Assembly (NCBI RefSeq): GCF_006345805.1
Contig: NC_043013.1
Location: forward strand, 26,040,001 to 26,104,000
DNA length: 64,000 bases
Direction of reading: 5' to 3'
Source: Octopus sinensis
Taxonomy: Eukaryota
Shown here: positions 1 to 64,000 of the stretch, piece after piece
Layout of the letters: each line of letters begins with the position of its first letter
How positions within the stretch are numbered: the first letter of the stretch is position 1
The notes under the pieces: generated by a model
The model's input: only the letters and a program-made list of their open reading frames with translations
What the model was told of the DNA's origin: nothing
The model's database searches: none
Made by a program: the position numbers and the translations under genes

Positions 1-987
1 GAAGTTTCTAGATGTCTAGCATTCCATTAGTAAAAACAGCTTGCTAACCCCGCTCTTTGCTTCTTAGTCGATTAGACTTAGAGCCATTCACGTCATTGCC
101 ATGTTTGTCTATTTCTCTACACCACATGACTGAAAGCTACCACTTAGCTGTTATTTCTATATTTCCTGTCTCTGAAGTTTCTTGCATAGATTACTTCATT
201 CAATTAGATTCTACATTTTGATTCTATGTGTCATCATCGACCAGTAAATAAAATATATTATTATGTAGTAAATATTATAAGTTTTGAATTTATTCTTCTT
301 CTCTGTAAGAATTCTTCTAATAATATACACACAGCCACATCAACACCTTGTACTGACTATATATTTTCACTGCAGACTAACTACCATAAGGGTCCTACTC
401 ATTATAAAATCTTGATAAAGTAACCTGCTGGCTAACGGAAGATTAATTCTGAAAGACATTATCTTAGATATGGCGCATTATGTTTGCATGCCCTCTCTCA
501 CCATGACTTCCCCTTGAAGTAAATATAAACAAGACGCCCCACCCCTCATGGCATAACATGTTGGAACAAATAAATGGAAGGTGAATTGACCTATATTGAC
601 AGAAGTCTTAGTAACCAACAACAACCTCTGGAGTCCCAGGAACCCCAAATCCCTTTCACTATCAATCAATCACTTCTCACTCGTAACTTTTGTCATTTCT
701 CTATTACTTGCTTTAGTCATTGAACTGTGGCCATGCTGGGGCACCACCTTGAAGGGTTTTAGTCAAACAAGTCGACTCCAGTGTTGGTCTTTTTTGTCAA
801 ACTGCTAAGTTACAGGGACGTAAATAAACCAACACCAGCTGTCAAGTGGGGGTGGGGGGTGATGGTGGTAGTGAATGACTAATACAGACAAAGACACACA
901 CACAGACAAATCTTACAAATATGAAAAGCCACTTTTATACTGGCAATGCCCCAGCATGGCCACAGCCTAAGGGCCAGACTTATAAAA

Positions 988-1021
<34 letters not shown>

Positions 1022-1808
1022 TGTGTATATACACACACAGACACACAAATATATATATATATATACACACACATACATACATACATACATATATGTGTAT
1101 GTGTACATACACACACACACATACATTTGATGGGATTCTATACAGTTTCCATCTGCCAGATTCACTCACAAGGCATTTGTTAGTCTGGAGCTGCAGTAGA
1201 AAATACTTGTCCAAAGTTCCAGATAGTGGAACTGAACGTGGGGCCACATGAATACAAAGCAAGTTTCCTAACCACACAGCTATGTCTACTCCTGCATGCT
1301 GTTGCTAAAAGCCTTTCAGTAATGCTTTAAACCAAAAGTGACACTATGGAACATTTGAATGGATGGATCCTATTTGGCAAAACCTGCAGCCCTCCTTCAA
1401 GTGTTTCTTGCAGCTATATTGTGCCTAGGGTGAGGTTAACAAACCAACTTTACAACCACATGGTTTTCAGTTCAGTCCCTCTGCATGGTACCTTGAGTAA
1501 AAAATGTCTTCTGCATTAGGACAATTCCCCCAACGACAACTACCCCTCTCCAATATATTACAATATTTAAAATCATTATCTGTTGACCTCAGGGGTAATT
1601 GTCTATGAGAGGTAAATGTCCTTGACTCATATATATAATATATATATATCATTATATATAATTTATATTTATCATTCACTATTAATATTCTTACTCCTTC
1701 TGTATCATATAATGTTTTTTTAAACAATATTAATAGTGTTCAGTCAATCGTTATACAAATCCATCATTTTTTTGCTAAAATGTCTTATTGATGAGTTTCG
1801 TTTTTTTC

Positions 1809-1892
1809 ACTCTCCCGAAGAGAAGATTGCATTGTTTATACCATTTATTCTTTTGAATAGTATCAGTGGAATTTTCGAAACGTGTTGAAAGT
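1809..1892 (+). ncRNA. type I hammerhead ribozyme relic (Penelope-type), U4C core mutation
   Basis: Stem I actctc/gaaagt (5 of 6 pairs), core C-C-GAAGA, 7-bp stem II GAAGATT/AATTTTC, GAAAC, near-palindromic stem III ACGTGT, and U at position 17. Confidence 0.6.
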
Positions 1893-1926
1893 AAAAATAT
1901 TTGATTTACACCTGCGTTAAACTCCA

Positions 1927-1972
<46 letters not shown>

Positions 1973-1994
1973 CATACATACATACATATATATA

Positions 1995-2293
1995 TTGTAT
2001 TTTGGGACGGTCATTTTTTTTTTTGCCAGATAAACACACACACTAAATAATTTTTCTTCACTCATTTATTACTGTTCTTATTTTATTATTTCAACTCATA
2101 TTCATTGTTAAGAACACATACGAATATGAAAAATATCACTGAAGAGGTTACAGATGTGTGGCGAAAGATATTTGGACAATGGACATGAGTTAAAATAATA
2201 AAATAAGAACAGTAATAAGTGAGCGAAGAAAAAATATATAGTCCGTGTGTCTATTTGGCATAAAAAAGAAAAAATGACCATCCCAAAATACAA
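1995..2293. mobile_element. foldback element with about 115-bp imperfect inverted arms
   Basis: ttgtattttgggacggtcatt... versus ...aatgaccatcccaaaatacaa. The arms are about 1995-2110 and 2175-2293. Confidence 0.75.
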
Positions 2294-2437
2294 CAATATC
2301 TGTTTCAATACACAAGTCCACATCAGAAATCTTGCAAAATATATTGATAACCATATATATATATATATATAAATAGATGAGTGTATTTTTACCTTGTTAA
2401 CAATTAACAAGGAAAAAAAAAATATATATATATATAT

Positions 2438-3190
2438 CAGTGTGCACACATGACAGTGTAAGCTCCCTGAGAGAAATATTGGACATAAGAAGCATCAGAT
2501 GTGGCATGCAAGAGAAACGTTTGCGCTGGTATGGCCATGTACCATGGATGGATGAGGAGAGCTGTGGGAAGAATGACACGCCCAAACAGTTGAAGGAATC
2601 TAGGGTGGAGGTAGAGCCAAGAAGACAAGGAATGAGGTGGTGAAGCATGACCTTCAAACGTTGGGCCTCACAGAGGCAATGACGAAAGACTGAGACCTCT
2701 AGAGATATGGTGTGACTGCGAAGATCCAGCAAATAAAGTGAGTTCACAGCTGTAACTTACACTAGTGTCGCATAACCAGCCCCAGCCCACTCAAAAGTAC
2801 CTTGGATCATAGGACGACATGCTGTGCTTGAGGAAACCTATTGAGTCAGGTACATCAAAATCAAAATCAAATGGAAATTGTAGTTGTGATCCTCATGCAG
2901 GTGGCATATAAAAAGCCAATACCAGTGCCACCTTGACTGGCTTCCATGCCAGTGGCACCTAAAAAGCACCAACCAATCATGGTCATTGCCAGCCACTTCT
3001 GACTCATGCCGGTGGTGTGTAAAAAGCACCCACTACACTTTTGGAGTGGTTGACGTTAGGAAGGGTATCCAACTGTAGAAACAATGCCAGATCAGACTGG
3101 AGCATGGTGCAGCCTCCTGACTTCCCAGACTGCAGTCGAACCGTCCAACCCATACCAGCATGGAAAACGGACGTTAAATGATGATGATGA

Positions 3191-3193
<3 letters not shown>
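2438..3193 (+). mobile_element. RTE-clade LINE, 5'-truncated 3' end
   Basis: Remnant IRSIRCGMQEKRLRWYGHV, then a modular 3' UTR and a (GAT)n tail. Confidence 0.85.
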
Positions 3194-3253
<60 letters not shown>

Positions 3254-3473
3254 GCATATATACATACGTATATGTACATACTTACATCTATACGTATATA
3301 TGTATGCATATGTGGGCACAGGATGTCATGAAACAAGTACAACAAAAAATACGAAGTACAAGGACATGGAATATGAACTATTTTTTCAAACAACAAAAAA
3401 CACAAATGGAAAACAAGACAAACAACATAAAGAACGACCCTTCATCAGTTGTTGGTTATATATATATATATAC

Positions 3474-3510
<37 letters not shown>

Positions 3511-3539
3511 CATATATGTATAACATATATTTATAAATA

Positions 3540-4038
3540 TACTAGCAGCTAAGCCCAGTTTCACCCGGTCGGTTTGGATGATGTGGCTGTGTAAGCATAA
3601 GCATTTGACTTTTTTGGGCACGCTTACATTAAAAAACAATTTTAGAATGACCTTTTATGGTCAAACACAAAAAATAACTGACAAACAAAAAAAAACAACC
3701 AAGATTCAACCAAATATAAACATAAACCCAAATAGTAAACGAACAAAAATGCAAAACATAAAGATGCAAAACAACAAAAACAAACTTAAAAATAAAACAA
3801 AAATTAAAAGAAATGAAAATTAGGTAAAAAATCTTTTAAATTTTCAAAGGTCAAAAAACAACAAAAAATAATAACTGAAAAACATTAAATACCTCAACTT
3901 CACTGTGAAATATTACACAAAATTTAAAAACCAAAAGGGAAAAAACCCATCTGAAACTGAAAACACAAATAACTGAAACACTACAAAGAAAGACTTCACA
4001 AAAAATCCTACTTCCATTGCGCATGCACATGCACACAC

Positions 4039-4076
<38 letters not shown>

Positions 4077-4140
4077 CACACACACACACATTCACATACC
4101 CCTCCCCCTTTTACATATACACACATATATTTATACAGAG
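3540..4140 (+). mobile_element. putative non-autonomous Helitron-type element
   Basis: Starts TACTAGCAGCTAAGCCC...CACCCGG, resembling ACTAG...CCCGG Helitron-derived ends, and has an internal (CA)n. No clear 3' hairpin was verified. Confidence 0.3.
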
Positions 4141-4440
4141 TTGAAACACTGTTTGATTTATTTTTTCAGCGTACTATTTTCGTCATCCCATTACCAAGTA
4201 TGACACCCCCCCTTCCTTCCTTATTTATATATCACCCCTTCCTTTCTCATTCATTCACAAGAGTATTATTATAGTAGATTATCTCAGTAACCATGGGTGC
4301 TATGAAAAATATAGAAATCCCAGTAACATCACTGGATCATTCTACACATCTGTGTAATTTTTTGCGCAATTCCACCCAGCCATTTGACCGTGAATCCCAA
4401 GACAAGAAAGAATTGCCTATGTTAAATTTATATGTGTGTG

Positions 4441-4569
<129 letters not shown>

Positions 4570-6113
4570 ACATAATAATATATTTATATATCACATAAAT
4601 ATATATATAACATAAATATATATATATGACATAAATGTATATATATATATATATATATAACATAAATATATATGTGTTATACATATGCATAATTATGTAT
4701 GTAAAATATATATATATAGTGTATGTGTGTGTGTGTGTGTTTGTGTGTGTATGTGTCTATGTGTTTGCATGTGTGTTTGTGCATGTGCATTCATGCCTGT
4801 GTGCACATGTGCAGTTGCTGATGATGAAACCCTGATCAGTGAGTGAGAGGCAAAGAAAGTTGGTGGTGGTGGTGGTGGTGGTGGTGAGGGTTATACAAAG
4901 GAGTTACACATATTGAATTGTCCACAACGATTAGATGTGACAGAGTCAGACAACAACACAACAACAACAACAACAACAAGAGGCAGGAATTAAAGAAAAG
5001 TGGAGAGAAACTCCTTACGCACCCCCCTCCCCAGCCCATGATACTTGTGTCATTGTTAGTTCTTCCTGTAGTCATGACAACAGCATCACCACGTCATCTA
5101 ATTGGTATAATGACATTCTGTTTCGATTCCTCTCTCAGTCAATAGTTCAGGATTGATTTCTTACTAAGGCTCAAGAAAATGATGCTTTGACTGAGGGCGG
5201 GGGTGGGGGTGGGGGTCAATTAAATTCTTGCTCGTACTCAGTACATTCGTACTTTACTGAGCCGAGTACTTGATGGCCTTTCATTGTCATAAATTTTTTA
5301 ATATTTTGCCTTTTACTAAGTGCCCATACTGGGGCTCCACTTTGAAGTATTTCTTTTAGTCAAATGAATCGACCCCAGTACTAATTTTTTTTTTCCTTTT
5401 TTAAGCCTAGTACTTTATTTTATTGGTCTCTTTTGCCAAACTGCTAAGTTATGGAGATGTAAACATACCAGCACCAGCAGTCAAGCAGTGATGGGTGACA
5501 CACACAAACACACACTCATATATGTGTGTGTGTATATGTACATATATATCACACAAATGGCACCTGTGCCAGTAGGACATAAAAGCATCCATTACACTCT
5601 CAGAGTCGTTGGCATTAGGAAGGGCATCCAGCTGTAGAAAACCATGCCAAATCAGATTGGAGTCTGGTGCGGCCTTCCAGCATACCAGTACGGTTAAACT
5701 GTCCAACCTATGCCAGCATGGACAATGGACGTTAAATGATGATGATGATGATATATATGTAATATATACATACACCAAATCCACTCACAATTCTTTGGTG
5801 AGCCTGGTGCTATAGTAGAATACACTCACCAAAGGGGACACACCATGGGATTGAACAGGGGACCATGTGGTTTAGAAAGAAAGCCTTGCTCCTATACTCT
5901 CTTTTACTCTTTTACTTCTTTCAGTCATTTGACTGCGACCATGCTGGAGCACCGCCTTTTTTTGAGCAAATCGGCCCCAGGACTTATTCTTTGGAAGCAT
6001 GGTACTTATTCTATCGGTCTCTTTTGCCGAACTGCTAAGTTATGGGGACATAAACACACCACCATCGGTTGTCAAGCGATGTTCGGGGGACAAACACGAA
6101 CACACAGACATAT

Positions 6114-6182
<69 letters not shown>

Positions 6183-6675
6183 CATATATATGACAGGCTT
6201 CTTTCAGTTTCCATCTACCAAATCCACTCACAAGGCTTTGGTCAGCCCGATGCTATAGCAGAAGACACTTTCCCAGGGTGCCATGCAGTGGGAATGAACC
6301 TGGAACCATGTGGTTGGTAAGCAACCTACTTACCACAAAGCCACTCCTGCGTCTACAGTTTTGTACGAGTTTACTATTGCATGAACTCAGTTACTTTGGT
6401 AATCAGAGAAAGAAGAAAACATTGTGCAGGAGACTTTGGGGGAAGCAAGGAAGAAATATTCAGCGATCTCTTTCTCTGGAAATGCATGCAGGGACATGGA
6501 GGAATCAGCAGACTGAGAAGAGCATGCATTGATGAACATGTGGAAGATAATAGATGTCAGGCTAAGGACAAAGAAATTTGTATGGAGGATCAGGACATCT
6601 GGTGTGGAAGAGTTGCATTGGTCTGGAGAAGTTAGTTGCTAAAACCATATGGATAGATAGACAGACAGACAGACA

Positions 6676-6735
<60 letters not shown>

Positions 6736-6908
6736 AGATAGATAGATAGACGGGCAAACGGACAGACAGACAGACATATAGAGAGATAGATACATAGAGA
6801 TAGATAAATAGATAGGGAGAGATAGATAGATAGAAATTATCGATCTATTAAAAATGATCTATTTCATAATAATATGCTTATTTTTTTATTTATTTATTAT
6901 TATTATTA

Positions 6909-6955
<47 letters not shown>

Positions 6956-6972
6956 CATTATTATTATTATTA

Positions 6973-7005
<33 letters not shown>

Positions 7006-7856
7006 CTTTCAATGTTATTTCTGAGAGTGTTGACTGAAAGAAATCATTGAAGCGTCGAAAGCATTCATGCGTAAATTCAAGTTGTTGGACAGTTGCACTC
7101 CAAGGGAGATCACTGCGTTATGACCTTTAAAATAGTCCGTAGATTGTGATCCCAACCTGCAAATATGATTGGGAGGGAAGATAAACGTTTTTATTTGCAC
7201 TGTACCGTTACGAGGGATAAGTAATGTCGCGCGCGCGTGCGTGTTAGTAGCTGCACTGTTATCCTCTTAGCTATCAAAATGAAGAAATAAAAAAATATAA
7301 CAGAAAAGTATAGATCAGGGTTGTAAGCAATGGGAACACAGCAAATTTTCGGAGTGTTTCATTAACTTCCCATGCAGAATGATCGCTATTCGGTCATTTG
7401 GTCTTCCAGAAAGAGGAACCAAATTTCCTTCACATCAGAGTCTTGAAGAGACAAAAAAAAAAAAAAAAAAGAGAGACATGAGACACGGGGTCGTCGATCT
7501 TGGCTAACTTGTTACTAAGCAACAATTTATCAGAATATAGATTGTAGAGTGAGAAATGATCAACCAATCCAGTTTGTTGCATTAAGACAATTGAAAATAC
7601 ATCATATGTTGCATTTATTGTTATTTTGCTGAGTAATTTCACCGAGGTGCAGCAGTGGATGTGTGGTAAGTAGCTTGCGGGTTCAGTTCCACTGCATGGC
7701 ACCTTGTACCCAAATTTGAAACCAATATTTATTTTTAATTGTTTTTCTATTTCTTTTAAATTCTTATCAATCTTTAATAAAACACAATGCCCACTCTCTC
7801 ATGTGTTGTTAATATTTCATCTTTTGTGTATTTTTTATTTTCTTTCTATTCTAAAG

Positions 7857-8098
7857 CTGGAACGTCTCAAAGACCCATTAGTTTGGCTTGATGCTGCTGC
7901 TCAAATATTTTACTCTTTTGGTTTGGCTTTCGGTGGATTAATTGCCTTTGCCAGTTATAATAAACCAACCAATAACTGCCAGAATGATGCCATTCTTGTC
8001 TCCATATGCAACTGGTTGACTGCCATCTATGCGTGCCTCGTGATCTTCTCAATTCTTGGTTATAAAGCCACCCTAATGTTTGAACACTGTCTGTCAAA
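7857..8098 (+). CDS. SLC6 transporter (B0AT/SIT1/NTT4-like), internal exon encoding TM6-TM7
   Basis: Polypyrimidine tract plus ctaaAG acceptor and GTAAGT donor. Translates [71 protein letters not shown]..., the hallmark SLC6 TM6/TM7. 242 nt, phase 0 to 2. Confidence 0.95.
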
Positions 8099-8761
8099 GT
8101 AAGTCCTTATTCTAACTTTGGATTTCCTCATTGTGCTCAAAATCTAAATAACCATTATGTTCACCATCATCGTCATTATCATCTTCATCGTCGTCATCGT
8201 CATCACCACCATTTACCATCCACTTTTCCATGTTTGCATGGGTCAGACAGAATTTGTTGAGACTCATTTTTTCACAGCTGGGTGCTCTTCTTGTCACTGA
8301 CCCTCACCTGTTTCCAAGGTGACACTCATTTGTAACCATCACATGAAGTCAAGGCAAAGAGATAGTAAACACTTACACATACACACACACAAACCCAAGC
8401 ACAGACATGCACACGCTCACAGCCATATAGACATTATCAAACTCACATATTTAACTTATGTTTGTGCCAAATGGCTGTGATCTGATGTGGTGGAGATAAC
8501 TCTCCCCAAAACAAAACCAGGGATTTGGGGAAAGTTGTCTGGCCTGTCTATGACTTTCAGGCTTTGAGGGAGTCATCTCCACCATGCCAGCCACAGCCAG
8601 CCAGCAAACAAACAAAGCACATACATTGAGTTTGGTTGATAATGTCTACGACACTGGTGCTGATTCTAATTCATATTTCTATGTATGTGTGTGTGTGTGT
8701 GTGTGTGAAGTGCAATAGAAAGAAAGAATGAATAGGCAAACAAATTGCTATCATCTTAGAG

Positions 8762-8949
8762 CAAGGGTCTCCAAGGTCGTCAATATCGATCCCCTGGGGG
8801 TTGATGGAACAATTCAAGAGGTCGATAATGCCAGGAAAGTGCACATCTACTTAATTATTATTATTATTTTCCTGTACATACCTGGGGTCGATGAGGGGGT
8901 CAAAGATTCCTTGAAGGGGTCGATGGTCTAAAAAATTTGGGGACCTCTG
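8762..8949. mobile_element. hAT (Charlie-like) MITE
   Basis: TIR CAAGGGTCTCCAA / TTGGGGACCTCTG. 8-bp TSD tcttagag/gcttagag. Confidence 0.75.
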
Positions 8950-11521
8950 GCTTAGAGCATGGAATTTATATACCCAAACATAGATGTAGAGTTGTTAGAA
9001 CTGAATTAAGTGTATTGTAAAAAATAAGGGAGGAAGGTTTGCAGATGGCCTCTTACCGTTTCCCAAATAGATGCACACATGGTGCATTTCTCAGCTGATG
9101 AAGATAAGCTCTCCATATATTAAGGGACTATTCCATCTTCAGAGAAGAAGGAATTGAGGGAGACCCTTAGCAGATTTATAGTAGAGGATATTTTGCAGAT
9201 AAATATACATATAATCTTTTCTACTTTAGGTACAAGGCCCGAAATTTTGGGGAAGGGGCAGTCAATTAGATCGACCACAGTATGCAGCTGGTACTTAATT
9301 TATTGATCCCAAAAGCATGAAAGGCAAAGTCAACTTCGGTGGAATTTGAACTTAGTGGTATTTTGTCTGTCTTTACTTTCTAAGTGTTTTGCCCGGTGCG
9401 CTAATGATTTTGCCAGCCTTAGATAGATATATATATTGGTGGTGGTGACGGTAGTGGTGGTCACACTGACAATGACAATGATGACAAAAGCTGCCTGCTT
9501 CAGGTTTTTTTTTTTTTATAAATAGACTGCTTTTATCGATTTATTATTTTGCCATGAAATGTCTGGATTTCACCTGTCACATGTCAGAATCAGTAGAGCA
9601 TCAAAAGAAATGCCTTGTAGTATTTCTTCCTGCTTGCTATGTTCTGAGTTCAAATCCCATCAAAGTCAGCTTTCATCCTTCCAGGGTCAATGAAATATAG
9701 TACCAGTCATTTACTGGGGTGTTGATGGTATCAACTTTCCTTTCCCCTTAAAATTGCTGCCCTTGTGCTGAACCTAGAACTGTTATGAGTTGAAATGGCA
9801 GAATGGTTCCATTCAAAGTGATTTGAGGTTTGAAATTTCTGAGAACTTTGGTTGCAAGGATTGTACCTTGAGAAAGTTTGCTAAAGCCATTTCTTTTCCA
9901 TTTAGAATATGGTTCCACATTGAAGACACTGCTGCACTGGAACTAACTACTTGCAGCAGTTTTATTTCATTTGCCATTTAATAAAACATCTGTGCTGGCA
10001 CTTTGTGAAAAGCACCCAGTACTATTTGTAGAGTGGTTGGCATTAGGAAGGGCATCGTCATCATCATTATCATCGTCGTTTAACATCCGCTTTCCATTCT
10101 GGCATGGGTTGGACAGTTTGACTGGGGGCTGGTGAGCCAGAAGGCTCCAATCCAATCTGGTAGTGTTTCTACAGCTGGATGCCCTACCTAACACCAACCA
10201 CTCTGAGTGTGTAGTGGGTGCTTTTTATGTGCCACCAGCATGGGGGCCAGTCTGGTGGCCCTGGCAACAACCATGCTTGAATGATCTTTTTACATGCCAT
10301 CGGCATGGGACCAGTCAGCCAGCACTGGTATCAACCATGCTCAAATGGTGCTTTTAATGTGTCACTGGCACAAGGGCTAGTCAGCTAATACTGGTATCAA
10401 CCATGCTAGAAACTATACCAAAGCAGACAAATGGAACCTGGTGCAGCTGTCCAGCCATGCCATCTCCTCTTAAACTGTCCAACCTATAACAGCATGGAAA
10501 ACAGATGTTAAATGATAATGGTGATTTTTATCCTCCCCACCTCTTCTTGGGGAGGAAAGAAATGAACTTTACTTCTTTGGGAGAATCGATTATTGTGTAA
10601 TGTTTAACTCTTTTTGCATTCATATTTCTCTACCAAATATATTGCTTATTCATTCACTTTTTTTAATATAATAATCATGAATTATCTCATAGCTTCAAGA
10701 TTTCAATGCTGTGATTGTTTATTTTTTTTAATGACATTGTTGGATGGGTGCGAGAGGTCAGATCTGGCCAGTTTGAACATAAAACAGGTAGAATAATTGA
10801 GCTGGCTAGAGGATTAAGAGGACATTCGTATTTGACAGATGCTCAAGCTAATCCATTCTACTCGAGCCACAAGGTGTGGAATTTTGGAGGAGTGGGGGTA
10901 AATCAATTACATCGACCCCAGTATGCGACTGTTATTTATTTCAAAAAACCCCAGAAGGATGAAAGGCAAAGTTGACCTTGGTGGCATTTGAACTCAGAAC
11001 ACAAAGACGGACAAAACGCTGCTAAGCTTTATGTCCAGCATGCAAATGATTCTGTCAGTTCGCAGCCTTATAAATGCTGAAGATAATGGAAACAGATTTT
11101 TTTTTCCCTTTTTTTGCTAATTTTTCAAAGCCAACAGAATGGTATTCACTTGATCAACCAGACTCTCTGATGTTGTTATACCTTGCTGGTCACAATGTGC
11201 TTTGCATTGTTTTTTTAGCTTTTGAATGATGCCAACCCAACTGGGTGGGGTGAACAGGTCGGCATTTTCCCTGGTCAGAAGGCTACTCTGTCGTAGAGTT
11301 ACCCATTTACGGCTGAGTGGACTGCAGCAACATGAAATTAAGTATTTTGCTCAAGAACGCAACTCACCATCTGGTCTGGGAATTGAACTCTCGATTTACT
11401 GATCACAAGTGCAACACCCTATCATTAGGCTACGTTGCATTCACAGAATTGTATTATGATGATATATTGGGGCCTTGTTAGTGGATTTGGTGGATGGAAA
11501 CTGAAAAGAGGCCCATTGTAC

Positions 11522-11586
<65 letters not shown>

Positions 11587-12439
11587 TGTGTGTGTGTATA
11601 GCTCCTGTGCTAGTGGTACGTATAATGCACGATTCAAGCATAGTCAATGCAGAGTTGTTGGCATTAGGAAGGGCATCCAGCTGTAGAAACTTTGCTAGAT
11701 CAGATTGGAGCCAGGTGCAGCCTCCTGGCTTTCCAGACCTCAGTCAAATCGTCCAACCCATGCCAGCATGGAAAGCGGATGTTAAACGATGATGATGATG
11801 ATGATGATGATGACAATGACGATGACAACGATGATTGGTAAAATCACAAAAGCATTTGACAAACTGTTTTGAAGCTTTAGTTCTGGTTCTTCTTGTTTAT
11901 CATCATCATCATCATCATTTTCATCATCGTTTAACATCTGCTTTCCATGCTGGCATAGGTTGGATGGTTTGACCGATGACTATCAAGCCAGGAAGCTGCA
12001 CCAGGCTCCAATCTGATCAGGCAAGGTTTCTACAGCTGGATGCCCTTTGTAATGCCAACCGCTCTGAGAGTGTAGTAGGTGCTTTTTCATGTGCTACCAG
12101 CATGAGAGCCAGTCAGGTGGTACTGGCATCAGCTACACTTGAATGGTGCTTTTTATGTGCCACCAGCACAGGTACCAGTCAGGTGGTACTGGCATCAGCC
12201 ACAACAAAGATTTCACTTGACTCAACAGATCTTCCCAATTCATCTGCAATTAATGTTACCTTTCATCCTTCCAAAGTTAATAAAATAAAATACCAGCCCA
12301 ATGAGGTTGGGGTGGGGCGGGGGGTCATATACTCGATTTTTCTTTTCCCACTAAATTTGTAACTTTGTGCCTTTGTAAGAAATCAGTGTTAATTTTTCAA
12401 ATTCCATTTAATACTTTTTTTTTTCTTCTCTAATTTCAG

Positions 12440-12590
12440 TAATGCAATTAAAATCACAAAATATTTTCCTCACATAAATATGACGGAATATGCTGATCAA
12501 GCAGTTGACTACACAACTATTGGAATACCCAGTGACAAATTGAAAGATTTGGCTCTCGTCAAATGTGACTTACAAGAAGATTTGAACAAA
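12440..12590 (+). CDS. SLC6 transporter exon encoding the long extracellular loop 4
   Basis: tttcAG acceptor and GTAAGT donor, 151 nt. The phase fits the previous exon (AA+T=Asn). Open frame NAIKITKYFPHINMTEY...LVKCDLQEDLNK contains an N-M-T sequon and the C-D-L-x-x-(D/E)-L motif that precedes A(A/S)xGTGLAF in this clade. Not in the ORF track. Confidence 0.88.
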
Positions 12591-13633
12591 GTAAGTCTGA
12601 AGTTTTAAATTTTGTTTGTTTATTGATTTGGTCAGAAGAAACAGGGGCAGCACTTATCAACTTTTTCTAGGCCTCCAATACTGGTAGGAGAAAGGGACCT
12701 ATGAGCTGGCCCAAATGCTTATAATATAGTGGTCCCTGCTTAAAGCTGCATGTGAAGGTATGTGCCTAGTGGTTAGGGTGTTTCTCTCAAAACCACTAAA
12801 TCATGGGTCTGATTCCTGGCACATTGTGTTCTTGATTAAAATATTCCATTTCACATTGATCTGTGGGTGGCAGAGTGGCAGAATTATTAGCATGTTGGCA
12901 GAGATGCTTTATGGTTCTCTACATTCTGAGTTCAAATCCCACCTGCCTGAAGAAAACAGTGGGAAACCACCCCAGTGTTTGTCCCAGGTCAAGTCATGGT
13001 AGCCAAGGTTGCAGTAATCTACTTAATGGCAGCAGGAGAGGGTATGGGTCCTCTCAGGTCATGTAGAGAGCACTGTAGAAGGTCCATATGCACAGGGCTT
13101 GTTCTAGGGCAGACCACCACAAGACTAGGTTTAAAGCACCAAGGGCCAGGCATTGTGGTAAGAGGGCTGACAGACCAAGTCTATCACAGTGTTAAAAATA
13201 AAAAGGAAATGGCTGCAACCATATGGTGGCAAAGCTAACCCCTCACCCTCACAACTATACATAATCCTATAAGATGAAAATTATTTGTAATATTTATCGA
13301 AATAAAGCAGGGAGCTGGCAGAATCATTAGTATGCTGGGCAAAATGCTTAGCGGTGTTTCCTCTACCTTTACATTCTGAGTTTAAATTCCACTGTGGTCA
13401 ACTTTGCTTTTCATCCTTTTGGGTTTGATAAAATAAGTATTCATAGGACACTGGGGTCGATGTAATTGACTTGCACTCCCTGCCTCCAAATTGCTGGCCT
13501 TGAGCCAAAATTTGAAATCAATATTCAGCCTAAATTATTAGTTATAATTTAAGGGTCTTTTCTATTTTATTTGAATATATTTATTTGTCATTTTTTTCTC
13601 TGGTTGGATGTTCTTACAATCATCACATTTGTT

Positions 13634-14880
13634 CATCATCATCATCATCGTCGTTTAACGTCCACTTTCCATACTGGCATGGGTTGGACGAGCGAACCAG
13701 ATAGCTGCACCAGACTCCAATCTGATCTGGCAGAGTTTCTACAGCTGGATGCTCTTCCTAACGCCAACCACTCCCAGAGTGTAGTGGGTGCTTTTATGTG
13801 CCACCAGCACGAGGGCCAGTCAGGTGGTACTGGCAATGGCCATGCTCAAATGGTGCTTTATATGTGCCACCCACACAGGAGCCAGTCCAGCAGCACTGGC
13901 AACGACCTCGCTTGAATGTTTTTCACGTGCCACCAGCACAAATGCCAGTAAGGCGACGCAGGTAATGAGCATGCTCGAATGGTGTTTTTAACGTGTCACT
14001 GGCATGGAGGCTAGCTTGTTGCTCTGGCAATGATCACGCTTGTATGGTACTCTTAGCACTCCACTAGGATGGATGCCAGTCATCGAATTTGATTTCGATT
14101 TCACTTATCTCAACAGGTCTTCACAAGCAGAGTTTAGTGTCCAATGAAGGAAAGGTACGCATAAGTGGGCTGGTTAGCATAGGCCACAAGGTTATGATCT
14201 CACTTGAGCTTGCTGAGTCTTTTCAAGCACAGCATATTTCCAAAGGTCCCGGTCACTTGTCATTGCCTTGAGGCCCAATGTTCGCAGGTCATGCTTCACC
14301 ACCTCCTCCCAGGTCTTCCTGGGTCTACCTCTTCCACAGGTTCCCTCAACCACTAGGGTGTGGCACTTTTTCACACAACTATCTTCATCCATTCTCGCCA
14401 CATGACCATACCAGCACAGTCGTCTCTCTTGAACACCACATCTGATGCTTCTTAGGTCCAACTTTTCTCTCAAAGTACTAACATTCTGTCAAGTATGCAC
14501 ATTGACATTACACATCCATCGGAGCATACTGGCTTCATTTCTTGTGAGCTTACGCATGTCCTCAGCAGTCACGGCCCATGTTTCACTGCCATGTAGCATG
14601 GCTGTTCATACACATGCGCCATACAGTCTACCTTTTACTCTGAGCGAGAGGCCCTTTGTCACCTGCAGAGGTAAAAGCTCTCTGAACTTTGCTCAGGCTA
14701 TTCTTATTCTAGCAGCTACACTTTCAGTGCACCCTCCCCCGCTACTGACTTGGTCACCTAGGTAACGGAAGCTATCAACTACTTCTAGTTTTTCTCCCTG
14801 GAATGTGGCAGAAGTTGTTCTCTGCACGTTTTCAGTGTTTATTGCTCCTGAGCATCTGCGACATACAAAAACTTAGCCTT
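13634..14880 (-). mobile_element. RTE-clade LINE, 5'-truncated
   Basis: Minus-strand ORF2 C-terminus RRLCWYGHVARMDED...GRGRPRKTW, a 3' UTR with repeated modules, and a (CAT)n tail at the left end. Confidence 0.9.
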
Positions 14881-15915
14881 TCTTCAATATTGCTGCACCT
14901 CTTATGTGTCCATAGCTTACACTGGGTGCATCATATAGAGTTTCTACCTGCTTGTGGAGTAATACAATTTTTGCTCTCGTGACTGGACTGAGGCTATGTT
15001 GTTTTCCCATTATTAATCAATTGTATAATAACGTTAAATTATAACACTGTATAGTGAAGTTAGGCTAGTTGTGTGACCATCCATTTTGGTAAAAAAATTT
15101 GCATACATATTACATGGTCTTAAACTAATTTTGCCGGTAAATTTGAAATGTTTATATTAATTTAGCATTAGAATTCTTCAAGTTGTATAAAAATAGTTAT
15201 TGTCTGCATCATTCGAAAGAGAAATAAATACTGCATAAGGTGTAAATGATAAAAATGATTTTTATGGTGTTAGTAACAAAATATTTTGTAAGAAATAGAA
15301 CTTTATCATCGGTCTTAAATATATTTTCGCCAGTGTTGGCTTCCTTGACTGGCACCAACCGATCGTGGCCGCTGCCAGCCTCCCTTGGCACCTGTGGCGG
15401 TGGCACGTAAAAAGCACCCACTACACTCACGGAGTAGTTGGTGTTAGGAAGGGCATCCAGCTGTAGAAACACTGCCAGATCAGACTGGAGCCTGGTGCAG
15501 CCTCCTGGCTTCCCAGACCCCGGTCGAACCATCCAATCTATGCTAGCATGGAAAATGGACATTAAACGATGATGATGATATATATATATATATATATAAT
15601 ATATATAATATATATAACATATATTTATACACACACACATATATATATATATATATATTCCCGTGCCATTGGCACATAGAAGGCACTATCCAAATTGTGA
15701 TGAATGCCATGCTTGCCTGACTGGCTCCTGTGCCGGTGGCATGTAAAAAGCACCCACTACACTCTCAGAGTGGCTGGCATTAGGAAAGGCATCCAACTTC
15801 AGAAACATTTCCAGATCAGATTGGAGCTTGGTGCAACCACTGGCACTCCAGACCTCAGTCAAACCATCCAACCCATGCCAGCATGGACATTAAATGATGA
15901 TGGTGATGATGATGA

Positions 15916-15969
<54 letters not shown>

Positions 15970-17119
15970 GTTGCTGCATTTATATCTGTTGATTGAACTT
16001 CAATGTTTTGATAGTTGTTGTAGAACCAACAAACTATTTTGCGCAAACTTCCAGAGATGTAATAATTGCTGAGAATTTTTATAGTCGTTTTATAGTTGAA
16101 GGACAAATACAGAGGAGAGCCTGAAGGGTAAAGCCCTGTCACAAAAAATACAAGGGATACATGGCTCCTTGATATTTTTTAATAAAAAGCAAGTTAACAT
16201 TAATCTTCTCTACTCTAGGCACAAGACCCGAAATTTTGGGGGAGGGGCCAATCAATTAGATCAATCCCAGTATGTAACTGGCACTTAATTTTTCAACCCT
16301 GAAAGGATGAAAGGCAAAGTCAACCTCGGTGGAATTTGAACCCAGAACGTAAAGACAGACAAAATAACGCTAAGCTCTTCACCCGGCATGCTAATGTTTC
16401 TACCAGCTCGTCACCTTAAGGAAGTTAACACTAATAACACAAACCTCAGGAAGTTATAAATATTTGCATAAATATTCTTAACATGTTAAAGAAGCTTTAA
16501 ACGCAAAATGTGCTGTGAATAGCAATTGATGTCTTCGGAGAATAACTTCTCCCTTTTTTATGACAACAGGGTGTTCAATACATTCATGTCACTGGGATGC
16601 TGGAGTTTCAACATGTGTCTCATCAGCTAGAAATAGCCAGAACTTTTAGACTAACCAAAGTTATTGTCTTTATTTATTTGTTCAGTGCTTATATCTGCCA
16701 ATCAATAAAAAGGATCATTGTTTGTCCTTTCTACTGCAAGGTGGTAATGGTGGTGGAAGTAAAGGAGAAGTAGGAGGAAGGTGGGGATGAGTCATGTGAC
16801 TCAGGTCACTTGTTTCATGATTAGATAAAATGTTGGGAAAGTTTTGACTCCAGTGAATGAACTTGCAGCAATGTTATCAGCTATTACAAAAATAGAGAAG
16901 CACTTGCTGTATATAAATAAATGAATACCTGGCAACCTTGAGTTTACAAAATTAGGTTAGAAATGGAGCAGAAAGTGTCAAGACACACAATAGAATTGCG
17001 TTGGGAGTTTACAAAGTTTGGGATTCTAGCTCTATTTCATTAATGTCATAGGTGAGATATTCTTCATTATTTACATTATTTACACTTGACGAATATTTGT
17101 CCTCATCTTGTTTGTTGTT

Positions 17120-17165
17120 AACACAACGTTTCAGCTGATATACCCTCCAGCCTTCATCAGGGGTC
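17120..17165 (-). ncRNA. minimal type I hammerhead-like motif in an inverted terminal-repeat copy
   Basis: The minus strand reads GACCC-CTGATGA-A-GGCTG(10 nt)CAGCT-GAAAC-GT-T-GTGTT. Confidence 0.6.
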
Positions 17166-17327
17166 TTGGGGAAATTTCGAATCTGGGTTCTCATTCCTAA
17201 GGTATTTTTTGATATTATTATTATTATTGAGTGAGAGAGCAGTTCATGCCATCAAAGTGACACTGGGGTAAAATATACGAAGCCCAATATACCCATCATG
17301 ACTATATTATTATTATTATTATTATCA

Positions 17328-17408
<81 letters not shown>

Positions 17409-17459
17409 CGAGTTCGATTCCAGGCAGTGACCTGAATAATAATAATAATAATAATAATG

Positions 17460-17499
<40 letters not shown>

Positions 17500-17560
17500 T
17501 AATAATAATAACATCAAAAAATACCTTAGGAACGAGAACCCAAGTTTGAAATTTCCCCAA

Positions 17561-17606
17561 GACACCTGATGAAGGCTGGAGGGTATATCAGCCGATACGT
17601 TGTGTT
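17561..17606 (+). ncRNA. minimal type I hammerhead-like motif, GAAAC mutated to GATAC
   Basis: GACAC-CTGATGA-A-GGCTG(10 nt)CAGCC-GATAC-GT-T-GTGTT. Stem I GACAC/GTGTT pairs fully with one G-U. Confidence 0.6.
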
Positions 17607-19124
17607 AACAACAAAGAAGATGAGGACAAATATCTGTCAAATGTAAATAATGTACATGATTCCTCATCTCTTAAATATAGAACTGTAAGATATTCTTGGT
17701 GAAACAATTATAAGAACAGAGGAACAGCTCATGTTGTTGTTGTTGTGCAGCTCCTATTCAGCTCTTACTGATTAGATGTAAAGGTTGTTGGCAGAACAAT
17801 TAAGTGCAACCCACAGATCTGAAAGAAGGACTTTGTTCTTATAGGCCTTTGACAGGGCCCATCACTTTGTTTCCTCATGATGATCAATGAGAAGCTTCCA
17901 AGAGTTGCATGATGCTGCTGCCTGAATATCCAAGTTCTGATCTCAGAGACAAGTTTAATGTAGAGGTGGATGTTTGTCAAAATGCTGCCAGAAGACTTTG
18001 CAAGGGATGAGATACAAAAATCAAGTGCAAGAATTTGGTATATCACACCATTCTCCAGATATTAGAATCTAAATTTTTGAGACATGCAAACATGCGTACC
18101 GTATTTTCTGTCTTACAAGTCAAATATTTCTGACTGAAATTTACTGCCAAAGAAGCAGGTTGACTCAGACATGAAAACAACTTTAACAGGAACAAAAAAT
18201 TCCATGTGAAATACAACAGAAAGAGAAATGACGATGTTTGTTTACATTACTTGTTTATATTATATTTATTATGTTGACATGTATGCCAGAAAATATAGTA
18301 TATTTCTATGTAGGCATATGTATATATCTATCTATATATCTATCTTAACAATGTATATCTTGAAAATCCAGTAACTTCTAAACTGGAGTGAGGCAGCATA
18401 TTCTTTGTCTATCTCCTTAACATCTTGGAGATTTCAGGTATAATTATACTAATGTATCCATCTGTTCTAATTTGATTAAATTCTATGTCTTTGTGCAGCT
18501 GAAGATTGCTCTGCATTTTAAATTGATGTAATGATTACATTGTTCAATTAAACGGAGTTGCATGAAACGATTGTACTGCATTACCTCTGAATATCCTTGT
18601 TGCTTATTTTGATACATACATATATATATATATATCTGTAAACAATTGCAGCATGGAAGGCGTTTATAAGCCATAAGGTAACTGTTAGATTCACTTCAAC
18701 ATTTAAATTTAATTTGAAGTGAATCTAACATGTCTTTTAACTGTGTGTTTTAAATGACTTATAAACACCTTCCACACTGCAATTGTTTGCATTCCAGCAC
18801 ATGATCTCAGAGCAGGTCACTTGCTATGCAAGTACATCTCCATAACTATATATACATATATATATAAATACATATATATACATATATATATATATATATA
18901 TTTAAATATCTGTGTGTACGTGCATGTATGTGTGTATATGTATGCACATGGGTATGTGTAAAGTATTTCTTTTTGTTAATCGTTTTGCTGTCCCAATGCT
19001 TGTGCATCAGACAAGAACAGCATCCCAGACATGTTCAGATCCATTAACCGTGTGCAGTATTATTTTACTCGCACAAAAAGCCAATGAATCGATTTGTTTT
19101 GTTTCCCTTTTTTTTGTGTTGTAG

Positions 19125-19332
19125 GCTGCATCAGGAACAGGTTTGGCTTTTATTGTCTTTGCTCAGGCAATTGTTGAATTTGGTCCGTCCTCACCCTTTT
19201 GGTCGTTCATCTTCTTCCTCATGCTTCTTGCACTCGGTCTTGGCACCGAATTTGCTACACTCGAGGGAATCGCTACATCAATCAGAGATTCCTCTCCTTA
19301 TGAATGGACAAAGACGAAGTGGAAGTTGTCTG
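19125..19332 (+). CDS. SLC6 transporter alternative exon A (EL4b-TM8-IL4), mutually exclusive with 19463-19670
   Basis: ttgtAG acceptor and GTAAAT donor, 208 nt, phase 0 to 1. [69 protein letters not shown]. Confidence 0.92.
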
Positions 19333-19462
19333 GTAAATTTCTCCTCTCATTTTTTTCTTTTTTATATCCTTGATGAAACAGTTTTTTTTTATCTTTGGAT
19401 TGAAGAATATTAAATGCCATCTTCATTATTTTTTTTTTTTTTCAATTTGTTATTTCTTTCAG

Positions 19463-19670
19463 GCTGCTGAAGGTACAGGATTAGCTTTCATTGTGTTTAC
19501 ACAGGCCATTCTTGAGTTTGGCGATTCTGCTCCATTCTGGTCAATCATCTTCTTTCTAATGCTTCTTGCTCTTGGTCTTGGGACAGAGTTTGCAACGATT
19601 GAAGGGGTTGCTACATCCCTCAGAGACGTTGCTCCTTTCGAATGGATGAAGAAACGCTGGCTGCTTTCTG
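19463..19670 (+). CDS. SLC6 transporter alternative exon B (EL4b-TM8-IL4), mutually exclusive with 19125-19332
   Basis: tttcAG acceptor and GTAAAT donor, 208 nt, phase 0 to 1. [69 protein letters not shown]. Confidence 0.92.
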
Positions 19671-19773
19671 GTAAATGCTAACAAGAAACAACAACAACAA
19701 CAAATGATACCTTGTTGTTGTTGTTGTCGACAATCCCTTAGTAATCAATAGCAGCTAGTCTTTTTAGTTGTAA

Positions 19774-19823
<50 letters not shown>

Positions 19824-20263
19824 GTCCTATTTCTGTAATTAGTTTTGTTGTATTATTAGCAGCCTTTTATTTCATTGTCCTCGTTATCTGTTGATTGCCA
19901 TTTCCTTATTTCCTTGGCCTAATTACCATTTCATTATTATTACTGCTTGTCTTCCTTTTCTTTGTCACACCCCACTTGTTCACCCATCTACCCTCTACAC
20001 CAGTATGCACTTACTATTGATTTTGCTTGACAAGGAGCAAAACCAATTCAGGCAGGAGGAAAAAAAAAGAATACAAAGTGTGGATTATAGACAATTAAAT
20101 CAAGTTCGATACTCATTTTATCGACCCTGGAGTGGACTTACAATGGTCTCAACTATTCAGGCCTGGGGTTAAATGAAAAAGAAAACCAAGTGAATTTAGA
20201 CAAGCTACAGATACGATTGCACTATGGATTATATACATATACATACATACACACACACACACA

Positions 20264-20348
<85 letters not shown>

Positions 20349-20523
20349 TATATATATATATATATATATACACACATAGGAAGGGCATCCAGCTGTAGAA
20401 ACACTGCCAGATCTGACTGGGCCTGACGAAGCCTTCCAGCTTCACAGACCTCAGTTGAACCGTCCAACCCATGCTAGCATGGAAAGCGGACGCTAAATGA
20501 TGATGATGATGATGATGATATAT

Positions 20524-20557
<34 letters not shown>

Positions 20558-20565
20558 GCATACAT

Positions 20566-20596
<31 letters not shown>

Positions 20597-20720
20597 CATA
20601 TAAATATATATGTGTGTGTATATAAATATACAAATGTATGTGTGTGCATATAAATATACATACATACATACATACATACATACATACATACATACATACA
20701 TACATACATACATACATACA

Positions 20721-20754
<34 letters not shown>

Positions 20755-20826
20755 GATAGATAGATAGATAGATAGATAAAATTTACTTGGAAGAGGATGC
20801 ATGGTGTTCAATCATATAATGATATA

Positions 20827-20874
<48 letters not shown>

Positions 20875-21111
20875 GACACAAATGGAAAACAGAGAGAGAG
20901 AGATGCATATATATATATATTCATATATATATTCTTTTATTGGTTTCAGTCATTTGACTGTGGCCATGCTGGAGTACTGCCTTTAGTCTAGCAAATCACC
21001 CCCAGGACTTATTCTTTGTAAGTCTAGTACTTCTTCTGTTGGTCTCCTTTGCTGAACTGCTAAGTTGTCAAGCAATGTTGAGGGGATAAACACAGACACA
21101 CATACATATAC

Positions 21112-21174
<63 letters not shown>

Positions 21175-21552
21175 ATAAATATATATATATATATTTGACG
21201 GGTTTCTTTCAGTTTCCATCTACCAAATCCACTCACAAGGCTTTGGTTGGCCCGAGGCTATAGTAGAAGACACTTGCCCAAGATGCCTCACAGTAGGACT
21301 GAACCTGGAACCATGTGGTTGGGAAGCAAGCTTCTTACCACACACCAACTCCTGCACCTATATATATGTGTGTGTGAGGCTTCTTTCAGTTTTCATCTCT
21401 CAAATTCACTCACAAGACTTTGGTCAGACTGATGTTATAGTTGAAAACACTTGCCCTAGGTACCACGCAGTGGGGCTGAACCTGAAGCCATGTGGTTGGG
21501 AAGCAAGCTTCTTACCACACAGTCTGTATGTATGTAAATATGTGTGTATGTA

Positions 21553-21931
21553 TGCTTTACATCCATTTTTCGCCATGCTAGCATGGGTTAGACAGACATT
21601 TTATTGAGGTGTGCATGAGTGTGTTCTACATGTTAGATCATGGATTTTTCTGTTTCGCAGATGAAAGATGAAGATTCTGCAATTTCTTGTCGAATGACCC
21701 ACACAGACGATCTGTTTGTAGCAATGAAAAGTTTGTTCCGTACATTAGCTCACTCCTTCCATCAAACTGACATTACCTGTACAGGTGAACAAGTGTACCA
21801 CATGTCAGATGTCGAAATGATCTCAGAGCAATGCGAAATGAAGTGTTTTACTCAAGAACACAACACACTGCCTTGTCTGGGAATCGAAACCATGGTCTCA
21901 CAGTCGTGAGTACAACAGCTTAGCCACCATG
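21553..21931 (-). mobile_element. tRNA-derived SINE, older copy, head-to-head with 21966-22294
   Basis: The minus strand has ggtggctaag...GGTTTCGATTCC...gtgttgtgttcttgagtaaaacact, homologous to the neighbouring SINE head. Confidence 0.75.
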
Positions 21932-21965
21932 TCGATAATAGATATTATAGTATATAGCTAAGTGA

Positions 21966-22294
21966 AGGCACATGGCTCAGTGGTTAGAGCGTCGAGCTTA
22001 CGATCGTGAGGTTGTGAGTTCGATTCCCGGGCCATGCTGTGTGTTGTGTTCTTGAGGAAGACACTTTATTTCATATTGCTCCAGTTAACTCAGCTGTAGA
22101 AATGAGTTGAGATATCACTGGTGCCAAGCTGTATCAACCTTTGCCTTTCCCTTGGATATCATCAGTGGTGTGGAGAGGGGATGCTGGTATGCATGGGCGA
22201 CTGCTGGCCTTCCATAAACAACCTTGCTCGGACTTGTGCCTCGGAGGGTAAATTTCTAGGTGCAATTCCATTCACGACGGAAAGGGAACTCCTC
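21966..22294 (+). mobile_element. full-length tRNA-derived SINE with 10-bp TSD
   Basis: A box TGGCTCAGTGG and B box GAGTTCGATTCC. TSD AGCTAAGTGA at 21956-21965 and 22295-22304. Confidence 0.9.
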
Positions 22295-24716
22295 AGCTAA
22301 GTGATTGGTGATTTTGCATCACAATAACAGACTTTTGGATCCCATACTTAATATGTTTCCTCTACCTTAGCCTAAAGTAGACTCAACAAAATAGTCTTGG
22401 AAGCAGCCAAATGTTATAGACTTGGGTCAACCTATTTATCAAAGATATCTATGTGATGACTCCAACCTGATTCCTCTTGGTTGGTCCCTGTGTCCTGTGG
22501 TGCATGTACTACCAACATGCATTTAATTTTGGCCTGAGGATCTTGGGGTAACACATGTTCTTAAACACTTTGCCGCATACATTGAGATCAATGTATCTCA
22601 AATAATGACAATGTTTCACTGGAACCTGTATCAAACCAATCATCCATTCATTTACTTTGGTTCTTTAATAGCTTCAGTTTGTAAGAAAACACTTCCACAC
22701 TTTCACTTGGACATCAATGATTTTTGATGACATAAAGACCTTTACTTTAATGGGTCCCTGAAAAGAAGAAGCACCCAAAATATCACATTCCTGGCAAAAC
22801 AAATGAACCCTTAACATTTATGTAGTGACTGTGATTTATTTCACAACATGATTTTCTTATTTATAATTCTGTGCGTGCATGCATGTGTGTGTATTGTATT
22901 CCAAATGCAAGCAATGTGTTCCCTCAATTTCTGGTTTCAAATCCTACCAGGGTCGATAAAATAAGTAAATAATTAAGTCTCATGTATTAACCCTCCCACA
23001 ATATTTTTAGCTTTATATCCAAGCTAGAAGTAACAACCATTTTTCCTTGCTGGAATCCTGTTAGTAAGTTATAGTTCATTTAATTCTATTTATTTCACTG
23101 TCCACTTTTTTTGGTGTCGGCTAGTTTATTTTGCTATTCACTGTCCACCTTTTTATTTTTATTTCACATCATTGTGCACATTTCAGCTTGCAACATTTTA
23201 TATATTACTTTTGTAACATATAACATGTTGTTACATTCTTATCCTGTGTTTATGTATTTCTCCATTGGCAGAGTTATTTGAGACATATACACACATACAC
23301 ACAGAGATATGTGTGAGCATGCTTGCATACTGCACTTATTTTTGTCTTTTTATTCATTAAAAATGAATGGAATATTTCTGTTAATTGTATTTCTATCAAA
23401 TAAATGTGTCATTTAATAACAGTAACTAAAATTAACGGCAATATTTGCTTTGTGTTAAAGATATATTTCCTCACTTGATTCTCAAAATCTCATTTGATGG
23501 TCATCAGATAACTCTTTCCTACATGTTTCATATAATTTGATAAATTGTTTCACATGTAACTTCATTTATATCATTTCATTTATTATATTCATATGATGGA
23601 AACCTTCTTAGATGCTGTTATTATCCATTTATCATGAGTAAATACCTTTTTGTAATTAGGCCCATTAGTGATTATATAATACATTCCCATTGTTAGTAAT
23701 TTACAATATACATTGCAAAAACAGGACAACTGCACTTAATACTGCGCAAGATGATCTTTGACTGGCAAATATACTTAATCTTCAAAATTCACATTAAAAT
23801 AAATAATTTATTTGATATTTTATACTACTACTACTACTACTATTATTATTTATGTGGTGAGCTGGCAAAACCATTTGAACACCAGACAAAATGCTTAGCG
23901 GCATTTCATCTGTGTCTCTGAGTTCAAATTCAGCTATGATCGAGTTAGGGCTGATAAAATAAGTACCAATTAGAAAATTACTATTTTCAAATCTCACAAT
24001 GAGAGACACGCAGCAACAGTTCTTTGGAGTAAAGATTTCTGCCAACATAACATGGCAAAAAATATATATATATAAGGACACAGATCGTGTCGTATAGCCA
24101 GATGGAGATGATGCCTCCTGGGGCTAAATTACAGCAACATTCATCCTAAACCAGGACTGCCTTGTTATGTTGGCAAAGGGTCATTGTAATTGACTTACCC
24201 TCACCCTCCAACCCCGAAATTGCTGGCCTTGTGCCAAAATTTGAAACTATTATTGCTGTCAGGTGGTAAACTGGCTGAATCCTTAAAACTCCAGGCAAAA
24301 TGAACTTCGTCCAGCTCTACATTCTGAGTTCAAATCCCCACCAAGCCTTTCTTCCTTTCGGGGTCTATAAGTTAAATTTTTTTGGGCATTAAATTTAGAA
24401 AACAGGTTTGTAAGGGATTATAATACTATCCATGTATAAGAAACTCCCATATTTTTTAAACCTAATTTTTAACAAAAAACGGGATCTTTGTGCATGTTAA
24501 AATACAGTACTTTATTAACCCCAAAAGGATCAAAAAATATTGTGGCATATTTCATACTTTTAATGTCATTCATGATAATTAAAAAAGCCTGTAATTTGAC
24601 AGACTTGCAAGAACACTGGGCAAAATGCATCGTGGCATTTCATCCATCTTTGCGTTCTGAGTTCAAATCCCACTGAGGTTGGCTGCGCCTTTGATCCTTT
24701 TGGGGTCAATAAAGTA

Positions 24717-24895
24717 CTGTATTTTAACATGCTCAAGAATCCCTTTTTTTGTTAAAAATTAGGTTTAAAAAATATGGGAGTTTCTTATACATGGATAGTA
24801 TTATAATCCCTTACAAACCTATTTTCTAAATTTAATGCCCCCAAAATTAGGGGGTTTCCTTATACACGCGAGTTCCTTATACATGTTAAAATACA
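24717..24895. mobile_element. Tc2/pogo-like MITE inserted in a SINE tail
   Basis: TA-CTGTATTTTAACATG ... CATGTTAAAATACA-TA, with internal cttataca repeats. Confidence 0.65.
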
Positions 24896-25212
24896 TAGCT
24901 GAGCAAGGTTGTGTGTGTGTCGGGGACAATGAAATCAACTGGCCCCTTCCCCCTAAAGTGCTGGCCTTGAACCAAAATTCGAAACCAATGTGATGCATAA
25001 TAAAGTCATTCTTTATTATTATTTTTAGCAAAATTAAATAAATAAAAAAAATTAGATTGGAAATTTTATTGTGAGTCTGTAAGGTTTGGGATAGTTTGGA
25101 AAGAACTGGAATAATGAAGCATACCTGTAAACAAGTGTATTTTTTAGTTAAACCCTCAAAAAAGCTGTTGTCTGAAAATGAATTTGTATTTTTTTTTTTA
25201 TTTTTTGTTTAG

Positions 25213-25372
25213 GTGTTTTGTGTTTGTTCAGTTTTGTGGTTGGAATCGTTTTCACGCTCAACAGTGGCGCTTACTGGGTTGAACTTTTCGACTTTTTCTC
25301 TGGAACATTTGCACTAATGATTGTGGCCTTTTTAGAAATTGTAGCAGTTTCTTACAAATACGGTATCAACAA
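25213..25372 (+). CDS. SLC6 transporter exon encoding TM9-TM10
   Basis: tttAG acceptor and GTAAGT donor, 160 nt, phase 1 to 2. GVLCLFSFVVGIVFTLNSGAYWVELFDFFSGTFALMIVAFLEIVAVSYKYGIN has the SLC6 SG.YW..LFD and E...V...YG motifs. Confidence 0.94.
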
Positions 25373-27033
25373 GTAAGTATGACATGAAAAATTACATTTA
25401 AAATCAACATTTGTTATTAAAATGTGCCATTTAAAACGAACACATCTAATTATTGGAAGCAATTAAATGAAAAATAAATAAAAAAATGAGATAATTCCTT
25501 GAAACTAGTAGAAGGGAGGTAATTCATGGTGACTAGGTTTTCGGAGTACAGAGAAAGAGAAGTGTTGTTTATCGCTAAAATACACTTGTTATTCTCCCTG
25601 TTATCATTGTTCTTATTTTCAGTAAGGATTGAGATTGTTGTTGAATTATTGTCAGTCCAAAAGTCTTTTTACTGAAATTTCATCGGGTACATGCCTAAAA
25701 AAAAATCGAAGAAATTCTAATTTAATAAATCATTATACGGTCTTAAGTATAATAAAATTTAACAACTTAATCCTACTAGATTAAAATTTATTATAAATAT
25801 CATTTTAAATATACTTAAGTGCCATGTTTATACTTTTGTTGCAGTCAACAATTAAATAATCTAGCTTCTTCACCTGAGAACATCATGAAATTAAAGCTTT
25901 TAACTGCCAAATTAAATTTTATGGTTATTCCAGTAATTATGTGAAATATCCACCAAGAAATAGATTTAGTATTTTTGCAAGCCTAGTCGCCTCAATAAAC
26001 TTCACATATCTCAACAAAGAAAAAAGTTTCAAGCATGAAATTCCTTAACAAAAGATAGCTTGGTACATTAAACTGCTTTCTGTTGTTGAGAGAATTAAAT
26101 TTTCGGTTGATGTGTCTGGTTTCTGTAGAGACAGGATTAAGATAGAAACACATTTAGCAAATAGAATTATTGTTATCTCAAGATATCATGATGTTTGATT
26201 ACATTTATGGATTCAGCAAACTTGTAAATTAAATTATGTGAATGTAGATATGTGAGTCGTGAGTAGTCTTCAGTAATTTGGTCGCTAAAATATGTTGCTG
26301 TATTAAATTTAGATGGGTTTAAATCCTAAATATCTGTTCAGCAGGGTTAATAATGTTTTCCTGGACACAGTTCATCCCTGTACAAAGCTACTTTAGTAGC
26401 AAACACAACAATGGTTGAAACCTTTTCATACCAAGCCCCCACCCACCCCACCCACTACCACTCAAATTCTAGGACACAAATTTCCTGTTTTAAATTAAAG
26501 CTTTCCATTAAAATTTATGTTAATTTATGTTCCAGGGACCAGCCTGTTAACACAATTATTTAATTAAATTCTTTGTTATTTCCAAAATTAATTGAAACAA
26601 AGAAATTTGGTTACAAATAGGTTAACATAAATTGTTAACATTTTTTGCTTCATCAATTTACAAAACCTTTTTCGGGAAAAACATAAAATGGTGGGGTAAT
26701 GACAAAATCAATAACTTCAAAGGGTGTGGGGGATTGTTTATGTGCAAACGGCATTATTATCTGCAACAAATGGTATCTGGTGGTTGTTGCAGGTTTATAG
26801 GTTTTTGAATTACCGATACATGAAAGAAAATTTGCTGCATAATCATTACCTCTAAATAAGTAATAATTACTTCTAAATAAGATGGGAAAGATTCACAAAA
26901 ATTCCTTAAACACATTGATAATTTCAGTTTTGTAGGGTTGTTTGAGGGGTGGGGTAGAATGTAAGAAAAACAAAAACAAATATTTTCCTTGCAAGCGAGA
27001 AATAAACTTCGAAATATTAAGTAACGTAATATA

Positions 27034-27102
<69 letters not shown>

Positions 27103-27148
27103 ATTACTTTCTGATAATGACTTTGATGTTTTTTGTTTTCTTTCACAG

Positions 27149-27311
27149 CTTTTGTAATGATGTATATGGAATGATTGGGAAGAGACCAAATATAATTTGG
27201 CGTGTCTTGTGGAAGTTTATTGCTCCTGCTCTTATTCTCATTCTTCTTGTGTCCACCATTATAATGAAGTTTATCGATCCTGTTACTTACAAAGCTTACA
27301 ACAAAAACGAG
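27149..27311 (+). CDS. SLC6 transporter exon encoding TM11
   Basis: cacAG acceptor and GTGGGT donor, 163 nt, phase 2 to 0. FCNDVYGMIGKRPNIIWRVLWKFIAPALILILL... has the F..D...MIG.RP...W...WKFI.P motif. Confidence 0.94.
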
Positions 27312-27648
27312 GTGGGTTTCTTTTATTTATTTTTCTTATATATTTTTAAGCATTATCTTTTATTTCTTAACCTCACCCCACTCTCAGCTGTGCATCATCC
27401 ACTCACAACTTTTGCACCACACCCCAGATCCATGCTGATGCTTTAAAAAGAGTCCCCAAAATATCCTCCAATGGGATCATATCTATCTTGTCTCTTTCAA
27501 AAGCAAGAAAGCACAAATTCTACTCGGTTTCAGGAAATATTGTTGTACCATAGATGCTAAGTTGTGGGGAGGTAAACACACCAACAGCGGTTGTCAAGCA
27601 ATGGCAGTGGGGACAAACACAGACACACAAATATATACATACATACAT

Positions 27649-27705
<57 letters not shown>

Positions 27706-28147
27706 TACATACATACATACATACATACATACATACATACATACATCTGTGTACCAAATCCACTCACAAGGCTTTGGTCACCTCGAGGCTATAGTAGAAG
27801 GCACTTACCTAAGGTGCCACACAGTGGGATTGAATCCAGAAGTATGGAAGCAAGCTACTTACCACACAGCCACTTCCATGCCCTTCATTTTGGGATCGTC
27901 ACTACTTTATTATCTCCCTTTCTTCCTAACTCTTCTGTGTGACCCCTCTGTCCAGTATTCACCATGATAGATTGCTAGCCACTACACATTCTTTATTTTC
28001 TCTCCCTGTTTCTTTCTGTATTCCTTTCTGTGGAAGAGTGTAGGCTCGAAATGTTAAACACTTTTTCACTTCCTGAACATTAAAAGAATACATCTGTTTG
28101 TTGTCTACACCACTTGTCTTTGTCTTTTGTATTTTTGTGAATTTTTC

Positions 28148-28200
<53 letters not shown>

Positions 28201-29735
28201 CAACAGGCTTCTTTCAGTTTCCTTCTATCAATTCCTCTCACATGGTTTTGGCTGGCCTGAGGCTATAGTAGAAGGCACTTGCCCAATGTACCATACAGTG
28301 GGACTGAACCCAGAACCATGTGGTTGGGAAGCAAACTTCTTACCACACAGTCACTCCTGCACCTATGCTCATGAATGCTCCAAATGTTGGATGTCAGCAT
28401 CTCTAAGGATGTCTCTTCTGGTAAAAATCATGTCCTTAATTTAATTTGGATCACATCTCAATGACTTGACCTTCTCTTCTGGACCAGAAAATGATACAGA
28501 CCCAAGATTATTTACATTCCAAAAAGCTCATATGAGGACCACATTGGAGTATAGCTTTCAAATCTAAAACTGATATCAATGTATCATGGTTTTCACCAGG
28601 CTATCAGATGTTATACATTGCTGGTCACAATGCACTTTACATTGTTTTTAGCTTCTGAATGATGCCACTCCACTGGTTAAGCAAGCAGACTAACATTCTC
28701 CCCTCACCGGAAGGCCAGTCCATCACAGGGTGACCCATTTACCGGGACAACATGAAAAGAAGTGCTTTACTCAAGAACGCAATTCATTACCCAGTTTGGG
28801 AATTGAACCTATGATCAAGCAATCCTGAGTGCAACACCTTAACCACTGAGCCACGTGCCTTCACTTGAACAGATTGACAGCTGCTATATCCACATGTAGA
28901 AACCCTAGACTACATCTCAGACACCAAACTGGTTAGCATGATGTAACTGATTCAGTTCTCAAATCAAGTTACTTGCTAAATGAACGCAGATCCAAGATTA
29001 AGTGTGTGGTTCAATATATTATTTTCTAGTTTTATTTCTATTGATTTAAGTCTTTGGACTGCTGCCAGGTGGGAGCCATCTTGAGCGTTTTACTCAAACA
29101 AATAGACTCCAATTATTATTTTTTAATCCGGTGTTTATTCTATCGGTTTCTTTTGCCAGACTGCTAAGTTACAGGTGTTGTAAACAAACCAATATCAGCT
29201 ATCAAACAGTGGCCAGCAAGGAAAATAAACACAGATATATCATCATCATCATCATCATCATTTAATGTCTGCTTTCCATGCTGGCATAAGTTGAACAGTT
29301 TGACTGAAACTGGTAAGCTGGGATGGAGGTGGTTAGTCGGGATGGGCACCAGGTTCTGATCTGATTGGGCAAGGTATCTACAGCTGGATGCCCTTCCTAA
29401 CGACAACCATTCTGAGAGTGTAGTGGTTGGCATTGTCTTCCATGCTAGTGGCACGTAGAAAGCACTATCCAAACATGATCGATGCCAGGCCCACCTGAGA
29501 GACTCCTATGCTGGAGTGGTTGGTGTTAGGAAGGGCGTCCAGCCATAGAAAGCTTGCCAAATCAGATTGGAGCCTGATGCAGCTTCCTGGCTTTCCAAAC
29601 TGCAATCTAACCATCCAACCCATGCCAGCATGGAAAGCGGGCATTAAACGATGATAATAATAATGATGATGATGATACATACACACACACATACACACAG
29701 ACACACACACACACACATATATATGTATTATATAT

Positions 29736-29774
<39 letters not shown>

Positions 29775-30375
29775 CATATATATATATTTATATATATCAC
29801 ATATATATATATATATATAATATATATATATATATATGTATGTATGTATATATATATGTATATATATATGTATGTATATATATATATGTGTGTGTGTGTG
29901 TATGTATATATATATACAATATATAGATATATACATATATAAATACAATAAGCTTCCATACAGTTTCCATACACCAAATTCACTCCTGAGGCTTTGGTTG
30001 GTCCAGTGCTACAGTAGAACACACCCGCCCAAGGATTGAACCAGAAAGAACTCCGTCACAAAGTATACTTTCTCAATCACACAGCCTTGCATGTGCCTTT
30101 ATCTTTTACTTGTTTCGGGCATTAAACTATGGCCATGCTGGATCACTGCTTTAGAGAATTTTTAAAATTGAAGGAATCAATCTCAGTATTTCTTTTTTTT
30201 TTCTCTCTTAAGCCTGCTATGTATTTTATCAGGTGTTTTGCTGAACCACTAAGTTATGGGGACGTACACCAGTTGGTGGTAGTGGGGGAACAAACGCAGA
30301 CACAAAGACACACACACACTGACATACATACATACACACATACATCATACATACATACATACATACATACATACA

Positions 30376-30408
<33 letters not shown>

Positions 30409-30668
30409 GGATATATACATATAAGACGGGCTTCCTTCAGTCTCCGACTTCCAAATCCACTCACAAAGCTTTGGTCAGTGCAAGGCTGTAGCAGAAGACA
30501 TTTGCTCAAGGTGTCACACAGTGGGACTGAACCCAGAACCATGTGGTTGAAAAGCAAGTTTCTTACCACAGGTTTGTGAGGAGATAGCTGGCGATTCGCT
30601 TTGTAGCTTCTCAGTTTTCTGCCAAATATAATTTTTCAGGCAACATCAAGTTAAATACTTGACATTAA

Positions 30669-30883
30669 CCCATCAAGGCGTAGCGTCCAGAAAAATGGAG
30701 GCAGGAAAAATTACTGTTGCTTGTCAAGTAAACTGTCTATCTATTTTGGTTTAGTCTGCTTCTAAACTGGTGCTCTGTTAGTGAGCAAGCGCTGCATACA
30801 AACAAACCAACTAGACACTCGTACGAAGCACGTAATAGTAATTTTCCCTGCGTCCAATTTTCTGGACGCCATGCATTAATGGG
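30669..30883. mobile_element. piggyBac-type MITE
   Basis: TTAA on both sides (30665-30668 and 30884-30887), CCC...GGG ends, and about 47-bp imperfect TIRs. Confidence 0.88.
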
Positions 30884-31504
30884 TTAACAAGACACCGATT
30901 GGGCTTCTATACAGGGGAGAACACTCTGATGGCATGATAGGGGTCAAGGGAAACAACCCAATATGCAAACATTTTTGAAAACGAAATTCTGAAGAGAAAC
31001 TAAAATTTTTGCAGTTTCAGCAGTTAAAGGATCCAGAAGTTTTTTTTTTCAATCAAACACACTCTTCCATTCTTAGCTCCGTTAATATTCAAAGGAGTTC
31101 TGTTCATGATGATCCAGATTATGGAGACAATTTCGCTACTCACTAACTGCGACAGACAGATGGAAATGTGTACGTATACATGTGTGTGTATACGTACATG
31201 TGTATGTATGTATGTATGTATGTATGTATGTATGTATGTATGTATGTATGTATGTATGTATGTATGTATGTATTCATATACGTACTGACGAAAATATTTT
31301 ACTGAGACTGTATACATACATACATACATACATACATACATACATACATTACACATGTACGCACACACATACACGTACACACTCACATCCCTTCTTCCAC
31401 CTATGAATACATATATTGATGTTCTTATGTATCCATGTACCCTTTAAATTATTTGCTACCACTTTCCACAATAGTAACAACACTTTATTTATTGGATGGT
31501 GTAG

Positions 31505-31909
31505 GGATCTTTTCGGTTTGAACGGCAGTTTTTCTAGCGGTGTCATATGAAATTGTCACCCATAATTATGACCCTAGTATCGATCTAGTGCATTTCAATC
31601 TGTTTTAGGGTTAGGGTTAGGGGTGGAGTATCTTTTTTTCTTCAGAAATGTAAATAAACCCAATCTGTTTCTTAAACGAGGGACATATTCATACGGCAAT
31701 GTTTTCACCTCAATAGACGTCACTGATTGGTTGAAATTGCAGAAATTGAAGAAAAAAAACAACAAATATCTTACAAACTATAGAATTTTCTCAATAAAAC
31801 CAAGAGAAAAAGATGTTTTATAAACACATTCTACCAGTATACGAAGTTTAAAAGTGTTTAGTTACGTGGAAATTATTTTAAAAAACTGCCGGTCAAACCA
31901 AAAAGATCC
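31505..31909. mobile_element. MITE with about 29-bp TIRs, 8-bp TSD and internal (TTAGGG)3; Merlin-like assignment tentative
   Basis: GGATCTTTTCGGTTTGAACGGCAGTTTTT / AAAAACTGCCGGTCAAACCAAAAAGATCC. TSD tggtgtag/tgatgtag. Confidence 0.75.
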
Positions 31910-32040
31910 TGATGTAGTTCTAGATACACTGTATCTAGAAAAACTATGATGGAATGGCCATGAATGGACCATCTATAATCATAAGTTCTTTCTGTTTTAT
32001 TTATTAAGGATGATCTGGGTCTAAACAACCAGAAGCTGTA

Positions 32041-32504
32041 CAGGGCGGGGCCAAGTGTCACACACCAAAACATATGGCATTTTATTTGCGTTACGATATC
32101 TTAATATATAAAACAGTTTTGTGTGCATGTTTGTGTGTGTGCGCACATGCGTATGTTCCTTATGGAAGGCCAACCACTGACTTGTGTTTGAATTTGGTAG
32201 ACAGAAACTGCAGCGTTGTTCATCAGAAAATTACCAAAAAACATGTTTATAAAGAAGTGTTGTTTGCTTCCTACTCCTTGTGTACCGATTCTACCCAAGT
32301 AATACAATGTGGCTGTAGGTCATAACACCTGGGCAACGTCGGGATGCATTGCTAGTTATTGTTACTATTCCTTTTGTTCATTATGTACATGTGTATTTGT
32401 CATTATTTTATTTGTTTCATTCAATTTTTTAAAAATCAAACCATGTCTTTGACAATTCCAGAGTGTATTGAACTTATTTTGTACGTGATTTTTGGCCCAC
32501 CCTG
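32041..32504. mobile_element. Tc1/mariner-type MITE interrupted by a SINE fragment
   Basis: TA-CAGGGCGGGGCCAAGTGTCAC ... GTGATTTTTGGCCCACCCTG-TA. Confidence 0.7.
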
Positions 32505-32578
32505 TATATTCCTCTTATGGCATTGCTGTGAAATCTGTCTCAGGTTTTAACAAATATTTTTTGTTTCATCTTTTTCAG

Positions 32579-32872
32579 GCCACTTTGTATGATATGCAGT
32601 ACCCTCTCTTTGCTAGCCTCATTGCTGGGTTCCTGGTCTTGCTACCGATAGTTTGGCTGCCAGGAATAGCTCTCACCCGGCGCTTTGGAATGTTCAGATA
32701 TGAACCAGAAACAGCACCAATCGGTATGGAAGGAATCATTAGTTCTAGAACAGCATTTGTGGATGTCACAGACAATGCATCTGAAAGTACAAATGGTAGA
32801 AAATCGGTGATACATGCAACTTCAGATGGAACAAGACTAGCAAAGCCGAGAAGTGGAGAAAATTTTGTATGA
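32579..32872 (+). CDS. SLC6 transporter terminal coding exon (TM12 and C-tail)
   Basis: tttttcAG acceptor, phase 0. ATLYDMQYPLFASLIAGFLVLLPIVWLPGIAL...GENFV, then TGA at 32870-32872. The joined exons total 1218 nt, an exact multiple of 3. Confidence 0.92.
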   Translation, partial: ATLYDMQYPLFASLIAGFLVLLPIVWLPGIALTRRFGMFRYEPETAPIGMEGIISSRTAFVDVTDNASESTNGRKSVIHATSDGTRLAKPRSGENFV

Positions 32873-34506
32873 AACCATGATTTAATTTTTTTTTTTTAAT
32901 GTTTGTGTCTGCAGAAATTTGAACACAGCAAAATGACTTATTCTTATATAATTAATAGAAAAAAGAAATTCTCAAATAATGAAATGGGTGATTCTAACTT
33001 TTGAACAATTATGTGTATATATGAATGTATGTAAATGTAATGAGTGAGTGTGTGCAGAAGAGAAAGACAGAGTGAGAGTGAGAGTGGGTGAGGGAAAGGG
33101 AGAAAGAGTTGAAGTGTAACTGTATATAGTCATAGAAAGACTTGATTGTATATAACTGTATATATGTATCTAAATGCATATGGATGTGTTTATTGGTGGC
33201 AGTGTGTAAACACATTTATAAATATGTGTGTATGTGTGCATGTGTGTGTGAAAGGATGGATGTAGACTATGGCATAGCAAGCATTTTCAGTGTCTGGGGT
33301 CAAAGACTTTTTAGCACTTCCACCTTTTAAGTAACCAACATGATAAACCAGAAGAAATTTTACATCCTTTCACTCCTGGGTCCAGAAGGAGAGAAGACTA
33401 CTCTACCTACTCTCTCTCTCTCTCTTTCTCTCTTTCTTGTTATGCCTCTCTGTATAGACGTGTGCCCATGTAAAGAATTGCTCAAACAATAGTTGGTCTT
33501 CATTCATGTAAAATATATATATATATATTTATAATTCCAAACTCAGAATTTTATACTGAACAAGCTCTGGCATTGGTTAGCAATGTTTTCTCTTATTTGG
33601 TTTGTAATTGCACCAGAGATTGGTGTGTTTTTTGACAGCAGTGAAGGGTTTCTCTCACCTTAGTTACTAACAGCTTCTGTGTCAAACTCCATTAACATTA
33701 TACAGTATTTAGTGGAAATATCAGTTTGGCTGCTAGTTTCTTGTGTCATGACTGAGCTTGAGAAACATTTTATAAGATTAAAATGTGATAACTGGTTGAT
33801 TCAATGAGTACCAGGCCTGAAGTACAACAAAATTAATGAAAAATAATTTATATCTATCATGGACAGTATGAAGTACAACATGTATAGGCATTACTTCTCT
33901 TAATAACCACCAAAATTGTTGACACATGTCTCACCTTTTTGGCATGTTGATACAGAGCTGTTTAATTTTAGTAGCATGGCCAAACAATTAAGATCTTTTT
34001 AATCTATTCCTAGAGGTATCAAGTTCAAGCCCAATGCAAGGCAACATAGGAATGTATTATTTTAACACTTGAGTTGACCAGAGTTTTGTAAGAGAACCGG
34101 TGTCGAGAGAAGCTCTGCTCAAGTTCATAACATGGATTGTACTTGTAATTCAAAAATCCAAACTTATCACATACAGCACCATGCTGATTCTGTTTAAGGA
34201 TTACATTAAAGGTGCACATGTTTGTGGAGTACTCAGCCACTTATATAACTAATTCAGTTACCTGTTTGAACAACTGAAGAGTCATTGCTGAAACTGTTAT
34301 AGATCTATTTCTAATGTCCAGTTTACCAATTTATTGGTGCTGGCTCTGTTCTTTTAGATAATAGCCATATTTAAATACACCAACATATCAATGCCTTTTT
34401 ATGCATTAGAAACGTCCAATATCAAATTTTAATAAATCGGTCAAGAATCTAATCCTACAACACGACAGAGCAACAAACTTTGATTTTCAAAAATATAATC
34501 GTTTAA

Positions 34507-34901
34507 CCCTTTAACATTAAGATTATTTTGTCAAGTGCAATGGCTGTAACTGACATTATTTTGAGGCCGATCTAGGTGTATACACACCACTTGCATACAC
34601 ACCATTTGTGTACACACCATTTGCATACACAGCATCCGCGTACACACCATTTGTCAACAAGGAAGATATATTCTCCATGACAAAACGCAGTGAGTAACTT
34701 ATTCCCCCAGTTTGAACGTGCATCAAGCATATTGGTACTGATAATAAAATTACTCAGGCATTGTTTTGTAGCTTTGAGATTTTAATGATTTTATTGTAGA
34801 ATGACATTGTAGGGTGGGTGTGAAAGGCTGGATCTGGCTAGTTTGAATATAAAACAGATGGAATATCTGGGCTGGATATGGCTGGTTTTAACACTAAAAG
34901 G
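34507..34901. mobile_element. degenerate piggyBac-type MITE
   Basis: TTAA-CCCTTTAACATT left end and ctaaaagg-ttga right end. Confidence 0.55.
34581..34655. repeat. 15-bp minisatellite, 5 units
   Basis: Unit TACACACCATTTGCA with variants. Confidence 0.9.
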
Positions 34902-36096
34902 TTGATGCAGTTTTAAAGAGTTTTAAGATTGATCAAAACGGTTGACATCCCTTATTTGCGATGCCATTTGATCTTTGAAAGACATCAAAGCTAGCAGAAT
35001 CGTCTCCATGCTGGGCAACATGCTCAGCAGCATTACTGCTGGGTTTTACATTCTTAGTTCAAATTTTGTTGAGGTCTGTTTTGCCTTTCGGGGTCAACAA
35101 AATAAGTACCAGTTGAGGGAAGGGGCTGCTGTAATCGACTTGCCCCTTCCCTCAGACTTGTGCCAGAATTTGAAACCAATGTTCGTTTGACCTTCAAACC
35201 AATGTTCGTTTGACCTACTGGAACCGAAGAAGCTTGGAGAAAATAAAAGGATGTCAGGGTATGTCAGCAGCCATGATGCTGGTATGTATTAACTTTGGAT
35301 ATCCTTACGAAATTCTTCATGAGAACTTTTGAAAGAGATTCAATGCTTGCCAAACGATGCTACTTGAGAAACTCAGTCATGAACATTATAAAATTTTAAG
35401 TTTTGAATTACAAATAATTAATTTATATATGTGTAATTGCTTGACCATTGGGTTCACTATCAAATATATGAGTGTGTGTGTGTGTGTACAGACAGCAGTG
35501 CTTGGTGCATTCTTCCAACTTGCCAGTTCCTGTCACACCATCTGACCCATGCCAGCATGGGAAACAGATGTTAAGTGATGATAACCTGTGTACATGTGTG
35601 TGCAATGTGTGTGTGTGTAGAATATGAGAATGCTTGTGTAAATAGATATCCATGAATGCCCTTGTTGATGATTCCTTTCAAAAACAAACCGTTCCTTCCC
35701 TTCTCATACAACATAATACTTACAAAGAATTATAAAGCATTCAGTATTTTGAAATAATTCTTCACTAATCTCAAAGGATCTAGACACAAAGACACCTGTC
35801 AAAATTACTTTCAAAAGTGAAAGTGATTTTTATAAAAATCGTATTTTTTATTTTTTATTTCAAAGGAAAACACCAAAGAATTTCTGTCTTTCAGTTTTGG
35901 ATCTGTGTTACAATCAAAGTATGGTTTTGTTGTATTTTATATCCTGGATTTTGGTTAAAATTCAATATTGTTGTTTTGTTCGTGGCATTACAATTTTACT
36001 CCCAATCTCTTTCTTGTATGCGTGTGTGTATGTGTATATTTGTACATATATATGTCAATATACATACATATTTAAATGTGTATGTGTGTGTGTATG

Positions 36097-36158
<62 letters not shown>

Positions 36159-36427
36159 TACACATACGTAAATATACATATATGTATACATACATATTCA
36201 TATACATATGTGTGTAATATATGTGACTACATGGCCGACCAGATTTTCAGATGTCATTACACATCACTGGTCACAATACACTTTACATCGTTTTAGCCTT
36301 TGAATGATGTCATCCCGCTGGCTAGGCAAGCAGGCCAATATTTCCCTTCGATCAAAAGGGAGACAGCCTGTGAATTGAACACACAATGTTGTGATTGTGG
36401 ATCCAAAAGCCTGACCACTAGGCCACA

Positions 36428-36482
<55 letters not shown>

Positions 36483-36646
36483 ATATACACACACACACAT
36501 ATGTATATATATATGAGAATGTATATAGAAGACTCTTGACAGGACTTCTTACATGCTAAAAAGGCCAGTTAAACACAAAGCACAAGAAAAATAATTCTTA
36601 AGGCATGCTGATAAAGGCACGTATATACATATACATACATACATAT

Positions 36647-36698
<52 letters not shown>

Positions 36699-36821
36699 TA
36701 CATACATACATATATATATGCACACATATATTTATATATATATATATATACATATATACATACATACATACATACATACATACATACATACATACATACA
36801 GACAGACAGACAGACACACAG

Positions 36822-36858
<37 letters not shown>

Positions 36859-37499
36859 TATATATATCTTCAGTTGTGTCTCTCTTTTATTTTTTTAAAG
36901 TTTTTCTCCATTGTTTTTCATGCCATTTGTTAATTCTTCCTGACATTCAAATTAGTTAATCATGTTATTACATTTTTATAACAATCAAAAAAAAGTATTT
37001 CCATGTTATATTGTTATATCTCTTTTTTTCATTATTATTCTATATTTAACATTGATATCTGTTTTCTGCCATATTTTTTTCATTTAACAATTAATACAAA
37101 AAGTACATTTGTTTTTTTTTTGGTTCCTTCTTTTTTGATGCTGTATAAAAATCCTCAGTAGTTCTCTTACAAATCATCTCCAAATTTTCTATCACAATTG
37201 TAGACAAAGAACTTTCTCTACAAATGAGATTCATAATCTAATTGTTATTATTATTTTTATTATATAACATGGTGAGCCGGCAAAAATCATTATATGCCAG
37301 AGAAAATCGTTGGCATGCCAGACAAAATGGCTTACCAGCATTTCATCCATCTTCACATTCAGAGTTTAAATTCCATTGTGGTCAACTTTGCCTTTAATCC
37401 TTTCGAGATCAATAAAATAAATACCAGTCAAGCACTGGGGTAGATGTATTCAACTATATCCCTCTCCCAAAATTGCTGGCCTGGTGCCAAAACTTGAAA

Positions 37500-37538
37500 C
37501 TATCATCATCATCATCATTATTACTATTATTATTATAA

Positions 37539-37581
<43 letters not shown>

Positions 37582-37662
37582 CATTATTATTAAGGCATAG
37601 AAATAATAATAATAATTGTTATTAGAAATAATAGTAGAAATAATGATAATAATAGAGATAAT

Positions 37663-37742
<80 letters not shown>

Positions 37743-37763
37743 ATTATTATTATCATTATTATT
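37500..37763. repeat. (ATT)n/(AAT)n microsatellite with strand switches
   Basis: Direct reading. Confidence 0.9.
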
Positions 37764-38190
37764 AAGGTGGCGAGCTGGCCAAATCATTAGCATGCCGGGT
37801 GAAATGCTTAGCGGTATTTTGTCACTGGAATTTGAACTCTGAGTTCAAATTCCAATGAGGTCGACTTTGCCTTTCATCCTTTTAGGGTCAATAAATTAAG
37901 TACCAGCAAAAGACTGGGGTCGATGTAATTGACTAGTCCTCTCTCCTATAACTTAAAATCTTTCAGTCTTGATAAAAAACAAAAAAAAAATGATAGAGGA
38001 AAAATTGGTTTTATCAGAAGGATGGCTCTGGAGGTGTGTGAGACAGTAAGTAGAATGTTGGACCAATATCTACACAATATTATCATTCAGTTTTGTCCCT
38101 CTGCATTTTACTTCAAGGATCACCTTATCTATTCATCGTTTTAGCATTAAGAAAATTGTGAAAATATTTTGTACTGGATTCAAGTGTAAG

Positions 38191-38358
38191 CACTAGCACA
38201 GCTAGGGTGTAGGTGGGTAGGGGTGGTCAACCCCAGGTAGCACTTATAAAGGGGCAGCACTTTTGGGTCTGCTGTAGACAATATGTGTTTTTTGTGGGGT
38301 CTGGGGGCAGCAAACAGAAGGGCCACCCCAGGTGGCACACACTCTAGCTACACTTGTG
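38191..38358. mobile_element. hAT-type MITE
   Basis: Exact 8-bp TSD AGTGTAAG at 38183-38190 and 38359-38366. Degenerate TIR ...agctagggtg / cactctagct... Confidence 0.75.
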
Positions 38359-38628
38359 AGTGTAAGTGAGCAAAAGCAATCTTTATCATTATCATCATTA
38401 TTATTATTACTATTATTATTATTATTTGGCAGAATCATTAGCATGCTGGGTGAAATGCTTAGCGGTATTTCATCTGTCGTTACATTCTGAGTTCAAATTC
38501 TGCTGAGGTTGACTTTGCCTTTCATCCTTTCGGGGTCGATAAAATTAGTACCAGTTACACACTGGGGTCGATGTAATCGACTTAATCCCTGCCCCCAAAT
38601 TTGAGGCCTTGTGCTTCTAGTAGAAAGG

Positions 38629-38663
<35 letters not shown>

Positions 38664-38857
38664 CATCATTAACATTATCATCATTACCTTTGTACAACTT
38701 CTAACCCTGGAGATGTACTACGGTATCAGCTGGTCACTACCAGTGAACTAAGGCAACATGCTATATTTATGATCCAGCTTAGTTTGCTTTCTGTCTTAAT
38801 TAAGACTATGTCTGGCATCCTATTCTCTATCTCATGGTCACACTATTATTATTATTA

Positions 38858-38892
<35 letters not shown>

Positions 38893-40509
38893 TTATTAAC
38901 CATCAAAAGGCAATAAGCTGGCAGAATCCATAGCATACCAGGTGAAATGCTTAGTGGCATTTCGTCCTTCCTTAAATTCTGAGTTCAAATTCTATTGAAG
39001 TCAGCTTTGCCTTTCATCCTTTCAGGGTCGATAAAATAAGTACCAGCTGAGTACTGAGGTCAGTGTAATTGACTTACTCCATCTCCCATGAAATTTCTGG
39101 CCTTGTGCCAAAATTTGAAATCATTATTATTTATCATTAAGCTGGTGGCGATTATATTTTTATTCTCCGGTGGAGTCCTTAGATTGTCAGACAGAGTGCC
39201 TTGCAGTATTAAGTTATGATCTTTTATGTTCTGAGTTCAAATCCAGTTAAGGTTGGTTTTGCCTTTCATCCTTCCAGTGTTGTTCAAATAAGTTTCTAAT
39301 CAAGAATTGGGTGCGGGGATGGGGGAGGTCTATATAATCAACTGCTCTCGCTCCACAATTTCTGCTCTTCTGCTTATGTAACAAATTTACTGTTATTACA
39401 ATCCACGAATTTGCAGAATTGGTAGAACAAAACAAAAAACACATCTTTTGAAATATACAGTTTATGTTGTGTGTTCAAATCTTGCCAGGGACAACTTTGT
39501 AATTCATACTTCTGGGGCTAGTAATGTTAAGTACTAATCAGATTCTGGTGCCAGCCTAATTAACTACACCCCACCATCACCACCTCCACCACCACTCACA
39601 CCTTAAAACGTATGTCTTTCTGCTTATGTCTAGAATCATCATTCTTATTGAGGCTGCCAGTCTGCAGAATGGTTAGCATTTTGCCCAACATGCTTTGTAG
39701 CATTTTGTCTGTCTTTACGTTCTGAGTTCAAATTCTGCTGCGGTTGACTTTGCCTTTCATCCTTTTGGGTGGGAGTCGATGCTGAGCACTGGGGTAGATA
39801 TAACTGACTAGCCCTCACCCTGAAACTTCAGGCCTTGTGCCTATAGTACTCATCACCATCATTATCCTCCTCCTCCTCCTCCTCATCATCATCATCAGAG
39901 AGGTGAATTATTACCAAGGGTGATGGAGTGGCAGAAGTGTTAAGAGTATCAAACAAAATATTTTGCTGTATTCAGCTATGGCTCTTTGTGTTATGAGTTC
40001 AATTCTCATACCTTTCACCTCTACAAGGTTGATAAAATAAAGTACCAGTGATGTACTGGGGCTGAGATAATTGACTACCCCCAGTCTCCCTCAAAATATC
40101 AGTGTAGGATGGTAGAACTTATAGCATTAAAGAACGCTTTGCAACATTTAATTAATGTCTCATATTCTATGTTCAAATCCCACATGGCCTAACTTTTTTT
40201 TCTGCTGGGGCTTGATAAAGAAAGTGGTAATTATGTACTGGAGTTTGATTCAGTTGACCCCAACCCCTAAATTTGTGGCCCTCTGCTCCTATTAGAAAAC
40301 CTTATTCTCAATAGATGCTGCCAGACTGAAATGTTTTGCAATGTTTGGTCAATATGTTTATTATTTATTTCTTTTTCACTTTCTCATTTGAAATCCTGTC
40401 TGAGAGGTTAGGGTTTTCGCTTTCATGCCCCTCTCCACTGTTGGTAACAGGTGCTTGTAAGGTGCTGAATCAATTTAGAAGACTTAGTTTTAAATAGAAA
40501 TTTATTCCT

Positions 40510-40969
40510 AAATGAAATCAAAATCAAAATCGCTGACGTGGCTGATGACAGTACTGCCTGATTGGCACTTGTGCCAGTGAAACGTTAAAAGCACCATCTG
40601 AGCGAGACTGTAGCCAGAGATGCTAACTGGCTCCCATGATGGTGGCACGTAAAAAGCACCATTTGAGCGTGATCATTGCCAGCATCACCATACTGGCACA
40701 TGTGCCGGTGGCATGTGAAAAACAACATCCAAGTGTGGTTGTTGCCAGTGCTGCCAGACTGGCACCCATGCAGGTGGCATGTAAACAACACCTTTTGAGC
40801 ATGGTCATTGCCAGTACTGCCTGACTGGGCCTCGTGTCAGTGGCACATAAAAGCACCCACTACACTCTCGGAGTGGCTGGCGTTAGGTAGGGCATCCAGC
40901 TGTAGAAATATTGCCATCCAACCCATGCCAGCATAGAAAGCAAACGTTAAACGACGATGATGATGATGA
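40510..40969 (+). mobile_element. RTE 3' UTR fragment with an array of about five 55-60-bp modules and a (GAT)n tail
   Basis: Repeated gtgccRgtggcacRtaaaaagcacc modules, then the shared tail ggcgttagg...ccaacccatgccagcat. Confidence 0.75.
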
Positions 40970-42605
40970 GGAACAAATGTGATGATTGTAAGAACATCCA
41001 ACAAGAGAAAAGAATGACAAAAATGCAATTTTCAAGTGATCCCAGACAAGTGAAATTGTCTGGGATGGCAGTTATTACAAATAAAAACTGAATGTCCATT
41101 CAATTCCAGAATCAGGGACTGGCCCTGTCCATTCGATGCCAGCATCTTGGAAAAAATGGAAAAGCAGGCATAGAAATCATTGTTGTTGAAGTTGTTGCTG
41201 TTGTTGGCAATATGCTTCACATCATTTCTTCTGGCTTTACATTCCAAGTTCAAATTCCACAAAGGTCAACTTTGCCATTTGTTGTTTTGTGGTTGGGGGT
41301 GGAGGCAATAAAATGAATACTTGTTAAGCACTGGGCTTCTCCCCGTCCCCAACTCCTCCCTTCCATTCAAAATTGCTGGCCTTGTGCCAAAAACGAAAAA
41401 GCTTTATTGCTATTATGAGATTTTCTTCTTTTGTTTTTGTTCCCATTTTTTGCCAAGTATATTATTATTATTATTATTATTGTTATTATTATTATTATCA
41501 TCATTATTATTAATATTATTATTATTATTATTATCATTATCATCTTCATCATTATTATTATTGTTGTTATCATTATTATTATTATTAATATTATTATTAT
41601 TATTGTTATATAAGGCCAAAATGCAGTGAGCTGGCAGAATTGTGAGCATGCTAGACAAAATGTTTATTGGTATTTTGTTTGTCTCTAAATTCTGAGTTCA
41701 AATTTGACTGAGGTTGGTTTTACCTTTCATCCTTGACGGTCAATAAAATGAGTACCAGTTATGCACTAGGGATTGGTGTAATCCACCAGCCCCACTGTCC
41801 CTTAAATTCTGGACCTTGTGCTTATAGTAGAAAGGATTATTATAGACGACCAGAGGAAATATTAATTTGCTTGGAAAAAGAGAAGGGTTGGTGACTGAGA
41901 GAGCATCAAAATGTAGTAAATCTGCCTCAACAAATTAAATCTGACCCATGTCAGCATGGAAAAGTAGACATTCAATAATGACAAAGGCCTTGAAGGTGGT
42001 AGAATTGGTAGAGTGTTGGGCGAAATATTTTGCAAGCATTTGTTCCAGTACTGGGTTCAAATTACAGCATGGTCAACCTTGTATTTCATCTTTCTAGGGT
42101 TGATGACATAAAGTACCAGTGATTTACTGAAGTTGATATGATCCACTGACTCTGCTCCATCTAGATAATTGGTTTTATGTCTGTGGTAGAAATCATGATT
42201 GTAACCATTATGTAAGGATGTCGATTGACATAAACAGTTGAAGATACTTGTAGTATTTTGTTATGGTTCTTTATGTTCTAGGTTGAAATCCTGTTCAGGT
42301 CAACTTTGCTTTTCATCCCTCTGAAGTCAATAAAAGAGGCTCCCTCACTGTTTCCAAATACTTCTTTGCTCATCAATGATGGTTAGACTATATTTCATTG
42401 TTGAGATCTAAATAACACTGAAACATGTTCAAAGTTTCCCATAAGGACACAGGAAATGTGTCAGGTCCAACAGGAAACGATGTTTCCTAGGGCTAAATAA
42501 CAGTAGCATTCTTCCCTTTCATGGGACTGTCACATTAAGTTGACAACATGCCATCATTTTATTGTGCTGCTACTGCATAAATCTCTCTGAGAGATTTAGA
42601 AATGT

Positions 42606-42985
42606 GGAAGCACTCTGTCGGTTACGACGACGAGGGTTCCGGTTGATCCGATCAACGGAACACCCTGCTCGTGAAATTAACGTGTAAATGGCTGAGCATT
42701 CCACAGACAAGTGTACCTTTAACGTAGTTCTCGGGGATATTCAGCGTGACACAGAGAGTAACAAGGCTGGCCCTTTGAAATACAGGTACAACAGAAATAG
42801 GAAGTAAGAGTGAGAGAAAGTTGTGGTGAAAGAGTACAGCAGGGATCACCACCATCCCTGCCGGAGCCTCATGGAGCTTTAGGTGTTTTCGCTCAATAAA
42901 CACTCACAACGCCCGGACTGGGAATCGAAACTGTGATCCTACGACCGCGAGTCCGCTGCCCTAACCACTGGGCCATTGTGCCTCC
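42606..42985 (-). mobile_element. full-length tRNA-derived SINE with 12-bp TSD
   Basis: Minus-strand head TGGCCCAGTGGTTAGG...GTTTCGATTCCC. TSD ATTTAGAAATGT at 42594-42605 and 42986-42997. CpGs are retained. Confidence 0.92.
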
Positions 42986-45038
42986 ATTTAGAAATGTATT
43001 ATTTCTATGTCCAAAGTTATCCCAACTGTACAAAGAAAGACCAGACTCACTCCTTAATTAACATTTTAGAGTTATCTCCCCCTACATTTTTATTTTAAGA
43101 GAAACGAATGTGTGTGTGTGTGTGTGTGTGTGCATTTATAAAGATTTCACTAAGACTAATAACTTGGTGGTAGTACTCAACATACATTTGCTTCAGAATA
43201 AAATTCTAGCCAAGTACAGAGCATGGTATAAAATTCAATAAATGACTGTGGAACAAGAAATTAGGCAATGAACTTCATTAGCTTACAGTTCTGCCAAAAG
43301 ATGTAATGCGCTCAGAGCTGGGTGTTTGTGCATCACCTTATAACTTCCTCAGTTCTTCTAAAATGAAATGTAAAGTTTATTCAGTAAAGCATTTATATAC
43401 ATATTCTGTCTATCTTCTATGTATGCGTATGAAAAGATATTTATTTAAGGGTTCATCATGTGTTTTAGTTTATAGGCGCAGGAGTGGCTGTGTGGTAAGT
43501 AGCTTGCTTACCAACCACATAGTTCCAGGTTCAGTCCCACTGCGTGGCACCTTGGGCAAGTGTCTTCTACGATAGCCTCGGGCTGACCAAAGCCTTGTGA
43601 GTGGATTAGGTAGACAGAAACTGAAAGAAGCCTTACACCAGATGCAACATTCAGATCTTCTTTGCTGGTTTCTATATTAGCTAATATTATTTTATTCTGA
43701 AAACGAGGGGCAATAGCTATGTATTGATTGTGAGCATGATGCATAGAGTTACATATGTATTTTCATATGTATAATGACTCACTGTGTACTGATGCTGTCA
43801 TGACCCCATTCCAAGATGTTATTATCATAAATATTCTCGCTGTCAGTATCATCATTGTCATCACCATTGATATAATATTTATCTCATTGTTTATATGTTC
43901 CGGCCACCTCTGTCCTTAAGGCAAGACTTATACCTCAGATTTCAGATAGCAAAATCTCAGAAAAATAGCTACGGATATGCTTCTGGACATTATTAGCCTG
44001 TGCAAAATGTGGATATTATCCTTGTGTAGTTTAACATTGTTGTACAATCAACCATTTTCAGCGTTTTTTGCATTTTTCTCAAAATGTCGTTTCAGATTAT
44101 GAGTAGCAATCTTTAGGTCACAATATCTCCAAGAATATTTGATGTAATAGGCTGAAATTTTGCATGTGTATTACTTTGATAGATGCCTAGAGGTCGTCTA
44201 GTGTGATTAGATACACTTTATTTGTTCATCTTCCAGAGACACTTGAATACTACTACCCAGGCGTCAAAAATGCTTCAACTGCTGCATATGGCTATGAGCC
44301 ACCCCACAACGAAATCTAGGCTAACTTCATCAATGTCTTTGATCCAGCATCTAGTCTGTTACCCCAATAGGACTAACATTGTTCTTGATGTATGCCATAT
44401 TTGGTTTGCTTAGGTTTTATTTCCGCTGAATGAGAGCATCTTCGATTTAGGGGTGTTTTCCTATGTCTAAGATGTTAGTCTTGCTTCAAGGCAAATATTT
44501 CTTGATGAGATATCATTAAATGTTCCAGTTTGTGTGTGAGTGTTTGTACAGACATACCACAAGTGAATAAATGCACATTAGCGTCTGCATTACAAGAAAA
44601 AAGTACTCATTACAAGCTGAAAACTGAAACTCAGAAATTACATTCATAAATTTTCAGTGGCTTTTATTAAATTTATGTACATACAAAGCAAGATGTATAA
44701 ATCTACTGAATTTTTGTGTTTTTACAGCATGAAACTATTGGTAGCTCACATTTAAATACTGTTTATATTAAATGACATTTATCTTTCACTGGATGGCCTG
44801 TACTTTTTTTGGTCATCCTACAAATAACAGAACAGAACTACACACACACACACGCACGCACAAACAAACACATATGCATGTGTGTATATATGTATATATG
44901 TATATATATATGTGTGTGTGTAAATGCTTGTTTTTATGTTAAGTTATCTAAAAAAATATTTACATTAAACTGAGGGATTACTCAAAACAGTTTAACATGA
45001 AAAGTGTTGACAATGACTTCTATCTATCTATTTATCTA

Positions 45039-45066
<28 letters not shown>

Positions 45067-45084
<18 letters not shown>

Positions 45085-45150
45085 TATATATATATATATA
45101 TATATACTATATATATATATAATATATATATATATAATATATTATATATA

Positions 45151-45181
<31 letters not shown>

Positions 45182-45182
45182 G

Positions 45183-45214
<32 letters not shown>

Positions 45215-45316
45215 AATATATATATAAATATATATATTATATAATATATATAAATATATATATATAAATATATATATAAATATATATATAAATATAATAT
45301 ATATATATTATAATAT

Positions 45317-45350
<34 letters not shown>
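45067..45350. repeat. long interrupted (TA)n tract
   Basis: Direct reading. Confidence 0.9.
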
Positions 45351-45688
45351 CACATCTAATATAGGATAAAAATTTTTTCAAAAAATTTTATCAATGGCCA
45401 GCATATTAAAAAATACATTTAAAGGATAAATTTATGTTTAAATTAGTGTTTGCTTCTTCTATGGGTGTAAATGAGTATTTCATTTATTTCTTTGCCGCAG
45501 TTATCACTGACGAAGAGAAGGTTCTTATGAATTAACTCTGAAATTGGGTCCGATATGGTAATAACGGAATTTTTAGAAATTTCTGTCGGCTTTCTTCGAG
45601 ATGCATGCTTATAGTGATGAATTATATGGTTATGGACGTTGTGTCTAGTTTCGGCATATTTGGCATTAGAAATTTTTTCTTTTGCCCT

Positions 45689-45773
<85 letters not shown>

Positions 45774-45913
45774 TAGATATATAGATATATACACACATAC
45801 ATACATATATATAAATACTATATTTATGTCTTTATATATGTGTGTGTGTGTGTCTGTGCGCATGTATGTGTATGTATGTATATGTGTATGTATGTATATA
45901 TATATATATATAT

Positions 45914-45969
<56 letters not shown>

Positions 45970-45987
45970 AATATATATATATATTAT

Positions 45988-46023
<36 letters not shown>

Positions 46024-46075
46024 CATGCACATATATATATACACATGTACATACATACATACACATATATATGTA

Positions 46076-46131
<56 letters not shown>

Positions 46132-46859
46132 CACATAACTATTTTAATGTTTGTGTTCAAAGGGATAACAGACAAACATTAAAAATAATTCTACAATTCC
46201 GTATATAGTGTATGCATATCTATATACATATACATAACAATATGCAATCACAGAAAGAAGTAATATATTTTTGTGCTTTTGTCAATAAAACTGGTCTTTA
46301 ATTAAATTAACTCTGTCATCTTGTTAATGCGTCTAAGTTCACCTTTAGTAAAAATGAGCCTGTGAATACTTTTTTTTTTTTACGAATACTGATCAGGAGT
46401 AAATATTATAAAACTACGATTTCAAAATTAAATCTTGAGGTTTTGGACACCCATTTTGAATATTACAGATTTTGGTCTTTTTAAGATAAATGTGAGGTGC
46501 TTAAGCGTGCATTAGTATACAGAGTTGTACTTGAATGTTTATGAGGGACTATCTTATGCATAGAATTATGTCAAAAGTGGCTGAATACTGGTCAAGTAGA
46601 GTTAGAGTGACATTGCATTCACAAGACTTAGCTCTGCCCTTTTGAATAATGAGTATATTCCATTTAATGGGCTTCCAAATAGTTCCTGTCAGTCTGATTT
46701 TACTCGTCAGGTTTCTGTTAAGTTTGAGATTTTGAAAGAAGACATTTCTTGGCAGAAGCATTGCACTCTAAGATTGGATCTAGGACTTTTGCTAGGGGAA
46801 ACTTTTTAACCATTCTCTCATACACATGATACCTGCATACATATGTATATATATATATA

Positions 46860-47027
46860 TATAGAGAGAGAGAGATAGATAGACAGATAGATACATACAT
46901 ATATATTAATAATAATAATAAAATGACAACAGAATGAATGAGACCTCGATATCATGTAAATAGAGGAATTTGTTTATGAATATATAATATGGGACAATCA
47001 ATTAGTTGACAATTGATTGTGCTATAT

Positions 47028-47059
<32 letters not shown>

Positions 47060-47225
47060 TAGATAGACAGATAGATACATACATATATATTAATAATAAT
47101 AATAAAATGACAACAGAATGAATGAGACCTCGATATCATGTAAATAGAGGAATTTGTTTATGAATATATAATATGGGACAATCAATTAGTTGACAATTGA
47201 TTGTGCTATATTATATATATATATA
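46860..47225. repeat. exact tandem duplication, 184-bp period
   Basis: aaatgacaacagaatg... occurs at 46921 and 47105. The units are bounded by (TA)n. Confidence 0.92.
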
Positions 47226-48097
47226 TACACACACACACATATACATATATATATATATAAATATGTAAATATATACATAAATGTGTTTGTGTGTGTGGTT
47301 CAAAGTAAGGTTAGAAATTGTTTTGTGTTTTGTTTTATCAACATTTTTTCTATAGATTTTTCTCTAACAAAAAATATCATCATCCTCATCATTGTTAAAA
47401 CAATGATGATATCAGTGATAAAATTTTTTTTTAAAGAAAAAAAGTGTGGTGGGGAGATAGAGAAGCCCTAAAAAGCAAATTCCTTTTTCTCAAAAACGTG
47501 AATCTTACCACCAATAGCCAAGAAAGAAGACATTGCACATTGATTCTGATTGAAAAACCCTAAATTTGGAGTCCCTTTTGTTCTACAACCGTCCCTCTTT
47601 TACTACTAAACTGGGAACAATCTCATTTCAATCAAAGAATTCTCCCAATCTGGTGATTTTAATATCTTATCCTTCCAGATTTTCTTCCAATGCTCAGATG
47701 ATTTTAGAAGATTTTTTTATCCTTCAAAATTTTACAATCAGAAATCAACAGTTCTGCTATTTTATTCAGTGTGTCTAACTCTGTATTATTATTATTTTTT
47801 TTTTTTTTTTTAGATTTCCTGTTATTTGACACGTAAATTTTTAGCAATGTGTGTAATATAAACAAGGTTGTCCAGTTTTGCATGCGTGTGTGTGTGCATG
47901 AGTGTGTATATGCATGTGTGTATATATTTTTTTCACACACACAAACACGTACCTATATAAAATACTTATATATACATGTTTGTTTATGTGTGTGTATATA
48001 TATATTCTCATACACACATATGTATATAGTGACATACATGCATACGTATATATATATTCTCATACACACATATATATATAGATACATACATGCATAC

Positions 48098-48131
<34 letters not shown>

Positions 48132-48514
48132 TCATACACACATATGTATGTGTATGTGTGTGAATGTGTGTCATCTTTTCTTTGTTTTCTCTTCTTTCTT
48201 CTACATCTTTTAATATTTGATATTTCATTGTTTTCATAAAATTTCAAATATTCTAACTTTAACCAAAAGAACAGAAGCAATTGGTAGAAAGAGTAAAGTG
48301 CCATTTCCACAACCGATGTATTACCAATAATAATAATAATAATAACAATAATAATGATGATAATGATGATGATGATGATGATGATGAAATATTTGGTAAC
48401 TAATTCCTTCAATTATAAATAACTCTTCACTTTGAATAATGGCCGTTTGCCTAATTAAAGATATCAATATTTGTAATTAGAGGTAATAGAGTGCTGAACC
48501 ATTTTACCTTATGG

Positions 48515-48830
48515 CGGTGGTTCTGATTCTTTTTGGCACTATGGACCTGTTTCACGCAAGAAAATTTTTCCATGGACCTGGGGATTACACACATAACAAA
48601 ACAAAGAAGCACATAATATAGGATTTAATTATTACACATATAATATATATTGTATATATTATGCATATAATGATAAATTGCATATACAGTACATGTATAA
48701 TGCAAAAACAGTCTGCGAGAGTCAATAAAAGAGAAATGAAATTTTTAGGAATTTATTCTTTCTGTTTGGCCCGGTAATGAATGATCCGCAACCAGGTATT
48801 GATTCTCAGCCTGGTGGGCAGGGTTGCCTG
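48515..48830. mobile_element. probable hAT MITE
   Basis: Degenerate ends cggtggttct / ggttgcctg. Flanks ccttatgg/tgttatgg match 6 of 8. Confidence 0.45.
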
Positions 48831-49726
48831 TGTTATGGTGTTTAGTGTTGTCCTTTTATATTTATGAACTTGAATCCCACATTGGCTAACTATGCCTTTC
48901 ATCCCTCCAGAATCAATCAAAATGTGTACCAGTGATACGCTAGGCTCAGTTCATTTCACTGTATCCACTCTTATACCCAACAAAGAATATTGGATTTATG
49001 CTTCAATAAAGCTTCAATAAAAGAGCCAATAATGGGACAGGCAGAAAATTAATAGAAATAATAGATTCTTGGATTTAAAAATTTGAAATGTTTGTCTTCT
49101 TACTCTTTTACATTCTGAGTTCAAATCCTGCCTTGACTTAACTTTGCCTTTTAAATCTCTGGAGTTAATAATATAAATACCAGTAGCAATCAGATATTAG
49201 TGCAACTGATGCTTCTACTCTTCAGTACCAATAAAAATTGGGTTTTGTATCTAGTCAATAGAAATCAATGTAAATTATTAGCAACAAAAAAATGCTTCAC
49301 GAACCAGCTTTTTGCAGGTTAAACTGACGTCAAATTTTGTATTCTCTGTAAGTTCCTCTGCTGTTTCCAGCATTTTAAATAAATATTTTAACCTCACAAG
49401 GAACCCCTCTTAAAAGAAACTACACATATTAGGTTTAAATTATTTTTATCAAAAATTAGTTATAACGAGTTTGAATTTGAGTAAATAACAATTATTTACA
49501 AAAGTCTGTTTCATGATATTCTAATTTGGAAATATGTAACGAATTAATAACTGTTTGCTAAATAAAGAGGTTTTTTGCTGAATTTCATTTATTCAAGCCA
49601 TTAACAAGAACTCAGGAATCAATTTTCACCAATTTCCCCAAGTTTTATTTTCGTTCCTACTTTCTTCCTTCATGACTCTTTTTTCGGCATTGACAAGTCT
49701 ATTATCGTTGTTATTTATTGTTGTTA

Positions 49727-49764
<38 letters not shown>

Positions 49765-51479
49765 CTGAAGCTCAATTTTGTTTTGGTAACTCACTAGATG
49801 CAATGACCTAATGTATAGCTGATATGTTGATACAAAAATATCTTGAACATGCTTTTTATTGTGACTATTTTTCTGACATGGGTTATAATGGTTGTGAAAC
49901 TTCCCTTGACATTTTTTTTAACAAACTGAGAATCCATTAGATGAAGGTTCTGAGCATTTAAACCAATAATTTTGATATTATTTAGTGAATGCCTTCTTCA
50001 CTAACAATCAAAGGCTTTCTTACATTGTATAGTGATAATTCTGACAAATGTCAGGTTATGCCGTAATTGGATTTAAAAATTTATAACACAAATATTTCTC
50101 TTTATCTTCCTACCAAAAAAAGAGAGAAAGATTCCAAAACTTGGTATCTTTCCGAATAGTCTTTAAATTTTAGAATCCAGACTAGAACATAGTCAAGGAG
50201 CCAAGGATACATCTTGCTTATCAAAAAATATGTTTCTCATACTGATATTAATATTTTTGATGTTATCATTAATTTTATTATTAGTAATAACATTGTTTTA
50301 TCATATAAGTAATATTCTTGTAGCTCCTTTTATGCTTCCTTTAAGTCTGGGTTCAAAATAAAAGTACTATCTTTTTCAGAATTTCAAGCATTCTTATGAA
50401 AAACAATGCAGGAACAAAGATGCAGAAATTATCACTGCGCAATGCCAAAAATTTTGAATGAAATTAAATAAACATTTTTAAAAAATAAAAATATACTCCT
50501 GAAAAGGTTAAAAAAAAATAAAAACAGACATTAAAAAATAGTTATCTGAGGCTTGTATATTTTAGCATCAATCCTGTACAAAGATGGAGACATTTTGCAG
50601 TCTTACTCAATGCTTTGTATATAGATGTTGTGATTGTCAATCTAAATTGTCACTTATGCCTATGACATAAGGTGGTTCACTGATTCAGTTCTTGTTATGC
50701 TGATACAGTACAGATTATCTGGGAGGATTTGAGGAAAAATTCACCAGAATGTTATGTCTTTGTAATTATATTTCCAGGCAGCTAATTAAAGTTTTTCTCT
50801 CTTACATTCACTGTTTCCTTTTCTCTTTTTCTCTCTCTTTCTCAATATATTATCATCATTTCATCTTCATCATTTATTGTACATGTTTAGTGACTTTAAA
50901 GTTTTGGCCTGTTAGCCTCCAACAGACTGTCTTGATATTAATTTCCCTGGTTATGCTCACTCATGACCCAATTTAACATGTAATATGTGTGGGCGGTGTC
51001 TGTCTGAGTAGGCAAGCCTTAGAAGTCATCAGAGAAACCACACTCAGAGGGAAATTTATAACTATGCATTATATGGCATCTCTTACTTGCAGGGAGTGTG
51101 GAAAAGACTGTGCATCAGCAGGCAGGCTGAAATAGTAGGCTAAAACTTCAAAGTCACTGTCACCTATCTCTTTGTTAAAGTTTAATAAATGCGTGTGTGT
51201 GTGTGTGCATGTCTACATGCTTGCATGTATCTGTACATATAGACAACTCCTTTGCTGTATTGGTAGCTTACAAAGATATTGCTTTGCCAGTCATTAGGCA
51301 TGTATATACTTACAAATGTACAGAAGTACAGATGTATATATACCCAATGACATTGTAAGCTACTGAAAAGGTCAAAGGTGATGTTTTAGACAAATTACTG
51401 CTTCAGGTCAGGAATGTAATACTGAGAGTCATAGAAAAGTTGATCTATGATGAAGTAAACCAAGATGATAAACAGTTTA

Positions 51480-52140
51480 GCTTTGTGTTTGGCAGATGTA
51501 CTATGGATGCCATCTTCCAAGTGAGGTAACTGTGCAAGAAATACTTGATTAAAAGAAAGCCGTTGTTCATGGCATTCGTTGACTTGGAGAAGCCTTTTGA
51601 CAATGTATCATGTTCAATAATTTGATGGTCACTTAAGAAACTAGGTGTAAACAAATGGCTTGTGAGGGTTGTACTAACAATGTACATAAATGCAGTAAAG
51701 TGATTCTCCTAAATGCCTAGATGACTCACTAGAAGCAATTAATAGTTTTTGTTCCCAAAAAGATGAAAGTAACAAGAGAGGTAGTTGCTCTGAAATTGTA
51801 GCTACCAGAGAACCAATGGGCAGGAAAAGGTTGAAGGAGCTTCAACTGCTGGCAACAAAGGGTTTTTTTTTATTTTCCCTCAGATTTTATGATGCTTGTG
51901 TTAGAACTGTAATGCTGCATGGTAGTGAGACAATGGCCTTGAATGCAGAGGACTTGAGAAGACTGAGAAATGAAGGTAGCATAGTTCATTAGATGAGAAA
52001 TGTAAATGTGCATGAACAACAAAATTAAAATGTTGAGAGAAGAACTAGGTATAAGAGGTACAAGCAAGAATATTTTTCTGACGAGGATGGATGTGTGATG
52101 TGTTTGGTGGAGGACAGTTGTATAAAGAAGTACACAATTG
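51480..52140 (+). mobile_element. old RTE LINE reverse transcriptase fragments
   Basis: DAIFQVR*LCKKY...FMAFVDLEKPFDNV and ACVRTVMLHGSET remnants with stops. Confidence 0.8.
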
Positions 52141-52209
52141 AAACAGCATTAGATTAAAATAACCATTTAAGTATTACACTTGATATACACTCACCTGAAG
52201 GTAAGATAT

Positions 52210-52580
52210 GCTCTTTGTATAAAGGAGGAAACAGAGTAGATGCTAAAAATTACAGGTCTTTCCCCATGACCTCGTGCGTTAACAAAAGTCTTGAAATGTA
52301 TTGTTAGGAGGAATCTGGTGATGGTTCCAGGAGAAAATAGTTTGCTCACAAACATGCAATGTGGCTTCCATCTAGGAAGTAGCTGCCTTATACAGCTTCT
52401 ACAAAATTTTGACTGGGTACTAAAACAAGAGCTGAGCCACTCAAATGTGAATGTGATATATTCTGACTTTGCCAAGTCCTTTCATAAAGTTGATCATGGA
52501 ATGATATGTCACAAACTGTGTGATATTGGTGTAGTTGGAAAACTAGGGAAGTGACTGGACAATTGTTTAAAAGGTAAGCG
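52210..52580 (+). mobile_element. CR1/L2/jockey-type LINE reverse transcriptase fragment
   Basis: KGGNRVDAKNYR, then QCGFHLGSSCLIQLL...VIYSDFAKSFHKVDHGMICHKL. Confidence 0.8.
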
Positions 52581-53356
52581 TTAGACAGTAGCAGTTAACA
52601 GAATGATACTAAAGTACTTCAAGCAGTCAAGATTCCTGATCATAACTCAAAACTAGAGGAAAACCTGAATGCAATATACAGGTAGGCTGATGAAAATAAC
52701 ATGCAGTTCATCATCGTCATTGTCGCCATTGTTTAACGTCCGCTTTCCATGCCAGCATAGGTTGGACAGTTTGACTGAGGGCTGGCTAGCCAGAAGGCTG
52801 TGCCAGGCTCCAATCTGATCTGGCAAGATTTCTACAGCTGGATGCCCTTCCTAATGCCAACCACTCCGAGAGCATAGTGGGTGCTTTTTATGTACCATCA
52901 GCATGGAAGCCAGTCAGGTGGTACTGGCATCGACCACAACTACAATTTTGATTTCACTTGATTCAACAGGTCTTCTCAAGAACACCATATCACCCGACAA
53001 TTCAAGCTTACTTTTAAATGGGTTGGTTATGTGGCACTGGTATTGGCTTAGTTGCAATCTCACTTTACTTGCTGGGTCTTCTCAATCACAGCATATCTCC
53101 AAAGGTCTCGCTCTCTTGTGAGGCCCAACTTTCAATGGTTGTACTTCACAACTTCACCCATGTCTACCTCTTCCATCAAGTACCTTACTATTGGCTCACA
53201 AACAGATTGCATTCACAATACACCAGATTGGAGGTTATTGTAACCCCAAACATCCAGACACACTGTTTATGCAGCACCTGAAAATCTATATGAGTAATGA
53301 TGCATCAGCAACAATGTGCAGGTGATTGGCTGGTTGGATTCTGTGATCTTTTAGAG

Positions 53357-53657
53357 CAGAGATTCTCAAATTTTTGGGGCCACCCTTAGTGCCCCTACCC
53401 CTCTTTTCATGTATAAATAAATATTTTATATTTTTCTAATTTATATATATATTCTGAATCTTTTGATATTTAATACAATATTATATAATTTGTATACAAT
53501 ACTGTCATAATATTATAATAAATTCATAGCATCCCCCAATCCACTGCCTTCTTCCCAATGTCTCCCTTATCTCAACCGCCCTCTTAGGCACCAGCGCCCA
53601 CATGACTGTCTCAGCGCTCACTGGGGGTGACGGTAGTGCCCACTTTGAGAACCTATG
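53357..53657. mobile_element. hAT (Charlie-like) MITE
   Basis: TIR CAGAGATTCTCAAA / TTTGAGAACCTATG. TSD ttttagag/ttttggag. Confidence 0.7.
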
Positions 53658-54093
53658 TTTTGGAGCAAAGAAAAAAGAAAACCCTTAGATCATATGGAGA
53701 ACATTTGTACTCATTTGCCTGGGATCCCTGTTCTCGATTATGGTTGATACATCAAACTAAACTCAAGGCACATCAATGCCATTATATCACGGAAACTGTC
53801 TTGGAGTAACAGATGAAATACTGGGAGAGACTAAAAGAGCTGAAGCTGTACTCCATACAGTTTAGACAGGAAAGATATATATATATATATATTCTTTTCT
53901 TCTTTTATTTGTTTCAGTCATTTGACTGCGACCATGCTGGAGCACCGAAATTAGTTGAACAAATCGATCTCAGCACTTATTTGCTGTGAACCTAGTACTT
54001 ACTCTATTCGTCTCTTGCCAAACAGCTAAGTTACAGGGATGTAAACACACCAACAGTGGTTGTCAAGCAATGGTAGCGGAGACAAACGCACAT

Positions 54094-54500
54094 AGGTGCA
54101 GGAGTGGCTATGTGGTAAGTAGCTTGCTTACCACATGATTCCGGGTTCAGTCCTACTGCGTGGCATCTTGGGCAAGTGTCTTCTACTATAGCCTCAGGCC
54201 GACCAAAGCCTTGTGAGTAGATTTGGTAGACGGAAACTGAAGGAAGCCCGTCGTATATATGTATATATATATGTGTGTATGTTTGTGTGTCTGCGTTTGT
54301 CCCCCTAGCATTGCTCGACAACCGATGCTGGTGTGTTTACATCGCCATCACTTAGCTGTTCGGCAAAAGAGACCAATAGAATAAGTACTGGGCTTACAAA
54401 GAATAAGTCCCAGGGTCGATTTGCTTGACTAAAGGCAGTGCTCCAGCATGGCCGTAGTCAAATGACTGAAACAAGTAAAAGAGTAAAAGAGAGTAAAAGA
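54094..54500 (+). mobile_element. full-length SINE (head aggYgcaggagtggct..., internal microsatellite, gagtaaaa tail) nested in an opposite-strand copy of the same family
   Basis: The host copy is split into 53893-54090 (tail half) and 54561-54720 (head half), both on the minus strand. Confidence 0.85.
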
Positions 54501-54517
54501 GATATATACAAACACAA

Positions 54518-54558
<41 letters not shown>

Positions 54559-56289
54559 ATGGGCTTTTTTCAGTTTCCGTCTACCAAATCCACTCACAAG
54601 ACTTTGGTCAGCCCAAAGCTGTAGTAGAAGACACTTGCCCAAGGTGCCATGCAGTGGGGTTGAACTTGGAACCATGTTGTTGTGAAGCAAACTTCCTATC
54701 ACACAGCCATGCATGCACCTATATGCGGAAGATTTTGAAGGATGTCACTGCATAGTACCATAGATCCTATTCTTACTCAATACTGTTACAGCTTAGGATT
54801 CAAAGGCCCACAGCTTTTCTGCTCTTTGCCAAAAAAATATCAGAGGTCTACAAGATTTAGATGCAAATGTGTCCATAGAACATTTAAATAAAATTTTGCC
54901 TGGGAAACAGATGTGCCCACAATTGAACAAGAGACACAAATAAAGGCAGCCTTGTTCCACACTCTGCTTCAATAGAACCAAACCCAGAGAGAGCACTGGG
55001 AAAAGGAGTTAATATAAACTAGCAATAACACTAACAGAGGTGATTCAGCATGGTCACAGCCTCAGGATGAAAGCTATAAAAGTAATGGTTTTGCATATTC
55101 TAGCAATATACTTGCCAGGTAAGTTACCTGAGATGCAATGGAACCATGTCAGTGACCATGTTACAGTTATGCATTTGAAGAAGCCAACCAACCAATTCAA
55201 TGATTTTACTAAGATATGGAGTACAGGAAGTACCTGTGCAGATGAATCATTTTCAGTGGGTGTAGCCTGCACTGCACTACTCCACCCAAGAAGTCTTTCG
55301 CCAGTGTAACATGAAAATTGGCAAAACCAGGAACTTCCAAGGCCTCAGGTTTTATTTCAGAGATTTCCTTCTTCTAGGTAGATTACCAACCAAGGTTAAA
55401 CAGCTTCTACCTGCCCATAAGGTAAGCTATTCCATTCCAGACATTCAAACACTCTATAAAGTGATCAAATATCACTCTGGTGACCAATGCGGAGTAGCTC
55501 ATTCATTCATTCATTCATTCATTCATTCATACATACATACATACATACATACATACATACATACATACATACATACACACATACATACATATATACATAC
55601 ATACATACATACATACATTTATGCCATATTATATATGTAGTGGACTTCATTTAGGCATAGAATAGATTAAAACCTGAATCAGCAAATTTCTCGTAATATT
55701 TCAACAACACTTTTCTCACAGAGAAACAATAGTAACAGCAGTTACATTTAACATATAGCTTTACTAAGCCAATTTATGTCTTTGCAACTTGACCCTTCTA
55801 ACCTCTTGTCTGCGGTAGAGAAGTGAACTGAGATAACAATGGACTTCACAAAATATCCATTGTTTTCCTTGCTTCTTGCAGCCTTCAGTATTGAAAGAGA
55901 CAGAATGGGTGACGTGTGGAAGAGGAATTGAGACTTTATCTCTGGACACGGGTTGGTTAGTTTTCTTAACTACCACCTGTCCAGAAACATCAGTCTGGAG
56001 AAAAGGTGCCTACCTCAAAGAACGTTTGAGAAAAGATGGACAAATGTCATAAGGGAGTTGAGAGTGAATGGGGCCGCACTAGTGTAGCCAGTCTGAATGG
56101 AAAAGAAGGAAAAAAACGGAAAAAATAAAGAAACTTTTCCACATTATTACACACCCCTGCCTGTCAAGGCATGGCATTATGTTAAGTAACGATAAATGAT
56201 AATCACTGATCACTGTTCTTCTGTCATCTTGCACACCTGCAACATCTACACCCATTACAACTGGCTACCAACGCCTAAATCATACCATT

Positions 56290-56640
56290 ACAAAAGGTAA
56301 CTTCTGAACCATTATTGTGGCTGATACCTTGACTGGCTCCCGTGCCAGTGGTACATATAAAGTACCATCCATTATTGTGGCTGATACCTTGCTGGCTCCC
56401 GTGCCAGTGGTACATATAAAGTACCATCCAATCATGGTCGATGCCAGCTCCTCTGGCCTCTGTGCTGGAGGAAAGTAAAAAACACCCACTACACTCTCGG
56501 AGTGGTTGGCGTTAGGAAGGGCATCTAGCTGTAGAAATACTGCCTGGTCAGATTGGAGCCTGGTGCAGCCTCCTGGCTCCCCAAACCCCAGTTGAACCGT
56601 CTAACCCTTGCCAGCATGGAAAACGGACGTTAAACGATTT
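56290..56640 (+). mobile_element. RTE 3' UTR fragment with a 60-bp tandem duplication (56309-56430)
   Basis: Two near-identical ccattattgtggctgatacc... units, followed by the shared RTE/SINE tail. Confidence 0.7.
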
Positions 56641-57255
56641 TGTGACTTAAATACATATACTACGCACACACACGCACAAACACACACACACACATATACT
56701 GTTGTGTCTGGGGAGAGTCATTATCTTTTAGTGCCTTAGAATTTAACACACTCACCGTTAAAATTTCCACTTATTTCTTTTTTGATTTTCTAAAATTTTC
56801 TTTGCGTCTTGCAAGAAAAATAAAAAGGAAATAAATGGAAATTTTACCGGTGAGTGTTAAATTACAAGGCACTAAAAGAGAATGACTTTCTCCAGACACA
56901 ACTGAATATGCTTCAATACACGAACTCACATAAAGAATCTTGTAAACCAAATCCAAAAATGAAAAATATATGCATATATACATGCATATATGCACGTATA
57001 TGTACATATATATGTACATATACATACATATATGTACACACCTATATATATATGTATACATACATATATGGGTACAGGACATAAAAAAAAACGTAGGCAA
57101 AATGAGAAACGAGGACATAAAAAACAAAAACATAGAAAACGAACTTTTTTTCAAACAACGAAAGAAACAAATAGAGAAACGAGATAGGCAACATAAAGAA
57201 CACTCTCTTCATCAGTTGTCCACTGTTTTATCTACTCCGCGTTTCGAACGTAGGC

Positions 57256-57325
<70 letters not shown>

Positions 57326-57402
57326 TATATATACACTAAATTACGATGAAAGTAAACAAACAAATGAAGTTTGCTTTAGAAGCGTTGAGATGTCTTAGAA
57401 TG

Positions 57403-57550
57403 TTAAAGAAGTGATTTTTAAATTCTCAAACGCAGGATAATGCTAATAATATAGCCTGAATAGGATAAATTATCCCTAATTTGCAGATCCTGTTCAGGCT
57501 ATATTATTAGAACTATCCTGCATTTGAGAATCTAAAAATCATTTCTTTAA
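57403..57550. repeat. 148-bp imperfect palindrome (64-bp arms, 20-nt loop)
   Basis: Arms at 57403-57466 and 57487-57550. TTAA at both ends. Confidence 0.9.
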
Positions 57551-57805
57551 TATATATATAAATATATAATACACACACACAGACACACACACGTAGAAAT
57601 TGTTAAAATAATATTTCAGTACCGGTTCCGGTCATTGTGACTTTTTCAACTGTAAGTATGGAAAACAATTAAATGAATATCTTTTAAAAGAATATTTGCA
57701 TAGTATTCAAATACAATGGACATTTTCCGTGTTTCTGCCTGTCTCTGTATCGTTTGTTGACTCTTGTGGGTTCGAGGTCGTTGTGAATTCTTGGCGGAGA
57801 AGAAA

Positions 57806-57862
57806 GAAGAAGAAGAAGAAGAAGAAGAAGAAGAAGAAGAAGAAGAAGAAGAAGAAGAAGAA
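57806..57862. repeat. (GAA)19 microsatellite
   Basis: Direct reading. Confidence 0.95.
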
Positions 57863-57894
57863 TAGAAGCTACTTTATATATATATGTATATATA

Positions 57895-59521
57895 CAGTTG
57901 CGGCCAAAGTTTTCAGAACGGCATTGTTTTCGTCAGAAAAGTAGGTATAAGTTTTTATCAAAGTTGTTTTATATTCTAAAAGTTTCACAGACAATAAATA
58001 CGATATAATTTGTTACTGCCTGAGATTTTGGTGTAATTTGAGAGGATAATACAAAAGTTATGGATGATTTAGTGATTTACTGCAAAACCCATGGCGGCCA
58101 AAATGATCAGAACGGTTGCTTTTACTCCGTGTTTTAGTATATTTAACCGGCAATCTCTAATGTTTTGAATTTGCTTACGTGACGGTTCGTTTACTAAACA
58201 TTAGTAAGAATATTTGCAGTGTACTTTGTTAATATAATGCCTCTTACTCCGTTACCAATTCGTCAGCAGATTATTAAGCTTCGAAGGAAGGATAATTTAA
58301 GTATTGGATCTATTGCAAAGATTGTTAACAAGTCAGAAAGTGTTGTACACGGTATTCTTAAGGTCTACGATGATTGTGGTTCGTGTGAAGCAAGAAAGTT
58401 TACAGGTAGGCCAAGAAAAACGACCAAGAGAGAATATCGTGCTATGGTAAAGTTGGTTAAAAAGGACAGATTTAAAACTGCTGCTGGTGTTTCTCGGAAA
58501 ATGAGCATTGTATTGAAGAAAACTTTATCTCGAAAAACTGTGTCTCGTCGTTTAGTTGAACATGACCTACAAGCAAGAGCACCTGCAGTGAAGCCACTGA
58601 TCAGCTCCAAAAATAAAAAGTGTCGTCTTACCTTTGCAACCGAACATGTGTTGTGGTCTCAAGAAAAATGGCAAACGGTGCATTTCAGTGATGAATCTAA
58701 GTTTATGTTATTTGGCTCAGATGGGAAAAGGTACGTTCGTAGAAAAGTAGGTGAAAAATTGTCGCCTAAATGCCTTAAGACTAGTGTTAAATTCGGTGGA
58801 GGAAGTGTCATGGTTTGGGGGATGATATCTGGAGATGGTGTGGGCCCTTTGGTGCGATTACATGGAAATGTAAATGCAGGAGTGTATAAACAACTTGTAA
58901 AAGATCATGTCTTGCCTGTGCTGAGAAATTCAACTAAGCGACCACCCATATTCATGCAGGACAATGCCCCATGTCACAAGGCTAAGGTGGTCATGAACTT
59001 CCTCAAGGCTGAAAAGGTTACTGTTATGGATTGGCCTGCTCAAAGCCCAGATCTCAATCCTATTGAAAATGTATGGAATATTCTAGGAAAACGTTCGAAA
59101 GCCAGAAATCCTAAAACAACTGAGCAATTATGGAATGCCCTTCAGGAAGAATGGAATAAGATCACCCCGCAAGAAATTGAAAATTTAATTTCCTCACGCA
59201 GTCGAAGATGTCAGATTGTGATTGAAGCTAAAGGGCTTCACACTAAATATTAAATAATTCCAGTATTCTCTGTCATTTTTGATTATTTTGTTATTTTTTC
59301 AACCGTTCTGATCATTTTGGCCGCCATGGGTTTTGCAGTAAATCACTAAATCATCCATAATTTTTGTATTATCCTCTCAAAGTACACCAAAATCTCAGAC
59401 AATAACAATTAATATTGTATTTATTGTCTGTGAAAATTATAGAATATAAAACTACTTTGATAAAAACTTATACTTACTTTTCTGACGAAAACAATGCCGT
59501 TCTGAACATTTTGGCCGCAAC

Positions 59522-59523
<2 letters not shown>
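57895..59523 (+). mobile_element. Tc1-family DNA transposon, IR/DR type, full length (about 1.63 kb)
   Basis: 224-bp TIRs at 57895-58118 and 59300-59523. It begins CAGTTGCGGCCAAA, with TA on both sides. An inner direct repeat (ggccaaa...cagaacgg) sits at both ends of each TIR. Confidence 0.96.
58237..59253 (+). CDS. Tc1 DD34E transposase, 338 aa from the ATG at 58237
   Basis: Uninterrupted ORF with GRPRK, VHFSDESKF, FGGGSVMVWG, FMQDNAPCH and WPAQSPDLNPIENVW. There are 34 residues between the second D and the E. Confidence 0.95.
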   Translation: MPLTPLPIRQQIIKLRRKDNLSIGSIAKIVNKSESVVHGILKVYDDCGSCEARKFTGRPRKTTKREYRAMVKLVKKDRFKTAAGVSRKMSIVLKKTLSRKTVSRRLVEHDLQARAPAVKPLISSKNKKCRLTFATEHVLWSQEKWQTVHFSDESKFMLFGSDGKRYVRRKVGEKLSPKCLKTSVKFGGGSVMVWGMISGDGVGPLVRLHGNVNAGVYKQLVKDHVLPVLRNSTKRPPIFMQDNAPCHKAKVVMNFLKAEKVTVMDWPAQSPDLNPIENVWNILGKRSKARNPKTTEQLWNALQEEWNKITPQEIENLISSRSRRCQIVIEAKGLHTKY

Positions 59524-59559
<36 letters not shown>

Positions 59560-59598
59560 ATATCCATCCATACACACATACATGCATGTATGTATGTA

Positions 59599-59630
<32 letters not shown>

Positions 59631-59654
59631 CAAGTGTGTATATACATATATATT

Positions 59655-59690
<36 letters not shown>

Positions 59691-59713
59691 ATACAAGTGT
59701 GTATATACATATA

Positions 59714-59751
<38 letters not shown>

Positions 59752-59769
59752 AGTGTGTATATACATATA

Positions 59770-59807
<38 letters not shown>

Positions 59808-59821
59808 AGTGTGTATATACA

Positions 59822-59894
<73 letters not shown>

Positions 59895-59925
59895 ATCCAT
59901 ACATGCATGTATGTATGCATGTGTG

Positions 59926-59988
<63 letters not shown>

Positions 59989-60445
59989 TGTGTGTGTGTG
60001 TATATACATATATATTTATATGTGTATATATATATACATATAGTGTAATAAATAAAATATATGCATACATACAAACATATATGTACGTACCGACATCTAC
60101 ATGTATATATGCATGCATATATAAATATATATACGTTCAGGACATCACAGGAAGACGAAAAAATCAACAGAACGAAAACGGAAACGACATTTTGTTACAA
60201 CAGAAGGACAGAGACGTGGAACAAGACGAAACGAAAACGAAAACGGGAAAAACAATTATGTGCAGCAGAAAAACGAAGTACAGGACATGCTGCACAAGGA
60301 AAAATCCCCTTCATCAGCTGTCGCTAGCAGACACGTGTTTCGAATCCATCCATCCATACGTGCATGTATGTATGTGTGTGTGTGTATATATACATATATA
60401 TATATATATTATATATATATACAAGTGTGTATATACATATATATT

Positions 60446-60525
<80 letters not shown>

Positions 60526-60550
60526 ATATATATATAATATATATATATAT
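59524..60550. repeat. compound (TA)n/(TG)n/(TATG)n microsatellite field
   Basis: Includes a recurring acaagtgtgtatatacatatatattt motif. It is the source of the long IY-repeat ORFs. Confidence 0.9.
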
Positions 60551-60559
60551 AAACAAGGA

Positions 60560-63200
60560 GAGAAATAGGGACACATGTTGGAACAAAACGTACAGGAGAA
60601 ACCCAAAGTGATTAACTTATCAAGGAAAACTCTGTCTATAACAAAAATCAATATACTATGCAAAAGGTTTAAAATTCACTCCAACCCCACCAACAGCTAA
60701 CCATAATGAAATTAAAGACAATATCTCGGAATTCTGCAGAAAACTACGACTCGCAGAAGCACTAACTGACTACGACAACGAAGATGAATCACTAGTCAAA
60801 AACAGAAATAATTACCTTCCACATAAGGGTAGGAATAAAACACTGGATGACGTCTGCAACCATATCCAAAATTTCCCCCACACATCCAATAAACGAAAAA
60901 TTAATCCGAACCTCAACAATCTAGAATGGAAAAATCTAACTGAACTACAAAACGACAAAGACCTGACAATTAAAGAAGCAAACAAAGGAAGTGCTGTAGT
61001 TCTGATGGACACAGAACACTATAAAAAACTAGTACTATTCATACTAGAAAATGAGGCCTTCTACGAAAAAGTTATAAACTATAAACAACAAAAAACAATG
61101 AAAAATCTTGCATCCTTAATTCTTCTACATGGAAAAGGTCTGACAGAAAAAGAAACAGACTACATCACGAACTTCAAATGTAAACCCAGTCTTTTTTATG
61201 GCCTTCCTAAAATACCCAAGAGCAAGATAATCAATGAAGCCTGCAAACAATCACCAGGCAAATTTATAAATATCCATACGCCAGAAGACTTAACTTTAAG
61301 ACCCATTGTAGCTGGGCCAGCCTGTGAAACCCACCGCCTAAGCAATTTTCTAGACATTCTACTGAAACCCTTGCTTAAATACATCAAAAGTTTCATTAGA
61401 GATGATTTAGACATGCTAGAACACCTACCAAAAACAATTAATGAAGAGGCAATATTGGTTACCCTCGATGTTATCAATCTTTACACCAACATCCCCCATG
61501 AGTATGGAATAAAAGCAATTAAATTCATGTTGGAAAAGTAGCCCGAAGTACTCCCGGAACGCATAAACCAGATTTATACTTCAGAACAATTATTTCCTAT
61601 TTGATGACACATACTATCGTCAGAAATACGGATTTGCGATGGGAACGAAAGCAGCTCCCGTTCTTGCGAACCTGGTAATGGGTTATTTTGGATTCACCTT
61701 ATATGAAGTTTCACTTCAGAAATATGGTTACCCATTTTACCTCTACATAAGAGAAAATTGGAAGATGACTGCTTTGTCATTTGGAAGGAGAATATCGACA
61801 AACTTTTGGACTTCAAATCAACACCAAATGATATAAATAGTAACATTCAATTCACAATGGAATACAACAAAGAACAACTCCCATTTTTAGACATCATCAT
61901 AAAAAAGTTAACAATGAAATCATAACTGACATTTATTTATAAACCAACTGATTCAAAACAATATCTTCTCTTTAACTCATGCCACCCGAAACACATCAAA
62001 ATAAATACCCCTTTCAATTTGGCAAAAAGGATTTGCACAATAGTGTCTGATAGAACGACTCGGGACTTTCGTCTTCAAGACCTCAAAACAACGCTTACTG
62101 AAAGACAATACACACCCTCACTTATCGACGAAGGAATTAAACGTGCCAAACAATTAGACACAAAAACTCTAAGAACAACAAAACATAACACCACACCTCT
62201 ACTCAAAACGTTACTATTTATATCAACACACAACCCAGAAACAGTGAGGCATTCAACACTATTGTGCAAACTCTTCCTTTACTAACTAGAGATCCAAAAA
62301 TGAACAACATCCTGAAAACACACAAACTCATCAAATGCAAAAAACAAGACAAATCGTTAAAGAGACTACGAACAAATGCGAAACTTTACAAAACAACCAC
62401 GAAAGCAACGGTTGAAAAATGTGGACACCCAAACTGTGGAACCTGCTCCAATGTACTTGAAGGCTCGGATTTCCTTTTCAAACAACGACAGAGGTTCACA
62501 ATTAAAACTAGTTTCACTTGTGCCTCTGAGAACCTAATTTATGTAATAACCTGCTCGGGTTGCAGACACAACTATATTGGACAAACGAGTATGGCTTTGA
62601 GAAAGAGAACTACACTACATAAAGAGCAAATCAGTTTCCCACAGTACAGGGAAATTCCTCTCAGTGAACATATAGAAAAATATGCAGATAACATCAAACC
62701 AAATTTCACAGTCTTCCCCTTCTACCAGTGCAAAGATACAGTTTCTCCACAAGAACGTTTAAATAAAGAAACTTTTTGCATTGAAAAATATAGAATACAT
62801 CTTAATATGCACACATAACCAACTTTTAGCTTTTTACATATTCCAATTCACGATTACATCACTGTACATAAATCCCCTCACTAAACAAGGTTTTCGAAAC
62901 TTGTCTTTGTCTGTACATATATATCCCCACTCCTATTACCGAAAGCTGAACAGTTATCTCCCTTACCCACAACAATAACAATAATAACGATGATCAATTA
63001 CCTCCCTTTATTTATCTACTTGTGAAGTCATTCACTCGTGAATTTCATCACACACAACTTGGGACAAAATTTCTTCTTAAGAAAAAATACATATTCAAAT
63101 AAGTAAAACAATATTATGAATAGCGACAGCGAAACTGGTCGATATATTAAAAATTATATTAAAACTATGTAAGTGTGCGTATTTTCCTTTTTTAATTTCT
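60560..63200 (+). mobile_element. Penelope-like retroelement (RT + GIY-YIG endonuclease), decayed
   Basis: N-terminal [10 protein letters not shown] motifs LRPIVAG, LVTLDVINLYTNIPH and AMGTKAAPVLANLVMG. Endonuclease ENLIYVITCSGCRHNYIGQT. There is an in-frame TAG at 61539-61541 and several frameshifts. Boundaries are approximate. Confidence 0.9.
63110..63148 (+). ncRNA. degenerate minimal hammerhead ribozyme motif at the 3' end of the Penelope-like element
   Basis: aatat-tatga-ata-GC gaca GC-GAAAC-TG-GTC-gatatatt. GAAAC, a GUC triplet and stem I complementarity are retained; the CUG of the core is lost. Confidence 0.5.
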
Positions 63201-64000
63201 TATATATATATATATATATATCCTAATTTGTATGATTAGTATAGAGGTATATATTAATCGATGAAATTCTAAGTTTGATTTTCATGTTTTATTTAGCTGG
63301 GGTGCTGCAATTTCCAGAAGAAACTTTCAAGCCATGTAAACTTGCTATGTTTAAGGACAAATTGTTTTGAATCATTCAAGCCAAAATGGTATGAGTAGAT
63401 TAAATACCGGTTGTTGCTGCAACGACTCTCAAAGGATCTAGATAAAATTCGTTTGGGAATCTTGCATTTGAAGTTAGACGAAACACTCATCAGTAATGAA
63501 ATTTTGGTTTTGGCTGCTATTTTACATGGACAAAAACTTTAGTGGGTAGAAAGCGTTGGTCTCAATGCTATCAGTATATCAACATTGCAGACCAAAATGA
63601 TGAGGGTGTAAGAAGTAAAGATCATGTTGGCAGCTTTTTACCCTTTTGATGTTTAGTCTATTCTCACTGTAACGTGGTGTTTGTTTGCATCCATTTCATA
63701 TCCATTGTTATGTTGGAAGGTTTATTTCCCTGAGACTGATAAAAATATGATGATGAAAATTCTGTACTAATGTGTATCACTCTCTCTTGTAAAAAAACTT
63801 GGTTAACTTGACAAAAAAAATAACCTTTTATTTCACCAGACATTGAATGACAGTCAATTGGTTTTAGTAATGATCAGAAATGAAAAACCTTAAGTCTAGA
63901 GAATTCAAATTATCATTTGTGAGATTTACGAACATTAGTTTAATTACCACAGGATTTTTCTTGATCTCGGGTTTACCATTGTCGTGAGATAGTGTTGTAG

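What the first reader, a model, noticed from the sequence alone, without database searches (positions are those of the whole stretch)
19125..19670. Tandem duplicated, mutually exclusive exon pair swapping EL4b-TM8-IL4 of an SLC6 transporter
Two 208-nt exons lie 130 nt apart. Both have AG/GTAAAT splice sites, the same phases (0 to 1) and open frames. Their proteins are 53/69 (77%) identical by manual count, with many silent differences, which suggests an old duplication with both copies under purifying selection. Including both gives G+GC TGC TGA, a stop at 19468-19470. Skipping both frameshifts 12590 onto 25213. Only one-of-two splicing gives a protein. The swapped segment contains TM8, which carries Na2 and substrate-site residues in LeuT-fold transporters (established). 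I know of no such switch in vertebrate SLC6A15-20, so this may be an undescribed isoform switch in cephalopods or molluscs.
Basis: partly seen in the sequence, partly recalled or inferred. Interest (0 to 1): 0.88.

Follow-up and report, generated by a model that had tools for sequence, protein, structure and literature searches.

The report
Octopus amino-acid transporter alternative exon pair
An octopus gene for a B0AT/XTRP3-type amino-acid transporter carries two tandem copies of one 208-base exon, and exactly one is spliced into each mRNA; octopus and cuttlefish share the pair, public gene annotation already lists both isoforms, but no searched paper describes it.

Summary
Exons A (19125-19332) and B (19463-19670) are both 208 nt and have the same splice phases. 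They are 53/69 identical in protein. dN/dS is about 0.08, with synonymous sites saturated.

Including both exons, or neither, gives a premature stop. Every other exon of this SLC6 (PF00209) gene is single-copy in the window.

The window matches Octopus sinensis/vulgaris. RefSeq isoforms X1 (XP_029647067.2, exon A) and X2 (XP_029647066.2, exon B) differ only at the 16 residues of this exon. O. bimaculoides keeps both exons, 129 nt apart.

In the cuttlefish Sepia esculenta, assembled RNA-seq transcripts carry either an A-type or a B-type exon. Outside that 208-nt segment they are identical apart from 1-4 SNPs. A-type exons from octopus and cuttlefish group together (bootstrap 0.95), so the duplication predates the octopus/cuttlefish split.

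Four non-cephalopod molluscs have a single exon at this position.

The Na2/substrate motif LGLGTEF is identical in A and B. The differences lie in EL4b, the ends of TM8 and IL4.

This is a new member of a well-known kind: a tandem-duplicated, frame-enforced mutually exclusive exon pair. It is already annotated but apparently not described in the literature. Functional consequence and tissue pattern remain untested.

The parts
7857..8098 (+). Constitutive exon encoding TM6-TM7 ([22 protein letters not shown]...). It is the first exon of the gene inside the window; the N-terminal half of the gene lies upstream of the window.
   Evidence: tblastn of SLC6 homologues; splice sites and frame; exact match to P0277/P0392.
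12440..12590 (+). Constitutive exon encoding EL4a. It ends in phase 0 with donor AAA|GTAAGT. This is the upstream exon that is spliced to either A or B.
   Evidence: exact match to the O. sinensis isoforms.
19125..19332 (+). Exon A, 208 nt, encoding EL4b-TM8-IL4. It is the derived copy and is used in O. sinensis isoform X1 (XP_029647067.2) and O. vulgaris CAI9735210.1.
   Evidence: The A-type clade with the cuttlefish A exon has bootstrap 0.95.
19333..19462 (+). 130-nt intron between A and B. It has a U2-type GT...AG, a T14 tract and a plausible branch site (TTCAT) about 38 nt upstream of the acceptor.
   Evidence: Read directly from the sequence. It is 129 nt and about 94% identical in O. bimaculoides.
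19463..19670 (+). Exon B, 208 nt, encoding the same EL4b-TM8-IL4 segment. It is the copy closer to the ancestral state and is used in O. sinensis isoform X2 (XP_029647066.2), which is identical to O. vulgaris CAI9735209.1.
   Evidence: It is 83% identical to the single Solemya exon, against 70% for exon A.
25213..25372 (+). Constitutive exon encoding TM9-TM10. Its acceptor is in phase 1, and it is the downstream exon joined to A or B.
27149..27311 (+). Constitutive exon encoding TM11.
32579..32873 (+). Exon encoding TM12 and the C-terminal tail. It ends ...GENFV with TGA at 32871-32873. The GT at 32868-32869 is used as a donor in the RefSeq isoforms.
50380..50457 (+). Alternative 3' terminal coding exon (NFKHSYEKQCRNKDAEIITAQCQKF*) of RefSeq isoforms X1 and X2.
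   Evidence: Exact peptide match in the window.

Best explanation
The window holds the 3' half of the Octopus sinensis/vulgaris gene for a B0AT1/XTRP3-like SLC6 amino-acid transporter. One exon, encoding extracellular loop 4b, transmembrane helix 8 and intracellular loop 4, was duplicated in tandem. This happened on the cephalopod lineage before octopuses and cuttlefishes diverged.

[quoted passage not shown] The result is two full-length transporters that differ at 16 of 689 residues.

Each exon is 3n+1 nt long. Including both, or neither, therefore shifts the frame and produces a premature stop. Only single-inclusion mRNAs can encode the protein, and the other products are expected to be removed by nonsense-mediated decay.

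Exon B keeps the ancestral mollusc residues. Exon A carries five substitutions shared by octopus and cuttlefish (E3S, T13A, A23S, I28F, I46L), located in EL4b, the extracellular end of TM8 and next to the S1-lining position. Octopus exon A also has its own changes in IL4, just after the conserved gate aspartate.

I infer that the switch tunes gating, kinetics, affinity or regulation rather than ion coupling.

Status of each step:
- Shown: the exon anatomy, the frame logic, the existence of both single-inclusion mRNAs and annotations, conservation, and purifying selection.
- Inferred: removal of the aberrant products by NMD, how the choice between exons is regulated, and the functional difference between isoforms.
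For: Anatomy and frame logic.

Only this exon is duplicated; all other exons are single-copy in the window.

Family: PF00209 at E = 1e-168. The closest solved structures are human B0AT1 (E = 9e-178) and SIT1/XTRP3.

Annotated isoforms: O. sinensis X1 and X2 differ at 16 residues, all within positions 393-457. Two O. vulgaris proteins show the same pair.

Transcripts: Sepia esculenta RNA-seq contigs of 2.1-2.4 kb carry a full 678-aa ORF with either an A-type exon (listed in 67 blocks of the index) or a B-type exon (2 contigs). The coding sequences differ at 61 sites within nt 1206-1413 and at only 1-4 sites elsewhere. The runs are traced to S. esculenta.

O. bimaculoides has both exons intact, 129 nt apart. 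Exon A differs at 4 nt (one amino acid) and exon B at 2 synonymous nt.

Selection: dN/dS is 0.079, pS is 0.71, Fisher P = 4e-13.

Orthology of the A-type exons: NJ bootstrap 0.95.

The orthologous genes of Solemya, Patella, Argopecten and Pomacea have a single exon here.

Precedent for NMD enforcing exclusivity of non-3n exon pairs: PMC4165533 (14 of 19 such clusters in C. elegans) and PMC5740500.
Against: No junction-level read counts were available, so strict exclusivity, the amount of double-inclusion or skipped product, and tissue specificity are all untested.

The octopus evidence consists of annotation models. I cannot see how much RNA-seq support they have.

The 130-nt intron is long enough to be spliced out, so nothing in the sequence physically prevents double inclusion. 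Exclusivity at the protein level rests on the frame rule.

The A-clade bootstrap comes from only 69 residues.

The functional inference rests on motif alignment and recalled structure-function knowledge, not on any assay.
Confidence: 0.9

Rival explanations
1. One of the two exons is a decaying pseudo-exon, or a copy that is never productively used, and the gene makes only one protein.
For: Full-length cuttlefish assemblies are far more often A-type (listed in 67 blocks of the index) than B-type (2 contigs). Automated models in O. bimaculoides mishandle the pair.
Against: Both frames are open and both splice sites are intact in O. sinensis and O. bimaculoides. dN/dS is 0.08 with saturated synonymous sites, which cannot arise if either copy had drifted neutrally since a duplication that predates the octopus/cuttlefish split. 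B-type full-length transcripts exist in cuttlefish. Between the two octopus species, exon B has only 2 synonymous changes and exon A has 4 nt changes.
Confidence: 0.04
2. The pair is an assembly artefact, or the two 'isoforms' come from two paralogous genes collapsed together.
For: None specific.
Against: The same arrangement, with spacing of 129-130 nt, is present in two independent octopus assemblies. All other exons are single-copy. Cuttlefish A and B transcripts are identical outside the 208-nt segment apart from 1-4 SNPs, and are identical over the 42 nt of 3' UTR compared.
Confidence: 0.01
3. Both exons are used, but exclusivity is imposed mainly by a dedicated RNA mechanism (competing docking/selector pairing, or steric hindrance). 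In this view the frame rule plus NMD is only a backstop.
For: A very stable 16-bp hairpin sits 18 nt downstream of the exon B donor (z = -6.7). Complementary TA/CA microsatellites bracket the pair. The intron sequence flanking and separating the two exons is 87-94% identical between the two octopuses.
Against: The hairpin and the bracketing repeats are microsatellite sequence of a kind common in this genome. Intron conservation around A and B is within the range seen around the constitutive exons (50-97%). The donor-to-branch-site distance of about 90 nt argues against steric hindrance. Both introns are U2-type GT-AG. No cuttlefish genomic sequence was available to test for covariation.
Confidence: 0.15

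Closest known systems
Tandem duplicated exon substitution events / homologous mutually exclusive exons, for example SLC12A1 exons 4a/b/c, SLC7A2, SLC25A3, and the C. elegans and Drosophila MXE clusters
   Same: - A tandem duplicate of a single internal exon, with equal length, equal phases and homologous sequence.
- A length that is not a multiple of 3, so joint inclusion or joint skipping shifts the frame and leads to NMD.
- Ancient origin with both copies under purifying selection.
- Located in a plasma-membrane transporter, a gene class enriched for such events (PMC8373072, PMC9741552, PMC4165533, PMC5740500).
   Different: It is in an SLC6 (LeuT-fold) gene. 'SLC6' does not occur in the main text of the three human and fly papers I searched for it, and two further literature searches found nothing. 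It is specific to the cephalopod lineage.
Human B0AT1 (SLC6A19) and SIT1/XTRP3 (SLC6A20), the closest solved structures
   Same: The same family and subfamily, with a full-length alignment at E = 9e-178 and E = 1.5e-170. The segment homologous to the duplicated exon is [16 protein letters not shown]...LGLSSMFGNMEGV in B0AT1.
   Different: From recall and the catalogue checks only, no A/B alternative for this segment is known in the vertebrate genes. The octopus protein has LGLGTEF where B0AT1 has LGLSSMF. Dependence on a collectrin/ACE2-type partner is unknown for the octopus protein.
Orthologous single-exon genes of other molluscs (Solemya velum, Patella caerulea, Argopecten irradians, Pomacea canaliculata)
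   Same: The same exon boundaries and the same exon order (TM6-7, [EL4a], EL4b-TM8-IL4, TM9-10). They are 73-83% identical to exon B.
   Different: There is only one copy of the exon. No second copy is detectable between the flanking exons at tblastn E < 1.

Membership tests
SLC6 / sodium:neurotransmitter symporter family (Pfam PF00209), amino-acid transporter branch (SLC6A15-20-like) | A full-length match to the SNF profile above the gathering score. | tested here: met
   P0392 and P0277 score 561-563 bits against a cutoff of 27, covering profile positions 1-519 of 524. Each exon alone scores 59-62 bits at profile positions 323-387.
SLC6 / sodium:neurotransmitter symporter family (Pfam PF00209), amino-acid transporter branch (SLC6A15-20-like) | The closest characterised relatives are B0AT1/B0AT3/XTRP3 rather than monoamine, GABA or glycine transporters. 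| tested here: met
   PDB search: B0AT1 at E = 9e-178 and SIT1 at E = 1.5e-170, against GlyT2 at E = 1.6e-121 and SERT at 1e-108. Source names of homologues agree.
SLC6 / sodium:neurotransmitter symporter family (Pfam PF00209), amino-acid transporter branch (SLC6A15-20-like) | Na+-coupled amino-acid transport activity. | not testable with these tools
   This needs heterologous expression with uptake or electrophysiology assays.
Homologous mutually exclusive exons (tandem duplicated exon substitution) | Adjacent exons of similar length, the same splice phases, compatible splice sites and homologous sequence. | tested here: met
   208 nt and 208 nt, phases 0 to 1, AG|...|GTAAAT for both, 77% amino-acid identity.
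Homologous mutually exclusive exons (tandem duplicated exon substitution) | Mature transcripts that contain one exon or the other and are otherwise identical. | tested here: met
   S. esculenta RNA-seq contigs of A-type and B-type are identical outside nt 1206-1413 of the CDS apart from 1-4 SNPs. O. sinensis X1 and X2 and the O. vulgaris pair show the same.
Homologous mutually exclusive exons (tandem duplicated exon substitution) | Double-inclusion and double-skipping products are absent or removed. | tested here: inconclusive
   Both products carry premature stops by sequence. No such product was seen among the database proteins, apart from two repaired O. bimaculoides gene models that are annotation artefacts. 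There are no read-level data and no NMD test.
Homologous mutually exclusive exons (tandem duplicated exon substitution) | Both copies are maintained by selection across species. | tested here: met
   dN/dS is 0.08. Both exons are intact in O. bimaculoides. A-type and B-type exons are present in cuttlefish and group by type.
RNA-structure-guided MXE clusters (docking site/selector, Dscam or 14-3-3zeta type) | Conserved intronic docking and selector sequences whose pairing is mutually exclusive. | tested here: inconclusive
   Only microsatellite-type complementarity and one (AAC)n/(GTT)n hairpin were found. The two octopus genomes are too similar (87-99% identical in this region) to show covariation.

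The most novel reading that the evidence does not exclude
The A/B switch is a coleoid-cephalopod innovation producing two functionally distinct transporters from one gene. The isoforms might differ in substrate affinity or turnover, or in dependence on an accessory subunit, through the five conserved changes in EL4b and the outer part of TM8. They might be deployed in different tissues such as gut or renal epithelium versus nervous system. If so, the pair would serve as a natural chimera series for the role of EL4b-TM8-IL4 in LeuT-fold gating.
Probability: 0.3. Interest if true: 0.55.

Novelty: new member of a known kind. Interest (0 to 1): 0.4.

Why it matters
Mutually exclusive, tandem-duplicated exons are rare, are usually functional, and are concentrated in channels and transporters. 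This one places such a switch in an SLC6/LeuT-fold transporter, a family that is intensively studied structurally.

The switch replaces exactly the EL4b-TM8-IL4 module while leaving the Na2/substrate motif untouched. Selection has kept both versions since before octopuses and cuttlefishes diverged.

That offers a ready-made pair, or four natural variants if the cuttlefish exons are counted, for asking how the extracellular lid and the cytoplasmic end of TM8 tune transport.

It is also a practical annotation point. Two O. bimaculoides RefSeq models include both exons and are almost certainly wrong.

It does not reveal a new mechanism.

Tried and rejected
- Protein searches with a 254-aa composite and with the 69-aa exon profile returned no cephalopod hits. 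In practice the tool only returned hits up to about 1.75 times the query length. A 405-aa composite then found the octopus and cuttlefish proteins.
The exon-profile run gave only single-exon ORFs from other invertebrates and added little.
- Exact look-ups of the ORF containing exon B found nothing.
- Same-length insect 'isoform' pairs (Nyssomyia, Megalopta) were checked as possible parallel MXEs. They differ by only 1-2 residues and are not MXEs.
- Flanking-intron conservation between the two octopus species was tested as a sign of splicing regulation. It is at the high end of the range seen around constitutive exons but not outside it.
- Steric hindrance and U2/U12 incompatibility were considered and rejected from the sequence: the intron is 130 nt and both introns are GT-AG.
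- Literature searches for SLC6 or cephalopod MXEs found nothing relevant.
- The species behind the third set of transcripts (P0280, SRR24189490-504) could not be identified.

Full report
OBSERVATION

- Exon A spans 19125-19332 and exon B spans 19463-19670 on the + strand. Each is 208 nt.
- Each is preceded by a pyrimidine tract and AG, and each is followed by GTAAAT.
- The intron between them is 130 nt.
- In the frame set by the upstream exon both are open. The other two frames of exon B contain stops. For exon A one of the other frames contains stops and one is open.
- The peptides are 53/69 identical and the DNA is 149/208 identical. Of the 43 differing codons, 27 are synonymous.
- The repeat finder recovers the duplication as a 246-nt unit, 19093-19338 against 19431-19676, at 72% identity.

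GENE MODEL

tblastn with SLC6 homologues, together with reading of the splice sites, gives a + strand gene with these exons:

| Exon | Encodes |
|---|---|
| 7857-8098 | TM6-7 |
| 12440-12590 | EL4a |
| 19125-19332 (A) or 19463-19670 (B) | EL4b-TM8-IL4 |
| 25213-25372 | TM9-10 |
| 27149-27311 | TM11 |
| 32579-32873 | TM12 and tail, TGA at 32871-32873 |

The N-terminal half of the gene lies upstream of the window. Only the A/B exon is present twice.

Splicing in A alone or B alone gives an open frame to the stop codon. Splicing in both gives ...KLSGC* with TGA at 19468-19470. Splicing in neither shifts the frame.

SELECTION

The Nei-Gojobori estimates for A against B are pS = 0.71 (saturated; dS about 2), dN = 0.167 and dN/dS = 0.079. 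Differences by codon position are 14, 8 and 37. Fisher's test gives P = 4e-13.

Random placement of the same 59 substitutions never kept the frame open with 16 or fewer amino-acid changes in 20,000 trials.

If either copy had been neutral since a duplication this old, dN would approach dS. Both copies have therefore been constrained for most of their history.

IDENTITY AND ANNOTATION

A 405-aa composite query found full-length proteins. The window matches Octopus sinensis/O. vulgaris exactly.

- O. sinensis XP_029647067.2 ('XTRP3-like isoform X1') contains exon A.
- O. sinensis XP_029647066.2 (isoform X2), which is identical to O. vulgaris CAI9735209.1, contains exon B.
- O. vulgaris CAI9735210.1 contains exon A.
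- X1 and X2 are both 689 aa and differ at exactly 16 positions, all within residues 393-457.

The mutually exclusive pair is therefore already represented in public annotation.

The two O. bimaculoides RefSeq models are artefacts. One keeps both exons in frame by reading 'GKFL' into the intron, and it also lacks the TM5 exon. The other reads exon A in the wrong frame.

The O. bimaculoides genome itself has both exons intact, 129 nt apart. Exon A has 4 nucleotide changes (one amino acid, E to Q) and exon B has 2 synonymous changes.

TRANSCRIPT EVIDENCE IN A DISTANT CEPHALOPOD

Logan assemblies of RNA-seq runs contain contigs of 2.1-2.4 kb with a complete 678-aa ORF that is 79% identical to the octopus protein. 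Several of the runs are listed in the data-availability statements of Sepia esculenta papers.

- Protein P0394 and its near-identical variants (P0279, P0395, P0397) carry an A-type exon. P0394 is listed in 67 blocks of the index and P0279 on 9 contigs.
- P0396 carries a B-type exon and is on 2 contigs, from SRR19578107 and SRR9970006.
- The A and B coding sequences differ at 61 positions, all between nt 1208 and 1410 (the exon spans 1206-1413). Elsewhere in 2037 nt they differ at only 1-4 positions. The 42 nt of 3' UTR that could be compared is identical.

This is the signature of an exon swap in one gene, not of two paralogues. The contigs have no room for introns, so they are spliced mRNAs with single inclusion. 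The contig counts suggest that A predominates in whole larvae, but contig counts are not a quantitative measure.

AGE AND POLARITY

On the 69 residues, octopus A, cuttlefish A and the A-type exon of a third, unidentified cephalopod (P0280) form a clade with bootstrap 0.95.

They share S3, A13, S23, F28 and L46. Octopus B, cuttlefish B and the outgroups have E3, T13, A23, I28 and I46. B is therefore the conservative copy and A the derived one.

A three-point estimate with Solemya as outgroup, from the amino-acid differences, gives about 12.5 changes on the A branch against about 3.5 on the B branch.

Both cephalopod copies share residues that the other molluscs lack (A36, T41, A44, R54).

The orthologous genes of Solemya velum, Patella caerulea, Argopecten irradians and Pomacea canaliculata have a single exon between the TM6-7 and TM9-10 exons.

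The duplication therefore happened on the cephalopod lineage before Octopodiformes and Decapodiformes split (taxonomy). From recalled molecular-clock estimates, not checked here, that split is of the order of 250-300 Myr old. Nautilus could not be examined.

WHAT IS SWAPPED

Both exons match PF00209 positions 323-387. They align with the B0AT1 segment [16 protein letters not shown]...LGLSSMFGNMEGV...LTG.

The following mapping uses recalled LeuT/SERT/DAT knowledge and was not tested here.

- Exon positions 37-43 (LGLGTEF) correspond to the TM8 Na2/substrate motif (hSERT L434-F440; LeuT A351, T354, S355).
- D55 corresponds to the cytoplasmic-gate aspartate (LeuT D369, DAT D436).

These positions are identical in A and B, in both octopus and cuttlefish.

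The 16 octopus differences fall into four groups:

- EL4b: positions 3, 13 and 17.
- The EL4b-TM8 linker and the top of TM8: positions 21, 23 and 28.
- The inner half of TM8, all conservative changes: positions 46, 49 and 53.
- IL4, directly after D55: positions 56, 57, 59, 62, 64, 65 and 67.

The IL4 block of octopus A ([10 protein letters not shown] against VAPFEWMKKR) adds two Ser, two Thr and one Tyr, but the cuttlefish A exon does not share it. The conserved A/B distinction is therefore on the extracellular side.

My inference is a modulatory difference in gating, kinetics, affinity or regulation rather than a change in ion coupling.

HOW EXCLUSIVITY WORKS

What can be shown is the frame rule. 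The exons are 3n+1, so double inclusion and double skipping both give premature stops.

Removal of those products by NMD is inferred by analogy. In C. elegans, 14 of 19 non-3n MXE clusters show NMD dependence (PMC4165533), and frame incompatibility is the commonest restriction among conserved MXEs (PMC5740500).

Steric hindrance is unlikely. The intron is 130 nt, and a TTCAT branch-site candidate lies about 38 nt from the acceptor, which leaves about 90 nt from the donor. Both introns are U2-type GT-AG.

A perfect 16-bp (AAC)n/(GTT)n hairpin lies 18 nt downstream of the exon B donor (z = -6.7), and complementary TA/CA microsatellites bracket the pair. These are low-complexity sequences of a kind common in this genome. 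The two octopus genomes are too similar to test for covariation. The regulation of exon choice is unknown.

COMPARISON WITH WHAT IS KNOWN

This is a textbook homologous mutually exclusive exon pair, also called a tandem duplicated exon substitution. That class is ancient, usually functional, and enriched in membrane transporters and channels (PMC8373072, PMC9741552).

'SLC6' does not occur in the main text of the three catalogue papers I searched for it, which cover human and fly events. Searches of the Drosophila MXE prediction paper for symporter, neurotransmitter or transporter genes, and of the C. elegans catalogue for snf genes, also found none. Five full-text searches found nothing on SLC6 or cephalopod MXEs.

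The finding is therefore a new member of a known kind. It is visible in RefSeq/ENA annotation but apparently not described.

VERDICT

Interest is moderate. The pair is well supported, evolutionarily old and potentially useful for SLC6 structure-function work, but mechanistically ordinary.

Noticed in passing
window 19688-19727: A perfect 16-bp hairpin of (AAC)n against (GTT)n begins 18 nt downstream of the exon B donor. The fold of 19660-19760 has dG -33.4 kcal/mol and z = -6.7. O. bimaculoides has the same hairpin with extra repeat units on both arms.
   Followed up: partly
window 18842-18955 and 20230-20300: TA/CA-rich microsatellites on either side of the exon pair are complementary to each other (about 70 nt, 82%). 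In principle they could loop out both exons, but such repeats are everywhere in this genome.
   Followed up: no
window 32868-32873 and 50380-50457: The gene has an alternative C-terminus. The GT at 32868-32869, just before the TGA of the ...GENFV* ending, is used as a donor in RefSeq X1/X2 and joins a terminal exon 17.5 kb downstream (NFKHSYEKQCRNKDAEIITAQCQKF*). O. vulgaris CAI9735210.1 uses the read-through ending instead.
   Followed up: partly
L028 (O. bimaculoides CM046617.1) 42981-43525; proteins XP_052830102.1 and XP_014772322.1: Both O. bimaculoides RefSeq models include exon A and exon B together. One adds 'GKFL' read from the intron, and the other reads exon A out of frame. The newer model also lacks the TM5 exon. 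These look like annotation errors caused by the exon pair.
   Followed up: yes
window 58198-59250 (+): An intact 351-aa Tc1/mariner-type transposase ORF (HTH_Tnp_Tc3_2 plus DDE_3, each at about E = 1e-17).
   Followed up: partly
window 60642-62815 (+): A run of long ORFs whose last member has a weak GIY-YIG hit (E = 0.003, below the cutoff). This may be a Penelope-like retroelement remnant. Short fragments of another repeat family (…RCG.QE.RLRWYGHV…) lie at 2401-2640 (+) and 14195-14488 (-).
   Followed up: no
L021-L024 (SRR24189490-504), protein P0280: A third cephalopod species (78% identical to octopus, species not identified) has full-length transcripts with an A-type exon only among the contigs found. 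Its A-type exon differs from the cuttlefish A exon at 4 residues.
   Followed up: partly
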